A stretch of DNA of 64,000 bases from an uncultured Candidatus Micrarchaeota archaeon (lineage in GTDB: Archaea > Micrarchaeota > Micrarchaeia > Micrarchaeales > CABMGC01): positions 347,545 through 411,544 of the forward strand of contig CAWHXT010000005.1 in the NCBI GenBank assembly GCA_963833485.1, written 5' to 3'. The number at the start of each line of letters is the position of its first letter. Positions within the stretch are counted from its first letter, which is position 1. The notes below the pieces were generated by a model. The model had not been told where the DNA came from. It ran no database searches and saw nothing but the letters and a program-made list of their open reading frames with translations. Shown one piece after another: positions 1 through 64,000 of this stretch. Made by a program: the position numbers and the translations under genes.

Positions 1-1724
1 ACGTCCAGCATCTGCTGAATTAGTTCTGTCAGTCTGTCCGACTCGTCCAGTATCGTCTTCATGTATCCCCTCTGATCCTCATTCAGAGATCCAAAGTTCT
101 CATTGTAAATCAACTTCGAGAATCCCTTTATGTTTGTTATCGGCGTCTTGAGATCATGAGATATGTTGTAGATGAACTGCGTCTTCAGGTCGCTCTCTCT
201 CTTCACAGTCTCTATGTCACGCTGATACGCTTCTATGTCTCTATGCAGCTGCTCCATCGTTCTCTTAGTGGCAAGCTCCCTGCTTACTATTATGTACCCA
301 GATAGCTCCCCATTCTCGTCGAAAATACTCCTTATGCTCTGATCGCAAGGAACGGTTTCGTCCTCTTTCTTTTTCTTCACTACTGCATATATGTTGTTTA
401 TTATCCCTTCGTTCTTTGCTACTGTCAAAGCCTTTATGAACCTCTCTCCAGCGTCCTTTTCACTATACATAAGAGAAGCAGGAGTTCCTACAAGCTCCGC
501 TTCTTTATACCCAAATATCTCCTCAGCGCTCCTGTTCATGCGCTTTATGTAGCCAAGCTGATCAATGAATATTATCGCATCGCCAGACATCTTCACAAGC
601 TCCTCAAAATTACTCTCTATGCTCTTGAAGTACCTCTCAAGTACGTTGTTCAAGAGTATGCACGACATTCCGTAGAGGTCGTTTTTGAACAGGGATGCCT
701 TCACGTTGACGAACATCCCGTTTCCAACGTTTACTTCGATCGAATCCGTGTAAACGTCGTTTCCCAAGTTTTCTACTGCTTTCTTAAGCTTCTCCTTCTC
801 GGCTACTATGTCTAGAAGTTTTCTGTCAAGCAGCGCCTCCTTTTGACATCTCAGAATTTTTTCTATGTTGTCACTGGCCCATATTATCTTGCTCTCCCTA
901 TCCATCATGATGAATCCTTCTGAGTTGCTGTACTTGAGCAGTTTCGCCCTCTCCTCTAAATGCTTGAGATCTGAGGTCTCGTAAAAAGAGGCGTGGAGTA
1001 TATTTTCATTAACCTTGTTAGAGGTGACTCTGAACCTTCTGTCTTCCACTCCGACAATCTTTGCCTCCGCAGCAAGGCCTTTACTTAAGCTAAGCAGCAT
1101 GTTCATGTCGATATTGAAAAGTTCATTCACATTTCTTCCCGCAAGCTCCTTTGTGCTTGAGCTGAATAGGTTGAGCATGCTCTTGTTCGCCTTTATCACC
1201 GTCCCTTTGCCATCTATGAGGATCTGTGGAATGAGGTTGTTGAATGCCGCATCGAAATATTTAGCAAGGCTCAAGCTTTTCTCATACTCCATCCTGCTTA
1301 GGAGCTGGTAGCCGAGTATCACGGTGCTTATTGATATGGCATTCGTTACGTTGCTGTCAAACCTGTCCTCATTTTTCGAAAGGAGGGTTATTGTTGCAAA
1401 CTTCTTCCCTTCGATAGAGATTGGCAGAATCGCGCAGCTCTTGTATCCGACATTGTGGTAGTTAACAAGCTCGTCAAAATCTGAATATTCACTGAGTCTG
1501 TTGTCTATGTAAGGCTTCGCGGTGCTCATGGCAAACTCTTCCGCAGACTTCAGGGTCGCGCCCTTATCTACCAGTTTGGTCACCACCTCATCAAGACCGA
1601 AGATCAGCTTCAGCTCCTCTCCAAATTTTGTTACAAAATCTTCTGTGCTTATCTTTTTCTTCTCTAGATCGAAGATGTCAAATATCAACTTCGTTACAGC
1701 AACGTTCTCTACCATTGCACCCAT
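1..1724 (-). CDS. Sensor histidine kinase (GAF/PAS-like sensory region + HisKA phosphoacceptor domain); partial, catalytic C-terminus lies beyond the window edge
   Basis: My translation of the reverse strand from ATG 1724-1722 (MGAMVENVAV...) stays open to position 1. It ends in the H-box FIYNISHDLKTPITNIKGF...DESDRLTELIQQMLD. It is absent from the ORF track because it is open-ended. Confidence 0.85.
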   Translation of the reverse strand, partial: MGAMVENVAVTKLIFDIFDLEKKKISTEDFVTKFGEELKLIFGLDEVVTKLVDKGATLKSAEEFAMSTAKPYIDNRLSEYSDFDELVNYHNVGYKSCAILPISIEGKKFATITLLSKNEDRFDSNVTNAISISTVILGYQLLSRMEYEKSLSLAKYFDAAFNNLIPQILIDGKGTVIKANKSMLNLFSSSTKELAGRNVNELFNIDMNMLLSLSKGLAAEAKIVGVEDRRFRVTSNKVNENILHASFYETSDLKHLEERAKLLKYSNSEGFIMMDRESKIIWASDNIEKILRCQKEALLDRKLLDIVAEKEKLKKAVENLGNDVYTDSIEVNVGNGMFVNVKASLFKNDLYGMSCILLNNVLERYFKSIESNFEELVKMSGDAIIFIDQLGYIKRMNRSAEEIFGYKEAELVGTPASLMYSEKDAGERFIKALTVAKNEGIINNIYAVVKKKKEDETVPCDQSIRSIFDENGELSGYIIVSRELATKRTMEQLHRDIEAYQRDIETVKRESDLKTQFIYNISHDLKTPITNIKGFSKLIYNENFGSLNEDQRGYMKTILDESDRLTELIQQMLD

Positions 1725-1821
1725 CGCCTAATACTATTCGAAAGGCAAAAACTAAAAGTATTTTATGTGATACTTATTAATTTACTCTACTAACTTCTAC
1801 TGCTGATTGTGGTCATTTCTT

Positions 1822-2481
1822 ATGGAATTCAAGGAAATATTCGCGAACGTAATCAAGATAGACAGCAAGCTTGCTACCAAGAATCTCGTTCCGGGGACGA
1901 GGGTATATGATGAAGATTTGATAAACGTAGATGGAGTGGAATACAGATCGTGGAACCCGTATAGGAGCAAGCTTTCCGCAGCCATAATGAAAGGGCTCAA
2001 AAACCTAGAGATAATTCCAAAATCCAAAGTGCTCTACCTGGGTGCCGCGACAGGCACTACGTCCAGCCACGTGAGCGATATAGTCGAAGAGAGTGGAGTG
2101 GTTTATGCTATAGAACTCTCTGAGCGCAACCTTCGCGAGCTGATAAAGGTTTGTGAAAAAAGGTCAAACATGATACCTTTCCTTAATGACGCCAGAGAAG
2201 TTGAGAAGTACAAAGACGACATAGGAGAAGTGGACGTGATATATCAAGACGTATCTTCTCCAGATCAGGCAGAGATACTATTGAGAAACGCTGCTTTGTT
2301 GAAGACTGGAGGATTTGCGTACGTTGCGATAAAGTCCCAAAGCATAAGCAGTATAAGGAGGCCGAGCGAAGTTTTCAACGAGTTCCTAAAGCAAGTTTCA
2401 AGCGAGTTCAAGGTGCTTGAGAAGGTAGATATCAGCTCGTACGACAAGATGCACCTTTTCGTAGCGCTTAGTAAACGTTAA
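1822..2481 (+). CDS. flpA: Fibrillarin-like rRNA/tRNA 2'-O-methyltransferase
   Basis: YRSWNPYRSKLSAAI and the SAM-binding VLYLGAATGTTSSHVSDIV are fibrillarin signatures. The ORF track starts at TTG 1807; I prefer ATG 1822 (MEFKEIF). Confidence 0.93.
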   Translation: MEFKEIFANVIKIDSKLATKNLVPGTRVYDEDLINVDGVEYRSWNPYRSKLSAAIMKGLKNLEIIPKSKVLYLGAATGTTSSHVSDIVEESGVVYAIELSERNLRELIKVCEKRSNMIPFLNDAREVEKYKDDIGEVDVIYQDVSSPDQAEILLRNAALLKTGGFAYVAIKSQSISSIRRPSEVFNEFLKQVSSEFKVLEKVDISSYDKMHLFVALSKR

Positions 2482-2503
2482 TAAGATTTTTTACTGAATA
2501 ATA

Positions 2504-3328
2504 TTGTTTTACGTGGATAAGCTAAACCAGGAAATATTAAAAAATGGCCCGCAGCAGATGTTTATGTGCGAGTTCTGCGGGAGTAAAGTACCATCCTACA
2601 ACCAAGAGTTTGGCTTTTGCTATTTCTGCGAACTCGGAATCAGCAGCCTTGAAGAAGTGCTCCAACGCTACCCTGATTTTTACAGTGCTCTTAGCGTATT
2701 GGGCAAAGGCATCGGCGAGGGGAAATGGGGAAATGCAGAGAAGGGATTGCAGAAGCTCTTAACAATCAGAGAATCTCCAGAGATGGATTATGTTGCTGGT
2801 ATCTTCTACAACAACTATTCCGATTACATGTATACTAACAGAGACTACCAGTACCTTGCCGGTTTCAGGGAACCGAATGCAGAGAACATCAGCGCCGGAA
2901 TACAGTTCTTCTACAAATCAAAGGAGATGCTCTATAAGGCAATCGATAGCGCAAACAAGTTGCTGCAGACTAACGAGCACGATGAGCAAAGGCTCTTCGT
3001 TAAGTTCCTATCAGAGTTCAGACTGAAGAGGATGGCTGATGCGCGACAAACGCTTAAGGTGCTCAACGAGACATCGAACGGGGCGATGAGCGTCTATGCA
3101 AGCATGCTTTATTCCTCTACGATGCACAGCAAGGGGAGCTTCACATTTATGAAGCAGCTTACAGATATGGGCATAGTCAACTCTTTCTACTACTATGCAA
3201 GGTTCATTACCTCTGACGGCAACCTAAATGAAGCGAAGAACCTCCTGATCAAGCTTCTTTCAAGGGTAAGCATGCCAAAAGCAAAGAGCCTGCTTGAAGG
3301 AATACAGGGAGTGCAGGAAGTCCTTTAA
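2504..3328 (+). CDS. Hypothetical protein, N-terminal zinc ribbon (CEFCG...CYFC) followed by a helical, TPR-like region
   Basis: 274-aa ORF with two CxxC pairs near the N-terminus. I recognise no family. Confidence 0.55.
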   Translation: MFYVDKLNQEILKNGPQQMFMCEFCGSKVPSYNQEFGFCYFCELGISSLEEVLQRYPDFYSALSVLGKGIGEGKWGNAEKGLQKLLTIRESPEMDYVAGIFYNNYSDYMYTNRDYQYLAGFREPNAENISAGIQFFYKSKEMLYKAIDSANKLLQTNEHDEQRLFVKFLSEFRLKRMADARQTLKVLNETSNGAMSVYASMLYSSTMHSKGSFTFMKQLTDMGIVNSFYYYARFITSDGNLNEAKNLLIKLLSRVSMPKAKSLLEGIQGVQEVL

Positions 3329-3330
3329 TC

Positions 3331-3370
3331 AGTCTTTCGCAACACCCATCGGCACGTTCCTTGAGAGTAT
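3331..3370 (-). repeat. Displaced copy of the rtcB 3' end (reverse strand reads ...SRNVPMGVAKD-stop); direct repeat partner of 4291..4330
   Basis: 34 of 40 nt are identical to 4291..4330, including the exact 20-mer cccatcggcacgttccttga at 3345..3364 and 4305..4324 (960 bp apart). The differences are mostly synonymous third positions. Confidence 0.8.
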
Positions 3371-3518
3371 AATTTTGGTAAACCAAACATCTAGCACACA
3401 TTTTTAGTCCCCAAATTCCAGTAATTTTTAGATGATAAAATGGATGATGACCAAGAAAAAAGAAGCAGAGGAAGAGTGACGGTTAAAGAGATTGCTGCAA
3501 AACTAGAGAGTTTCACAA

Positions 3519-4292
3519 TTGAATCAAGAGTACGCAACAAAGATTTTAATTTTACAAGTTAAGAAAGAAGACGAGAGCACAAGGTTATTTGCTATCGGAC
3601 AGGGAGCTTTCTCCCTCAGGTATATTATATCAGCTAAATTTGATCCTTTTGATAAAACTTACAGCTTAAAAATCGGTAGATGCAAAAAAGAAGGAATGGA
3701 ATTCGTATGGAATTTTGACGCAGAATCTAACCCAGATACTGTATCTATCGGCTATTCCGAAGCGAAGGGAATTGTTGAAAATCCAGATGCTATGGAAGCA
3801 ACACAGGAAGCAATAAGATTAATGAGAGAAGGACTAACAACCAGCATCTTAGAAGTGAATCCAGTAGCTTTATCTGAGAGAATTAACAGGCTATCAGTTC
3901 TTCAGGCTGCAGAAGTTGCAATAAGAACTGAACGAAAAGAGAGTAAAAAGTGGTCTAGAAACAGCGAGTGGTACATGAGACTTGGAAGAGAGATACATGA
4001 GCGCGGTTTGGAGTTTGACCTCCATCCCAATGTCATCGATCCCATAATCGAATGGTATATTACTGGTGACAGCAGTCATCTTCGTGCCATGTTAAACAGC
4101 CCGGTTGAAAGGGAAGTAGAAGACACTAAGAAAGCTTTGAAGAACCTCGAGGAAGCAGGAAGAAGCAATGTAAAGGGAGAACTAGAGCATAAAACGAACT
4201 TCTGGGAGATTGTGGCAATATTACAAACAGCTTCCGGGAAATCGCTTCCCCAAATATTAAGAGACAAAAGCACCGATGGAGCAGGCCCTTAG
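3519..4292 (+). CDS. Hypothetical protein (257 aa), the only long ORF inside the 960-bp segment bounded by the rtcB 3'-end repeats
   Basis: Long ORF with a TTG start and no recognisable motifs. Its stop overlaps the rtcB stop convergently. A 40-aa ORF (3440..3562, MDDDQEKRSRGRVTVKEIAAKL...) sits one base out of frame upstream. Confidence 0.5.
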   Translation: MNQEYATKILILQVKKEDESTRLFAIGQGAFSLRYIISAKFDPFDKTYSLKIGRCKKEGMEFVWNFDAESNPDTVSIGYSEAKGIVENPDAMEATQEAIRLMREGLTTSILEVNPVALSERINRLSVLQAAEVAIRTERKESKKWSRNSEWYMRLGREIHERGLEFDLHPNVIDPIIEWYITGDSSHLRAMLNSPVEREVEDTKKALKNLEEAGRSNVKGELEHKTNFWEIVAILQTASGKSLPQILRDKSTDGAGP

Positions 4293-7240
4293 CCTTTTGC
4301 TACGCCCATCGGCACGTTCCTTGAAACTATGTTAGATAAGCCAGCTTTTTCTACCACGCCAACCACATCGTCAACACTCTTGTAAGCCCACTCCGCCTCC
4401 TCACTTATCAGCTTCCTTGTCCTTATCCTTACGATGACCTTCTTCTTGTCAAGCTCTTCAAAGGTCCTTGAAGCGGGTATGTCGCGTAGCGCCTGGTGCC
4501 TCGACATCAACCTCCCAGATCCATGGCACGTAGAGCCGAAAGTCTCTCTCATCGCTCCCTCTTTCCCTGCAAGCACGTAGCTTGCTGTGCCCATGCTTCC
4601 TGGTATTATCACAGGTTGTCCCACGTTCCTGTAAATCTTCGGCACGCCGTCGCTTCCCTTCGCGAAGGCTCTTGTGGCTCCTTTCCTATGTACGTAGACC
4701 TTGACCTTCTTTCCCTCGAAAATATGTTCCTCGTGCTTTGCGATGTTGTGCGCAACGTCGTACAGGAGTTCCATTCCCAAAGCGTCTGCGCTCTTCGAGA
4801 AAACCTCCTCGAAACTCTTCCTTATCGAGTTGGTTATTATCTGTCTGTTGGTGAACGCATAGTTTACCGCACAGTTCATCGCACCAAGGTAATCATCAGC
4901 CTCCTTGCTTCCTATCTTAGCATAGCTGAGTTCCTGGTCTATAAGGTTGATGTTGTTTTCATGCTGATAAGTAAGGAGGGAGCGAAGGTAATCGCTGCAG
5001 ATCTGGTGGCCGAAACCCCTAGATCCTGTATGCACCATTATCACAGCCTGCCCCTCAAAAAGCCCGAAATCTTTAGCTATCTTTTCGTCAAATATCTTCT
5101 CGATCTTCTGGACCTCAAGGAAATGGTTCCCCGCGCCCAGGGTGCCGAGCTCGTGCAAGCCTCTAGATTTCACCATTTGGCTTATCTTGCTGAAGTCAGC
5201 GCCCCGAACAGCGCCGTTCTCTTCTATTCTGTCAACGTCGTCAGCGAAACCGTAGCCCTTCTTCACCATGTACGCAACCCCATCCTCCGCCACCTTTTCG
5301 ATGTCGGCTGGCGTGAGACCTATCCTCAGCCTGCTGCCGACGCCGCTCGGCACGTTCTTAAATAAGCTGTCCATCAGCTGCTCAATTTTCGGCCTTACCT
5401 CCTTCTCTGTGAGGTTAGTTTTTATCAGCCTGACGCCGCAGTTTGACACAACAATACCATTCGCGATAAAATTATGGTTTTTGTTATCTACTGTTATATC
5501 AAATACACTTCCATTGTAAACAACGCTCTCTATTTTACTGATCACGTCATAAGTAAGACCACTTTTTCCTATTTCCAACTTCCTTGAGAAATCCTCAAAT
5601 TTGACGTCTCCCCATATCCTTGCAGTCCCACTTCTTCCCCATAAAGTGTGTTCCAAGAAGCTTTTGCTGATATTGTCGCTGCCAAGCTGTTTTAATATCA
5701 AAACAGTAGTCTCACCAGATCTTAACATTGCGAGCGCCTTACTTCTTGCTTCGTTTCGCTCAGCTCTTATCTTCTTCAGATGAGTTAGATATAGGCACGC
5801 AAGACTTGCTAATCTTTCTTTTTCAATATTGTATGCATAACCAACAGAGCCAAAAAATCTTATCAGGTTATCTGTGTTTGAGAGAATGCCAAGCCTGAAT
5901 CCTACAGATATGCCCTTCTTACCATTGTACCTATATCCTTTGACGATGGTAGGTTGTATGGTCCCTATGCCAAAAGAATCTAACATGCTTTTTATATCCC
6001 CCAGAAAAGCCACAGCGTTATCTCCAAGTTCTTCAAGCTTGTTGACACTAAATGCAGGGGCAGAGAAATTATATCCATTGTTTGCCATAGGTTTCGAAAG
6101 CTCCGCACCAAAATATGCTGCAAGAAAAAGTCTTTTCTGCCAATTTTCAGAATTAATTATCCATTCCGGTACTCTATAACGCTGGGTCGCTTTGTTACCC
6201 AACGGAGCTCCTAGACACACCAGAAGTGCTCCAAAGGCTGCAGCACCTACATTCAGAGAATATTCCTCATAATCAAATTCGGTGGTCCCGTACACAGTGG
6301 TTATCTTATTATGTCGTTTCCTGTAGTTTATGTGCGATTTGAACCCAAGTGCAAATATGTCTTCCTGAACCTTCATCAAGTTCTCACGTCCTCCATAAAA
6401 CGTGGTGTATGTAATCTCACCTTTGGTATCTGGTATAGTTCCATCCCCAAATACAAAACCGAGCAGCTTTAGCAGAATCGGCAGTTTAGGATGTCGTGTG
6501 CTTATATTGGTAAGTCCAAGTTGTCTTAGAAAGTTTAATACTTGTTTCAAAGCATTTCCTTTCTTCCCGATTCCTAAAGCCCCTAATACTGTAATAAGCC
6601 TTTCCTCCGAGAGAATTACCTTATCTATTGGCTTTACAAATTCGATGCCTTCAAAACCTGTTGTAATAATCTTGTCCCCCACTTTCAACTTACCAGCCAA
6701 TATCATCCCCTTATCTGTAAGTATGGGATGATCTGGCGTGGCAAGTATCCCCCTACCAAGGCCAGTACTTACCTTAAGAATTTCTCCAGTGTATTGTCTT
6801 TTCATGAAAAAAGTAAGCTTAGTATCGATGATTTGTAACTTTTGCATATCAAAGGTTTGTATACAAGGATTTTCATCCAAAAGATCTGCTATCTTATGCC
6901 AAGCGCCGTTCGAGTCATATACACATGAATCTGGATGAAGGCAGTTTATGTCGAATCCAACTGCACCTGGTGAAATTATCCCATCATTCGCATCGAATGC
7001 GACAACTCCGCCGACAGGGAACCCGTACCCCTGGTGCCCGTCAGGCATCACCATGACGTTTCCGACGATACCAGGGAGCGTTGCGGCATTTGAGGCCTGC
7101 TGAAGCGTGCTGTCTCCCTGCATCTTTTCAAGCATCTGCTTTGTTGCGTAGATCATCACGTCAGTCTTCATCTGCGTTCCGCTAACCTTCTCTATCTTGA
7201 ATCTGACGTCGTCAACTTGCTTTATTTCCATGCGAACCAT
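4289..7240 (-). CDS. rtcB: RNA-splicing ligase RtcB, interrupted by an in-frame intein (extein about 482 aa)
   Basis: The extein carries MPDGHQGYGFPVGGV, GFDIN|C...CGVRL, GNHFLE, HTGSRGFGHQ and HGSGR, all RtcB motifs. I start at M27 of the ORF (MVRMEIKQV, 7240), because the upstream 26 codons look like non-coding AT-rich sequence. Confidence 0.93.
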   Translation of the reverse strand: MVRMEIKQVDDVRFKIEKVSGTQMKTDVMIYATKQMLEKMQGDSTLQQASNAATLPGIVGNVMVMPDGHQGYGFPVGGVVAFDANDGIISPGAVGFDINCLHPDSCVYDSNGAWHKIADLLDENPCIQTFDMQKLQIIDTKLTFFMKRQYTGEILKVSTGLGRGILATPDHPILTDKGMILAGKLKVGDKIITTGFEGIEFVKPIDKVILSEERLITVLGALGIGKKGNALKQVLNFLRQLGLTNISTRHPKLPILLKLLGFVFGDGTIPDTKGEITYTTFYGGRENLMKVQEDIFALGFKSHINYRKRHNKITTVYGTTEFDYEEYSLNVGAAAFGALLVCLGAPLGNKATQRYRVPEWIINSENWQKRLFLAAYFGAELSKPMANNGYNFSAPAFSVNKLEELGDNAVAFLGDIKSMLDSFGIGTIQPTIVKGYRYNGKKGISVGFRLGILSNTDNLIRFFGSVGYAYNIEKERLASLACLYLTHLKKIRAERNEARSKALAMLRSGETTVLILKQLGSDNISKSFLEHTLWGRSGTARIWGDVKFEDFSRKLEIGKSGLTYDVISKIESVVYNGSVFDITVDNKNHNFIANGIVVSNCGVRLIKTNLTEKEVRPKIEQLMDSLFKNVPSGVGSRLRIGLTPADIEKVAEDGVAYMVKKGYGFADDVDRIEENGAVRGADFSKISQMVKSRGLHELGTLGAGNHFLEVQKIEKIFDEKIAKDFGLFEGQAVIMVHTGSRGFGHQICSDYLRSLLTYQHENNINLIDQELSYAKIGSKEADDYLGAMNCAVNYAFTNRQIITNSIRKSFEEVFSKSADALGMELLYDVAHNIAKHEEHIFEGKKVKVYVHRKGATRAFAKGSDGVPKIYRNVGQPVIIPGSMGTASYVLAGKEGAMRETFGSTCHGSGRLMSRHQALRDIPASRTFEELDKKKVIVRIRTRKLISEEAEWAYKSVDDVVGVVEKAGLSNIVSRNVPMGVAKG
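4291..4330 (-). repeat. Functional rtcB 3' end (…SRNVPMGVAKG-stop); direct repeat partner of 3331..3370
   Basis: See the 3331..3370 entry. Confidence 0.8.
5441..6943 (-). mobile_element. Full-size intein (501 aa) with a LAGLIDADG homing-endonuclease domain, inserted in the RtcB GFDIN/CGVRL active-site loop
   Basis: Starts CLHPDSCVYD (block A). Block B is ATPDHPILT. The LAGLIDADG motifs are LLGFVFGDGTI and LFLAAYFGAELS. It ends VFDITVDNKNHNFIANGIVVSN followed by the +1 Cys (CGVRLIK). Coordinates were counted from codons: C126 = 6943-6941, terminal Asn = 5443-5441. Confidence 0.88.
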
Positions 7241-7376
7241 ATAGACAAAAATATACTCAACACTTATAAATAGTGAAAATAGATATGTTTTTGAGAGATA
7301 AACACTTTTCGAGTACAATCAATTAGATAAGTATAAATATAAGAAAATGAATGTATTACCGCGAAAACTGAAAGTG

Positions 7377-7383
7377 TTTAAAT
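7377..7383 (+). promoter_or_regulatory. TATA-like box (tttaaat) about 25 nt upstream of tRNA-Leu
   Basis: The sequence and its spacing to the 7405 start fit archaeal promoter geometry. Similar boxes precede the other tRNAs. Confidence 0.4.
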
Positions 7384-7404
7384 CTTGAAGATTATAGGAT
7401 AAGC

Positions 7405-7502
7405 GCAGGGATGGCGGAGCTTGGTCAAACGCGACAGACTCAAGATCTGTTGGCTTAGGCCTGCGGGAGTTCAAAACATTTGAGCAAATCTCCCTCCCTG
7501 CA
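7405..7502 (+). tRNA. tRNA-Leu (anticodon CAA), class II, with a putative 13-nt intron inside the T-loop (about 7476..7488)
   Basis: Hand fold: acceptor GCAGGGA/TCCCTGC, anticodon stem ACAGA/TCTGT with loop CTCAAGA, a 14-nt variable arm, and T-stem GGGAG/CTCCC. The T-loop reads TTCAAA[acatttgagcaaa]T, and removing 13 nt restores TTCAAAT. The mature length would be 85 nt. Confidence 0.75.
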
Positions 7503-7504
7503 TA

Positions 7505-8278
7505 ATGGTGAATAAAGTGGCAAGGAAGCAAAAAAGGGCTGTAGCAACGAAGCGCAGGAGCAGCGCAGCCAACAGAAGGGCAAAGCCACAGAGAAAGCAG
7601 AGGAAGTCTACTTCTTCTAGGACTGCAGTAAGGGCTAAGAGTGGGAAGATAAAGGAGAGTGTGATGTTCGATGTTCCTCACTACCCTCAGACGGAGGAGT
7701 TCACTAGCTCTGCAGCATGTGCAATGATGGTTCTAAAGTTCATAAATCCTGAATTCAAGCTCAAGAGAGAGCAGGAGTTCGACATATGGCAGGAGGCCGT
7801 AAACGGCAGCGTCTGGCATGGCTCACGCTACGGGCTCGCGTACGCTCTAGCAAAGAGAGGCGCAAAGGTCGGCATAATAAGCAACGCTAAGGATGAGGGT
7901 TACGAGAGAAAGCTTGCCGTATATGAGAACGTCAACCTCGATACGCTCACAGCATCTTTCAACGAGATAAGAGAGAAGGCAAGGCAGCTTAACGTCACAG
8001 AAGAGCAGGGCACGGTCACTTTGCAGGGCATAAAGAGGGTGCTTTCGGCAAGGAACATACCTATTGTTCTAATCGACGCTAAGGTCATCAATCCATATCT
8101 GGAATCCTCGCCACATTGGGTGGTCGTAAAGGGCTACGACAAGGACACCTTCTACATAAATGATCCCTACTCCGACAGCACTATAACTATAGACGCAGAC
8201 GCATTCAAGTCAGCGCTTGGCTTCGATTCTGACCATCACATGATACTAATTGATTCGAGATACTTCAAGCAGCACTGA
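7505..8278 (+). CDS. Papain-like cysteine peptidase, C39-like family; the Lys/Arg-rich 53-aa N-terminal extension is uncertain (alternative start 7664)
   Basis: YPQTEEFTSSAACAMMVL (Gln...Cys) and PHWVVVKGYD...NDPY (His, Asp/Asn) fit the peptidase_C39-like pattern. The ORF begins 3 nt after the tRNA-Leu end. Confidence 0.6.
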   Translation: MVNKVARKQKRAVATKRRSSAANRRAKPQRKQRKSTSSRTAVRAKSGKIKESVMFDVPHYPQTEEFTSSAACAMMVLKFINPEFKLKREQEFDIWQEAVNGSVWHGSRYGLAYALAKRGAKVGIISNAKDEGYERKLAVYENVNLDTLTASFNEIREKARQLNVTEEQGTVTLQGIKRVLSARNIPIVLIDAKVINPYLESSPHWVVVKGYDKDTFYINDPYSDSTITIDADAFKSALGFDSDHHMILIDSRYFKQH

Positions 8279-8337
8279 AAATCAGGCAAAGCTACAGCTC
8301 ATTGGTTAATCTATCGCTTTCTCAAGAATTCGTTCTT

Positions 8338-8739
8338 TTAACGCTTAGCTAAGCTGCCTTGGAAGAGACTCTTCGCCAGTCTGGCCCTCAGATCGTTTCC
8401 TACGTTCTTGTACTTAGCCTTGACCCTCTCCCTCGTGCTCGAGGTCATCTTTTCGTAGCAGGCTACGCATAGTACTCTCCTTTTCACGAAGCCCTCCAGT
8501 ACGTATGGATCGCGTTCCTGCACGTATTCAGGCGGCACTACCTTTATCTCCCCCTTTGCCAGGAGCCTGTTGCAGGCCATGCAGCTGTTCTCGACCATGT
8601 TCTTGAGGTCCTTTTCCTCAGCTTCGCTCACTTTGTAGACAAAGCCGTCTGAGGCAGCCACTTTTCGGTTGAAGCCTATCGCTCCCCCGCCAGGCGCTAC
8701 TATCTCTTCCCCAAGATATTCCATCCCCATCCCCCACAC
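8338..8739 (-). CDS. Hypothetical protein with a CxxC...CxxC zinc-ribbon-like motif
   Basis: 133-aa ORF containing CMACN...CVACY. I recognise no family. Confidence 0.5.
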   Translation of the reverse strand: MWGMGMEYLGEEIVAPGGGAIGFNRKVAASDGFVYKVSEAEEKDLKNMVENSCMACNRLLAKGEIKVVPPEYVQERDPYVLEGFVKRRVLCVACYEKMTSSTRERVKAKYKNVGNDLRARLAKSLFQGSLAKR

Positions 8740-8827
8740 CTATTTTATTATACTTTCCCCTGTTTATATTATAGCGAAACTTGTATTTATTTGTTCTGTT
8801 TTAAAAGTGCAATATAGAGTATTAAAT

Positions 8828-8844
8828 ATGTAATAATATTACAT
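8828..8844. promoter_or_regulatory. 17-bp perfect palindrome (atgtaata a tattacat) in the carbamate kinase upstream region
   Basis: Read directly. It lies between a TATA-like tattaaat and the aggtg Shine-Dalgarno-like element 6 nt before ATG 8867. The AT-rich context raises the odds of chance occurrence. Confidence 0.3.
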
Positions 8845-8866
8845 TTTTAGCTATAAAGGTGCAAAA

Positions 8867-9736
8867 ATGCTTAATGTTCTCTCAATAGGAGGAAATGCGT
8901 TACAAGGCCTAAAAAGGGTGGAAAGCCTGCTGAGGGTAGTAGAAAGGCTGAGCGCTTCTAGCAGCCTTTTGATCACCCACGGCAACGGTCCGCAGGTAGG
9001 GGAGCTTGCAAGTGTTGAGCACAGGAACCTTGGCATAATCACAGCCCAGACAGAGGCGGAGATAGGGCTTGAGCTGGAAAGGCAGATGATAGACTATTTC
9101 GAAAGAAGAAAGGTAAAGAGAGAGATAGAGGTGGTGCTCACTGAGGTGCTGGTGGACGCGAAGGATCCGGCATTCAGGAACCCTAGCAAACCCATAGGAA
9201 GGTTCTACTCTTCCACAGAGGCTAAGAGGCTTCAGGGGAGGAACCTGAGGATGAAGCACCTTATAGGAGGCTATCGCAGGGTTGTCGCATCTCCAAAGCC
9301 TAAGAAAGTGCTTAACCTAGATAGCATACAGTATCTGCTTAAAAAGAGGTATATAGTGATAGCCGGCGGGGGCGGGGGCATACCCCTCCTAGACAGGAGC
9401 GAAGGATACCGCTTTGCGGAAGCAGTTATAGACAAGGATTACACATCAGCTCTTCTTGCAAGATCTCTCTCAGCTAAAAGGTTATTTATACTGACTAAAG
9501 TCGACGGGGTTTACCTAGACTTCAAAGGCAAGAATCAGAGGATGCTTGGAAGAATCAAGGTTGGTGCACTTTCCAAACTTATGACCAGGGAGAAGTTCGA
9601 GGAGGGAAGCATGAAGCCAAAGCTGGCGGCATGCATAGATTTTGTAAGAAAAACAAGAGGGACAGCCGTCATAGGGAACATCAGAAAGGCGGAGGACGCA
9701 ATCGCGTTGAGAAACTGCACCGTTATTCTGCCTTGA
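8867..9736 (+). CDS. arcC: Carbamate kinase (amino-acid kinase family)
   Basis: LLITHGNGPQVG and IVIAGGGGGIP are carbamate kinase signatures. The protein is 289 aa. Confidence 0.85.
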   Translation: MLNVLSIGGNALQGLKRVESLLRVVERLSASSSLLITHGNGPQVGELASVEHRNLGIITAQTEAEIGLELERQMIDYFERRKVKREIEVVLTEVLVDAKDPAFRNPSKPIGRFYSSTEAKRLQGRNLRMKHLIGGYRRVVASPKPKKVLNLDSIQYLLKKRYIVIAGGGGGIPLLDRSEGYRFAEAVIDKDYTSALLARSLSAKRLFILTKVDGVYLDFKGKNQRMLGRIKVGALSKLMTREKFEEGSMKPKLAACIDFVRKTRGTAVIGNIRKAEDAIALRNCTVILP

Positions 9737-9739
9737 GAG

Positions 9740-10423
9740 TTAGGCGGGAGGTTTTTTACCCGTCAGCGCGTTAATGCACCGTTCTGCCTTATTACGTACT
9801 CCTACTACAAATAACTGATCGATTTCCGGACCCTCGTGTCTTAGCTCTCCCAAATTGGCCTCTTCATTCATCATCAGCACTCTCCACATACCAACAGGGT
9901 CGTCTCTTGTCGCCTTATCCGTCCTTATCTTCCTTTTCTTCTTGAAGTCGCTGAAAACGCCGAACCTTTCACAGAAAGCCTCTCCTCCAAAATTCCGGTC
10001 TATAACTGTGCCGGTATCAAATTCTATGACGCACATACTCATTGTATCCTTGTCCTGACTTTTTTTCTCTTTAGCGAATGATACAGCGATAGGCGCTTTT
10101 TCTAACTTAATGCCACCTACGTGAACCTCAAGGTCCTCGCTTAAGGAGGGCAGCACAGTGAGAAAGTTTGCGTGCATGTCAAAGGTTCTTATAAAAGCCT
10201 CCTCAGAGCTGATAATCTCCACTCCTGGCTGTTCCATCTTTTTGATCTCTTCAGGTGTCTTTCTGCGTAATAGCTCTGAATCTATGATTAATTGAAGCGG
10301 CGTCTCTGCTTCGCGTCTGTAAGAAAGTTGAAGTACTCCTTCGTAACGTATGTGGTTCGCCTCAGCTCCTTTCCCTCCAGCATTGAAGAATACGGTAAGC
10401 GTTTTCTGCGGTGTCCCCATCAA
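9740..10423 (-). CDS. Hypothetical protein
   Basis: 227-aa ORF with no recognisable motif. Confidence 0.5.
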   Translation of the reverse strand: MMGTPQKTLTVFFNAGGKGAEANHIRYEGVLQLSYRREAETPLQLIIDSELLRRKTPEEIKKMEQPGVEIISSEEAFIRTFDMHANFLTVLPSLSEDLEVHVGGIKLEKAPIAVSFAKEKKSQDKDTMSMCVIEFDTGTVIDRNFGGEAFCERFGVFSDFKKKRKIRTDKATRDDPVGMWRVLMMNEEANLGELRHEGPEIDQLFVVGVRNKAERCINALTGKKPPA

Positions 10424-10437
10424 ATTCGTCCTAAGTA

Positions 10438-10668
10438 TTATGTCTTGAAGCCTGCCTTTTCACTATCCTGCTTTTCCCCATGCTCGCTTATTGAGAAGTT
10501 GTAATTTCCATGCTTCATGTTGCACAGGCGTATGTGCAGTAAGTAGGCCATCGGATCTTCAAACACCCCGCTGCATAGCCAACAGGTATACCTTTTCGAT
10601 TCCTCTTTAACCTTATTCCTGTTCCTATCAAAGAAATTAAAATTTCTGAGAAGGTTGCCTGTGTTCAT
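10438..10668 (-). CDS. Small C2H2-type zinc-finger protein
   Basis: YTCWLCSGVFEDPMAYLLHIRLC fits Cx2Cx12Hx4(H/C). Confidence 0.5.
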   Translation of the reverse strand: MNTGNLLRNFNFFDRNRNKVKEESKRYTCWLCSGVFEDPMAYLLHIRLCNMKHGNYNFSISEHGEKQDSEKAGFKT

Positions 10669-10920
10669 TTTTTCACTTTATATAAGTATAAGGCGCACTT
10701 TGAGGTGCGCCGTTTGGGGATGGGATAAAGGCTTCTAAAATAGAAGCCAGAATAAGCTCCAGAAATGGTATGTTGTCATTCGTGTGGATTTTAAAGTCGT
10801 TCATAGCAGCCCTAAAATTTAATATTTCTATGCTTTTTCTGGTTTATATATTGTTACTTTATTTAAAAAATACCGATTGAACTTTGTTGTTTTGTAAAAA
10901 TTAGCTGTCGAAGAGGCAGC

Positions 10921-12027
10921 TTATGCGCGTTTGAAAGTCATCTTCACCGCCTTCGTGACGATCTTGATTCCGGCGTTTGTCTTTATTCCAGAACCGTCAA
11001 ACTGGGTCCTGCTTGTTTCGTAGCCATTCAATCCTTTAATCACAGAGTCTGGGGAGACACCACCCAATTTCAGCGATTTGGTGAGCTTGGGCACCGAATA
11101 GAAGAAAGGCGTGTCGTACTCCTCACTGATCCTCTCTACAAGCTCCACAGAATCTTTGTCAATTAGCCTGTCTCTCTTTCCTACCCTAAGCATCTCTTTC
11201 ACCAAGTTCTTGTCGTAGAGCCCTCCCAGCCACACCGGCCCAAACCCCTCTACCCGATTGCCGCAGTTCTCGCATTCAGTCCCAAGCTTCGGCACCAATC
11301 CCCTCAAGTACCCAAACCAGTGGCACTTAACGCAGAAATTCCCAAATCCAAGCTGTTTAACGCTGTAAACAGCCCTCTCCGCGCCATGCCTCAGGCCTAA
11401 GAATACCCTGATATAATGCTGGTGCGCCACCACGAACTTCACCTCCACCCCGAAGTTGAACTGTGCAGCAGCCTTTGCAACATAACCTATCAATATCCTT
11501 ACCGCGGACTCGTGGCAAAGCTCTCCGTGCAGGGGTTTAGCACCATAGATCTTTAGGCACGCATTGGGGTGTGCACCACACAACACTGCCATGTCTGTTG
11601 CCGTCACCATCAACATCGTACCCTCTTTAACCACCTTCATCAGGTCGTAGATGTTCGGTGCCGGGCTCCCGAAAGGGTCCAGATCTATGAAATCGAACCT
11701 GCTTTCAGTCGTATTGCAAAACTCCTGTATGCTCTTGTTTAGCACAATAGCCTTGATCTTGTTTTCGGAAACGTTCCGCTTCGTGTTTAGATAGGCGCCC
11801 CTATTCATGTCTAAAAACATGACATTTCTGATTTTTACCTCTAAAGCGTACCTTATCCCTCTCACTCCCGTAGCCGAGGTGCTGTCCAGCATCGCATCCT
11901 TCGGATCTATCTTGCATGCCTTTAGGAACATCACGGATATGTCCCTCAGCTCTCTCATCTTAGGGTTGTAAAAAACCCCGTCACTCAGCCTTATTTTCGC
12001 TCTACCTTCAACAATTTTTTCTTTCAT
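10921..12027 (-). CDS. trm1: tRNA (guanine26-N2)-dimethyltransferase Trm1
   Basis: FYNPKMRELRDISV, SATGVRGIRYALE, FIDLDPFGSP, a C-terminal Cys cluster and a length of 368 aa all fit Trm1. Confidence 0.9.
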   Translation of the reverse strand: MKEKIVEGRAKIRLSDGVFYNPKMRELRDISVMFLKACKIDPKDAMLDSTSATGVRGIRYALEVKIRNVMFLDMNRGAYLNTKRNVSENKIKAIVLNKSIQEFCNTTESRFDFIDLDPFGSPAPNIYDLMKVVKEGTMLMVTATDMAVLCGAHPNACLKIYGAKPLHGELCHESAVRILIGYVAKAAAQFNFGVEVKFVVAHQHYIRVFLGLRHGAERAVYSVKQLGFGNFCVKCHWFGYLRGLVPKLGTECENCGNRVEGFGPVWLGGLYDKNLVKEMLRVGKRDRLIDKDSVELVERISEEYDTPFFYSVPKLTKSLKLGGVSPDSVIKGLNGYETSRTQFDGSGIKTNAGIKIVTKAVKMTFKRA

Positions 12028-12036
12028 TGGTTCACT

Positions 12037-12270
12037 CTAGATGTTGTTCATTTTCAGCACAGCGTCAAGCAGTCCATGGGCGTACGCAACGCTTGAAAAT
12101 GAAGTGTAAAAGTCGCCCTTCTTCAGCCATGATTCAGCGTCGCTTGCGTACATCTTCGCAAGCTCTACAATCTTCTTCTGTCCAGTTTCGAGCTTTACTT
12201 TGTCTAGTCTTTTGACACTTTCATGAAATTTCCCTATGTCTTTCTCTATCCTATCTTTAATCTCTTCCAT
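12037..12270 (-). CDS. Small helical protein, possibly DUF357 family
   Basis: 77 aa, helical, with GDFYTSFSSVAYAHGLLDA. The family assignment is from memory of the pattern only. Confidence 0.45.
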   Translation of the reverse strand: MEEIKDRIEKDIGKFHESVKRLDKVKLETGQKKIVELAKMYASDAESWLKKGDFYTSFSSVAYAHGLLDAVLKMNNI

Positions 12271-12285
12271 ATAATCAATTTTGGC

Positions 12286-13792
12286 TCATTTTATGCATGT
12301 ATAATTGTTTGGCAGATATATTGAAAAGTTTGTATAGCTGAAGGTTTGCGACATTCCGGTAAGGCTGTTTATCCCTCCTACGCAGTAGTTCTGGACGCCT
12401 GCGTTTTCGAATGCTAATATCGGCATTCTTTCCACGGGTAGAGTTACAGAGATATGGGGGATACGTAGTTACGTTATAGAAGTTCATGTAAGGCCACGCG
12501 TTAGAGACAATCCTGCAGCCACTTAAGTTATGTGCCTGGAGAGCACTTACTGCAAGTGTAAACTCTTGGTTTTTGAAACCCAAAACCCGTAGCACGTTAA
12601 AATGAATCTGCGTCCAGTTAAGATACAACATACAAAGCAGTATAAGTGTAACCGCGAACACGACGTACGGTAGTATTTGATCAAGAGCGTAACGCTTTTT
12701 TATGATATTTATTTTTACCTTTTTTATCTCTTTAGCGTTCAATGCGACCGCCGCCAATATCGACATGCTTCCATAGACAAGATACCCTAGCCTAATTGCG
12801 CCTTGTGCGTTGTTGTATACAAACCAAAACCCGATGAATGCTAAAACCAGGAAAGAAAATACTATTCTATTTCTTTGGTTTTTGAAGAGATTTTTTGTAG
12901 CTTCGATCAGCTTTTTGCTAGTTTTGGGAAGACTGCGCTTAAGATAAAGGAGAAGTAGTGCAGAAACCGCAAACACAATTAGCGGATACCATATGATTGA
13001 TGACAGCATAGAGAAGAACGATCCTCCACTATTTTGTGGCTGTATTTCGGCAATCTGTATCAGATAACTTTGGAGAGGATTGCCGTATATTAAGAAATTA
13101 AATAAAAGCCATGGTGCCGTTATAAGAATGTCTAAGAGGATCGCCTTAAAGATTGTTTTTCTATCTCCTAAAAGTAGAAGTATAGGAAACAAGATAAGGC
13201 TGCCATACTTGGCGAGACAGGTCAAGCCCATGAATATTCCTGCTTTGTAATCCTTCTTTACTACAAATCCCATTGTGATCATGGCGAAGCTTAGTGCAAG
13301 AATCTCTCCTCCGTTATACAAGATGGTAAAATTTATCACGTACGGTGCGACTACCAATGACAAGAGAAGCAACGGGTTCATATCTAACTTCTTCGCGGCA
13401 ATATAACACGCAAAGAAAAGAAGTAGTAATAGAAACACAAGGTAGGCCTGCAATGCCATCCCATTTGCAAATATTATGAATATTCCTATAAGAACTGAGG
13501 GTAGCGGATCCCAGACATCATCGAAATAGATACCATTGCTTACGGCTACAGACGGCTGCACGTTGATTATGTAGTTTTTCCCCAAGACGGTTACATTTAA
13601 GGGCATTTTTATGTTGAAAACATCAAGATGCGAGTAAAAATAGCTGCTCGAAAGTGTTCTTCCATTTAGATAACGAGATAAAAAGTCCCATCCGACGCCG
13701 TTAACATTGTAGACACTAAGTACTGCCGAAGTGCTAATTATGAACAGCACGGCAGTGCAGATAATTGTGTACTTACTTATCGAATATACCAT
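12286..13792 (-). CDS. Polytopic membrane protein, GT-C-like glycosyltransferase candidate; frameshifted near its 3' end
   Basis: More than 10 predicted TM helices. The ORF-track tail (…RKRRRPELLRRRDKQ…) looks non-native. Skipping one base in the G5 run at 12466..12470 gives ...ISVTLPVERMPILAFENAGVQNYCVGGINSL...NNYTCIK-stop (12288-12286). Confidence 0.55.
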
Positions 13793-13917
13793 CTAATCTA
13801 CAAGGAGCCTGTATTGGTTTATTCACTTCCAATTTGGGCTTTGTCGTTTTATTAATATGTATATCTTCTTATTTATTTACCAGCTCTAATAATAGACTTA
13901 GATACGGTGTAATTTAT

Positions 13918-14272
13918 ATGAAGGTTACCAAGAGCACAAAAAATTGGTTGAAGGATTTCTTGTTAAGTATATGTTTAGTAGCATATCTTATCTCCGTCAT
14001 CTCCCTAGTCTATCGTAATAACTTAATGCTCACGGTTCTGGTCATTTTTGGAGGTATGCTAAGTCTGTGGCTATGGCACGAGAAAGAGGACGTTTATTGT
14101 TATATCGTGTCGATGATAGGGGGGACCGATAGCCGAAATAATATTTACACACTTTGGTGTGTGGGCGTATTTTAACCCATCATTTCTTGGCATACCTATA
14201 TGGTTACCACCTGCATACGGCATGGCAGTATTGACGTTTAGAAGAATAGCTTATTCTCTCATGAATCTGTGA
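13918..14272 (+). CDS. Small membrane protein (about 117 aa), frameshifted at a G6 run
   Basis: Starts at MKVTKSTKNW (ATG 13918). Skipping one G in 14119..14124 continues as GGPIAEIIFTHFGVWAYFNPSFLGIPIWLPPAYGMAVLTFRRIAYSLMNL-stop at 14272. Confidence 0.5.
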
Positions 14273-14342
14273 AAGTAAGCAATCAATCATCATTTGCAAA
14301 GCTTTATTAATAAAGGGCGTAAAAATTATATAAGGTGCAACC

Positions 14343-14939
14343 ATGGCTGACAATTACGATATAAGCGATGACACTCAGGAATACGTAAACGCGATAGACC
14401 AAAAGATTGGAGACAGGTATGGAGTTAGCCTTTACAACATTCTCAACGACTCGAATGCCCTGAAGGGGAAGGATAACGCAAAACAGATACTCATCGGCAT
14501 GAGAGCCGACATAACAGAGTTCTTTAGTTCCTTAACTACCAAGTTGAAGGTTGAGCAGGAGGAGCTGGAGAACGAGCTGAAGGCTGCAGACACGCTTTAC
14601 AATAGAATAAATGACCTGATAAAGAACAAGGCCTCGTTTGCAGGCATACCTTATGTAAAACCTTTTGGCATTGAGAGGGACACTGATAACGAGGAAAATA
14701 TAGTAATAGATCAGTTTGACAACACTGTCGACACCCTTATAACCAGATTAGTGGGGGTGGTACATTATATTGCAGACATATCTGCGCAATACAAGGAATA
14801 CAACCTTGGAACTTGGCTCTTCTCTGGAAACAAGAACTACCTCCTCACTATAAACCCTCCAACCAGTATCCTCTTCAATATAGAAGTTGGCAAAAGCGAA
14901 ATAAACTACGCGCTCGACTCGATTGAGGCAGGGCTTTGA
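14343..14939 (+). CDS. Hypothetical protein, translationally coupled (4-nt overlap) to the following kinase gene
   Basis: 198-aa ORF preceded by an aggtg element. I recognise no family. Confidence 0.5.
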   Translation: MADNYDISDDTQEYVNAIDQKIGDRYGVSLYNILNDSNALKGKDNAKQILIGMRADITEFFSSLTTKLKVEQEELENELKAADTLYNRINDLIKNKASFAGIPYVKPFGIERDTDNEENIVIDQFDNTVDTLITRLVGVVHYIADISAQYKEYNLGTWLFSGNKNYLLTINPPTSILFNIEVGKSEINYALDSIEAGL

Positions 14940-15499
14940 TGCAAAGAATTTTCGTAATAACTGGAACACCTGGAGTTGGCAAGACTACGATGCTCAATGG
15001 CATAAAGAAAAGGCTTAGTGACTGCAGCGTATATGATACCACCAAGATCATAAACGATTACAAGGCATACAGTGGCAAGGACCGCTTCGGCACAAAGATT
15101 GTGAATCTAGGCAAGCTTCGTCGCATACTTCTCAGGATGCTTGCAAAGGACAAGAGCCGCATAATAATTCTTGAGGGGCACATCCTGTGCGAATTCAACA
15201 TACCAAAAGCAAGAGTGATAGTGATCCGGAGCCATCTCAATACTATAAAGGCAAGGCTTCTCGAGAGGAAATATCCTGTTGAAAAGATCAGGGACAATAT
15301 AGTAAGCGAGGCTCTTGACTACTGCGGCTTCAGGTCAAGAGTGAACTACAAGAACGTGTACGAAATCCTAAAAGGTAGTTCAGCGAACACCAAAATTCTA
15401 AATGTAATAACTGGAAAAGGTAGATTGGGCACAGCAGAAATAAATTTGCTTCCTGAGCTCAAGGTAGTAATAAAGAAAAATAGTAGGTTTGCGCTTTAA
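14936..15499 (+). CDS. Fap7/AK6-like P-loop NTPase (putative adenylate kinase)
   Basis: The N-terminal IFVITGTPGVGKTT Walker A motif and the 187-aa size are typical of archaeal Fap7. Confidence 0.7.
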   Translation: MMQRIFVITGTPGVGKTTMLNGIKKRLSDCSVYDTTKIINDYKAYSGKDRFGTKIVNLGKLRRILLRMLAKDKSRIIILEGHILCEFNIPKARVIVIRSHLNTIKARLLERKYPVEKIRDNIVSEALDYCGFRSRVNYKNVYEILKGSSANTKILNVITGKGRLGTAEINLLPELKVVIKKNSRFAL

Positions 15500-16884
15500 T
15501 CCATTATGAACTTGTTCTTCAACTCAAAGAGTGCAAACTCAGAATACTCTCGAGGGAGTTTGTTTACAAAAAGCTTCGCACCCTTCAGGCTTATGTCCTT
15601 GCGACTTTTCACGAGCGTTCCCTTTACCACATCTTTCAATACCTGCTCTGCGTTCTTGTATTTGCTGAAGCCGATTGCGCTCAACTTGTCATCATTCAAG
15701 AATATCCCAATTCCCTTTTCATGTGTCTTCAGAAACGCCTTCACGTTTTTCTTGTCCGAAAGCACGCTCGGACCGCTGAAAACAGTGGTCTGCATGGACT
15801 CTTTTGGAGTTAGATAAATTATGAATCCTTTCGATGCTTTCACCCACACCGCGCTAAGATAAACACGAAAACCGATTCTTCTGATAATATCTGCTGTGAT
15901 CTCAGAGACCTTCTTCAGCTGAGGCCATACAATGTCTTCACTTTTGTTCGGCACCTTTAATGTTATCATATACATGTTTAGGTCTGCCTTCTTCACAAAA
16001 TCCATGACCTTCTTGTGTGCCTCTGAAGAGGAGAAGCCGGCTCCGTATATTATTTTTATATCTGGCTTGTCTACGAATTTTCTTGCCAATGTTGTGAATC
16101 TCGCCAACGACTCAAGCGAGACTCCAGCCGCAACGTTCCTGTTCTGATCTACAGGGTCTATCACGACGAACTTCGAGTTGAATTTTTCAAATACTCCCTT
16201 GCTCGGCTTGGTGCTCTTTTCTTTCGGGCTTATATACATCGGCAACTTGAAATCTGCAGCGCCCTCAAGAAGCGCATTCAAAGAACTGTGATGGTAGATA
16301 AGCAATTCGCAAAGATATCCGGAAAAGCCTTTCGTCTTGACTTCTGCTCCATAGATGTTGTTGTTTTTCAACATATATTTTAGAATCCTTACCTCGTTTT
16401 TCTGTCTCTCGTTCAGGTTATTGTTTATGAAGTTGGTGTGAAGAGGCGTCCTGTCAACTGAAGTGGCCATCTCCTCTATGTTTCCTATCTTATAAGCTGG
16501 TACAAGATCTATCCTAATGCCAACGTCGTTAAGGTGCAGTCTAGCATAAGGATGTTCTGCATATTTTATCTCATAGCTTTCGTTCTTCTTCTTATCAACA
16601 ATCTTCTTCGCGTACTCTATCCCCTTTTTCTTTATCTCCTTGTCACTCATCTTCCTGTCGAACAGCATGAACAGATCTACGTCTGAGTCCCCTTTCAGGT
16701 TCGTGCTTCTGGCTATCGATCCTACTATGACGAGCTCAACACTCTTCGGTACGATCTTCTTTAGCCTTGATATTATCTGGTTTGCGCTAGATATTGATGT
16801 CTCTATCTCAAGCTTGCTGGGCTTTATGTTTGATAGCACCTCACTGTAGATTTTCCTCGTTATTTTCTCTTTTCTTGTATCCAT
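15496..16884 (-). CDS. cca: Archaeal class-I CCA-adding enzyme (tRNA nucleotidyltransferase)
   Basis: VGSIARSTNLKGDSDVDLFMLF is the nucleotidyltransferase motif. The 462-aa length and overall layout fit the archaeal Cca enzyme. Confidence 0.88.
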   Translation of the reverse strand: MDTRKEKITRKIYSEVLSNIKPSKLEIETSISSANQIISRLKKIVPKSVELVIVGSIARSTNLKGDSDVDLFMLFDRKMSDKEIKKKGIEYAKKIVDKKKNESYEIKYAEHPYARLHLNDVGIRIDLVPAYKIGNIEEMATSVDRTPLHTNFINNNLNERQKNEVRILKYMLKNNNIYGAEVKTKGFSGYLCELLIYHHSSLNALLEGAADFKLPMYISPKEKSTKPSKGVFEKFNSKFVVIDPVDQNRNVAAGVSLESLARFTTLARKFVDKPDIKIIYGAGFSSSEAHKKVMDFVKKADLNMYMITLKVPNKSEDIVWPQLKKVSEITADIIRRIGFRVYLSAVWVKASKGFIIYLTPKESMQTTVFSGPSVLSDKKNVKAFLKTHEKGIGIFLNDDKLSAIGFSKYKNAEQVLKDVVKGTLVKSRKDISLKGAKLFVNKLPREYSEFALFELKNKFIMD

Positions 16885-16940
16885 AGAACGTTCTATATAT
16901 GCTACTCCCTTATAAGTTTTTAAGTATTCCTAGTAATTAC

Positions 16941-17012
16941 GGGCTCGTGGCTCAGTAGCAGAGCGTCCCGTTCGCAACGGGAAGGTCGCGGGTGCGATTC
17001 CCGCCGAGTCCA
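16941..17012 (+). tRNA. tRNA-Ala (anticodon CGC)
   Basis: Hand fold: acceptor GGGCTCG/CGAGTCC with the G3:U70 alanine identity pair, and anticodon loop TTCGCAA. The D-loop AGTAGCA and T-loop TGCGATT are atypical. Confidence 0.85.
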
Positions 17013-17142
17013 AAATCTATTTTAGAGCTGGGCGACCCCGAGGAAAAGGTTAAGATTAGCTAGTGCTTGAGCTAGAGTCCTATGAGTGAGCAAGAACGTG
17101 TAGAAACTGCACTTCCTTTTTCATTTCAGGTATGCACGGATA

Positions 17143-17967
17143 TTATGGGACACTTATTGGGAAGGAACTTGCAGCTACAGAGGTGCCTGAGTAGTTTAGA
17201 AGGTCAACGCTGATAGTGTAGCTCCCGCTCGGATAAGCATAGGGCGAGGCTGTAGGGCCCACATAAGATGAGTGTGGCATTATCCAATAGGGAATATAGC
17301 TATCTCCTATATCATGGCTAACAGGTCCTGTGATGTTCACCTGTACCGTTCCAATGTATGTTGGGAGGTCGCCGCTGTTGTACACAGTGACGTTTATCGT
17401 GCCAAGATATTTTTCATCGCCGCCGCTGGGGTTGGGAATGGAGCTGTCACTGAAGGTTTTTGGCCTTGCATCGACTACGGAGACGTTGGCACCTTTAAAT
17501 GTGAAGTTTTTCTTAACCAGAAGCTGGTTCTGATAACTTATAACCACAGTATACGTGCCCGGCAATGGAGTCTGGTAGTAATCCGCCATGAATAGCGTAA
17601 CTCTATTGTCCTGAAAATAGAAGCCGTTTCCGTCATTGTTATATAAACTTGTCAGATTCCCAGACGGGCCGGTAAAACTCGTGTTGGCATTGTGCCACGC
17701 GTCAAAGTGGATAGAAGAGGTGTAATTGCAAACCAATGCCACCTCATCAGCGAGCGAAGTGACGTTGCAATTGGTAAGGTTGAGCGTATACGCCTGAGCT
17801 GAAATGGTGGTGGTGCTCTGTATGGTCGTGCTGTTGAAAGGCATTGTTGTCTCGATAGTCGTGGTAAGATTGCTCGGCCTTTGCAAATTGTATATGAAAG
17901 TAGCCCCAACAGCCAAGATTATTATCACAATTGCAATGACTCCAATCAAAGGAGAATTCTTGTCCAT
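17143..17967 (-). CDS. Membrane-anchored extracellular protein, rich in N-glycosylation sequons
   Basis: Has an N-terminal TM helix (LIGVIAIVIIILAVGATFIY), a Thr-rich linker and many NxS/T sites. I recognise no family. Confidence 0.55.
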   Translation of the reverse strand: MDKNSPLIGVIAIVIIILAVGATFIYNLQRPSNLTTTIETTMPFNSTTIQSTTTISAQAYTLNLTNCNVTSLADEVALVCNYTSSIHFDAWHNANTSFTGPSGNLTSLYNNDGNGFYFQDNRVTLFMADYYQTPLPGTYTVVISYQNQLLVKKNFTFKGANVSVVDARPKTFSDSSIPNPSGGDEKYLGTINVTVYNSGDLPTYIGTVQVNITGPVSHDIGDSYIPYWIMPHSSYVGPTASPYAYPSGSYTISVDLLNYSGTSVAASSFPISVP

Positions 17968-18358
17968 AAAACCATAGAAGTTATCACTCGCAAAAAATAA
18001 AAGGTCTTAGTAAATAACTTATCCAAAACTCTGGGTGCGGCCACGGCTAGAACTGCACTGTATCCTTTTATATTTCTAAACGCGGTATAATCTGGGTGCG
18101 AATGTAAGAGAAATCAACTAATGGAAAGATGGGGAGCACGATTTCTATCTGAAGTACGCGAAGCAAAATAATTACCGATTTGTTATAGAGGGATGGAATG
18201 GTGGAATACGACAAAGAATTTTTGGATTACATGAAATACAAGTATAAGATTACAGTAGAACGCGCAACGAATGGAAGTGAAAAGGAAATAGTCACATTTG
18301 CTATAGCATGGGATGTGTGGAAGCAGGCAAAGAAAATTTACTTTCACTCTAAGTAATC

Positions 18359-18736
18359 TTAAGGCTTTATGGCAATCATGCTGATCTCAATTCTTGCACC
18401 TACAGGCAACTCTTTGACGCAAACAACTTCTCTTGCTGGGAAAGGATCTGAAAAATAGGTCTTATACACGTCGTTCACTTTCCCGTAGTTCGACATATCT
18501 GTAACGTAGATCGTCACCTTAGTGACATTGGCGAAGCTTACTCCCGCCGCTTCGAGTATGCTCTTAAGATTTCTCATAATCTGGTGCGTCTGCTCCTCAA
18601 TGCTCGCATCGAGAAGCTTTCCATCTGGCATGAGATGCACCTGCCCAGATGTGAACACCATATTTCCCTCAACTACCGCTTGCGAAAATGGGCCAGTTGC
18701 TTTAGGAGCGCCGGAAGTTTCTACTTTAGCTTTCAT
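18359..18736 (-). CDS. ridA: RidA/YjgF/TdcF family reactive-intermediate deaminase
   Basis: GPFSQAV...VFTSGQ and PAREVVCVKELPVGARIEI fit the family, as does the 125-aa length. Confidence 0.88.
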   Translation of the reverse strand: MKAKVETSGAPKATGPFSQAVVEGNMVFTSGQVHLMPDGKLLDASIEEQTHQIMRNLKSILEAAGVSFANVTKVTIYVTDMSNYGKVNDVYKTYFSDPFPAREVVCVKELPVGARIEISMIAIKP

Positions 18737-18747
18737 AGTCTCACAAA

Positions 18748-19704
18748 TTATCTTCTACTTTTTTTCTTACCTTTGGTATAATCCCTAAAATCCCTCTTGT
18801 TGAATGCTTCCTGGATGCCCATCACTCCTATTGGTGTCGGTACGCTGAAGCCCCTGCTTTCTGTTGGTATGAAAACCATCACGTTCTTTCCGCCTATGCT
18901 TATCTCGTACATCATGTTGAGGGCCCTGAGCTGCATGGCGTAAGGATCCTTGTGGTATTTCTGGGCAGCCTCAAGCATCTTGTCAGCAGCAAGCGACTCG
19001 CTCTCAGCTAATATCACTCTTGCCTGCTTCTCCCTGTCAGATGTTGCGACCTTTGCCATCGCGTTCTGAAGCTCTTCAGGTATCTTGACGTCCCTTATTT
19101 CGACAGATATCGCATTTATGCCCCAGTTCTTTATCCTGTCTTGTATAAGCTTCTGGATATCTTCTCCTATGAGGTCTCTGCCAGCAAGCATAAGTGACAG
19201 TTCCTTCTTTCCTATTATGTCTCTCATAGCTGTCTGAGAAGCAAGCAGTACAGAACCGTAGTAGTCCTGCACATTCAATATTGATTTCTCAGGGTCATGC
19301 ACCTGCCAGAAGAGAATTGCGTCCACGTCTACAGGTACGTTGTCCTTTGTCAATGTTTTCTCTGCGTTGAAGGCTGTGCTGAGAACTCTTAAATCCAAAG
19401 TGAATGGCGTTGTCTCGATTATGGGTGTTATCAACCTGAATCCGGGGCCTATTATACCCACATAATTACCAAGCCTAAGGACCGGCATTCTATTCCATTC
19501 GTTTATAACCCTAACTGAAAGCGTGAGTATGAGCACCAAGGAAACGATGAAACCAATGGCAAGACCGTTTAAATTGCCAAATATTCCCCCAAACGCCGTT
19601 ACTACAACTATGATTATTAAATCCACAATGGAAGCAGCGCCCCCGTTGTATATCGTACTCACCATTGATCCTTTAATCTCGCTTAATTGTTTAGAATCAG
19701 CCAT
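18748..19704 (-). CDS. SPFH/band-7 (stomatin/prohibitin-like) membrane protein
   Basis: An N-terminal TM region is followed by an SPFH core (LTKDNVPVDVDAILFWQV, AMRDIIG, ISVEIRDVKIPEEL). Confidence 0.85.
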   Translation of the reverse strand: MADSKQLSEIKGSMVSTIYNGGAASIVDLIIIVVVTAFGGIFGNLNGLAIGFIVSLVLILTLSVRVINEWNRMPVLRLGNYVGIIGPGFRLITPIIETTPFTLDLRVLSTAFNAEKTLTKDNVPVDVDAILFWQVHDPEKSILNVQDYYGSVLLASQTAMRDIIGKKELSLMLAGRDLIGEDIQKLIQDRIKNWGINAISVEIRDVKIPEELQNAMAKVATSDREKQARVILAESESLAADKMLEAAQKYHKDPYAMQLRALNMMYEISIGGKNVMVFIPTESRGFSVPTPIGVMGIQEAFNKRDFRDYTKGKKKSRR

Positions 19705-19824
19705 CCAACCACGCTAGGGTTATAACATTTCTTCCTTATATAAATTTCGTTTAAGTCTTAGTTGATTTTCGTTCGAACTGAACTTTTTATATATTTACAA
19801 ACATAAAGCAAGGGAATAGATAAT

Positions 19825-20706
19825 ATGGCAAACGGTTACATAGCTGAGATATTCGAGCCAACGCTGCTAATGAGCCTATTCTCTGGTTTGGTTGGGGTAT
19901 CCGCCGCAATCCACTATGGGGGCGTAAATGCGTTTCTTGCTTCTCTTGCACTTATCGGAGCTGTTCTCACGCAGATTTCTGTAAACCTCTTTGACGATTA
20001 CATAGATTATCTTTCAGGGCTTGACAAAGAGAGCCTGAATACAAAGTTCAGTGGTGGGAGCGTAATGCTAACCAAAGGAATCGTAAAACCGAGGAACGTT
20101 CTTTATATCGGACTTGGCGCAGTAGCCGTTGCGGGCATTATAGGGATTTACCTTGCCTATCTTTATCCGATAATAATCCCAATCATAATCATCGGCGCTA
20201 TAGCGATATTCGCATACGCAAAATATATTGTAAGAATACCTTTCCTTGCAGAGCTAACGGTGATGGCTAGCTTCTTCTTGATTGCACTCGGCTGTTTTAT
20301 AGTGGCGCATGGCTCCGCAAGCAACTTAGGAAATGCAATATTCGCCCTGATATCAGCAGGTATACCTTGCGGAATAGCGCTTCTTGTAAACAGCATACCC
20401 GATAAAGTAGTAGACAAGAGATATGGGAGGAAGAATGGGGCTATAATAATAGGCAAGTCAGGCAACATAGCATACTACTACCTCTTCTTCGAGCTTGTGA
20501 TATACGCGTTGCTGATATCTGGGATGTTGCTGAAGGCGCTTCCCTTAACCTTCATAATAGGGTTCTTCACCATACCAATAATCTACAAAACATTCAAGGG
20601 CATTCAGAGCTACAAGAATCCAAAGTCGTTCGAAAGATACATGGGAATCAATACATTGGGCACTGTGATTATCCTTGTCCTCCTTTCAGTCGCTTATCTG
20701 GTTTGA
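19825..20706 (+). CDS. UbiA-superfamily aromatic prenyltransferase, MenA-like
   Basis: Two Asp-rich motifs (NLFDDYIDYLSGLD and DKVVDKRYGRKNG) in a roughly 9-TM protein. Confidence 0.75.
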   Translation: MANGYIAEIFEPTLLMSLFSGLVGVSAAIHYGGVNAFLASLALIGAVLTQISVNLFDDYIDYLSGLDKESLNTKFSGGSVMLTKGIVKPRNVLYIGLGAVAVAGIIGIYLAYLYPIIIPIIIIGAIAIFAYAKYIVRIPFLAELTVMASFFLIALGCFIVAHGSASNLGNAIFALISAGIPCGIALLVNSIPDKVVDKRYGRKNGAIIIGKSGNIAYYYLFFELVIYALLISGMLLKALPLTFIIGFFTIPIIYKTFKGIQSYKNPKSFERYMGINTLGTVIILVLLSVAYLV

Positions 20707-20717
20707 TGGTTTTATAA

Positions 20718-21335
20718 ATGAAAAACACATTCGACAAAATTTATCTCCTGTTGCCTGTCTTACTCTGGCCGATCGTATTCATAGAATTTAAAAGTGTATT
20801 TGTCTACGCGATGTTCTTTGCAACCCTGTTGCTCGCTGTGCTATCTTTGTTAAGATACAGAAAATTTCTGCCGTTCACCAAAAGCTCTGGCCCTAATATA
20901 ATTTTGACTGTAGGAATTCTAGCGGCGATCATACTCTACCTGATATTTTATTTTGGCTACTTCGCATCCGCAATAGTTGGACCCAAAGGCTCTGTTCTTG
21001 ATGTGTACAGCATGCTTTATGCGCAGAACCCAAAGCTTGTGCTGGGCATCCTACTGATCTTCATTGGAATCTTTGAAGAGATATATTGGAGGGGAGGCGT
21101 GCAGAGCTTTGCTGAGAAGCGAATCAAGATTCTGAAAGGCTCCCCATGGCTTATATCTACATTGTACTATGCTGCAGTTCATCTATTCACTCTCAATCCA
21201 ATACTTGCCGTATCTGCCTTCTTTGTCGGATTGGTTACGAGTCTGGTAGCTTACAAATATGGTCTGATAGCTTCAATGATAACACACGTACTGTGGATAG
21301 AAGCGGTGGTAGTATTTCTTCCTATCGGAGTCTAG
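20718..21335 (+). CDS. CPBP-family intramembrane glutamic endopeptidase (CAAX protease-like)
   Basis: EEIYWRG, AAVHLFTLN and THVLWIE motifs in a multi-TM protein. Confidence 0.7.
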   Translation: MKNTFDKIYLLLPVLLWPIVFIEFKSVFVYAMFFATLLLAVLSLLRYRKFLPFTKSSGPNIILTVGILAAIILYLIFYFGYFASAIVGPKGSVLDVYSMLYAQNPKLVLGILLIFIGIFEEIYWRGGVQSFAEKRIKILKGSPWLISTLYYAAVHLFTLNPILAVSAFFVGLVTSLVAYKYGLIASMITHVLWIEAVVVFLPIGV

Positions 21336-21347
21336 GCTGGTGCCAAG

Positions 21348-22046
21348 ATGAGTGAAAAAATAAACAGGCTTTTCTCTGACATATACGAGAAATATGACAC
21401 AATGAATCACGTTTTCAGTCTTGGGAACGACATATTGTGGAGGCGTGCAGCAGCGAAGGAGGCGCTGTCATGCGGCAATAATGCAAAGATAATAGATGTA
21501 GGTTCAGGGACAGGAGATTTGGCGATATATATTTACAAAATGGCAAAGAAGCAAGGGAAAAAAGTGTACATAACAGCTACTGACTTCAACAAGGACATGC
21601 TCAACCTTGCCAGGAAGAAAGCAAAGCTGCTTGGAATGGAAAACGTTGTTTTCGAATTGGACGATGCCATAAAAATGAAGTATGAAAATGCATCTTTTGA
21701 CGTTCTTATTACTGGTTTCGCCTTGAGAAACTTTGATGATCTCGGAAAATTCATTGATGAAACAAAGAGAGTTCTTAAATTAGGCGGCAAGTTCGTATAC
21801 CTTGACATGGCGATGCCAGACAATCCTGTCCAAAAGATCTTTTTCAAGCTTTACTTCTCTTTCATGAGAGTAATTGGCAACACTGTGAATTCCGAAGCGT
21901 ACAACTGGCTTTTCGAAAGTGTGAGCGACTTTGACAAGCAGAAATTGCTGAGAATGATAAGGGCGCGCGGATTCAAAAACGTGAAGATTAGGAACCTTAC
22001 CACAGGCGTTGCTTACATAATCACAGGAGAGAAGCCAGCTCGGTAA
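21348..22046 (+). CDS. ubiE: UbiE/MenG-type demethyl(mena)quinone C-methyltransferase
   Basis: YDTMNHVFSLGNDILWRR and the SAM motif IIDVGSGTGD. Confidence 0.8.
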   Translation: MSEKINRLFSDIYEKYDTMNHVFSLGNDILWRRAAAKEALSCGNNAKIIDVGSGTGDLAIYIYKMAKKQGKKVYITATDFNKDMLNLARKKAKLLGMENVVFELDDAIKMKYENASFDVLITGFALRNFDDLGKFIDETKRVLKLGGKFVYLDMAMPDNPVQKIFFKLYFSFMRVIGNTVNSEAYNWLFESVSDFDKQKLLRMIRARGFKNVKIRNLTTGVAYIITGEKPAR

Positions 22047-22941
22047 TCGCCTGCATGTTCTTCATATACTCCTTTTGCACTCTTACGAAACCCACATAAA
22101 CCTTCAGTTGCGCAAGCGGGCCCTTCCAGCTCAATATTTTCAAAGCTCTGTCTACGTAAGAGTTATTTATCTCAATAGCCGCCTCCAGCGCATTTTTCTT
22201 ACCTTCTGCGTTCAATGTGTCAACTATGTTGATCCTTCTTCTCTTTGACCCATCGAAGCCCATATCCGCTCTGACATAGTCTATTATGTCGTCCCTGACT
22301 TGGAAGGCGACGCCTATTTCTTTCCCGAAGTTGCAAAAGTCGTCTGCTATCCGCATACCCTTGTATCTTGCAACTATACTACACGATGTGCCTATGAAAG
22401 ATGCTGACTTCAGCCTTGCGATCTCAAGATAAGTTTCAAAGCTTGGAATCCTTTTCTGAATCTGGTAATTGCTGTCAAGAATCTCTCCAGCACACATGTC
22501 AATCGCTGTCTTCGCAACAGCGCTCATCGTTTCGGGTCCATATTTTGCAGACATCTCTATAGCTTTAGATATTAGAGCATCACCAGCAAGTATTGCAGCT
22601 TCATCTCCGTACTTTACATGAATCGCTTCGATATCCCTTCTCAGCTTGTCCCTATCTATCAGATCATCGTGTATCAGAGAGGATACGTGCAATAGTTCCA
22701 GCGCCATTGCCATATCAACAAATTTCATCGGATCTTCTTTTACAGCGTAGGCTCCAAGAAGGACAAGTGTTGGACGCAGCATCTTTCCCTGCCTGCTTAA
22801 GATGTGCATTAAGGGATCTGCAAGCTCCCGGTTCACAAAATCTTTATTATCAAGGTTAGACATCCTTGAAGAGATTAGTTTAACCCCCTTCTCCACTCGC
22901 ACGGGCAACTTGTACATCTTATAACTCTTTATAATAACCAC
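22021..22941 (-). CDS. Polyprenyl diphosphate synthase (trans-isoprenyl diphosphate synthase family)
   Basis: First and second Asp-rich motifs, LIHDDLID and FQVRDDIID. Confidence 0.85.
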   Translation of the reverse strand: MVIIKSYKMYKLPVRVEKGVKLISSRMSNLDNKDFVNRELADPLMHILSRQGKMLRPTLVLLGAYAVKEDPMKFVDMAMALELLHVSSLIHDDLIDRDKLRRDIEAIHVKYGDEAAILAGDALISKAIEMSAKYGPETMSAVAKTAIDMCAGEILDSNYQIQKRIPSFETYLEIARLKSASFIGTSCSIVARYKGMRIADDFCNFGKEIGVAFQVRDDIIDYVRADMGFDGSKRRRINIVDTLNAEGKKNALEAAIEINNSYVDRALKILSWKGPLAQLKVYVGFVRVQKEYMKNMQAITELASLL

Positions 22942-22955
22942 TCAATAAACGACGC

Positions 22956-23282
22956 CTAAGCGTCAACGTAAATCGTCCCAGCTTCGACTGAGACCTTGTA
23001 GGTCGGCTCATCGTCAAGCTTCATGGTAAACCAGACAAGCTTGCCTGTGGTAATATTCCACATAGATCCGTGCCATGGACATGTCACCTCGTTCCCTGAA
23101 AGCTCTCCTTCCCCAAGCGGCCCTCCCTCGTGATTGCATATTGCATGCATGGCATAATACTTCCCACCAACGTTTGCAACCATTATCCTATTATCTCCGA
23201 CTTCTACCACCTTGCTCTTGCCGTTCAGCAATTCTTCAACGGTGCAAACTTTTGTTTTCATACCTTCATCATCTTTAAGCAC
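22956..23282 (-). CDS. Rieske [2Fe-2S] domain protein
   Basis: CNHEGGPL...CPWHGSMW matches CxH...CxxH. Confidence 0.85.
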   Translation of the reverse strand: MLKDDEGMKTKVCTVEELLNGKSKVVEVGDNRIMVANVGGKYYAMHAICNHEGGPLGEGELSGNEVTCPWHGSMWNITTGKLVWFTMKLDDEPTYKVSVEAGTIYVDA

Positions 23283-23751
23283 TAGAACCTTCCTTTACTA
23301 TGAAATTTTCGTACTTTACCGATCTCTGAAAGAGATAATCAAATCTTTTCTTCGCTTCTCTTATGTTTATCTTAGTTATGTGCTCACTCTTCTTATTTAT
23401 TATGCTGAATGGAGGTATCTTAAAAGCGGTCCTGTCGTCCATAATGAACCTCTCATGCTGCGCTCCACTATCTTCCTTGTTCATTATCTTAACCTGAAAG
23501 TCTATGTTGCTGTTGTTCAGTTCCTTTTTCAGATCGTTGTAGTTGTCTCCGAAGCTCGAGTCCAGCATCTCGTTTGAAGTTATTACTATTATGGAAATCA
23601 AATTACCGCGCTCATCTGAAATTAACCTATGGAGATTTGCTATCGCAGTCGAGTTGAAGTGCTTATCCACTATCTTTATGTCCCCACTGAGTGTTGAGAA
23701 GAGCTGTTCCCTAAGCTTTGCCAGATTTGCGTAAGGAGTATTTGGATCCAT
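23275..23751 (-). CDS. PLD-fold (MIT_C-like) domain protein, function unknown
   Basis: Start moved to MDPNTPY (23751) to avoid overlapping the upstream gene. The C-terminal QHERFIMDDRTAF resembles the HxK/R...D motif of the PLD-like MIT_C domain. This is a weak, pattern-only call. Confidence 0.4.
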   Translation of the reverse strand: MDPNTPYANLAKLREQLFSTLSGDIKIVDKHFNSTAIANLHRLISDERGNLISIIVITSNEMLDSSFGDNYNDLKKELNNSNIDFQVKIMNKEDSGAQHERFIMDDRTAFKIPPFSIINKKSEHITKINIREAKKRFDYLFQRSVKYENFIVKEGSSA

Positions 23752-23815
23752 GCTGATGTTCCTGCTGCCTCTCCTTCTTGGAGAGATGCTGTCTCTGAAT
23801 TGTATGTAAATGCCG

Positions 23816-24292
23816 CTAAGCAAGACAAAGGAGTATGCCAAAGTAGGTGAAGTAAAGGTGCAATGTATACAGATCAAAAGTGAAATTGGTATAGATTATG
23901 AAGAAGAGAACAACGTAAACTATCACGAGTGTCATGTGCAAAAGCGCGTAGCCTCTATTAGCTGCGTCGTACTTGTTTGATCTTCTAAGCATCAGCATTG
24001 TGGTTATCAGCACCAAAACTAGTGTTATCCCGAGGGTGAGATAAGATTCCAGGATTGATGTGTATATCGAATTGAGCTGCGATGAAAATGGTATCAATAT
24101 CTTAGTAACGTTTAATTTATCCGCTTGGCTCTGTATGTAACCTCCAGCCCCTACCCCATACTGGACTGAGAATAGCTGTATCGTGAACGCGCTGTTAGCA
24201 AATAGCAGCAATGAGCCTATCCCTAATAGAATGATTACGTTCCTATACTCCTTTTCGTCCCTCTGTCCCTCCATGATTAAATTATGTGGCAA
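23816..24292 (-). CDS. Hypothetical membrane protein (4-5 TM)
   Basis: 158-aa hydrophobic ORF. Confidence 0.5.
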   Translation of the reverse strand: MPHNLIMEGQRDEKEYRNVIILLGIGSLLLFANSAFTIQLFSVQYGVGAGGYIQSQADKLNVTKILIPFSSQLNSIYTSILESYLTLGITLVLVLITTMLMLRRSNKYDAANRGYALLHMTLVIVYVVLFFIIYTNFTFDLYTLHLYFTYFGILLCLA

Positions 24293-24306
24293 AGATTTAA
24301 ATTGAC

Positions 24307-25288
24307 CTACTCGTCTATTCGGGCCTTTAAGGTCTCCATCTCAAAAAAGTCGTAATTGTTGTTCGCGGCCTTAGATTCATAGCCTTTCTTCTTCAGATTG
24401 TTTGCCATTATCCCTGCCTCCTTTCCAACAGTGTAAACAAGCTTCGGATTGGTTTTTTCAAGATATTCTAGCGCTTGGGAAAAGTCCGCGTGGTCGCTTA
24501 GCGCGAACTGTACGTTTGCGTCAAATTTGAATACCTTAGCGAAGCCAGTAGCTACTGCTGTAAACACCTTCCTACTGCTGTTCATAGTGATTCTGCTCGC
24601 AATATCATTAAGCTTGTAGTTCTCCACAATCCCAACATCGCTCTCTTTCAACAGGTCTTCAAAACCCTTCTCCGCCTCCTCTTCGTCATATTTTAAATCT
24701 ACTCCAAAGTTTTCGTACACCTTGTTTAACTTTGAAATATTTTTAGATACGGCGGGCGCTATTCCAATCTCATTCATGGTCGCAATTAGCTCCTGTGCCT
24801 TGCCAAGCGAATAAGCTCCAAACAAGACAAGTGCCCCTTGAAACTTTCTGTTTTACATAATACTGTATAGTATCAATGACCTCTTTTCTATCGTCAAACT
24901 TTATTTCTGTATCTGGATAAGTAGAATCAATGATTGCGACGTCCACCTGTTTTGTTTCTATCATTTTAGCTACGTTTGACTTTTGCATTTGATAGTCTCC
25001 AGTATAAACTACTGAGTACCCAAATTCCGCGCTATCGAGATAAAATTGTTTTGCGCCTAATATGTGCCCAGAGTCCAAGAGCTCAACATTCTGGGGGAGA
25101 TCTGCGACGTTGAGCGTCACCCCTTTTCTTGCTTCTATCAGTTCCTTTGTCTCCATGCTTGCCAATATCTGCGCCCCTTTCTTTGCCCTTCTGATATGGT
25201 CTGAGTGCGCATGCGAGACAAAGCTTAGGTTTGCTAGAGTATGGCTGAGGTCCAATGAAACGTCATAGTTGTCGATGTCTATCTTCAC
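24307..25288 (-). CDS. Metallo-beta-lactamase / beta-CASP family nuclease, split by a frameshift
   Basis: The N-part has HAHSDH and the C-part has ...FGAYSLGKAQELI... and SDHAD. The two ORF-track pieces (24770..25288, 24307..24825) join as ...KQKVSR-ALVLFGAYSLGKAQE if one base of the C4 run at 24834..24837 is skipped. Confidence 0.7.
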
Positions 25289-25372
25289 TGAGTCGCCACT
25301 TAATGCTACAATATTAAAGTTTAAATATGTGTTTTAGCATAATACTAGTTACAAGTTTCTAATTGTGTTAAC

Positions 25373-26295
25373 ATGGTAGAAAATATAGTCATTATAGGAT
25401 CAGGTCCGGCAGGGCTCTCTGCAGCACTTTATACTTCAAGAGAGGGTTTTAATCCAGTGCTTATTAGGGGGACAAATGCTGGAGGTCAGCTGATTCTTAC
25501 AACTTTTGTGGAAAACTATCCAGGTTCGATCGACAAAGTGACTGGACCAGAGCTGGTTGCAAGAATGGAGGAGCAGGCAAAGAGTTTCGGAACCAGGTTC
25601 GTCGAGGGGGATATCACCAAAGTTGATTTCAAATCAAGGCCGTTCAAGATTTTCGTAGGCAAGGATGTGATAGAGGCACATGTAGTGATAGTAGCAACGG
25701 GTGCATCTTCGAAGTGGTTAGGTATCGAATCAGAGAAGAAATTTATCGGAAAGGGAGTATCAAGTTGCGCCACTTGTGACGCGCCATTTTTCAAAGGCAA
25801 GAACGTCATTGTTGTAGGTGGAGGTGACACGGCAATGGAAGATTCAATATTCTTGACGAAATTTGCTGAACAGTGTCACTGTCAGTACATAGGAAGGATT
25901 CGTTAAGGGCAAGCAAAATAATGCAGGAGAGAGCCTTCTCTAACAAGAAGATTAAGTTCATTTGGAACACTGAGATAGAGGAGATCCTCGGAGACATCAA
26001 GGTGAAGAGCGTCAAACTCAAGAACATCAATACAAAAGGGGTTACGCAGATGCCGATAGATGGCGTTTTTGTAGCAATAGGCCACATGCCCAACAGTGCA
26101 CCTTTCAAGGATGCGCTAAAGGTAGATAAAGAAGGTTACATTATCACAAAGGAGGAAGTAAAGACAGACATCGATGGTGTCTTCGTAGCAGGTGATGTTG
26201 CTGACAAATTCTATAGGCAGGCAGCAACCGCAGCCAGCAGCGGAGTTAAGGCCGCTCTTCATGCAAGAGAATACCTCTCAAGGATGAAATTCTAA
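25373..26295 (+). CDS. trxB: Thioredoxin reductase, split by a frameshift
   Basis: IIGSGPAGLSAALY, the redox centre CATCDAPFF, and VVGGGDTAMEDSIFLTKFAE. The reading continues as (T)VSLSVHRKDSLRASKIMQERAF only if one base is added near 25865..25873 (ctgaacag). Confidence 0.85.
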
Positions 26296-26337
26296 TTAAG
26301 GTTTTACAAAATCCCTCAGCTTACACAAAAGTATTTA

Positions 26338-27676
26338 TTGCATTACATGCAACTACTATCTGATTCTGTGGACTCAGATAATACGATGTTAAACGATCAA
26401 CAAGCAGCTTCCCAGTCTGCTACTCCTCCCACACCACCATCTATGACTCCAATGCGGTCAAAAGCACCATCTTCTTCTAATCACACTTTACTATATGCTG
26501 TAGTTGGCATAATTATAATCGTTGTCATCGCAGCCGTTTTTCTTACAATAGGACATGGCAACCAAAAAGGTAGCAACTCATCAAACTCAAGCTCAGTTAA
26601 TAACTCTACTGCTTCAAATTCTTCCAATTCGAATAGGTCGTCAAGTAATTCGTCAACAAAGCCTAGCTCAGGTACCACTTCTAAAAATTCTACAATACTT
26701 GCAAATGCGAACTCAGCTTACTGTGTGGGTGGCATTCAAATTTTAAATTATCCACCAGGTCCAACTTCCTTATCATACTACACTAATATATCAAAGAATT
26801 CCATAAGCTCCTGGAGTCAAACCACTTCTTATCCAACGATCGTAGGAAATTTTTCTAAAAATGACTCATATCAGTCTTGCACTCCTTACAATGGATACGT
26901 ATACTGTATTGGAGGTACAGCCCCTGAAATCGTAAATAATTCATACTTTGCACAACTTTCATCTCAAGGAATAGGTAAATGGAATGCAACAACTTCATAT
27001 CCATATACAATTGATCAAGAATATTGTGGAGCTTACTCTGGTTACATATACTGCGTTGGTGGCAATAACAGAACAACCGTCAGATCCAACGTTACTAATT
27101 ATGCCTCCATATCAAAGAGCGGCATCGGCACGTGGCATCAGTCCTCAATCTATCCTGCGGATTCAATTCCTTGGGTCTGTGTATTTGAAGGCAGCTATGT
27201 ATACTGCACTACTGGAGAAAATTACTATGGCTCTGAGTCCAAATCTTACTATGCAAATCTCACAGCAAATGGTGTTGGTACCTGGATTCAAACAACAAGT
27301 TTCCCAGATAGTTTTGTGCCTGGATCTTGCGCAGCATACAACGGTTACATATACCTGTGTTGGAGGAACGTACCCTAGCAATGGAGCACTTACCAATTCT
27401 ACATATTATGCAAAATTATCAAGTTCTGGGATAGGCAACTGGACAAAAACCACTCCATACCCGTTGCAAATATACTCTCAATCATGTTTTGCAAATAATG
27501 CAAACCTTTATTGTGTAGGTGGCGCAGTCCCCTGGAAAAACGCAGGATCTTATGTGTTACCTAACAATACAAAGTCCACATACATAGCCCCAATATCAAG
27601 TTCAGGAATAGGTTCTTGGACAAAACAGGCAGATTATCCAGTAGCACTTGCAGCATCTTCCCAATGCTTTGTATGA
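26338..27676 (+). CDS. Membrane-anchored extracellular Kelch-like beta-propeller protein with a Ser/Asn-rich stalk, split by a frameshift
   Basis: A TM helix is followed by SNSSNSSSVNNSTASNSSNS... and then a repeated blade motif: Y(N/S)GY(I/V)YC(I/V)GG plus S(S/K)(S/G)GIG(N/T/S)W. The pieces 26338..27378 and 26984..27676 join as AAYNGYIY-CVGGTYPSNG if one C at 27354..27355 is skipped. Confidence 0.65.
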
Positions 27677-27679
27677 CCT

Positions 27680-28303
27680 TCAGCCAATTTTGACTTCATC
27701 TACTTCTCCGTTAGGACTTTTTTCTCTGAAAATCTGGCTTGTGAACTTGTATAAGCTTATATCAGACCTCTTCCACGCATCCTTCGCGAGCCCGGCCATC
27801 GTGCAAACATACTCTAGGAGTTTTTCCTTATCCAACTTCTTCTCAATAGCAACTTCTGGCAGAACTAGGCCACTATAATAACCATATTCTATGAACAATC
27901 CCGTTTCACCAAGCTTTATCTCCTTTTTAATGGTAGCTGGATTGATCTTAAGTTTTACCATCTCTGAAAGTATGTTAACTTCTATAATGACATGTTCAAG
28001 CTCAAGATATGACAAAGGTTTGAATCTCATATCTTGTGTCGCCGAAGCTATTGCAGCCTCTATTATCTGACTCTTTATCTCCCCAAATGACCTAGCGAAG
28101 CCAATGCAGCCTCTGAGCTCCATCGTTGGGTATATGTTAATGGTGACATATACACCCTGCTTACTTTCAAAGCCCTCCAGCCTCCTCTCCAGCAGCTTCC
28201 TATCAAAATCTGGGGCCTGTAGGTAAAGTTCTATGCTATTCCTTGCTGTCTTAACAAGCGCCTCTCCCTCCTCTTTGGAATATAACTTCATTCCAACACC
28301 CAA
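27680..28303 (-). CDS. AMMECR1 domain protein
   Basis: LRGCIGF is the hallmark motif. The protein is 207 aa. Confidence 0.85.
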   Translation of the reverse strand: MGVGMKLYSKEEGEALVKTARNSIELYLQAPDFDRKLLERRLEGFESKQGVYVTINIYPTMELRGCIGFARSFGEIKSQIIEAAIASATQDMRFKPLSYLELEHVIIEVNILSEMVKLKINPATIKKEIKLGETGLFIEYGYYSGLVLPEVAIEKKLDKEKLLEYVCTMAGLAKDAWKRSDISLYKFTSQIFREKSPNGEVDEVKIG

Positions 28304-28457
28304 ATTTGACTCTCTTTTAAGTCTTATATTACTATTCTATTTTAGAAAAGCCAACCTGAAGTGAAGTGTTTAAATATTCTCTAATATAATTTTAGAAATG
28401 GGGGCATAAAGCGCTGGCAATAGCTTTAGCATCTAGCCTCTCTAAATGATGATATAA

Positions 28458-29666
28458 ATGGTTTTTGAATCTGGAAGCGAGGAGATAATGATTGATACAG
28501 CACATGACACGCTTAACACCCTTTTTGATAAGAAACTTGCATCTTTAGATTCAAAAGTATCAAACATAATGAACGAATTGGACAGGGCCAGAGCGCAGTT
28601 CATCGAGGCGTGCGACAACTTCGAGGAGTTGGAGGATGAGCCTAACACCGAAGATATATGGAATCCTAATATAAACTTCATAAAAAGTCAGAAGAACCTG
28701 TATGCAAAGGCGCTTAAGAAAGTCGTAGAACAGTCAATTTTGAAAGTAGATAACGCACCAAACATCCACAGCAAATATACACGGATTCTATCAAACTTAG
28801 AAAACACAAATAACGAGATACTTAAAACCAACGCTCGTTTCAAGATTGTTATGAGTTGCTATTCGAATCACCTTAGAGATTTCAAGAGAAGCATGTCTAA
28901 TATCGAAAGGCTCACCGCTTCAATCGAAAACGAGATTAATAGAAGGGAAAGAGAGCTGCTAGAATACAATGTTCTCAGGGAACAGATATCTAATCTGAGC
29001 ATTCAGACGAAGAAGCTGGAAGCCCTGGGAAACAGAATTACGCTGTTAAGAAATCAGCATCAGAACTATTCTTCTCCAATAGAAAATGAGGAGAAAGAGG
29101 TTATCACAAAGCTCGAAAGTAGGAAAGCAGAGCAGATGGAAATACATAAGGAGGTTTTAAGACTGCAAGAGAAGATAGCCTTCTTAACAATGCCGTTGGA
29201 GCGGGCTTCAAAGAAATTTGACCATATCTCTGCAAAGAAGCGGCAGTTGTACAGTTTTATCAGTGATCCGATAAACACAATAGACAGTGAATCTGCGTAC
29301 TCTGAATTCAAAGATATGATAAAGGAACTAAAAGAGAACATTAATTTAGGTAAGATTGACGTAAAGAATACAGCAAAAGTAAATGAAATTGCCTCAAGCC
29401 TGCTTACTGCAGATATCTACTCATTAATTCATTCATTCAAAACAGCACAAAGCAAGAAACAAGAGATAGAGAATGAAGTAAGAGCATTAGAAAGGAGATC
29501 GGATGATATAAAAAATAGGAAAATGAATGCAGAAAATGCTGTGCATAGCGCAGAGACGATGGAAAAAGAAGAAAATGAACTTAAAACTTCGATAAAGTCC
29601 ATAAAAAATGATGTTGAGAAACTTTTCCTAGATTCTTACAACAAAAGGATATCGATAATATTATGA
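28458..29666 (+). CDS. Long coiled-coil protein, function unknown
   Basis: 402 aa with heptad-like E/K/L/N-rich composition throughout. Confidence 0.55.
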   Translation: MVFESGSEEIMIDTAHDTLNTLFDKKLASLDSKVSNIMNELDRARAQFIEACDNFEELEDEPNTEDIWNPNINFIKSQKNLYAKALKKVVEQSILKVDNAPNIHSKYTRILSNLENTNNEILKTNARFKIVMSCYSNHLRDFKRSMSNIERLTASIENEINRRERELLEYNVLREQISNLSIQTKKLEALGNRITLLRNQHQNYSSPIENEEKEVITKLESRKAEQMEIHKEVLRLQEKIAFLTMPLERASKKFDHISAKKRQLYSFISDPINTIDSESAYSEFKDMIKELKENINLGKIDVKNTAKVNEIASSLLTADIYSLIHSFKTAQSKKQEIENEVRALERRSDDIKNRKMNAENAVHSAETMEKEENELKTSIKSIKNDVEKLFLDSYNKRISIIL

Positions 29667-29676
29667 TTATTTAAGG

Positions 29677-29790
29677 TGGGCCCGAAGAGATTTGAACTCT
29701 TGGCCTCCCGATTATCAGTCGGGCGCTCCAACCAGGCTTTTAGCCTAATACAATAATAGCTAAATTACTGTATAAGAAAGCTACGGGCCC
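29677..29790 (-). tRNA. tRNA-Ile (anticodon GAU) with a ~39-nt intron in the D-arm (about 29739..29777)
   Basis: The reverse strand reads GGGCCCGTAGCTT[tcttatacagtaatttagctattattgtattaggctaaa]AGCCTGGTTGGAGCGCCCGACTGATAATCGGGAGGCCAAGAGTTCAAATCTCTTCGGGCCCA. Everything from the D-loop onward is a canonical tRNA-Ile. The exact intron borders are ambiguous by 1-3 nt. Confidence 0.8.
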
Positions 29791-29804
29791 ACTATCTTAT
29801 TTGT

Positions 29805-30800
29805 TTATTTCTTAGATTTAAATCTCTTCTCTTCTGCTGCGATTATCTTCCCAAAATGCTTGAAGTCATCATCAAGCAGCTTTGCCGCAGTCTTGCTAGA
29901 TCTAAGCGCCATCGCGGGATGAAGAGTTATCATGTAATCTATACCGTCCTTCTTGACAACTTTGCCGTGTTCCTCAGTTACTTTTCCATTTCCAAGCAAA
30001 GTTTCGCAAGCTATGTTCCCTAAAAGTATTATGCGCTTCGGTTTTATCAGTTCTATCTGCCTTAGCAGAAATCCCTTGCAGAGCACTATCTCCTCTTTGG
30101 TTGGCGCCCTGTTTTCAGGAGGGAAAAACTGCACCACGCTGGTTATGTAAACCTTGTCGCGCTTTATCTTCGCTTTCTTAAGGTACTCATTCAGCGCTTC
30201 TCCACTTCTTCCCACAAAAGGTTTGCCCTGAATGTCTTCGTTTCTACCAGGTGCCTGCCCTATAATCATCGTTTCGGCGTTCAGAGGTCCGTGTCCTGGC
30301 ACGAATCTCTTGCTAAGATTCCAATTTTTCGTTTTGGTAGGTAAATCTTGGTATTCTTTGTTGACATCCTTTATGAGCTCATATCTCTCTATATAATCGT
30401 ATATTCTTGGTATCCTTTCTTTCATGTCCTTAAACTTCATCTCTCTAATCGCTTCCTCTTTGTCAAGCCAACTGTACGCTTTATGTTCCTTTGATATTTC
30501 CACTTTTTCATTTGTGATGTTGGCAATGAAAAAATAAACTTTCTTCATTATTCTATCTCCATCTTCCACGAAGAAGTATTGGGTACTTTCTCTGAAATAC
30601 GGGAGAAAAGTCACCGTCAGCCCCGCCTCCTCCTTAATCTCTCTAGTCGCGGCCTCTTCAACAGTTTCCCCTTTTTCAATATGCCCCTTCGGAACATCCA
30701 TATTATTTCTGCTACTCCTCAAGAAAAGCAAGAACACCTTACCTTCTATTATCTTATAGATGAAAGCTCCTGCAGAGTATTCAAAGAGCATCTTTTTCAT
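29805..30800 (-). CDS. Fusion protein: N-terminal Nudix hydrolase + C-terminal uracil-DNA glycosylase superfamily (family 4/5-like) domain
   Basis: The Nudix box is GHIEKGETVEEAATREIKEEAGL. The UDG motifs are GQAPGRNEDIQGKPFVGRSG and TLHPAMALR. The N-terminal Cys pair of Fe-S family-4 UDGs is not evident. Confidence 0.75.
   Translation of the reverse strand: MKKMLFEYSAGAFIYKIIEGKVFLLFLRSSRNNMDVPKGHIEKGETVEEAATREIKEEAGLTVTFLPYFRESTQYFFVEDGDRIMKKVYFFIANITNEKVEISKEHKAYSWLDKEEAIREMKFKDMKERIPRIYDYIERYELIKDVNKEYQDLPTKTKNWNLSKRFVPGHGPLNAETMIIGQAPGRNEDIQGKPFVGRSGEALNEYLKKAKIKRDKVYITSVVQFFPPENRAPTKEEIVLCKGFLLRQIELIKPKRIILLGNIACETLLGNGKVTEEHGKVVKKDGIDYMITLHPAMALRSSKTAAKLLDDDFKHFGKIIAAEEKRFKSKK
29816..29823 (-). 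promoter_or_regulatory. TATA-like box (atttaaat) about 26 nt upstream of tRNA-Ile, inside the last codons of the upstream gene
   Basis: Based on sequence and spacing. Confidence 0.4.
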
Positions 30801-30804
30801 CTTA

Positions 30805-32331
30805 TCACAAGAAGCCTTTTGAGAAACAATATGCCTGAAGGATCTGTGGCATTGCAGAGCTGTTTACTCTATCTTGGTTGAATATACTGTAAACTTCACT
30901 GTAGAACACGTTGGCTCCGCTGCTGCAGCCGCTTCCACTTAAGCTTCCGCTCTTCATTATGATGTAGAAATCGATTACCGTAAAGTAGTTACTTTTCACT
31001 TCCGGTATGCGCTTGTTCACTATTAAGAACTGCACTCCGTTAGAAATCGTGTCATACACTGTTGTTGCTACACTTCCGTTTGATACGAACGTGTAGCTTC
31101 CCAGAATGGTGCTGTTACTGATAATGTTTTTCTTTATCTCTGGATTTGGAGCTGTGAGGTAGACGATTATTCCACTGCTTTTTGCCAGCGTGCTGTTTGT
31201 CAGCAGAATGGATGCACTGCCACCATTGTTGTACACTAATGATGTCGCATTCCACTTCCAAGTATTCATCACGTTTCCTACAAATCCACTCATGTTCTGG
31301 TTTATCGCATTGAATGGCACCGCGCCCTTTAGTATGGTCGGAGATATGTTTTGTGAATTTGGATAATTCAAAGTGATCAAAAAGTACACAATTGCAAGCA
31401 CTAGCACTATTGCATGATTGAGCTGCAACTTTCCTTTATTCTTGTACTGTTTTTTCTTTCCCTTCGTCCATTTCGGGAAGGAGAGCCCACATCTTGTGGC
31501 GCCTAAAATCGCTATGATTATCGTAGCATAAAATATCAGTATTCCGACAAACGTGTGGATGTAAGCGACCGTGGCATTCGGACCATAAAGAAGCCAGATT
31601 CCTGCCACGCTTGCCATCCTAAGAAAGTTAAGTAGAAGCAACAGGACGAAAGCGGCCACGATCCAGTATAGCTTATGCTTAATTTTGCCATTCAGGTAAT
31701 AGGCTACTGGCATGAGAAACAGAACTAGTGCAATGAAGACCGCCACCCCAGCACATGCGGTTCCAATACCAATAGTATATGCGCCAGCACTGATGGAAAT
31801 TGGCGGTGTATATTTTATGGCGCTAGAGAATAGATGAAGTATGTTGTACACTAGAACAGAGTTTAGCACAGCAAAACCAGAGTTTGTCAGCAGTGCAAAA
31901 CCCAACACTATCGGAGAAGCAAGAATAGGGTACACAAGCAGCATTTTGAAGCTTTTGATGTTCTTTGATCCAAAAGTTAAGAGCAGCAAAGAAGATATTG
32001 CAAGTGGCAATACCAACATATCAAGCCTGTAGCTAAGGAACTCGAAAGAGAATGCAAACTCCAGATAAAGAATCAGTATGAGAAAGATCACAAATAGAAT
32101 GATCCCCAATACCATATCATTTTTTTCCACTTTTGGCTCTATCTTGTTCTTGAAGCTGAAGAGGGCTAGGAAGGGGAGCATGATCACAGGGACAATGACA
32201 TAAGTTGCTGGGTCCGCGTCATTTATGCTCTGATTCGTAGCAAGGAATGGATTTATGAGCATGATTACTATCGCGATGAAAAAAATTACTTTACCAATAT
32301 CAAAATTGATTTTAAGAGGCATCCGAAACAC
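30805..32331 (-). CDS. Archaeosortase/exosortase-family transpeptidase with an extra C-terminal TM + extracellular (EpsI-like?) domain
   Basis: The polytopic N-terminal half carries an ordered Cys-Arg-His set: GTACAGVAV, LNFLRMASV and YIHTFVGILIFY. After another TM helix (AIVLVLAIVYFLITL) comes a ~190-aa Asn/Ser-rich domain. Confidence 0.6.
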   Translation of the reverse strand: MFRMPLKINFDIGKVIFFIAIVIMLINPFLATNQSINDADPATYVIVPVIMLPFLALFSFKNKIEPKVEKNDMVLGIILFVIFLILILYLEFAFSFEFLSYRLDMLVLPLAISSLLLLTFGSKNIKSFKMLLVYPILASPIVLGFALLTNSGFAVLNSVLVYNILHLFSSAIKYTPPISISAGAYTIGIGTACAGVAVFIALVLFLMPVAYYLNGKIKHKLYWIVAAFVLLLLLNFLRMASVAGIWLLYGPNATVAYIHTFVGILIFYATIIIAILGATRCGLSFPKWTKGKKKQYKNKGKLQLNHAIVLVLAIVYFLITLNYPNSQNISPTILKGAVPFNAINQNMSGFVGNVMNTWKWNATSLVYNNGGSASILLTNSTLAKSSGIIVYLTAPNPEIKKNIISNSTILGSYTFVSNGSVATTVYDTISNGVQFLIVNKRIPEVKSNYFTVIDFYIIMKSGSLSGSGCSSGANVFYSEVYSIFNQDRVNSSAMPQILQAYCFSKGFL

Positions 32332-32447
32332 ATTTGCCCTCAGTCGAAATGATCAACATCATACGTTCACATCAGCAGTTACTCTCATCTTCATAGGACG
32401 GATAACTAAAGAAGTTGATATATATAAATTTACCTTCTTATCGAATC

Positions 32448-32888
32448 ATGAAAGCACCGAATTTTAGATATATTCCAGACGTTGCCGATGTCTCTTTTGT
32501 AGCTTATGGGACCAACCTGAAAGAAACGGTAGAGAGTTCGGCTCTTGCGATGCTTAACGTGATGTTTGACATAAAAAGAATCAAAAAAGAGAAAGGCAAA
32601 GTGAGAAGCTTAAGGATAGTAGAAAAAGCATCAACAAATGAGGAGCTAATCTGGTTTACCCTCCAAAAGATCGTATCGAAGGTAGACGAAAAGGGGATCA
32701 ACGCGTTCAAGTTCAAGGTGAACCACCTCTCTGAAAGAGGCGGAAAGAAGGTACTGCACGGATGCATCTTCTATAAGGACACCAAGAAATACCTTGCGCT
32801 TTTGGACGTCAAGGCAGTAACCCCTCATGGATTAGAAGTTAACCAAACCTCCAAAAAATGGAGCGCAAAGGTGATTGTGGATGTATAA
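32448..32888 (+). CDS. Archease (RtcB activator/chaperone)
   Basis: FRYIPDVADVSFVAYGTNLKETVESSALAMLNVM... and the C-terminal VKAVTPHGLEV fit the archease pattern. The start is set at MKAPNF. Confidence 0.8.
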   Translation: MKAPNFRYIPDVADVSFVAYGTNLKETVESSALAMLNVMFDIKRIKKEKGKVRSLRIVEKASTNEELIWFTLQKIVSKVDEKGINAFKFKVNHLSERGGKKVLHGCIFYKDTKKYLALLDVKAVTPHGLEVNQTSKKWSAKVIVDV

Positions 32889-32897
32889 TGTTTTTAA

Positions 32898-34424
32898 TCA
32901 GCTGCTTAGCTTGTAGAGTATAGCGCTTCCGTTAATCGCATAGATTTTATAAGTATTCCCATCCACGTAATGGGCAATATATCCCTCCTCAAAGCTCGTA
33001 CCACCTATATTCAAGGTTATGTTATAAGCGAAATCGATCAATACGTATTCAGGTTTGAAATAGTAATATTCAGGATCAGGCGCCTCTAGGTATTTTCTAT
33101 TTGCGAAGTAGGGTATGAGGTTGTATTGGGTCATAAGCGAGGCATTTGCCGGCACCTGTGATATCACCGAATATAATTGCGCATAGCTGCTTCGCAGCCC
33201 TGGATTTGTCTGGAATAGGAATTGTTGATTATAATTGTTTACTATTGTAGAATGCAGGAAGTTAGGATAGAATAAGACTATGCAAAGAATCAAAAGGAAT
33301 GAGAAAAACATCAAACTGATTAAAATTTCTGTATACCTCTTGAACTTCGACTTTTCTTCAATTGCAACCTTAATTCCAAGTATTGTTGCTACGATCGTTC
33401 CGCTAAGCACAAAGGTGAAATGCGCTGACCAGAGAGCAGTGAAGAACTCTGTAGGGCTTGAAAATATCCCAAAAAGCCATGGAGCAGCAAAGATAAGCTC
33501 TGTCAATGGCGTAGCTATTACAAACAGCCCGAAGCCGAACAGCCCTACTACCAGACTATATAAAAAGTGAGGGTTTAAATAGCTGAATTGTCCAGGAACT
33601 GCACTATAATTGAGAAGTTGCTGGTTAATTGAACGAGTTATTGGAACCAATGGATATGGCGAGTCCTTTATGAACTGCGGGACTCCCAGATATGCATGCT
33701 GGTAACTATAACTCAAGTTGTAAAATATCAAGTTGTAGATGAGCAGCGCAGCGAGTGTGGCTAAAATCATCACCAAAGACAAATTTATCCTCTCTCTCCG
33801 CAGTTCCTTGTCTTTAACGTGTGCTACGTTGTAAACAATTAGGCCTAAGGCAAGCGGGATTGCGAACAGTACCGATTCCTCCATGACTCCGAGAAAGAGG
33901 AGCAGAGATACAGCAAACTTCTTCTTATCAAGCTTCATATAGTAGTAAAAAGTGAGCAGGTAGAATGGCATGAACAGTATCTCAACCCTGTAATCTGCAA
34001 TTATGATTCCGATTACGCCTGGGTTCACAAAGTAAAAGAGCATCAATGCAAACGCAATGTATTCGTTCTTTAGTAGGTCTCTTGATATGAAATAAAGCAT
34101 CAGACCCGTAATCACCACTACGAACACCTTGATCAAAAGAAGCATCACCACAGATTGCCAGATAGCAAAGATTGGAAGCAGGAGCAGCTGGTCAGGAGCT
34201 ATGTGGTTGTTCAGCGAAAGATACTGCAGGATCGGTAATGCGCCTGAATAGTGTATCTTGTAATACATAGAAAAGGTCGCCACACCACTGTCAGACCAAA
34301 GGTGGAAGGTGTTGTACTCGTTCAGCTCGAAGATGGCCCAATACGCAAGCGCAATTACAGTAATGATGATGGCAGCTATAGTTATAACACTTAGTTTCTT
34401 GTCAACTTTTCTTGCTTTCCACAT
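32898..34424 (-). CDS. Large polytopic membrane protein (GT-C/DUF2079-like candidate)
   Basis: More than 12 TM helices. The start is moved to MWKARKV (34424), because the ORF-track N-terminus overlaps tRNA-Cys. Confidence 0.55.
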   Translation of the reverse strand: MWKARKVDKKLSVITIAAIIITVIALAYWAIFELNEYNTFHLWSDSGVATFSMYYKIHYSGALPILQYLSLNNHIAPDQLLLLPIFAIWQSVVMLLLIKVFVVVITGLMLYFISRDLLKNEYIAFALMLFYFVNPGVIGIIIADYRVEILFMPFYLLTFYYYMKLDKKKFAVSLLLFLGVMEESVLFAIPLALGLIVYNVAHVKDKELRRERINLSLVMILATLAALLIYNLIFYNLSYSYQHAYLGVPQFIKDSPYPLVPITRSINQQLLNYSAVPGQFSYLNPHFLYSLVVGLFGFGLFVIATPLTELIFAAPWLFGIFSSPTEFFTALWSAHFTFVLSGTIVATILGIKVAIEEKSKFKRYTEILISLMFFSFLLILCIVLFYPNFLHSTIVNNYNQQFLFQTNPGLRSSYAQLYSVISQVPANASLMTQYNLIPYFANRKYLEAPDPEYYYFKPEYVLIDFAYNITLNIGGTSFEEGYIAHYVDGNTYKIYAINGSAILYKLSS

Positions 34425-34446
34425 TTGTGCCAAGTAATCAGCTAAA

Positions 34447-34517
34447 AGCCAGGAGAGGGAGTCGAACCCCCCTTTTCCGCTCTGCAGGCGGACGCATAGC
34501 CCCTCTGCCATCCTGGC
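34447..34517 (-). tRNA. tRNA-Cys (anticodon GCA)
   Basis: Hand fold: acceptor GCCAGGA/TCCTGGC, anticodon stem TCCGC/GCGGA with loop CTGCAGA, T-arm GGGGG-TTCGACT-CCCTC, and discriminator U. Total 71 nt. Confidence 0.85.
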
Positions 34518-34546
34518 TTGTCAATACTTTTTTGGCTTGTTTAAGA

Positions 34547-34554
34547 TATATAAA
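34547..34554 (-). promoter_or_regulatory. TATA-like box (tttatata on the reverse strand) about 30 nt upstream of tRNA-Cys; the same AT block may serve the divergent + strand operon
   Basis: Based on sequence and spacing. A second box, ttttatat (34567..34574), lies 22-30 nt upstream of the CBS gene start. Confidence 0.4.
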
Positions 34555-34595
34555 TATGTTTAGTGTTTTATATCTCAAAAGCGACACTGCTTTGA

Positions 34596-35771
34596 GTGAC
34601 CATAATGCAACGCGTTTTTGAGAACTTACCAAAGGAATTCGTCTCAGCTGTAGCGACTTATGACTACAAGACCCCAATAGTCGAAGTGCTTAGTAAGATA
34701 AACAGCGCCGGCTCTGTTGTAGTGCTTAAGAACAAGGAATATTATGGCATGGTAGATGCGAAGACCATAGCAAGCATGGGCACGATGAAGATGGATGATA
34801 AATTTCCTCTTGGGAAATTCGCGAAGAGGGTTCCGCTGGTTGACAACGCAACATCAATTGAGAAATCCATTCTATACATATTCCATTCCGCAACAAAAGC
34901 CCTTCCATATTCTGATGGGGGAAAGGTGAAAGGGATCGTAAAGAGAGAGACCCTGCTCAAGGCCATTCTTTCCCTTCATCTGCTCTCTAACTATGTAGTA
35001 GGGGATGCAATGTCGTCTCCAGTGATAGCGATAGACTCTGCTTCATCAGTGGCACAGGCGAAGGCGTCGATGGAGAACTACAAAGTTAGCAAGATAGTGG
35101 TATTAGACAAAGGAAGGATATTCGGGATATTGGCTTACAATGACGTGATAAATTATTTTGCAAAAACAAGCGGAAGGCTTGATGCGAAGAAGACCGATAA
35201 CATATCCAAAGCGAAGAACAGCATGGGAAACACTCTGGTTGAGGACATATGCAATAGACAGGTTTACAGCATAGACCAGAACAAACCTATCGAAGTCGGG
35301 ATAAGAAGCCTGATTGAACAGAATATTTCCTCTCTTCTTGTTACAAAGGCCGGAAAGCCGGTCGGGATAATCACAATAAGAGACGTTTTTGAGAGAGTTG
35401 CTGCGCGTACTGAAGAAGTAACTGAAAACATACTGATATCGGGACTCGATGAAAACTCAAAGGAATACGAGGAGGACATAAGGGCCGAGCTCCAGAAACT
35501 TGCGGGCAGGATAGATAAGTTCGGCAAGTTCAAGGTCGATTATATATCTCTTCACATAAAGCGTGCGAACGAGAAGAACTACGAGGTGTACGCAAGGATA
35601 ATCATGACCAAATCCGGCGCAATAGCAGCATCGGCTTTCGGATACACAATTGAAAGTGCCATAAAGAGGCTTTCTGAAAATCTATACAAGTCTATTAGAG
35701 TGAAAAAGGAGCTAATTCTAACAAACAGGAGAGAAGAGGGGAAAGAGACCAGGGAAGAGTATGAACAATGA
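34596..35771 (+). CDS. CBS-domain protein (two CBS pairs) with a C-terminal domain resembling HPF/RaiA (ribosomal S30AE) ribosome-hibernation factors
   Basis: Repeated CBS patterns (VGDAMSSPVIAID...KVSKIVVLD; VEDICNRQVYSID...ISSLLVT..GKPVGIITIRDV). The tail ILISGLDENSKEYEEDIRAELQKLAGRIDKFG...YISLHIK...YEVYARII...AASAFGYTIESAIKRLSENLYKSI follows the HPF beta-alpha-beta pattern. The tail assignment is pattern-only. Confidence 0.65.
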   Translation: MTIMQRVFENLPKEFVSAVATYDYKTPIVEVLSKINSAGSVVVLKNKEYYGMVDAKTIASMGTMKMDDKFPLGKFAKRVPLVDNATSIEKSILYIFHSATKALPYSDGGKVKGIVKRETLLKAILSLHLLSNYVVGDAMSSPVIAIDSASSVAQAKASMENYKVSKIVVLDKGRIFGILAYNDVINYFAKTSGRLDAKKTDNISKAKNSMGNTLVEDICNRQVYSIDQNKPIEVGIRSLIEQNISSLLVTKAGKPVGIITIRDVFERVAARTEEVTENILISGLDENSKEYEEDIRAELQKLAGRIDKFGKFKVDYISLHIKRANEKNYEVYARIIMTKSGAIAASAFGYTIESAIKRLSENLYKSIRVKKELILTNRREEGKETREEYEQ

Positions 35772-36237
35772 ATCTAAAAAAACAAGGCTGCAGTCGAGCT
35801 TCGAGCTTCTGGTAACGCTCTCCTTCGGCCTCGCCATACTACTGCCAGTGGTGGCTTTCGCTTTCCTCCAAATCGCAAACGCTAATTCCTCCTTATCGGC
35901 AATCGCCGCACAGCAAGCAGCTTCGAAGATAGCAAGCACCGCCACGATAGTTGGCAGTGAAGGATCTCCTGCAAAGCAGATCATACAAGTGGCCATGCCT
36001 CCAGGGGTGCAATACATATATATCGGCACGCTCAACAACGGAATCGGACACGAGATTATATTTGTGGTGAGATCTTCTACAGGTTATAGCTATGTGACCG
36101 CATACACTCCGCAGAACGTAACAGGCAGCTTAGGGAGTATAACTTCTTCAGGCACTTACCTTGTAAACGTGTCCGCGCAGTCTCAATGCCCACTCTTGCA
36201 GCCAGTGCCATGCGTGTACGTCTCCCCAATAGTGTGA
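35761..36237 (+). CDS. Small type IV pilin-like protein with a class-III signal peptide (DUF361-like QxSxE motif)
   Basis: MNNESKKTRLQSSFELLVTLSFGLAILLPVVAFAFL has a basic N-terminus, Q-S-S-F-E (Glu at +5) and a hydrophobic helix. It overlaps the CBS gene end by 11 nt. Confidence 0.65.
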   Translation: MNNESKKTRLQSSFELLVTLSFGLAILLPVVAFAFLQIANANSSLSAIAAQQAASKIASTATIVGSEGSPAKQIIQVAMPPGVQYIYIGTLNNGIGHEIIFVVRSSTGYSYVTAYTPQNVTGSLGSITSSGTYLVNVSAQSQCPLLQPVPCVYVSPIV

Positions 36238-36245
36238 TTCATATC

Positions 36246-47162: not shown

Positions 47163-47780
47163 TTATGTATTCACGCTTAAAAACTTATTCCCTAATTCTG
47201 TAAGAAGCTTGTTTCTCAGTTCTATCAGCGACCTCTGGAACTGATCTTTCGACTTTATCTTCTCATAGCGGACCTGCTCGCTCAATCCTATCACCTCGCT
47301 CCTCACTATTGAAAGTTGATACTGGGTGAACGCCTTGTTATCCAGACCCTCCTTTATCCCTTCAAGCTCGTGGATTTGGTCCTGCAAAGATAGGGTTGGC
47401 AGCACGAGCTTCTCCTTGTTTATCTTCTTCGCCTCCTCCTCTACGACCTGGTCAAACTCCTTCCCAGCGCCACCTATAAGCTGCTTTATCTCCTTTGCCG
47501 CATCGAAGCTCTCCTTGGTAACGCTCTTCACCGGCACCTGCTTCGCCTTTGCCTCCTGAATCTGCTTCGCTGTCGGCTCCTCTATTGCCGGAATCTTCCC
47601 TCCTTCAGTGATCTCTATCTCTTTGCACGCTTTATTGTAATCATAAGTCCCAACATCGATCTGATATGAGAGTGCTTCTTTGGTGTTTATCATGACGCTC
47701 TTTGTTTCTTCGTTCTCCCCTTCCATCTCGTCAATGGTCTTAACCGCCTGGTTGTAATCAACATTTTCCTCGTTAGCCAC
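47163..47780 (-). CDS. Acidic hypothetical protein in the pilus machinery operon
   Basis: 205 aa and E/K-rich. Its start abuts the ATPase stop (shared coordinate 47780). I recognise no family. Confidence 0.55.
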   Translation of the reverse strand: MANEENVDYNQAVKTIDEMEGENEETKSVMINTKEALSYQIDVGTYDYNKACKEIEITEGGKIPAIEEPTAKQIQEAKAKQVPVKSVTKESFDAAKEIKQLIGGAGKEFDQVVEEEAKKINKEKLVLPTLSLQDQIHELEGIKEGLDNKAFTQYQLSIVRSEVIGLSEQVRYEKIKSKDQFQRSLIELRNKLLTELGNKFLSVNT

Positions 47781-49198
47781 TATATTCCCTCCTTAAACAT
47801 TCCCGGCGTGTAACTCACTTTCTTCTTCACCAGATCGAGCACGTTGTCCTTTTGCTTGTAGTAGTTTGCGATTGCGTAACCCACTTCGTCTACATCAATG
47901 ACCTTGTTGCCAACAAGCCAGTCAAGCATCTCCTTTCTGTCCTTCAAATCTTGACTGACCTCACTCTTGGTGTAACCACCATAGAGCATGAGCAGCTCTC
48001 CGAGCCTTCCAAACTCTGCTATCTGAAGGAAAGTGTCATTCTTCAGGTTCCACCTGTAGATGACGTTCGCGTCTCCCGTCTTCACTATCTCTCCAAATTC
48101 CAGCACCCTTCTTATCCCAAGTCTCCTATGCCTGAAGAGGCTCACTATACCTCCAATCGCGTTTATGAGTATTTTCGGTATGCCTATTGGTGGGTTTGTT
48201 ATTCTCACTATAGTATCATTCGCGTTGTCTGCGTGGACTGTGCCGTACACCGCGTGACCTGTGTGTATTGCCTCGAAAAGCGTCTCTGCGTCCTTCTGGG
48301 TTCTGATTTCTCCGATAAGCATGATGTCAGGACGCTGTCTAAGTGCGTTTATCATAAGGTCGTATAAAGTAATTTCTCCCTTTCCTTCTGGGTTCGGCTG
48401 CCTTGTAACCATTGGCACCCAATGAAGGAATGCAGGAAGTGTGAGCTCCCTAGTTTCCTCTACAGATATTATCCTGTGGTTTCCTGGCATGAAGACGCTC
48501 ATGGCGTTTAGGAAGCTTGTCTTCCCGCTTGCCGTTCCACCAGAGATCAGCATGCTAAGCTCGTTCTGGACGCACATCCATATTATTGCGGCGACTTCCG
48601 AGGAAATCGTATGGTTTGCTATCAGCGCGGGCATGGTCCACGGATTCTTCGCGAACTTTCTTATTGTTATTGTGTTTCCTCTTTGTGATATTGGGTAGAG
48701 AGTCGCATTGACTCTTGAGCCATCAGGAAGCTCCGCGTCCATCAGCGGAGAAAGGTTGGTTATCTGCCTCCCCACTCTTCTTCCTATCTGCTCCGAGTCG
48801 TCGTATATCGCTGCCTCACTGTCCAACTTTATCGTTGACTTGCACCACCCGTACTTTTTATGGAACACCCAAACAGGTTCCTTAGCGTTGTTAACTACCA
48901 CTTCCTCAAGGTTATCATCAGCAAGTGGTATCTCCAGGTCCCCAAGACCGAGCATAATGTTGATTATGTAAGCAATCAGCGCCCTCTTCGCATCTGGTTT
49001 CGTGCCAGGAAGGTACTTCTCCACTACAAGGCTAGAAGCCTCTACGTACTTTGCGCTCAGTTCCTCCACATACTCTTTATCTTCTATCCTTGTCGGATCT
49101 ATCGGCACTATCGCAAGCAGCTCCGGTCTAAGCGAAGAAAGGAGGATCTTAGTCGCGTCACCTAGCCCTGGGGAAGATAACCTGATATATTGGTACAA
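47780..49198 (-). CDS. Type IV pilus/archaellum-type secretion ATPase (FlaI/VirB11/TadA family); true start may be ATG 49295 with a frameshift near 49181..49184
   Basis: Walker A SGGTASGKTS, ISVEETRELT, and RQRPDIMLIGEIR...HTGHAVYGTVHA. An upstream 36-codon ORF (MSDVIIYKQYDNYNLDAHGLKVNIKITDVPGEFVPIYQ) starts 4 nt after the preceding gene and is +1 out of frame. Confidence 0.88.
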   Translation of the reverse strand: MYQYIRLSSPGLGDATKILLSSLRPELLAIVPIDPTRIEDKEYVEELSAKYVEASSLVVEKYLPGTKPDAKRALIAYIINIMLGLGDLEIPLADDNLEEVVVNNAKEPVWVFHKKYGWCKSTIKLDSEAAIYDDSEQIGRRVGRQITNLSPLMDAELPDGSRVNATLYPISQRGNTITIRKFAKNPWTMPALIANHTISSEVAAIIWMCVQNELSMLISGGTASGKTSFLNAMSVFMPGNHRIISVEETRELTLPAFLHWVPMVTRQPNPEGKGEITLYDLMINALRQRPDIMLIGEIRTQKDAETLFEAIHTGHAVYGTVHADNANDTIVRITNPPIGIPKILINAIGGIVSLFRHRRLGIRRVLEFGEIVKTGDANVIYRWNLKNDTFLQIAEFGRLGELLMLYGGYTKSEVSQDLKDRKEMLDWLVGNKVIDVDEVGYAIANYYKQKDNVLDLVKKKVSYTPGMFKEGI

Positions 49199-49299
49199 AC
49201 TCTCCTGGGACGTCGGTTATTTTTATGTTGACCTTGAGTCCATGTGCGTCAAGATTGTAGTTATCATACTGTTTGTATATGATCACGTCCGACATATCA

Positions 49300-50514
49300 T
49301 CATACCTCGTCCTTCTCGCCTAGCGACTCCACACCGGACTTCACGTCGTTAAGCTTTTCCTCCATATTAACTTCATCTTTCTGCATCTTCGATACCTTCT
49401 TGCTTATGTCTTCGACTGCCACGCTCCTCTTTTCCGGGTCAACGGATAAACTGTTAATCACTTTCATCTCATTCTTTATAAGGGCTAGGTCCTTCATCCT
49501 TTCATCATACATCTCCTTTATCTCCTCAAGCTGGTCCTTCAGTCCTTTTATCTCCTTGTTGAAATCTGCGAAGTCTCCGAACGCCCTCCTCATCGCCTCA
49601 AGCTTGTTCGTTATCTCCTGCATCTTGCCCTGTGCAAGCGGTAGGTTCTGTTCCACACCTAGTTTCGCCTTCTCTAGTTCGTTCAGCAGCGCTATCCTCT
49701 CCTTTTCAACGCTAATCCTTATCCTCTCACTCTCCCTCTTTGAGTTTTTCTCCACCCTATCGTTCTCCTGAATGGCCCTCCTCTGCTGCTCTATTGCATC
49801 CTTTAGCGCATTAAGCTCCTCGTTGATGTTGGCCTGCTCTTGCCTGAGAGAGTTTCTCTTCTCTTCTAACATCTTGTCAAATGAGACCTGCAACTCATTC
49901 ATCGTCTGTTGCGACCTTACTATCTTGTTCTGTATGTCGTCCATTATCTTGTTGGCTTCCGTAGCGCCGGTGGTGAAGTTCTTCATCTTGCTTGCTATCT
50001 CTAGAAGGGACTTCATCTCCTTGTCCAGGGTCTCGCTCATCTTGTCCACTCTGTCCTTCTCCAACTTTATGCTCCCATAGTATTTCTCCGCATTTCTCTG
50101 TATGCTGTCCAGCTGGTCAAGGTCAGCTTTCAGCGTTCCCGCATTGCTCTTGAATATCTCATCAGCGTTCTCTAGCACCCTGCTGAAGTTCTTCATCTTC
50201 TTGTTTATGTTCTGGAGTATGTTGTCCTGTTCGATTATGTCTGTTTCCAGCCCGCTCTTCTTTACCTCTATGGTGCTCTTCAGCGTCTCCATTCCCTCTT
50301 TGGTCACGGCTAGAGGCGATATGTACATCTTCCCTACTTTGTAGCTTATCTTGACTACGTTTGCCTTCTCAAGAACGTCCGCCCACCCCTCAATTACCTT
50401 GCCACTCACCTTCAGCTCTGCCGCAAGTGTTGACGCATCGGTCTCCCCATGCTGCTTCAAATAAGTGACGAGGGCATCGATGCCTGTAGTCGTTGTTAGG
50501 GGTTCTTCCGCCAT
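49300..50514 (-). CDS. wHTH-like N-terminal domain + long coiled-coil protein, first gene of the pilus machinery operon
   Basis: GIDALVTYLKQHGETDASTLAAELKVSGKVIEGWADVLEKANVVKISY is followed by about 330 aa of heptad-rich E/K/L sequence. Confidence 0.6.
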   Translation of the reverse strand: MAEEPLTTTTGIDALVTYLKQHGETDASTLAAELKVSGKVIEGWADVLEKANVVKISYKVGKMYISPLAVTKEGMETLKSTIEVKKSGLETDIIEQDNILQNINKKMKNFSRVLENADEIFKSNAGTLKADLDQLDSIQRNAEKYYGSIKLEKDRVDKMSETLDKEMKSLLEIASKMKNFTTGATEANKIMDDIQNKIVRSQQTMNELQVSFDKMLEEKRNSLRQEQANINEELNALKDAIEQQRRAIQENDRVEKNSKRESERIRISVEKERIALLNELEKAKLGVEQNLPLAQGKMQEITNKLEAMRRAFGDFADFNKEIKGLKDQLEEIKEMYDERMKDLALIKNEMKVINSLSVDPEKRSVAVEDISKKVSKMQKDEVNMEEKLNDVKSGVESLGEKDEV

Positions 50515-50533
50515 GCTATCTCTAATATACGTT

Positions 50534-50541
50534 TATTTAAA
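50534..50541 (-). promoter_or_regulatory. TATA-like box (tttaaata on the reverse strand) about 25 nt upstream of ATG 50514; would give a near-leaderless transcript of the machinery operon
   Basis: Based on sequence and spacing only. Confidence 0.35.
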
Positions 50542-50614
50542 GGATTTAAATGCTACTGCTCATTTTAGGTCAGCAACTGCGCCTGTCTGTTTCTCTTCAG
50601 CCCTATCCTCTCTA

Positions 50615-51340
50615 TTAATCAGCGCCCTTATCAAGGAATGCTGCTATCTCGTCAGCCTGCGCGACCTCCGGTAGCAGAAGGCTAGAGATGCCTGCCCTTG
50701 TCATTCTTGCGATGTCGTCCTGTCTCTTCATCCTCGAGGTTATCTTGATCTTGCTGTTCATGGCCTTCGCCTCCACAGCTATCATCGTATTGTTCACATC
50801 ATCCTCGTCCAGCAGCACAAGACGCGAAGCTCTTCTCAGTTTCGCCCTATCTAAGGTCTCCACCTGGGTAGGGTCTCCACTTATGGCGAATATTCCCTGG
50901 TCTATCAGCCTGTTAACAACGCTCGGCTTCTGGTCTATCACAACAAAATCTATCCTCTGCTTGCTAAGCTTCTTTGCAGTCTCTATTGCTATCCCATTTG
51001 CTGGGGTTATCACCACATGCCCACTTATGTTACGCAATCGCGTACTAGCTATTTTTTCCTTCAGATTTATCTTTTCAAGCATCTGGTAGAAGATTGTAGT
51101 TAAGATTATCGTCACTATCAGTTTTCCAGCTATGTCCATCGCTTCCACAAAGAATATCAGAAGGTTCTGCTCATCGATAAGCATCAAGTTTACTGGGAAG
51201 GAAGCGCCTATGATGTTCATAAAGCTCCAAAGCACTGCAGCAAAAACACTCTCTCCTGTCGCATATACGGCTATAACAGATATGATGAACATTATTACTA
51301 ACGCGATTATCAGGAATTTCTGTATAGCTCTAAGCCGCAT
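50615..51340 (-). CDS. 2-TM channel-like protein with an RCK/TrkA-N domain and a degenerate selectivity filter
   Basis: TM1, a pore-helix-like stretch (ESVFAAVLWSFMNIIGASFP, no GYG), TM2, then the Rossmann motif GHVVITPANGIAIETAKKL. Confidence 0.65.
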   Translation of the reverse strand: MRLRAIQKFLIIALVIMFIISVIAVYATGESVFAAVLWSFMNIIGASFPVNLMLIDEQNLLIFFVEAMDIAGKLIVTIILTTIFYQMLEKINLKEKIASTRLRNISGHVVITPANGIAIETAKKLSKQRIDFVVIDQKPSVVNRLIDQGIFAISGDPTQVETLDRAKLRRASRLVLLDEDDVNNTMIAVEAKAMNSKIKITSRMKRQDDIARMTRAGISSLLLPEVAQADEIAAFLDKGAD

Positions 51341-51343
51341 AAA

Positions 51344-52126
51344 CTAACCTCGTGACACCACCCGCATGAGCTCCTCACCAAGTTCTATCCCAGCAAGGTA
51401 CTCTGGAAGTACACACATCTCAACTCCAAGCCTGTGCATCTTTATGCTTATCTCGTCGCTGCTCACTCTTGTCAGGATCTTTATCCCTGCCTTGATTTTC
51501 TTTGCGGTTACTGCCCCAAGCAGATTCTCCAGATCGTCCCATGATGCAAAGACGACCGCAGAGGCGTTTTCTATTCCCGCATTTTCTAAGTTCTCCTTTT
51601 CCGTAAACTTCCCTGTTATCGCTACGATCTTCTCTTTATCTAGTTCGACTGTTGTCTCCTGCTTGTTTTCTATCACAACAAATTTTATGCCCTTCTTCCT
51701 CAACCTATCAATAAGATTTGCGGAGAGCTCGTTGTACCCGCAGATTATCACGTGTCCCCGCATACTTTTCGCTTTCATCTTGTTTAGGACCTCCTCAAGG
51801 TTGGCATATCCTATTATGTCAAGCACAGCTGCCAGGACGAAGCTTATCACCAGAATCTTACTCAAGTTGTCTAGGATCACGATGAGCACGATCAATGAGA
51901 ATTTGTAGATTCCATAGCCGAATGCCATAGTCGCCAGGTTGAAGGAGGAGGCTGTGTTTGGGTTGTCGAAGAAAGTTTCTATAGTGTAATATGCATCAAG
52001 GTAAATGTTGTTTGTGAGTAGGTAAAGCACACCTATTGAGACAAATATGATCACTGCACCTATAATGAGAGCCGAGACAAGCACGTTTCGCGTCTCGCTT
52101 TTTTCGAATGCCATGCTATCAATCAA
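51344..52126 (-). CDS. MthK-like K+ channel: 2-TM pore with a GYG-containing filter + RCK/TrkA-N domain
   Basis: LDAYYTIETFF...ATMAFGYGIY between two TM helices, followed by GHVIICGYNELSANLIDRL. Confidence 0.72.
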   Translation of the reverse strand: MIDSMAFEKSETRNVLVSALIIGAVIIFVSIGVLYLLTNNIYLDAYYTIETFFDNPNTASSFNLATMAFGYGIYKFSLIVLIVILDNLSKILVISFVLAAVLDIIGYANLEEVLNKMKAKSMRGHVIICGYNELSANLIDRLRKKGIKFVVIENKQETTVELDKEKIVAITGKFTEKENLENAGIENASAVVFASWDDLENLLGAVTAKKIKAGIKILTRVSSDEISIKMHRLGVEMCVLPEYLAGIELGEELMRVVSRG

Positions 52127-52569
52127 ATATCCTTCTTTATCTCTTCAAACAGCTCCGCACTAGCAGACAAATTGGGCGTTGCGATGAAGTTTGCCCCAGC
52201 ATCGGCTAACTTACCCTTCATGAACTCGTTGTTCGCTCGCGTCGCTATCACTATCTTCTTATTGAGACTCTTCGCAGTTATCACGGTGAAAAGGTTCTTT
52301 GCATCATCATCCATCACCACAGCTATCGCCTTTGCTGAGCTGACTCCAGCATCCTTCAGTGTCTTTGACGATGTGGCATCCCCGATTATGACTTCTATGC
52401 CTCTTTCCTTTAGCAGTTCTGCCTTGTCTTTGTTTAGCTCTACAACAACCAGCTTTGCTTTCTCCTGCAGCACCTCTACTATCCTCTCCCCAACTATACC
52501 GTAACCGCACACGATTACATGATCCTTAAATTGCTCTCTAGCCGCCATCAAAATTATATAACAAGCCAA
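52123..52569 (-). CDS. Soluble RCK/TrkA-N domain protein
   Basis: HVIVCGYGIVGERIVEVL is the Rossmann motif. The protein is 148 aa and overlaps the channel gene by 4 nt. Confidence 0.8.
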   Translation of the reverse strand: MACYIILMAAREQFKDHVIVCGYGIVGERIVEVLQEKAKLVVVELNKDKAELLKERGIEVIIGDATSSKTLKDAGVSSAKAIAVVMDDDAKNLFTVITAKSLNKKIVIATRANNEFMKGKLADAGANFIATPNLSASAELFEEIKKDI

Positions 52570-52681
52570 AGGATTTAAAGCTACTCTAAATACGAGACCT
52601 AAAATGGAAAATGAAAGAGAGATAATACGAAAATTATAGTAACCTTTTTAGATTAAACAAGACAATGTTTATCGTGACCTT

Positions 52682-54457
52682 ATGGGAGAAAAGGAATTTC
52701 TTCTGCTATTCGGTGGAGTATTAGTTGGGATATTGGTTGTAATCGTCGCCCTTTTTGGAATGGGCTTCTTACACAACCTATCCGGGCCAAACCTTGCAAG
52801 TCAGCTCACTCTGAAAAAGCCAATGCCAGTTGTGCAATTTGAAAACCTCCTAGCCAAGGATTCAAATTTCTCCCAGGTTAATGTAAGCTACTCTGGCTTG
52901 ATCAAGATAAAGTCTAGTACGGGCATTGCCACCTCTAGTTACGAATTGAACTTCACAGCGCAGTATGCAAGATTTGAGAACTCTTCAGCTTTCGGGATCT
53001 CATTCAACATTCCACAATCTTCATATTCAAACTACTATAACACTTATGATTACGAGCTTATCACTAATGGAAGCGACAAATACTACTGCAACTCGCAGCT
53101 TGGCTCCTACATCTCTCAATATTATACTGCTGGTTTTGGATGCATCGACCAAGCAACTGCCGATGTCCTACAAAACACCACCTATAACAGCTCTCTTGCA
53201 ATGTTCAACTTCCTATCTGGAAAAGGAGTAAAAATTACTATCAACCAGGCTTCGCAGGGTACATACAACGGCAAGTCATGCACAGCTTTAAACGGAACGT
53301 TCAGCGGTATCATGCCGTACTCTCAAGCCGAAAACTTGCTGTATTACGCCCAAATATACTCATTTTACTCTTACTACAATACGAACATAAGCATTGGTGG
53401 TAGCTTCAAGACGTGCATATCAAACAAGAATTACCTACCCCTAAGCCTAAACTCTACTATAAAGCTTACCAGCGGATCGCAAACAGTTAGCATGCAAATG
53501 ACGATGAATCAGACCTCTATATCAAACTCAACTTCCTATGCTGATACAGCAGTGCCAACCACTCCTCTCAACCTCTCTTCGATTCTGAGAGGATATTGTT
53601 TGTCTGGCTACTCCACCTACAGCAGTTCGCAGCTGAACGGCTATTGCTCTTTTGCTACGCTGAACACTACGGGAACTCTCATGCTGAAATATGAGAGTTA
53701 CTACAATAACTACTACAATAATTATGGAACTTATGGAAGCTATACACCGATAGACATCCTTGGCATAGCTTGCACACAGTATTACAGTCCATATAACATC
53801 TACTACCCTCAGCCAACTTCAACTATCCCACAGCCACCTTCTGCAAGCAACTTCACTCCTGTAAACGTAACAATCTATACATATCAGAATGCTACCCTGT
53901 ACTTCAATTGCCCAATGAACTCTACGAAGCTTGGGAGCAGAATAATATCAAACCTTTGGGTTTACTACCGAACAGGCTCAACGACAAGCGTAGCCCAGCT
54001 TGGCACAAGCTACGCCTACATAACAACCGACGATGAGCTCGGGACCCAAATGAACACAGGCATTGTGTACCCGATACCATCGACATTGCCGATAAATACC
54101 CCAATTTCCATAACAGCTTACGACTATCGCGACAACATAGACAGGTCCCTTGATATATTCATAGACAACTTCCCTGGCGCATATATTGGAAACGGCTACT
54201 ATACCAACTCATCTAATTATAGCACGTATTTCTACCAGGGCGAAACGGATAACTACTTTGCCAACCTGACTGGGAACCACACGCTGTACATTGCAATAAC
54301 GCAGTATGAAGGGAGCTATTACGGGAACTATTCAGGCACATTAACAATCAACGACACATCGTCCACAGACTTCAGCGGGCTAGACGCAACCCATATTCTA
54401 GAAGTGAATGTGACCGATGGCACGATAGATAACTCCTCAGTTATAACCGTCCCATGA
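52682..54457 (+). CDS. Membrane-anchored extracellular protein, Tyr/Asn/Ser/Thr-rich with many N-glycosylation sequons (surface-layer-type candidate)
   Basis: N-terminal TM helix LLLFGGVLVGILVVIVALFGMGFL, then 560 aa of low-charge, beta-rich composition. I recognise no family. Confidence 0.55.
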   Translation: MGEKEFLLLFGGVLVGILVVIVALFGMGFLHNLSGPNLASQLTLKKPMPVVQFENLLAKDSNFSQVNVSYSGLIKIKSSTGIATSSYELNFTAQYARFENSSAFGISFNIPQSSYSNYYNTYDYELITNGSDKYYCNSQLGSYISQYYTAGFGCIDQATADVLQNTTYNSSLAMFNFLSGKGVKITINQASQGTYNGKSCTALNGTFSGIMPYSQAENLLYYAQIYSFYSYYNTNISIGGSFKTCISNKNYLPLSLNSTIKLTSGSQTVSMQMTMNQTSISNSTSYADTAVPTTPLNLSSILRGYCLSGYSTYSSSQLNGYCSFATLNTTGTLMLKYESYYNNYYNNYGTYGSYTPIDILGIACTQYYSPYNIYYPQPTSTIPQPPSASNFTPVNVTIYTYQNATLYFNCPMNSTKLGSRIISNLWVYYRTGSTTSVAQLGTSYAYITTDDELGTQMNTGIVYPIPSTLPINTPISITAYDYRDNIDRSLDIFIDNFPGAYIGNGYYTNSSNYSTYFYQGETDNYFANLTGNHTLYIAITQYEGSYYGNYSGTLTINDTSSTDFSGLDATHILEVNVTDGTIDNSSVITVP

Positions 54458-54513
54458 TTTTATTGAGCATTGTGCATCAATGAAATCGCATGGTCTGAAT
54501 AGAACTTAAAAGC

Positions 54514-55533
54514 TTAGAGTTTCGTCTTTCCAGTGTTTACTATCAGCATTTTCTTATTTCTAGGTAGAGAATTCTTCATCTGCAACATCAGCGCAAGACC
54601 AGCTACTCCAGAAGGCTCGCAGTTGATCCCCTGAGATTTTGCAATCCTCATCGCTTCGTCTAGATACTTCTCTTTTAGGAAGTAAACGTCTGTTCTTGGG
54701 CCGCAGAATCCTGACCTCTTATAAAATCTTAGCCAGTCCTCTTCTATCATAGGTGCAGCCAAGAAATGAGCATAAAGTTTGTCTGCCTTCGTTTTTGGAT
54801 TATTTGAAGTCGCTCCCATAAAATTGCAGTTCCTTAGCGCGTTTACGTTGCCATGAAATCTTGGATCATACCTTTGGTACCCTACTTCGAGCTTATTTAA
54901 TTCCAAGACCTTTGAAAATAGAATCCCAGTTCCAACTGGAATAAAGCAGTAATCTGGAGAGTTATTTAGTATCTCATAGCCCATCCAGTCGTAGTTGCCT
55001 ATCTCTGAGATAGCTCCACGATTTGAAGTCAGGTCAAATCCGTTCTTGTTCTTTGTAAGCGAAAGGATATCTTCCGCTAATAGAAGTCTTTTGCTTAAAT
55101 CTGTAACAAATATCTCACAATGGGATTTTTTGATAGCACCATAAATCTTAGGATCTAAATTTTTATCTACCAAAACTTTGAGTTTCGGTAACCTATAGTG
55201 TTCTAACATGCGGCCTATAGCAATTGCTGCAGAACCAGAGGAGATTATAGAAAATCTTGGTAGAGCACCATAATGAGGATCGGATTTTTTCGCTAGCAAA
55301 AAGTTTCTGTATAAGATGATTACCTCCCATGCAATTCGATCTTTGTGAGTTCCAGTTGGGTTTACACTGTCATCCTTTAACCAAACATTTGAGAAACCAG
55401 GTACCTTTATTTTATAAGTAGGCGTTGCAGGGAATTTTGGATTATATGGTGGGAACTCTGGTTTATGTGGGTCGTCCGTTGATGGAACGACAATTGAGTT
55501 CAATACCTTCTCTTCATTTTTGGATAAGCTCAT
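54514..55533 (-). CDS. PLP-dependent enzyme, fold type II (threonine synthase/cysteine synthase superfamily)
   Basis: NPTGTHKDR (PLP lysine motif), IISSGSAAIAIG and IPVGTGILF. Confidence 0.65.
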   Translation of the reverse strand: MSLSKNEEKVLNSIVVPSTDDPHKPEFPPYNPKFPATPTYKIKVPGFSNVWLKDDSVNPTGTHKDRIAWEVIILYRNFLLAKKSDPHYGALPRFSIISSGSAAIAIGRMLEHYRLPKLKVLVDKNLDPKIYGAIKKSHCEIFVTDLSKRLLLAEDILSLTKNKNGFDLTSNRGAISEIGNYDWMGYEILNNSPDYCFIPVGTGILFSKVLELNKLEVGYQRYDPRFHGNVNALRNCNFMGATSNNPKTKADKLYAHFLAAPMIEEDWLRFYKRSGFCGPRTDVYFLKEKYLDEAMRIAKSQGINCEPSGVAGLALMLQMKNSLPRNKKMLIVNTGKTKL

Positions 55534-55549
55534 CTAATCGGTCTCTATA

Positions 55550-64000: not shown

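Follow-up and report, generated by a model that had tools for sequence, protein, structure and literature searches.

An integrase-less insert carrying an orphan gene between two copies of the rtcB 3' end in a Micrarchaeota archaeon

Two copies of the rtcB 3' end

The 3' end of rtcB, the gene for a tRNA-splicing ligase, stands twice in the DNA analyzed here, which raises the question of how the second copy and the DNA between the two came to lie at the end of a gene that is intact and in frame despite the insert. The window, i.e., the whole 64,000-nt stretch that was analyzed, comes from the genome of a Micrarchaeota (DPANN) archaeon. In the first-pass annotation, the two ends had been placed in the same orientation, exactly 960 bp apart, with a shared 20-mer and 34 of 40 bases identical, and had been read as the footprint of a decayed integrated element. 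Inspection of the letters together with a repeat search confirmed the duplication itself (Table 1): the last 12 to 13 codons plus the stop are present in direct orientation, as tcagtctttcgcaacaCCCATCGGCACGTTCCTTGAgagtat in the displaced copy and ttagccttttgctacgCCCATCGGCACGTTCCTTGAaactat at the functional end, whose minus-strand translations are ILSRNVPMGVAKD and IVSRNVPMGVAKG, respectively, each followed by a stop. The repeat search scored the copies at 34/40 identity with a spacing of 960 bp, and manual counting gave 35/42. With 3 mismatches tolerated, the exact 20-mer matched the 64-kb window at its two known sites only (0 matches expected; 0/100 shuffles matched), so it is not a dispersed motif in the window.

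Table 1. Coordinates of the features at the rtcB locus, in positions of the window
Feature	Position	Strand	Remarks
Conserved Micrarchaeota gene orf274, about 271 aa	2504..3328	+	Marks host side of insertion
Displaced rtcB 3' end	3329..3370	-	Ends ILSRNVPMGVAKD-TGA; att-like copy distal to rtcB
Exact 20-nt core, copy 1	3345..3364		CCCATCGGCACGTTCCTTGA; putative crossover segment
Unique insert, 918 bp	3371..4288	+	Absent from all relatives; single-copy in window
40-aa ORF, ATG start	3440..3562	+	ORF list; matches no family
orf257, 257-aa orphan, TTG start as listed	3519..4292	+	ORF list
Functional rtcB 3' end	4289..4330	-	Ends IVSRNVPMGVAKG-TAA; gene-proximal att-like copy
Exact 20-nt core, copy 2	4305..4324
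rtcB (tRNA-splicing ligase)	4289..7318	-	As listed, from first start codon
rtcB intein, 501 aa	5441-6943 (aa 126-626)	-	Pfam

The duplication is real. An assembly artefact in this long-read MAG, whether from chimeric joining or from a repeat that was collapsed or duplicated, is extremely improbable, even though the source contig derives from an uncultured organism and two 1-nt indels relative to an independent assembly show that base-level errors exist. That assembly (Logan ERR11594402, contig L083) matches the window from 1328 to 3740 with two 1-nt gaps only and thus independently reproduces the left junction, from orf274 through the displaced copy to 370 bp into the insert. Moreover, the two copies are not identical and therefore do not represent a collapsed repeat, and an intact, in-frame rtcB likewise argues against an artefact.

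Five differences between the copies lie distal to the core. Three are synonymous third positions, in agreement with the earlier statement that several differences are synonymous, one swaps the stop codon (TGA/TAA), and one replaces Gly by Asp in the displaced copy; because RtcB ends in KG plus the stop in 80/80 relatives, the final Asp is a change that followed displacement. The differences cluster outside the perfect core (P=0.012 for 5/5 among the 16 distal nt out of 36), a 20-nt stretch without differences has P=0.05 when 42 nt contain 7 of them, and the silence of 4/5 distal differences has P of about 0.018 under random change, with all such statistics on the rtcB-tail copies resting on 5 to 7 sites. 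The predominance of silent differences suggests that both repeat arms evolved as working rtcB ends. Moreover, the copies differ from each other at 5/33 nt and from the ortholog in L084, a genome ∼85% identical, at 4 and 3 of 33 nt, and a divergence between the copies at least as large as that from L084 is expected if the arms had separate origins. L084 has an identical 20-nt core, and some distant relatives match it at 19/20 nt; its perfection may thus reflect slow evolution rather than the trace of a crossover.

The same differences bear on an insertion without site specificity, in which end joining or a transposition-like process would have placed foreign DNA in the rtcB tail at a staggered break, fill-in would have doubled about 40 bp, and the working copy would then have diverged silently and the displaced copy freely. 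We regard this as unlikely. Relative to outgroups, each copy has ∼3 private changes, a symmetric pattern that drift could also yield, but drift would require about 15% divergence between the copies with the 20-nt core still perfect, and a duplication of 36 to 42 bp far exceeds those known for transposases and casposases.

Two further types of site were considered and rejected. A XerA/dif-type site was rejected because direct reading of the letters revealed no dyad symmetry in the core. As candidate arm-type binding sites, a 9-mer, TCCCCAAAT, occurs 44 nt inward of the left core and again 50 nt ahead of the right core; this pair was given no weight because, by our own estimate, 920 bp of sequence should contain ∼1.6 such 9-mer pairs by chance alone.

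Empty sites in relatives and the ancestral junction

The gene on the far side of the insert, orf274, has a Cys-rich N terminus and a weak TPR-like signal. Its homolog in relatives lies after fibrillarin and is convergent with rtcB, an arrangement present in 39/80 genome loci. In most of these 39 syntenic loci, including nearly all of the closest ones, the gap between orf274 and rtcB is only -7 to +30 bp, and in L085, the nearest relative with a readable junction, the two stops are adjacent (TAA followed directly by TCA). The tail-to-tail junction of the relatives is the empty site; as the earlier annotation had anticipated, the gene at 2504 to 3328 abuts rtcB where the insert is absent. In the window, the displaced copy directly follows the orf274 stop, with a TAA-TCAG junction and a TGA stop common to L084 and L085, in contrast to the TAA stop of the working rtcB end. 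Considering that the stops in L085 are directly adjacent exactly as at the displaced copy, the position and the TGA stop of the displaced copy are the ancestral ones. The working end, with its TAA and synonymous changes, would have arrived with the insert. These comparisons support an insertion of DNA relative to the empty sites, accompanied by an att-like duplication. In L084, the closest relative, the contig breaks off with 1 nt of the 20-nt core left, which is exactly the point at which an occupied site would begin to differ from an empty one; such a break fits an insertion polymorphism in nature.

No second rtcB tail was detected within 10 kb in the 80 genome loci, L085, or L088 by a scan combining ungapped matching at 66 to 70% or higher with local alignment, for which the window served as the positive control. 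A protein search with the RtcB C terminus returned nothing closer than 79%, i.e., no near relative by which to date the event. Thirteen of about 42 syntenic relatives carry unrelated extra DNA, without repeats, at the rtcB/orf274 junction. Such a permissive junction is compatible with repair of a staggered break, but the divergence between the copies would then imply an old event, and the insert is present in no sampled relative.

The presence of different genes between rtcB and orf274 in other lineages is also what would be seen if the insert were a piece of the chromosome of another Micrarchaeon, one whose rtcB normally has orf257 as its convergent neighbor, acquired with no mobile element through one homologous crossover in the rtcB tail and an illegitimate or unequal join on the opposite side. 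Moreover, the incoming arm encodes a perfect RtcB C terminus in different codons, as a foreign rtcB would, and the unique part of the insert begins with noncoding DNA and stops exactly at the rtcB-like stop. This transfer is nevertheless decidedly unlikely: orf257 was not found beside rtcB in the 80 genome loci or the protein databases, and keeping the full host tail needs a second, exact illegitimate join, which is less parsimonious than a crossover with a circle.

Orphan cargo and search for mobility functions

Between the repeats, the first-pass annotation had listed a 257-aa ORF and a short upstream ORF, and both are present. The TAG stop of orf257 overlaps the convergent rtcB stop by 2 nt (4290-4291). 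In the independent assembly, a 1-nt difference at 3556 joins the 40-aa ORF and orf257 in frame into 283 aa, so that the two may be one 283-aa gene. The cargo is an orphan gene of atypical composition: GC3 of orf257 is 0.37 versus about 0.5 for the window, and its codon score is 0.14 versus about 0.3. The GC content of the insert is only mildly low (0.40 versus 0.43 for the window, 13th percentile). Homology searches with orf257 returned only the self-match, both in a word-indexed search of about 5.8 billion proteins and in a full HMMER search of 1.84e9 representatives. No match to orf257 was found in Pfam, PHROG, PADLOC, NCBIfam, or PDB sequences, and no relatives occurred in viral contigs; thus, orf257 is not a conserved neighbor of rtcB. 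The fused 283-aa form had no relatives in phage and plasmid collections by tblastn. The 40-aa ORF matched nothing in the family searches (Pfam, PHROG, NCBIfam, and PADLOC), and the HTH-like stretch ascribed to it could not be verified in Pfam, NCBIfam, or PHROG. AF2 models of full-length orf257 and of the part from the ATG at 3696 were unusable (pLDDT of 42 and 45). An Rfam scan of positions 2400 to 4700 returned nothing, and a promoter and terminator scan returned nothing above chance.

The 64 kb lacks an integrase: no integrase, transposase, or resolvase domain was detected in the insert or in the 50 window ORFs of at least 150 aa. Likewise, orf257, the 40-aa ORF, and the fused 283-aa ORF had no recombinase match in Pfam, PHROG, NCBIfam, or PADLOC, and no integrase occurred among the 25 commonest families listed for 98 ORFs downstream of rtcB in nonsyntenic relatives. 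Neither the 20-mer nor a degenerate rtcB-tail pattern was found in viral contigs, and the two matches of the 20-mer in metagenome contigs were both in unrelated high-GC DNA. Thus, the search for the ORF or the repeat elsewhere on viruses, on plasmids, or in metagenomes yielded no attP-like copy and no relative of the ORF. The failure to find a recombinase or a second copy of the element anywhere agrees with repair of a staggered break, but the terminal inverted repeats to be looked for in a transposition-like event were not found at the insert ends.

Several classes of element were rejected. An insertion sequence, transposon, or casposon was excluded by the lack of inverted repeats and of a transposase domain and by an imperfect duplication of 36 to 42 bp, the target duplications of such elements being short (2 to 15 bp) and identical. 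A partitioned integrase of the SSV type was rejected because the stop codon of orf257 already lies within the arm that would travel with the element, so that recombination would neither split nor join the ORF. An invasion by a free-standing homing endonuclease or of the intein type was likewise excluded, as orf257 has no recognizable endonuclease domain (no LAGLIDADG, HNH, or GIY-YIG match). As annotated earlier, rtcB itself carries an intein, with Pfam matches to RtcB, Intein_splicing, and, weakly, LAGLIDADG_3, and the LAGLIDADG signal at the locus belongs to this separate intein.

A proposed crossover at the rtcB end and its counterparts

We consider it probable that a single crossover brought in a small circular DNA through a look-alike of the rtcB end and that the element is now nonautonomous or decayed. 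About 0.92 kb of foreign DNA with one orphan gene would have been integrated by a single reciprocal (Campbell-type) crossover between the chromosomal rtcB 3' end (attB) and a 36- to 42-bp look-alike on the circle (attP), at a position within the 20-bp identical core. rtcB would then end with 16 nt from the insert, encoding the same amino acids in other codons with a TAA stop, and the original TGA end would have been moved 960 bp away, still abutting the convergent neighbor, where its decay (Gly to Asp) would have begun. The circle, the point of crossover, and the catalyst are inferred; the geometry fits attL/attR in that the displaced copy keeps the ancestral location and stop codon and the gene-proximal copy has synonymous replacements. 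As for how the crossover came about, internal deletion may have reduced a larger integrative element to the present insert, or the integrase may have been supplied in trans, two routes that together have a substantial chance, though short of even. Catalysis by host homologous recombination on the short homeologous stretch is somewhat unlikely. It is very unlikely that the insert is a living, minimal 0.96-kb nonautonomous Micrarchaeota element of the rtcB 3' end that is moved in trans or that the orphan 257/283-aa protein is a recombinase of an undescribed type. Of the earlier reading as the remnant of an integrated element, the insertion with an att-like duplication thus stands. No integrase, attP, or second locus was found, and the remnant of a site-specific integrative element is the most plausible interpretation of the locus; lacking both an integrase and any relative in the collections searched, the insert is probably a stranded remnant, and it is now most likely an immobile captured gene.

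Comparable inserts have been described in other organisms. In Sulfolobales, She, Garrett, and coworkers reportedly described "gene capture" by decayed integrated elements, and, as there, att-flanked foreign genes would have been left in the chromosome after the ability to excise was lost. The Sulfolobales cases have tRNA-gene targets and fragments of partitioned SSV-type integrases at their borders, whereas orf257 stops inside its own arm and has no integrase signature. CIMEs, the cis-mobilizable elements at the fda 3' end in Streptococcus thermophilus, and pseudo-SCC elements at the rlmH 3' end in staphylococci resemble the insert in being short and att flanked, in sitting in a housekeeping gene at its 3' end without disrupting it, and in having no recombinase of their own. 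These are bacterial, however, and a cognate autonomous element on the same att site is known for them; here, we found att repeats without a recombination module and no such autonomous element at the same site in related genomes.

Archaeal elements are known that integrate into the 3'-distal portion of protein genes and bring the new stop codon with them, among them the iMGEs, or cryptic integrated elements, of Thaumarchaeota (Krupovic et al. 2019, PMC6563490). The insert resembles these iMGEs (PMC6563490) in occupying the last codons of a conserved gene, in its flanking direct-repeat att sites, one of which rebuilds the gene end and supplies the stop, and in borders set by empty sites in relatives. 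It differs in that the Thaumarchaeota iMGEs measure at least 2.6 kb, carry an integrase gene, and have att sites that are mostly shorter than 25 bp (PMC6563490), whereas the insert is 0.96 kb long and lies in Micrarchaeota between imperfect repeats of 36 to 42 bp, and the searches found no recombinase inside it and no attP, further copies, or related elements elsewhere. The repeat length is within the 29 to 69 bp reported for crenarchaeal att sites (PMC6563490). Casposons that insert in the aEF-2 gene at its 3' end (PMC6563490) are likewise archaeal and duplicate their target, which is again the terminal part of a conserved gene related to translation. They carry, however, a Cas1-like casposase and terminal inverted repeats, and their duplications measure 14 to 15 bp; none of these features was found here.

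Integrated elements are almost undescribed in Micrarchaeota, and a 2026 survey reported no provirus in 1356 genomes of this phylum (PMC13573593). The kind of element is already known in archaea; what is new is an unusually small, integrase-less example in a phylum with few known integrated elements. Otherwise a lone, probably dead, insertion of a known kind, it offers a concrete explanation of where one lineage-specific orphan gene came from. A clean attL/attR-type footprint together with an empty site would mean that Campbell-type gene capture also occurs in reduced DPANN genomes, here with the end of an essential gene as the capture site, and the rtcB tail would offer a specific target sequence for finding DPANN plasmids or viruses.

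Duplication of the rtcB 3' end

The 3' end of rtcB was found twice in the same orientation, exactly 960 bp apart, with 918 unique bases between the copies; the sequence, the repeat search (identity 34/40), and our own count (35/42) all confirmed the duplication reported in the first-pass annotation. With up to three mismatches allowed, the 20-mer core identical in both copies occurred nowhere else in the 64 kb, and 100 shuffles gave no match, so the duplication is real and reflects neither chance nor a dispersed motif. The rtcB product matched Pfam families RtcB, Intein_splicing, and, weakly, LAGLIDADG_3, and the intein noted at first pass was present. A homologous intein occupied the same site in 7 of 80 relatives (L001, L004, L017, L023, L032, L039, and L061) and was absent in at least 66, a sporadic distribution. 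In addition, an archease gene (RtcB cofactor family) lies ∼25 kb from rtcB.

Coordinates of the insert, its flanking genes, and other features of the window
Feature	Position	Strand	Description
orf274	2504-3328	+	conserved neighbour gene, 274 aa (about 271 aa from the likely GTG start at 2513)
Displaced rtcB end	3329-3370	-	ILSRNVPMGVAKD-TGA
Core, displaced copy	3345-3364		20-mer
orf40	3440-3562		ATG start, 40 aa
orf257	3519-4292		257 aa; TAG stop overlaps rtcB stop
Terminator-like hairpin	4233-4254	-	with T-rich stretch
Working rtcB end	4289-4330	-	last 13 codons and stop, IVSRNVPMGVAKG-TAA
Core, working copy	4305-4324		20-mer
rtcB	4289-7318	-	1009 aa as listed, intein included
rtcB intein	5441-6943	-	501 aa, aa 126-626; Intein_splicing, weak LAGLIDADG_3
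Low-GC3 segment	26338-27378	+
Archease gene	32415-32888	+	PF01951
Large-protein cluster	36186-45079	+	repeated Laminin_G_3 (ConA-like) domains
Type IV pilus/secretion-like set	45072-49198		T2SSE, T2SSF x2
Low-GC3 segment	54514-56776	-

The empty site and the ancestral copy

A genome collection in which the window's own species is absent was scanned with the RtcB C-extein, yielding 80 loci, nearly all from Micrarchaeota MAGs and the best match being 78% identical. By tblastn, a homolog of orf274, the gene next to the insert, was convergent to rtcB together with its preceding fibrillarin gene in 39 of these loci (about half), and in most of the 39, among them almost all the closest ones, the distance from the rtcB stop to the end of the orf274 homolog was only -7 to +30 bp. 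This Micrarchaeota-specific gene has a Cys-rich N terminus (CEFCG…CYFCE); beyond this, it shows just weak TPR-like signals. Closer relatives, all on short contigs, were obtained by a protein search with orf274. In one of them, L085 (orf274 61% aa, rtcB 78% nt), the two stop codons are directly adjacent (TAA|TCA), and by comparison of the sequences this junction is an empty site, the arrangement expected if the first-pass annotation were right about an insertion. Another, L084 (orf274 86% aa and 85% nt), has the junction TAA|TCAG as in the window, followed by an intact …RNVPMGVAKG* tail, until the contig ends inside the core. Its last bases (ERZ27249792 k141_64034, 1015-1049) lack only the final nucleotide of the 20-nt core and break off at the very point at which an occupied att copy would part from an empty attB; this end could be an assembly-graph branch through an insertion polymorphism in the sample, or else a coincidence.

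The displaced copy lies where rtcB ends in relatives, directly after the neighbour's TAA, and shares its TGA stop with L084 and L085, the working end having TAA. Given this ancestral position and stop codon, the 16 nt of the working copy distal to the core came with the insert, which matches the attL/attR geometry proposed earlier. Moreover, the RtcB C terminus is KG* in all 80 relatives; the Asp that ends the displaced copy therefore arose once that copy was no longer translated.

The independent Logan assembly L083 (ERR11594402), from the same strain as the window, matches positions 1328-3740, running through orf274 and the displaced copy into the first part of the insert, with two 1-nt gaps only. 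The left junction, reproduced there, is thus no assembly artefact, and an artefact overall is scarcely credible. One base fewer at 3556 in L083 fuses orf40 and orf257 into a single 283-aa ATG-initiated ORF, and the other deletion, at 2685, breaks the conserved orf274. Both fall directly after TTTTACA, and these differences may be systematic base-calling errors at the motif or a window frameshift at 3556.

Probable recombination at the core and alternative origins

The seven differences between the copies in 42 nt were distributed unevenly: the distal 16 nt contain five, the proximal 6 nt two, and the core none. On what are small numbers, the probability that all five coding-end differences fall within the distal 16 of 36 nt was 0.012, that of a clean run of ≥20 nt given seven differences was 0.05, and that of four of the five distal differences being silent (three at third codon positions, one between stop codons) was ∼0.018 under random changes. 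In the 33 nt that the L084 contig covers, the window copies differed from each other at five sites and from L084 at four and three, and thus are no closer mutually than to the ortholog of a genome ∼85% identical. From sequence comparison, this pattern fits two arms that would each have had a history of its own as a working rtcB end before recombination in the core joined them; an in-place duplication of one sequence would fit it less well. The core was unchanged in L084 and, in some distant relatives, matched at 19 of its 20 positions, and may therefore simply evolve slowly.

The simplest event giving the observed order is probably a single crossover with circular DNA. One reciprocal exchange between the chromosomal rtcB tail and a look-alike on the circle would produce host gene body, core, foreign end, cargo, core, original end, and neighbour, in that order. 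The empty junction would read …GTCCTTTAA|TCAGTCTTTCGCAACA-core-AAACTATGTTAG… and the circle junction …GGCCCTTAGCCTTTTGCTACG-core-GAGAGTATAATTTTGG…. A site-specific recombinase, later deleted or acting in trans, is a real but tentative candidate for the crossover, and host homologous recombination over the short homeologous stretch is an unlikely one. The repeat (36-42 bp) is within the range of crenarchaeal att sites, 29-69 bp (PMC6563490), and 14 of 68 thaumarchaeal elements have inserted in the 3'-distal part of a protein gene with the stop codon supplied by the element (PMC6563490).

Unrelated extra DNA without repeats was also present at the rtcB/orf274 junction in 13 of ∼42 syntenic relatives. 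The gap was enlarged in L009, L012, L016, L019, L023, L024, L055, L061, L064, L065, and L088, none with a duplicated rtcB tail, and it contained an IS200-type Y1 transposase (L024), a ∼200-aa ORF co-oriented with rtcB and without Pfam match (L016, L019, and L023), an ORF of ∼600 aa (L055 and L064), putative ABC-transporter-like ORFs recognized by eye from sequence (L061), or ∼670 bp with small ORFs (L088). This permissive junction keeps non-specific explanations alive. One of these, insertion with a long target duplication followed by drift, appears improbable; a little more so is transfer of a chromosomal fragment, by one homologous and one illegitimate join, from a Micrarchaeon with orf257 naturally beside rtcB. 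No homolog of orf257 or orf40 was detected by tblastn at any of the 80 loci, and orf257 is thus not the conserved rtcB neighbour that could have spoken against an insertion. No second rtcB tail was found at other Micrarchaeota loci in a scan that had a positive control.

Insert content and comparison with known elements

The orphan ORF orf257 retrieved only itself from a 5.8-billion-protein index and from a full HMMER search over 1.84 billion representatives; viral contigs and the records of phages and plasmids contained no relative of it, searches of Pfam, PHROG, PADLOC, NCBIfam, and PDB sequences gave no match, and two AlphaFold runs gave unusable models. Its own frame ranked first of six for host-like codon usage with a low score (0.14 versus a typical 0.3), and its GC3 of 0.37 placed it in the bottom four of 50 ORFs. 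The insert as a whole was only mildly low in GC. Also in the insert, within the coding region of orf257, is the terminator-like hairpin, 35 nt past the rtcB stop; its occurrence does not exceed the chance expectation of 1.2 such sites. GC3 was lowest in the window (0.32-0.38) for the Kelch-like ORF at 26338-27378 and for a cluster at 54514-56776 that encodes a PLP-dependent enzyme and a NUDIX protein alongside one unknown ORF; these segments may be other acquired DNA, and no repeats flanking them were found with a 12-nt seed. Elsewhere, the Laminin_G_3 cluster, whose products may be surface proteins, shares a recurring ∼37-nt motif (FFNG…I.N.QIY-type) and adjoins the type IV pilus/secretion-like set.

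No integrase domain, as stated at first pass, and no transposase or resolvase domain was detected in the insert; none was detected in the 50 window ORFs of ≥150 aa either. The insert had no terminal inverted repeats and no RNA family match. Neither the core nor a degenerate rtcB-tail pattern occurred in viral contigs, the core matched two metagenome contigs, both unrelated high-GC DNA, and no free or second copy of the insert was found in viral or metagenome contigs. Downstream of rtcB in non-syntenic relatives, the commonest families were V-ATPase subunits and similar genes, with no integrase among the 25 commonest listed. It is very unlikely that the insert is a live mini-element mobilized in trans or that the orphan ORF is a new recombinase.

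The insert behaves like archaeal elements integrated in gene 3' ends and like the "captured genes" of Sulfolobales and the bacterial CIMEs and pseudo-SCC elements, which are integrase-less, att-flanked remnants. It has the structure of such remnants, and no cognate autonomous element was found; a recombinase gene and evidence of mobility, which define integrase-bearing iMGEs, were both lacking. An IS or casposon was rejected (no terminal inverted repeats or transposase domain), as was a homing-endonuclease cassette (no Pfam match for orf257). Thus, of the decayed or satellite-type element proposed at first pass, the insertion and att-like geometry were supported, while its mobile-element origin is something we only infer. 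The insert is notable for its small size of 0.96 kb, the smallest cryptic element of Thaumarchaeota measuring 2.6 kb (PMC6563490), and for its host phylum, in which a 2026 survey found 0 proviruses in 1356 genomes (PMC13573593).
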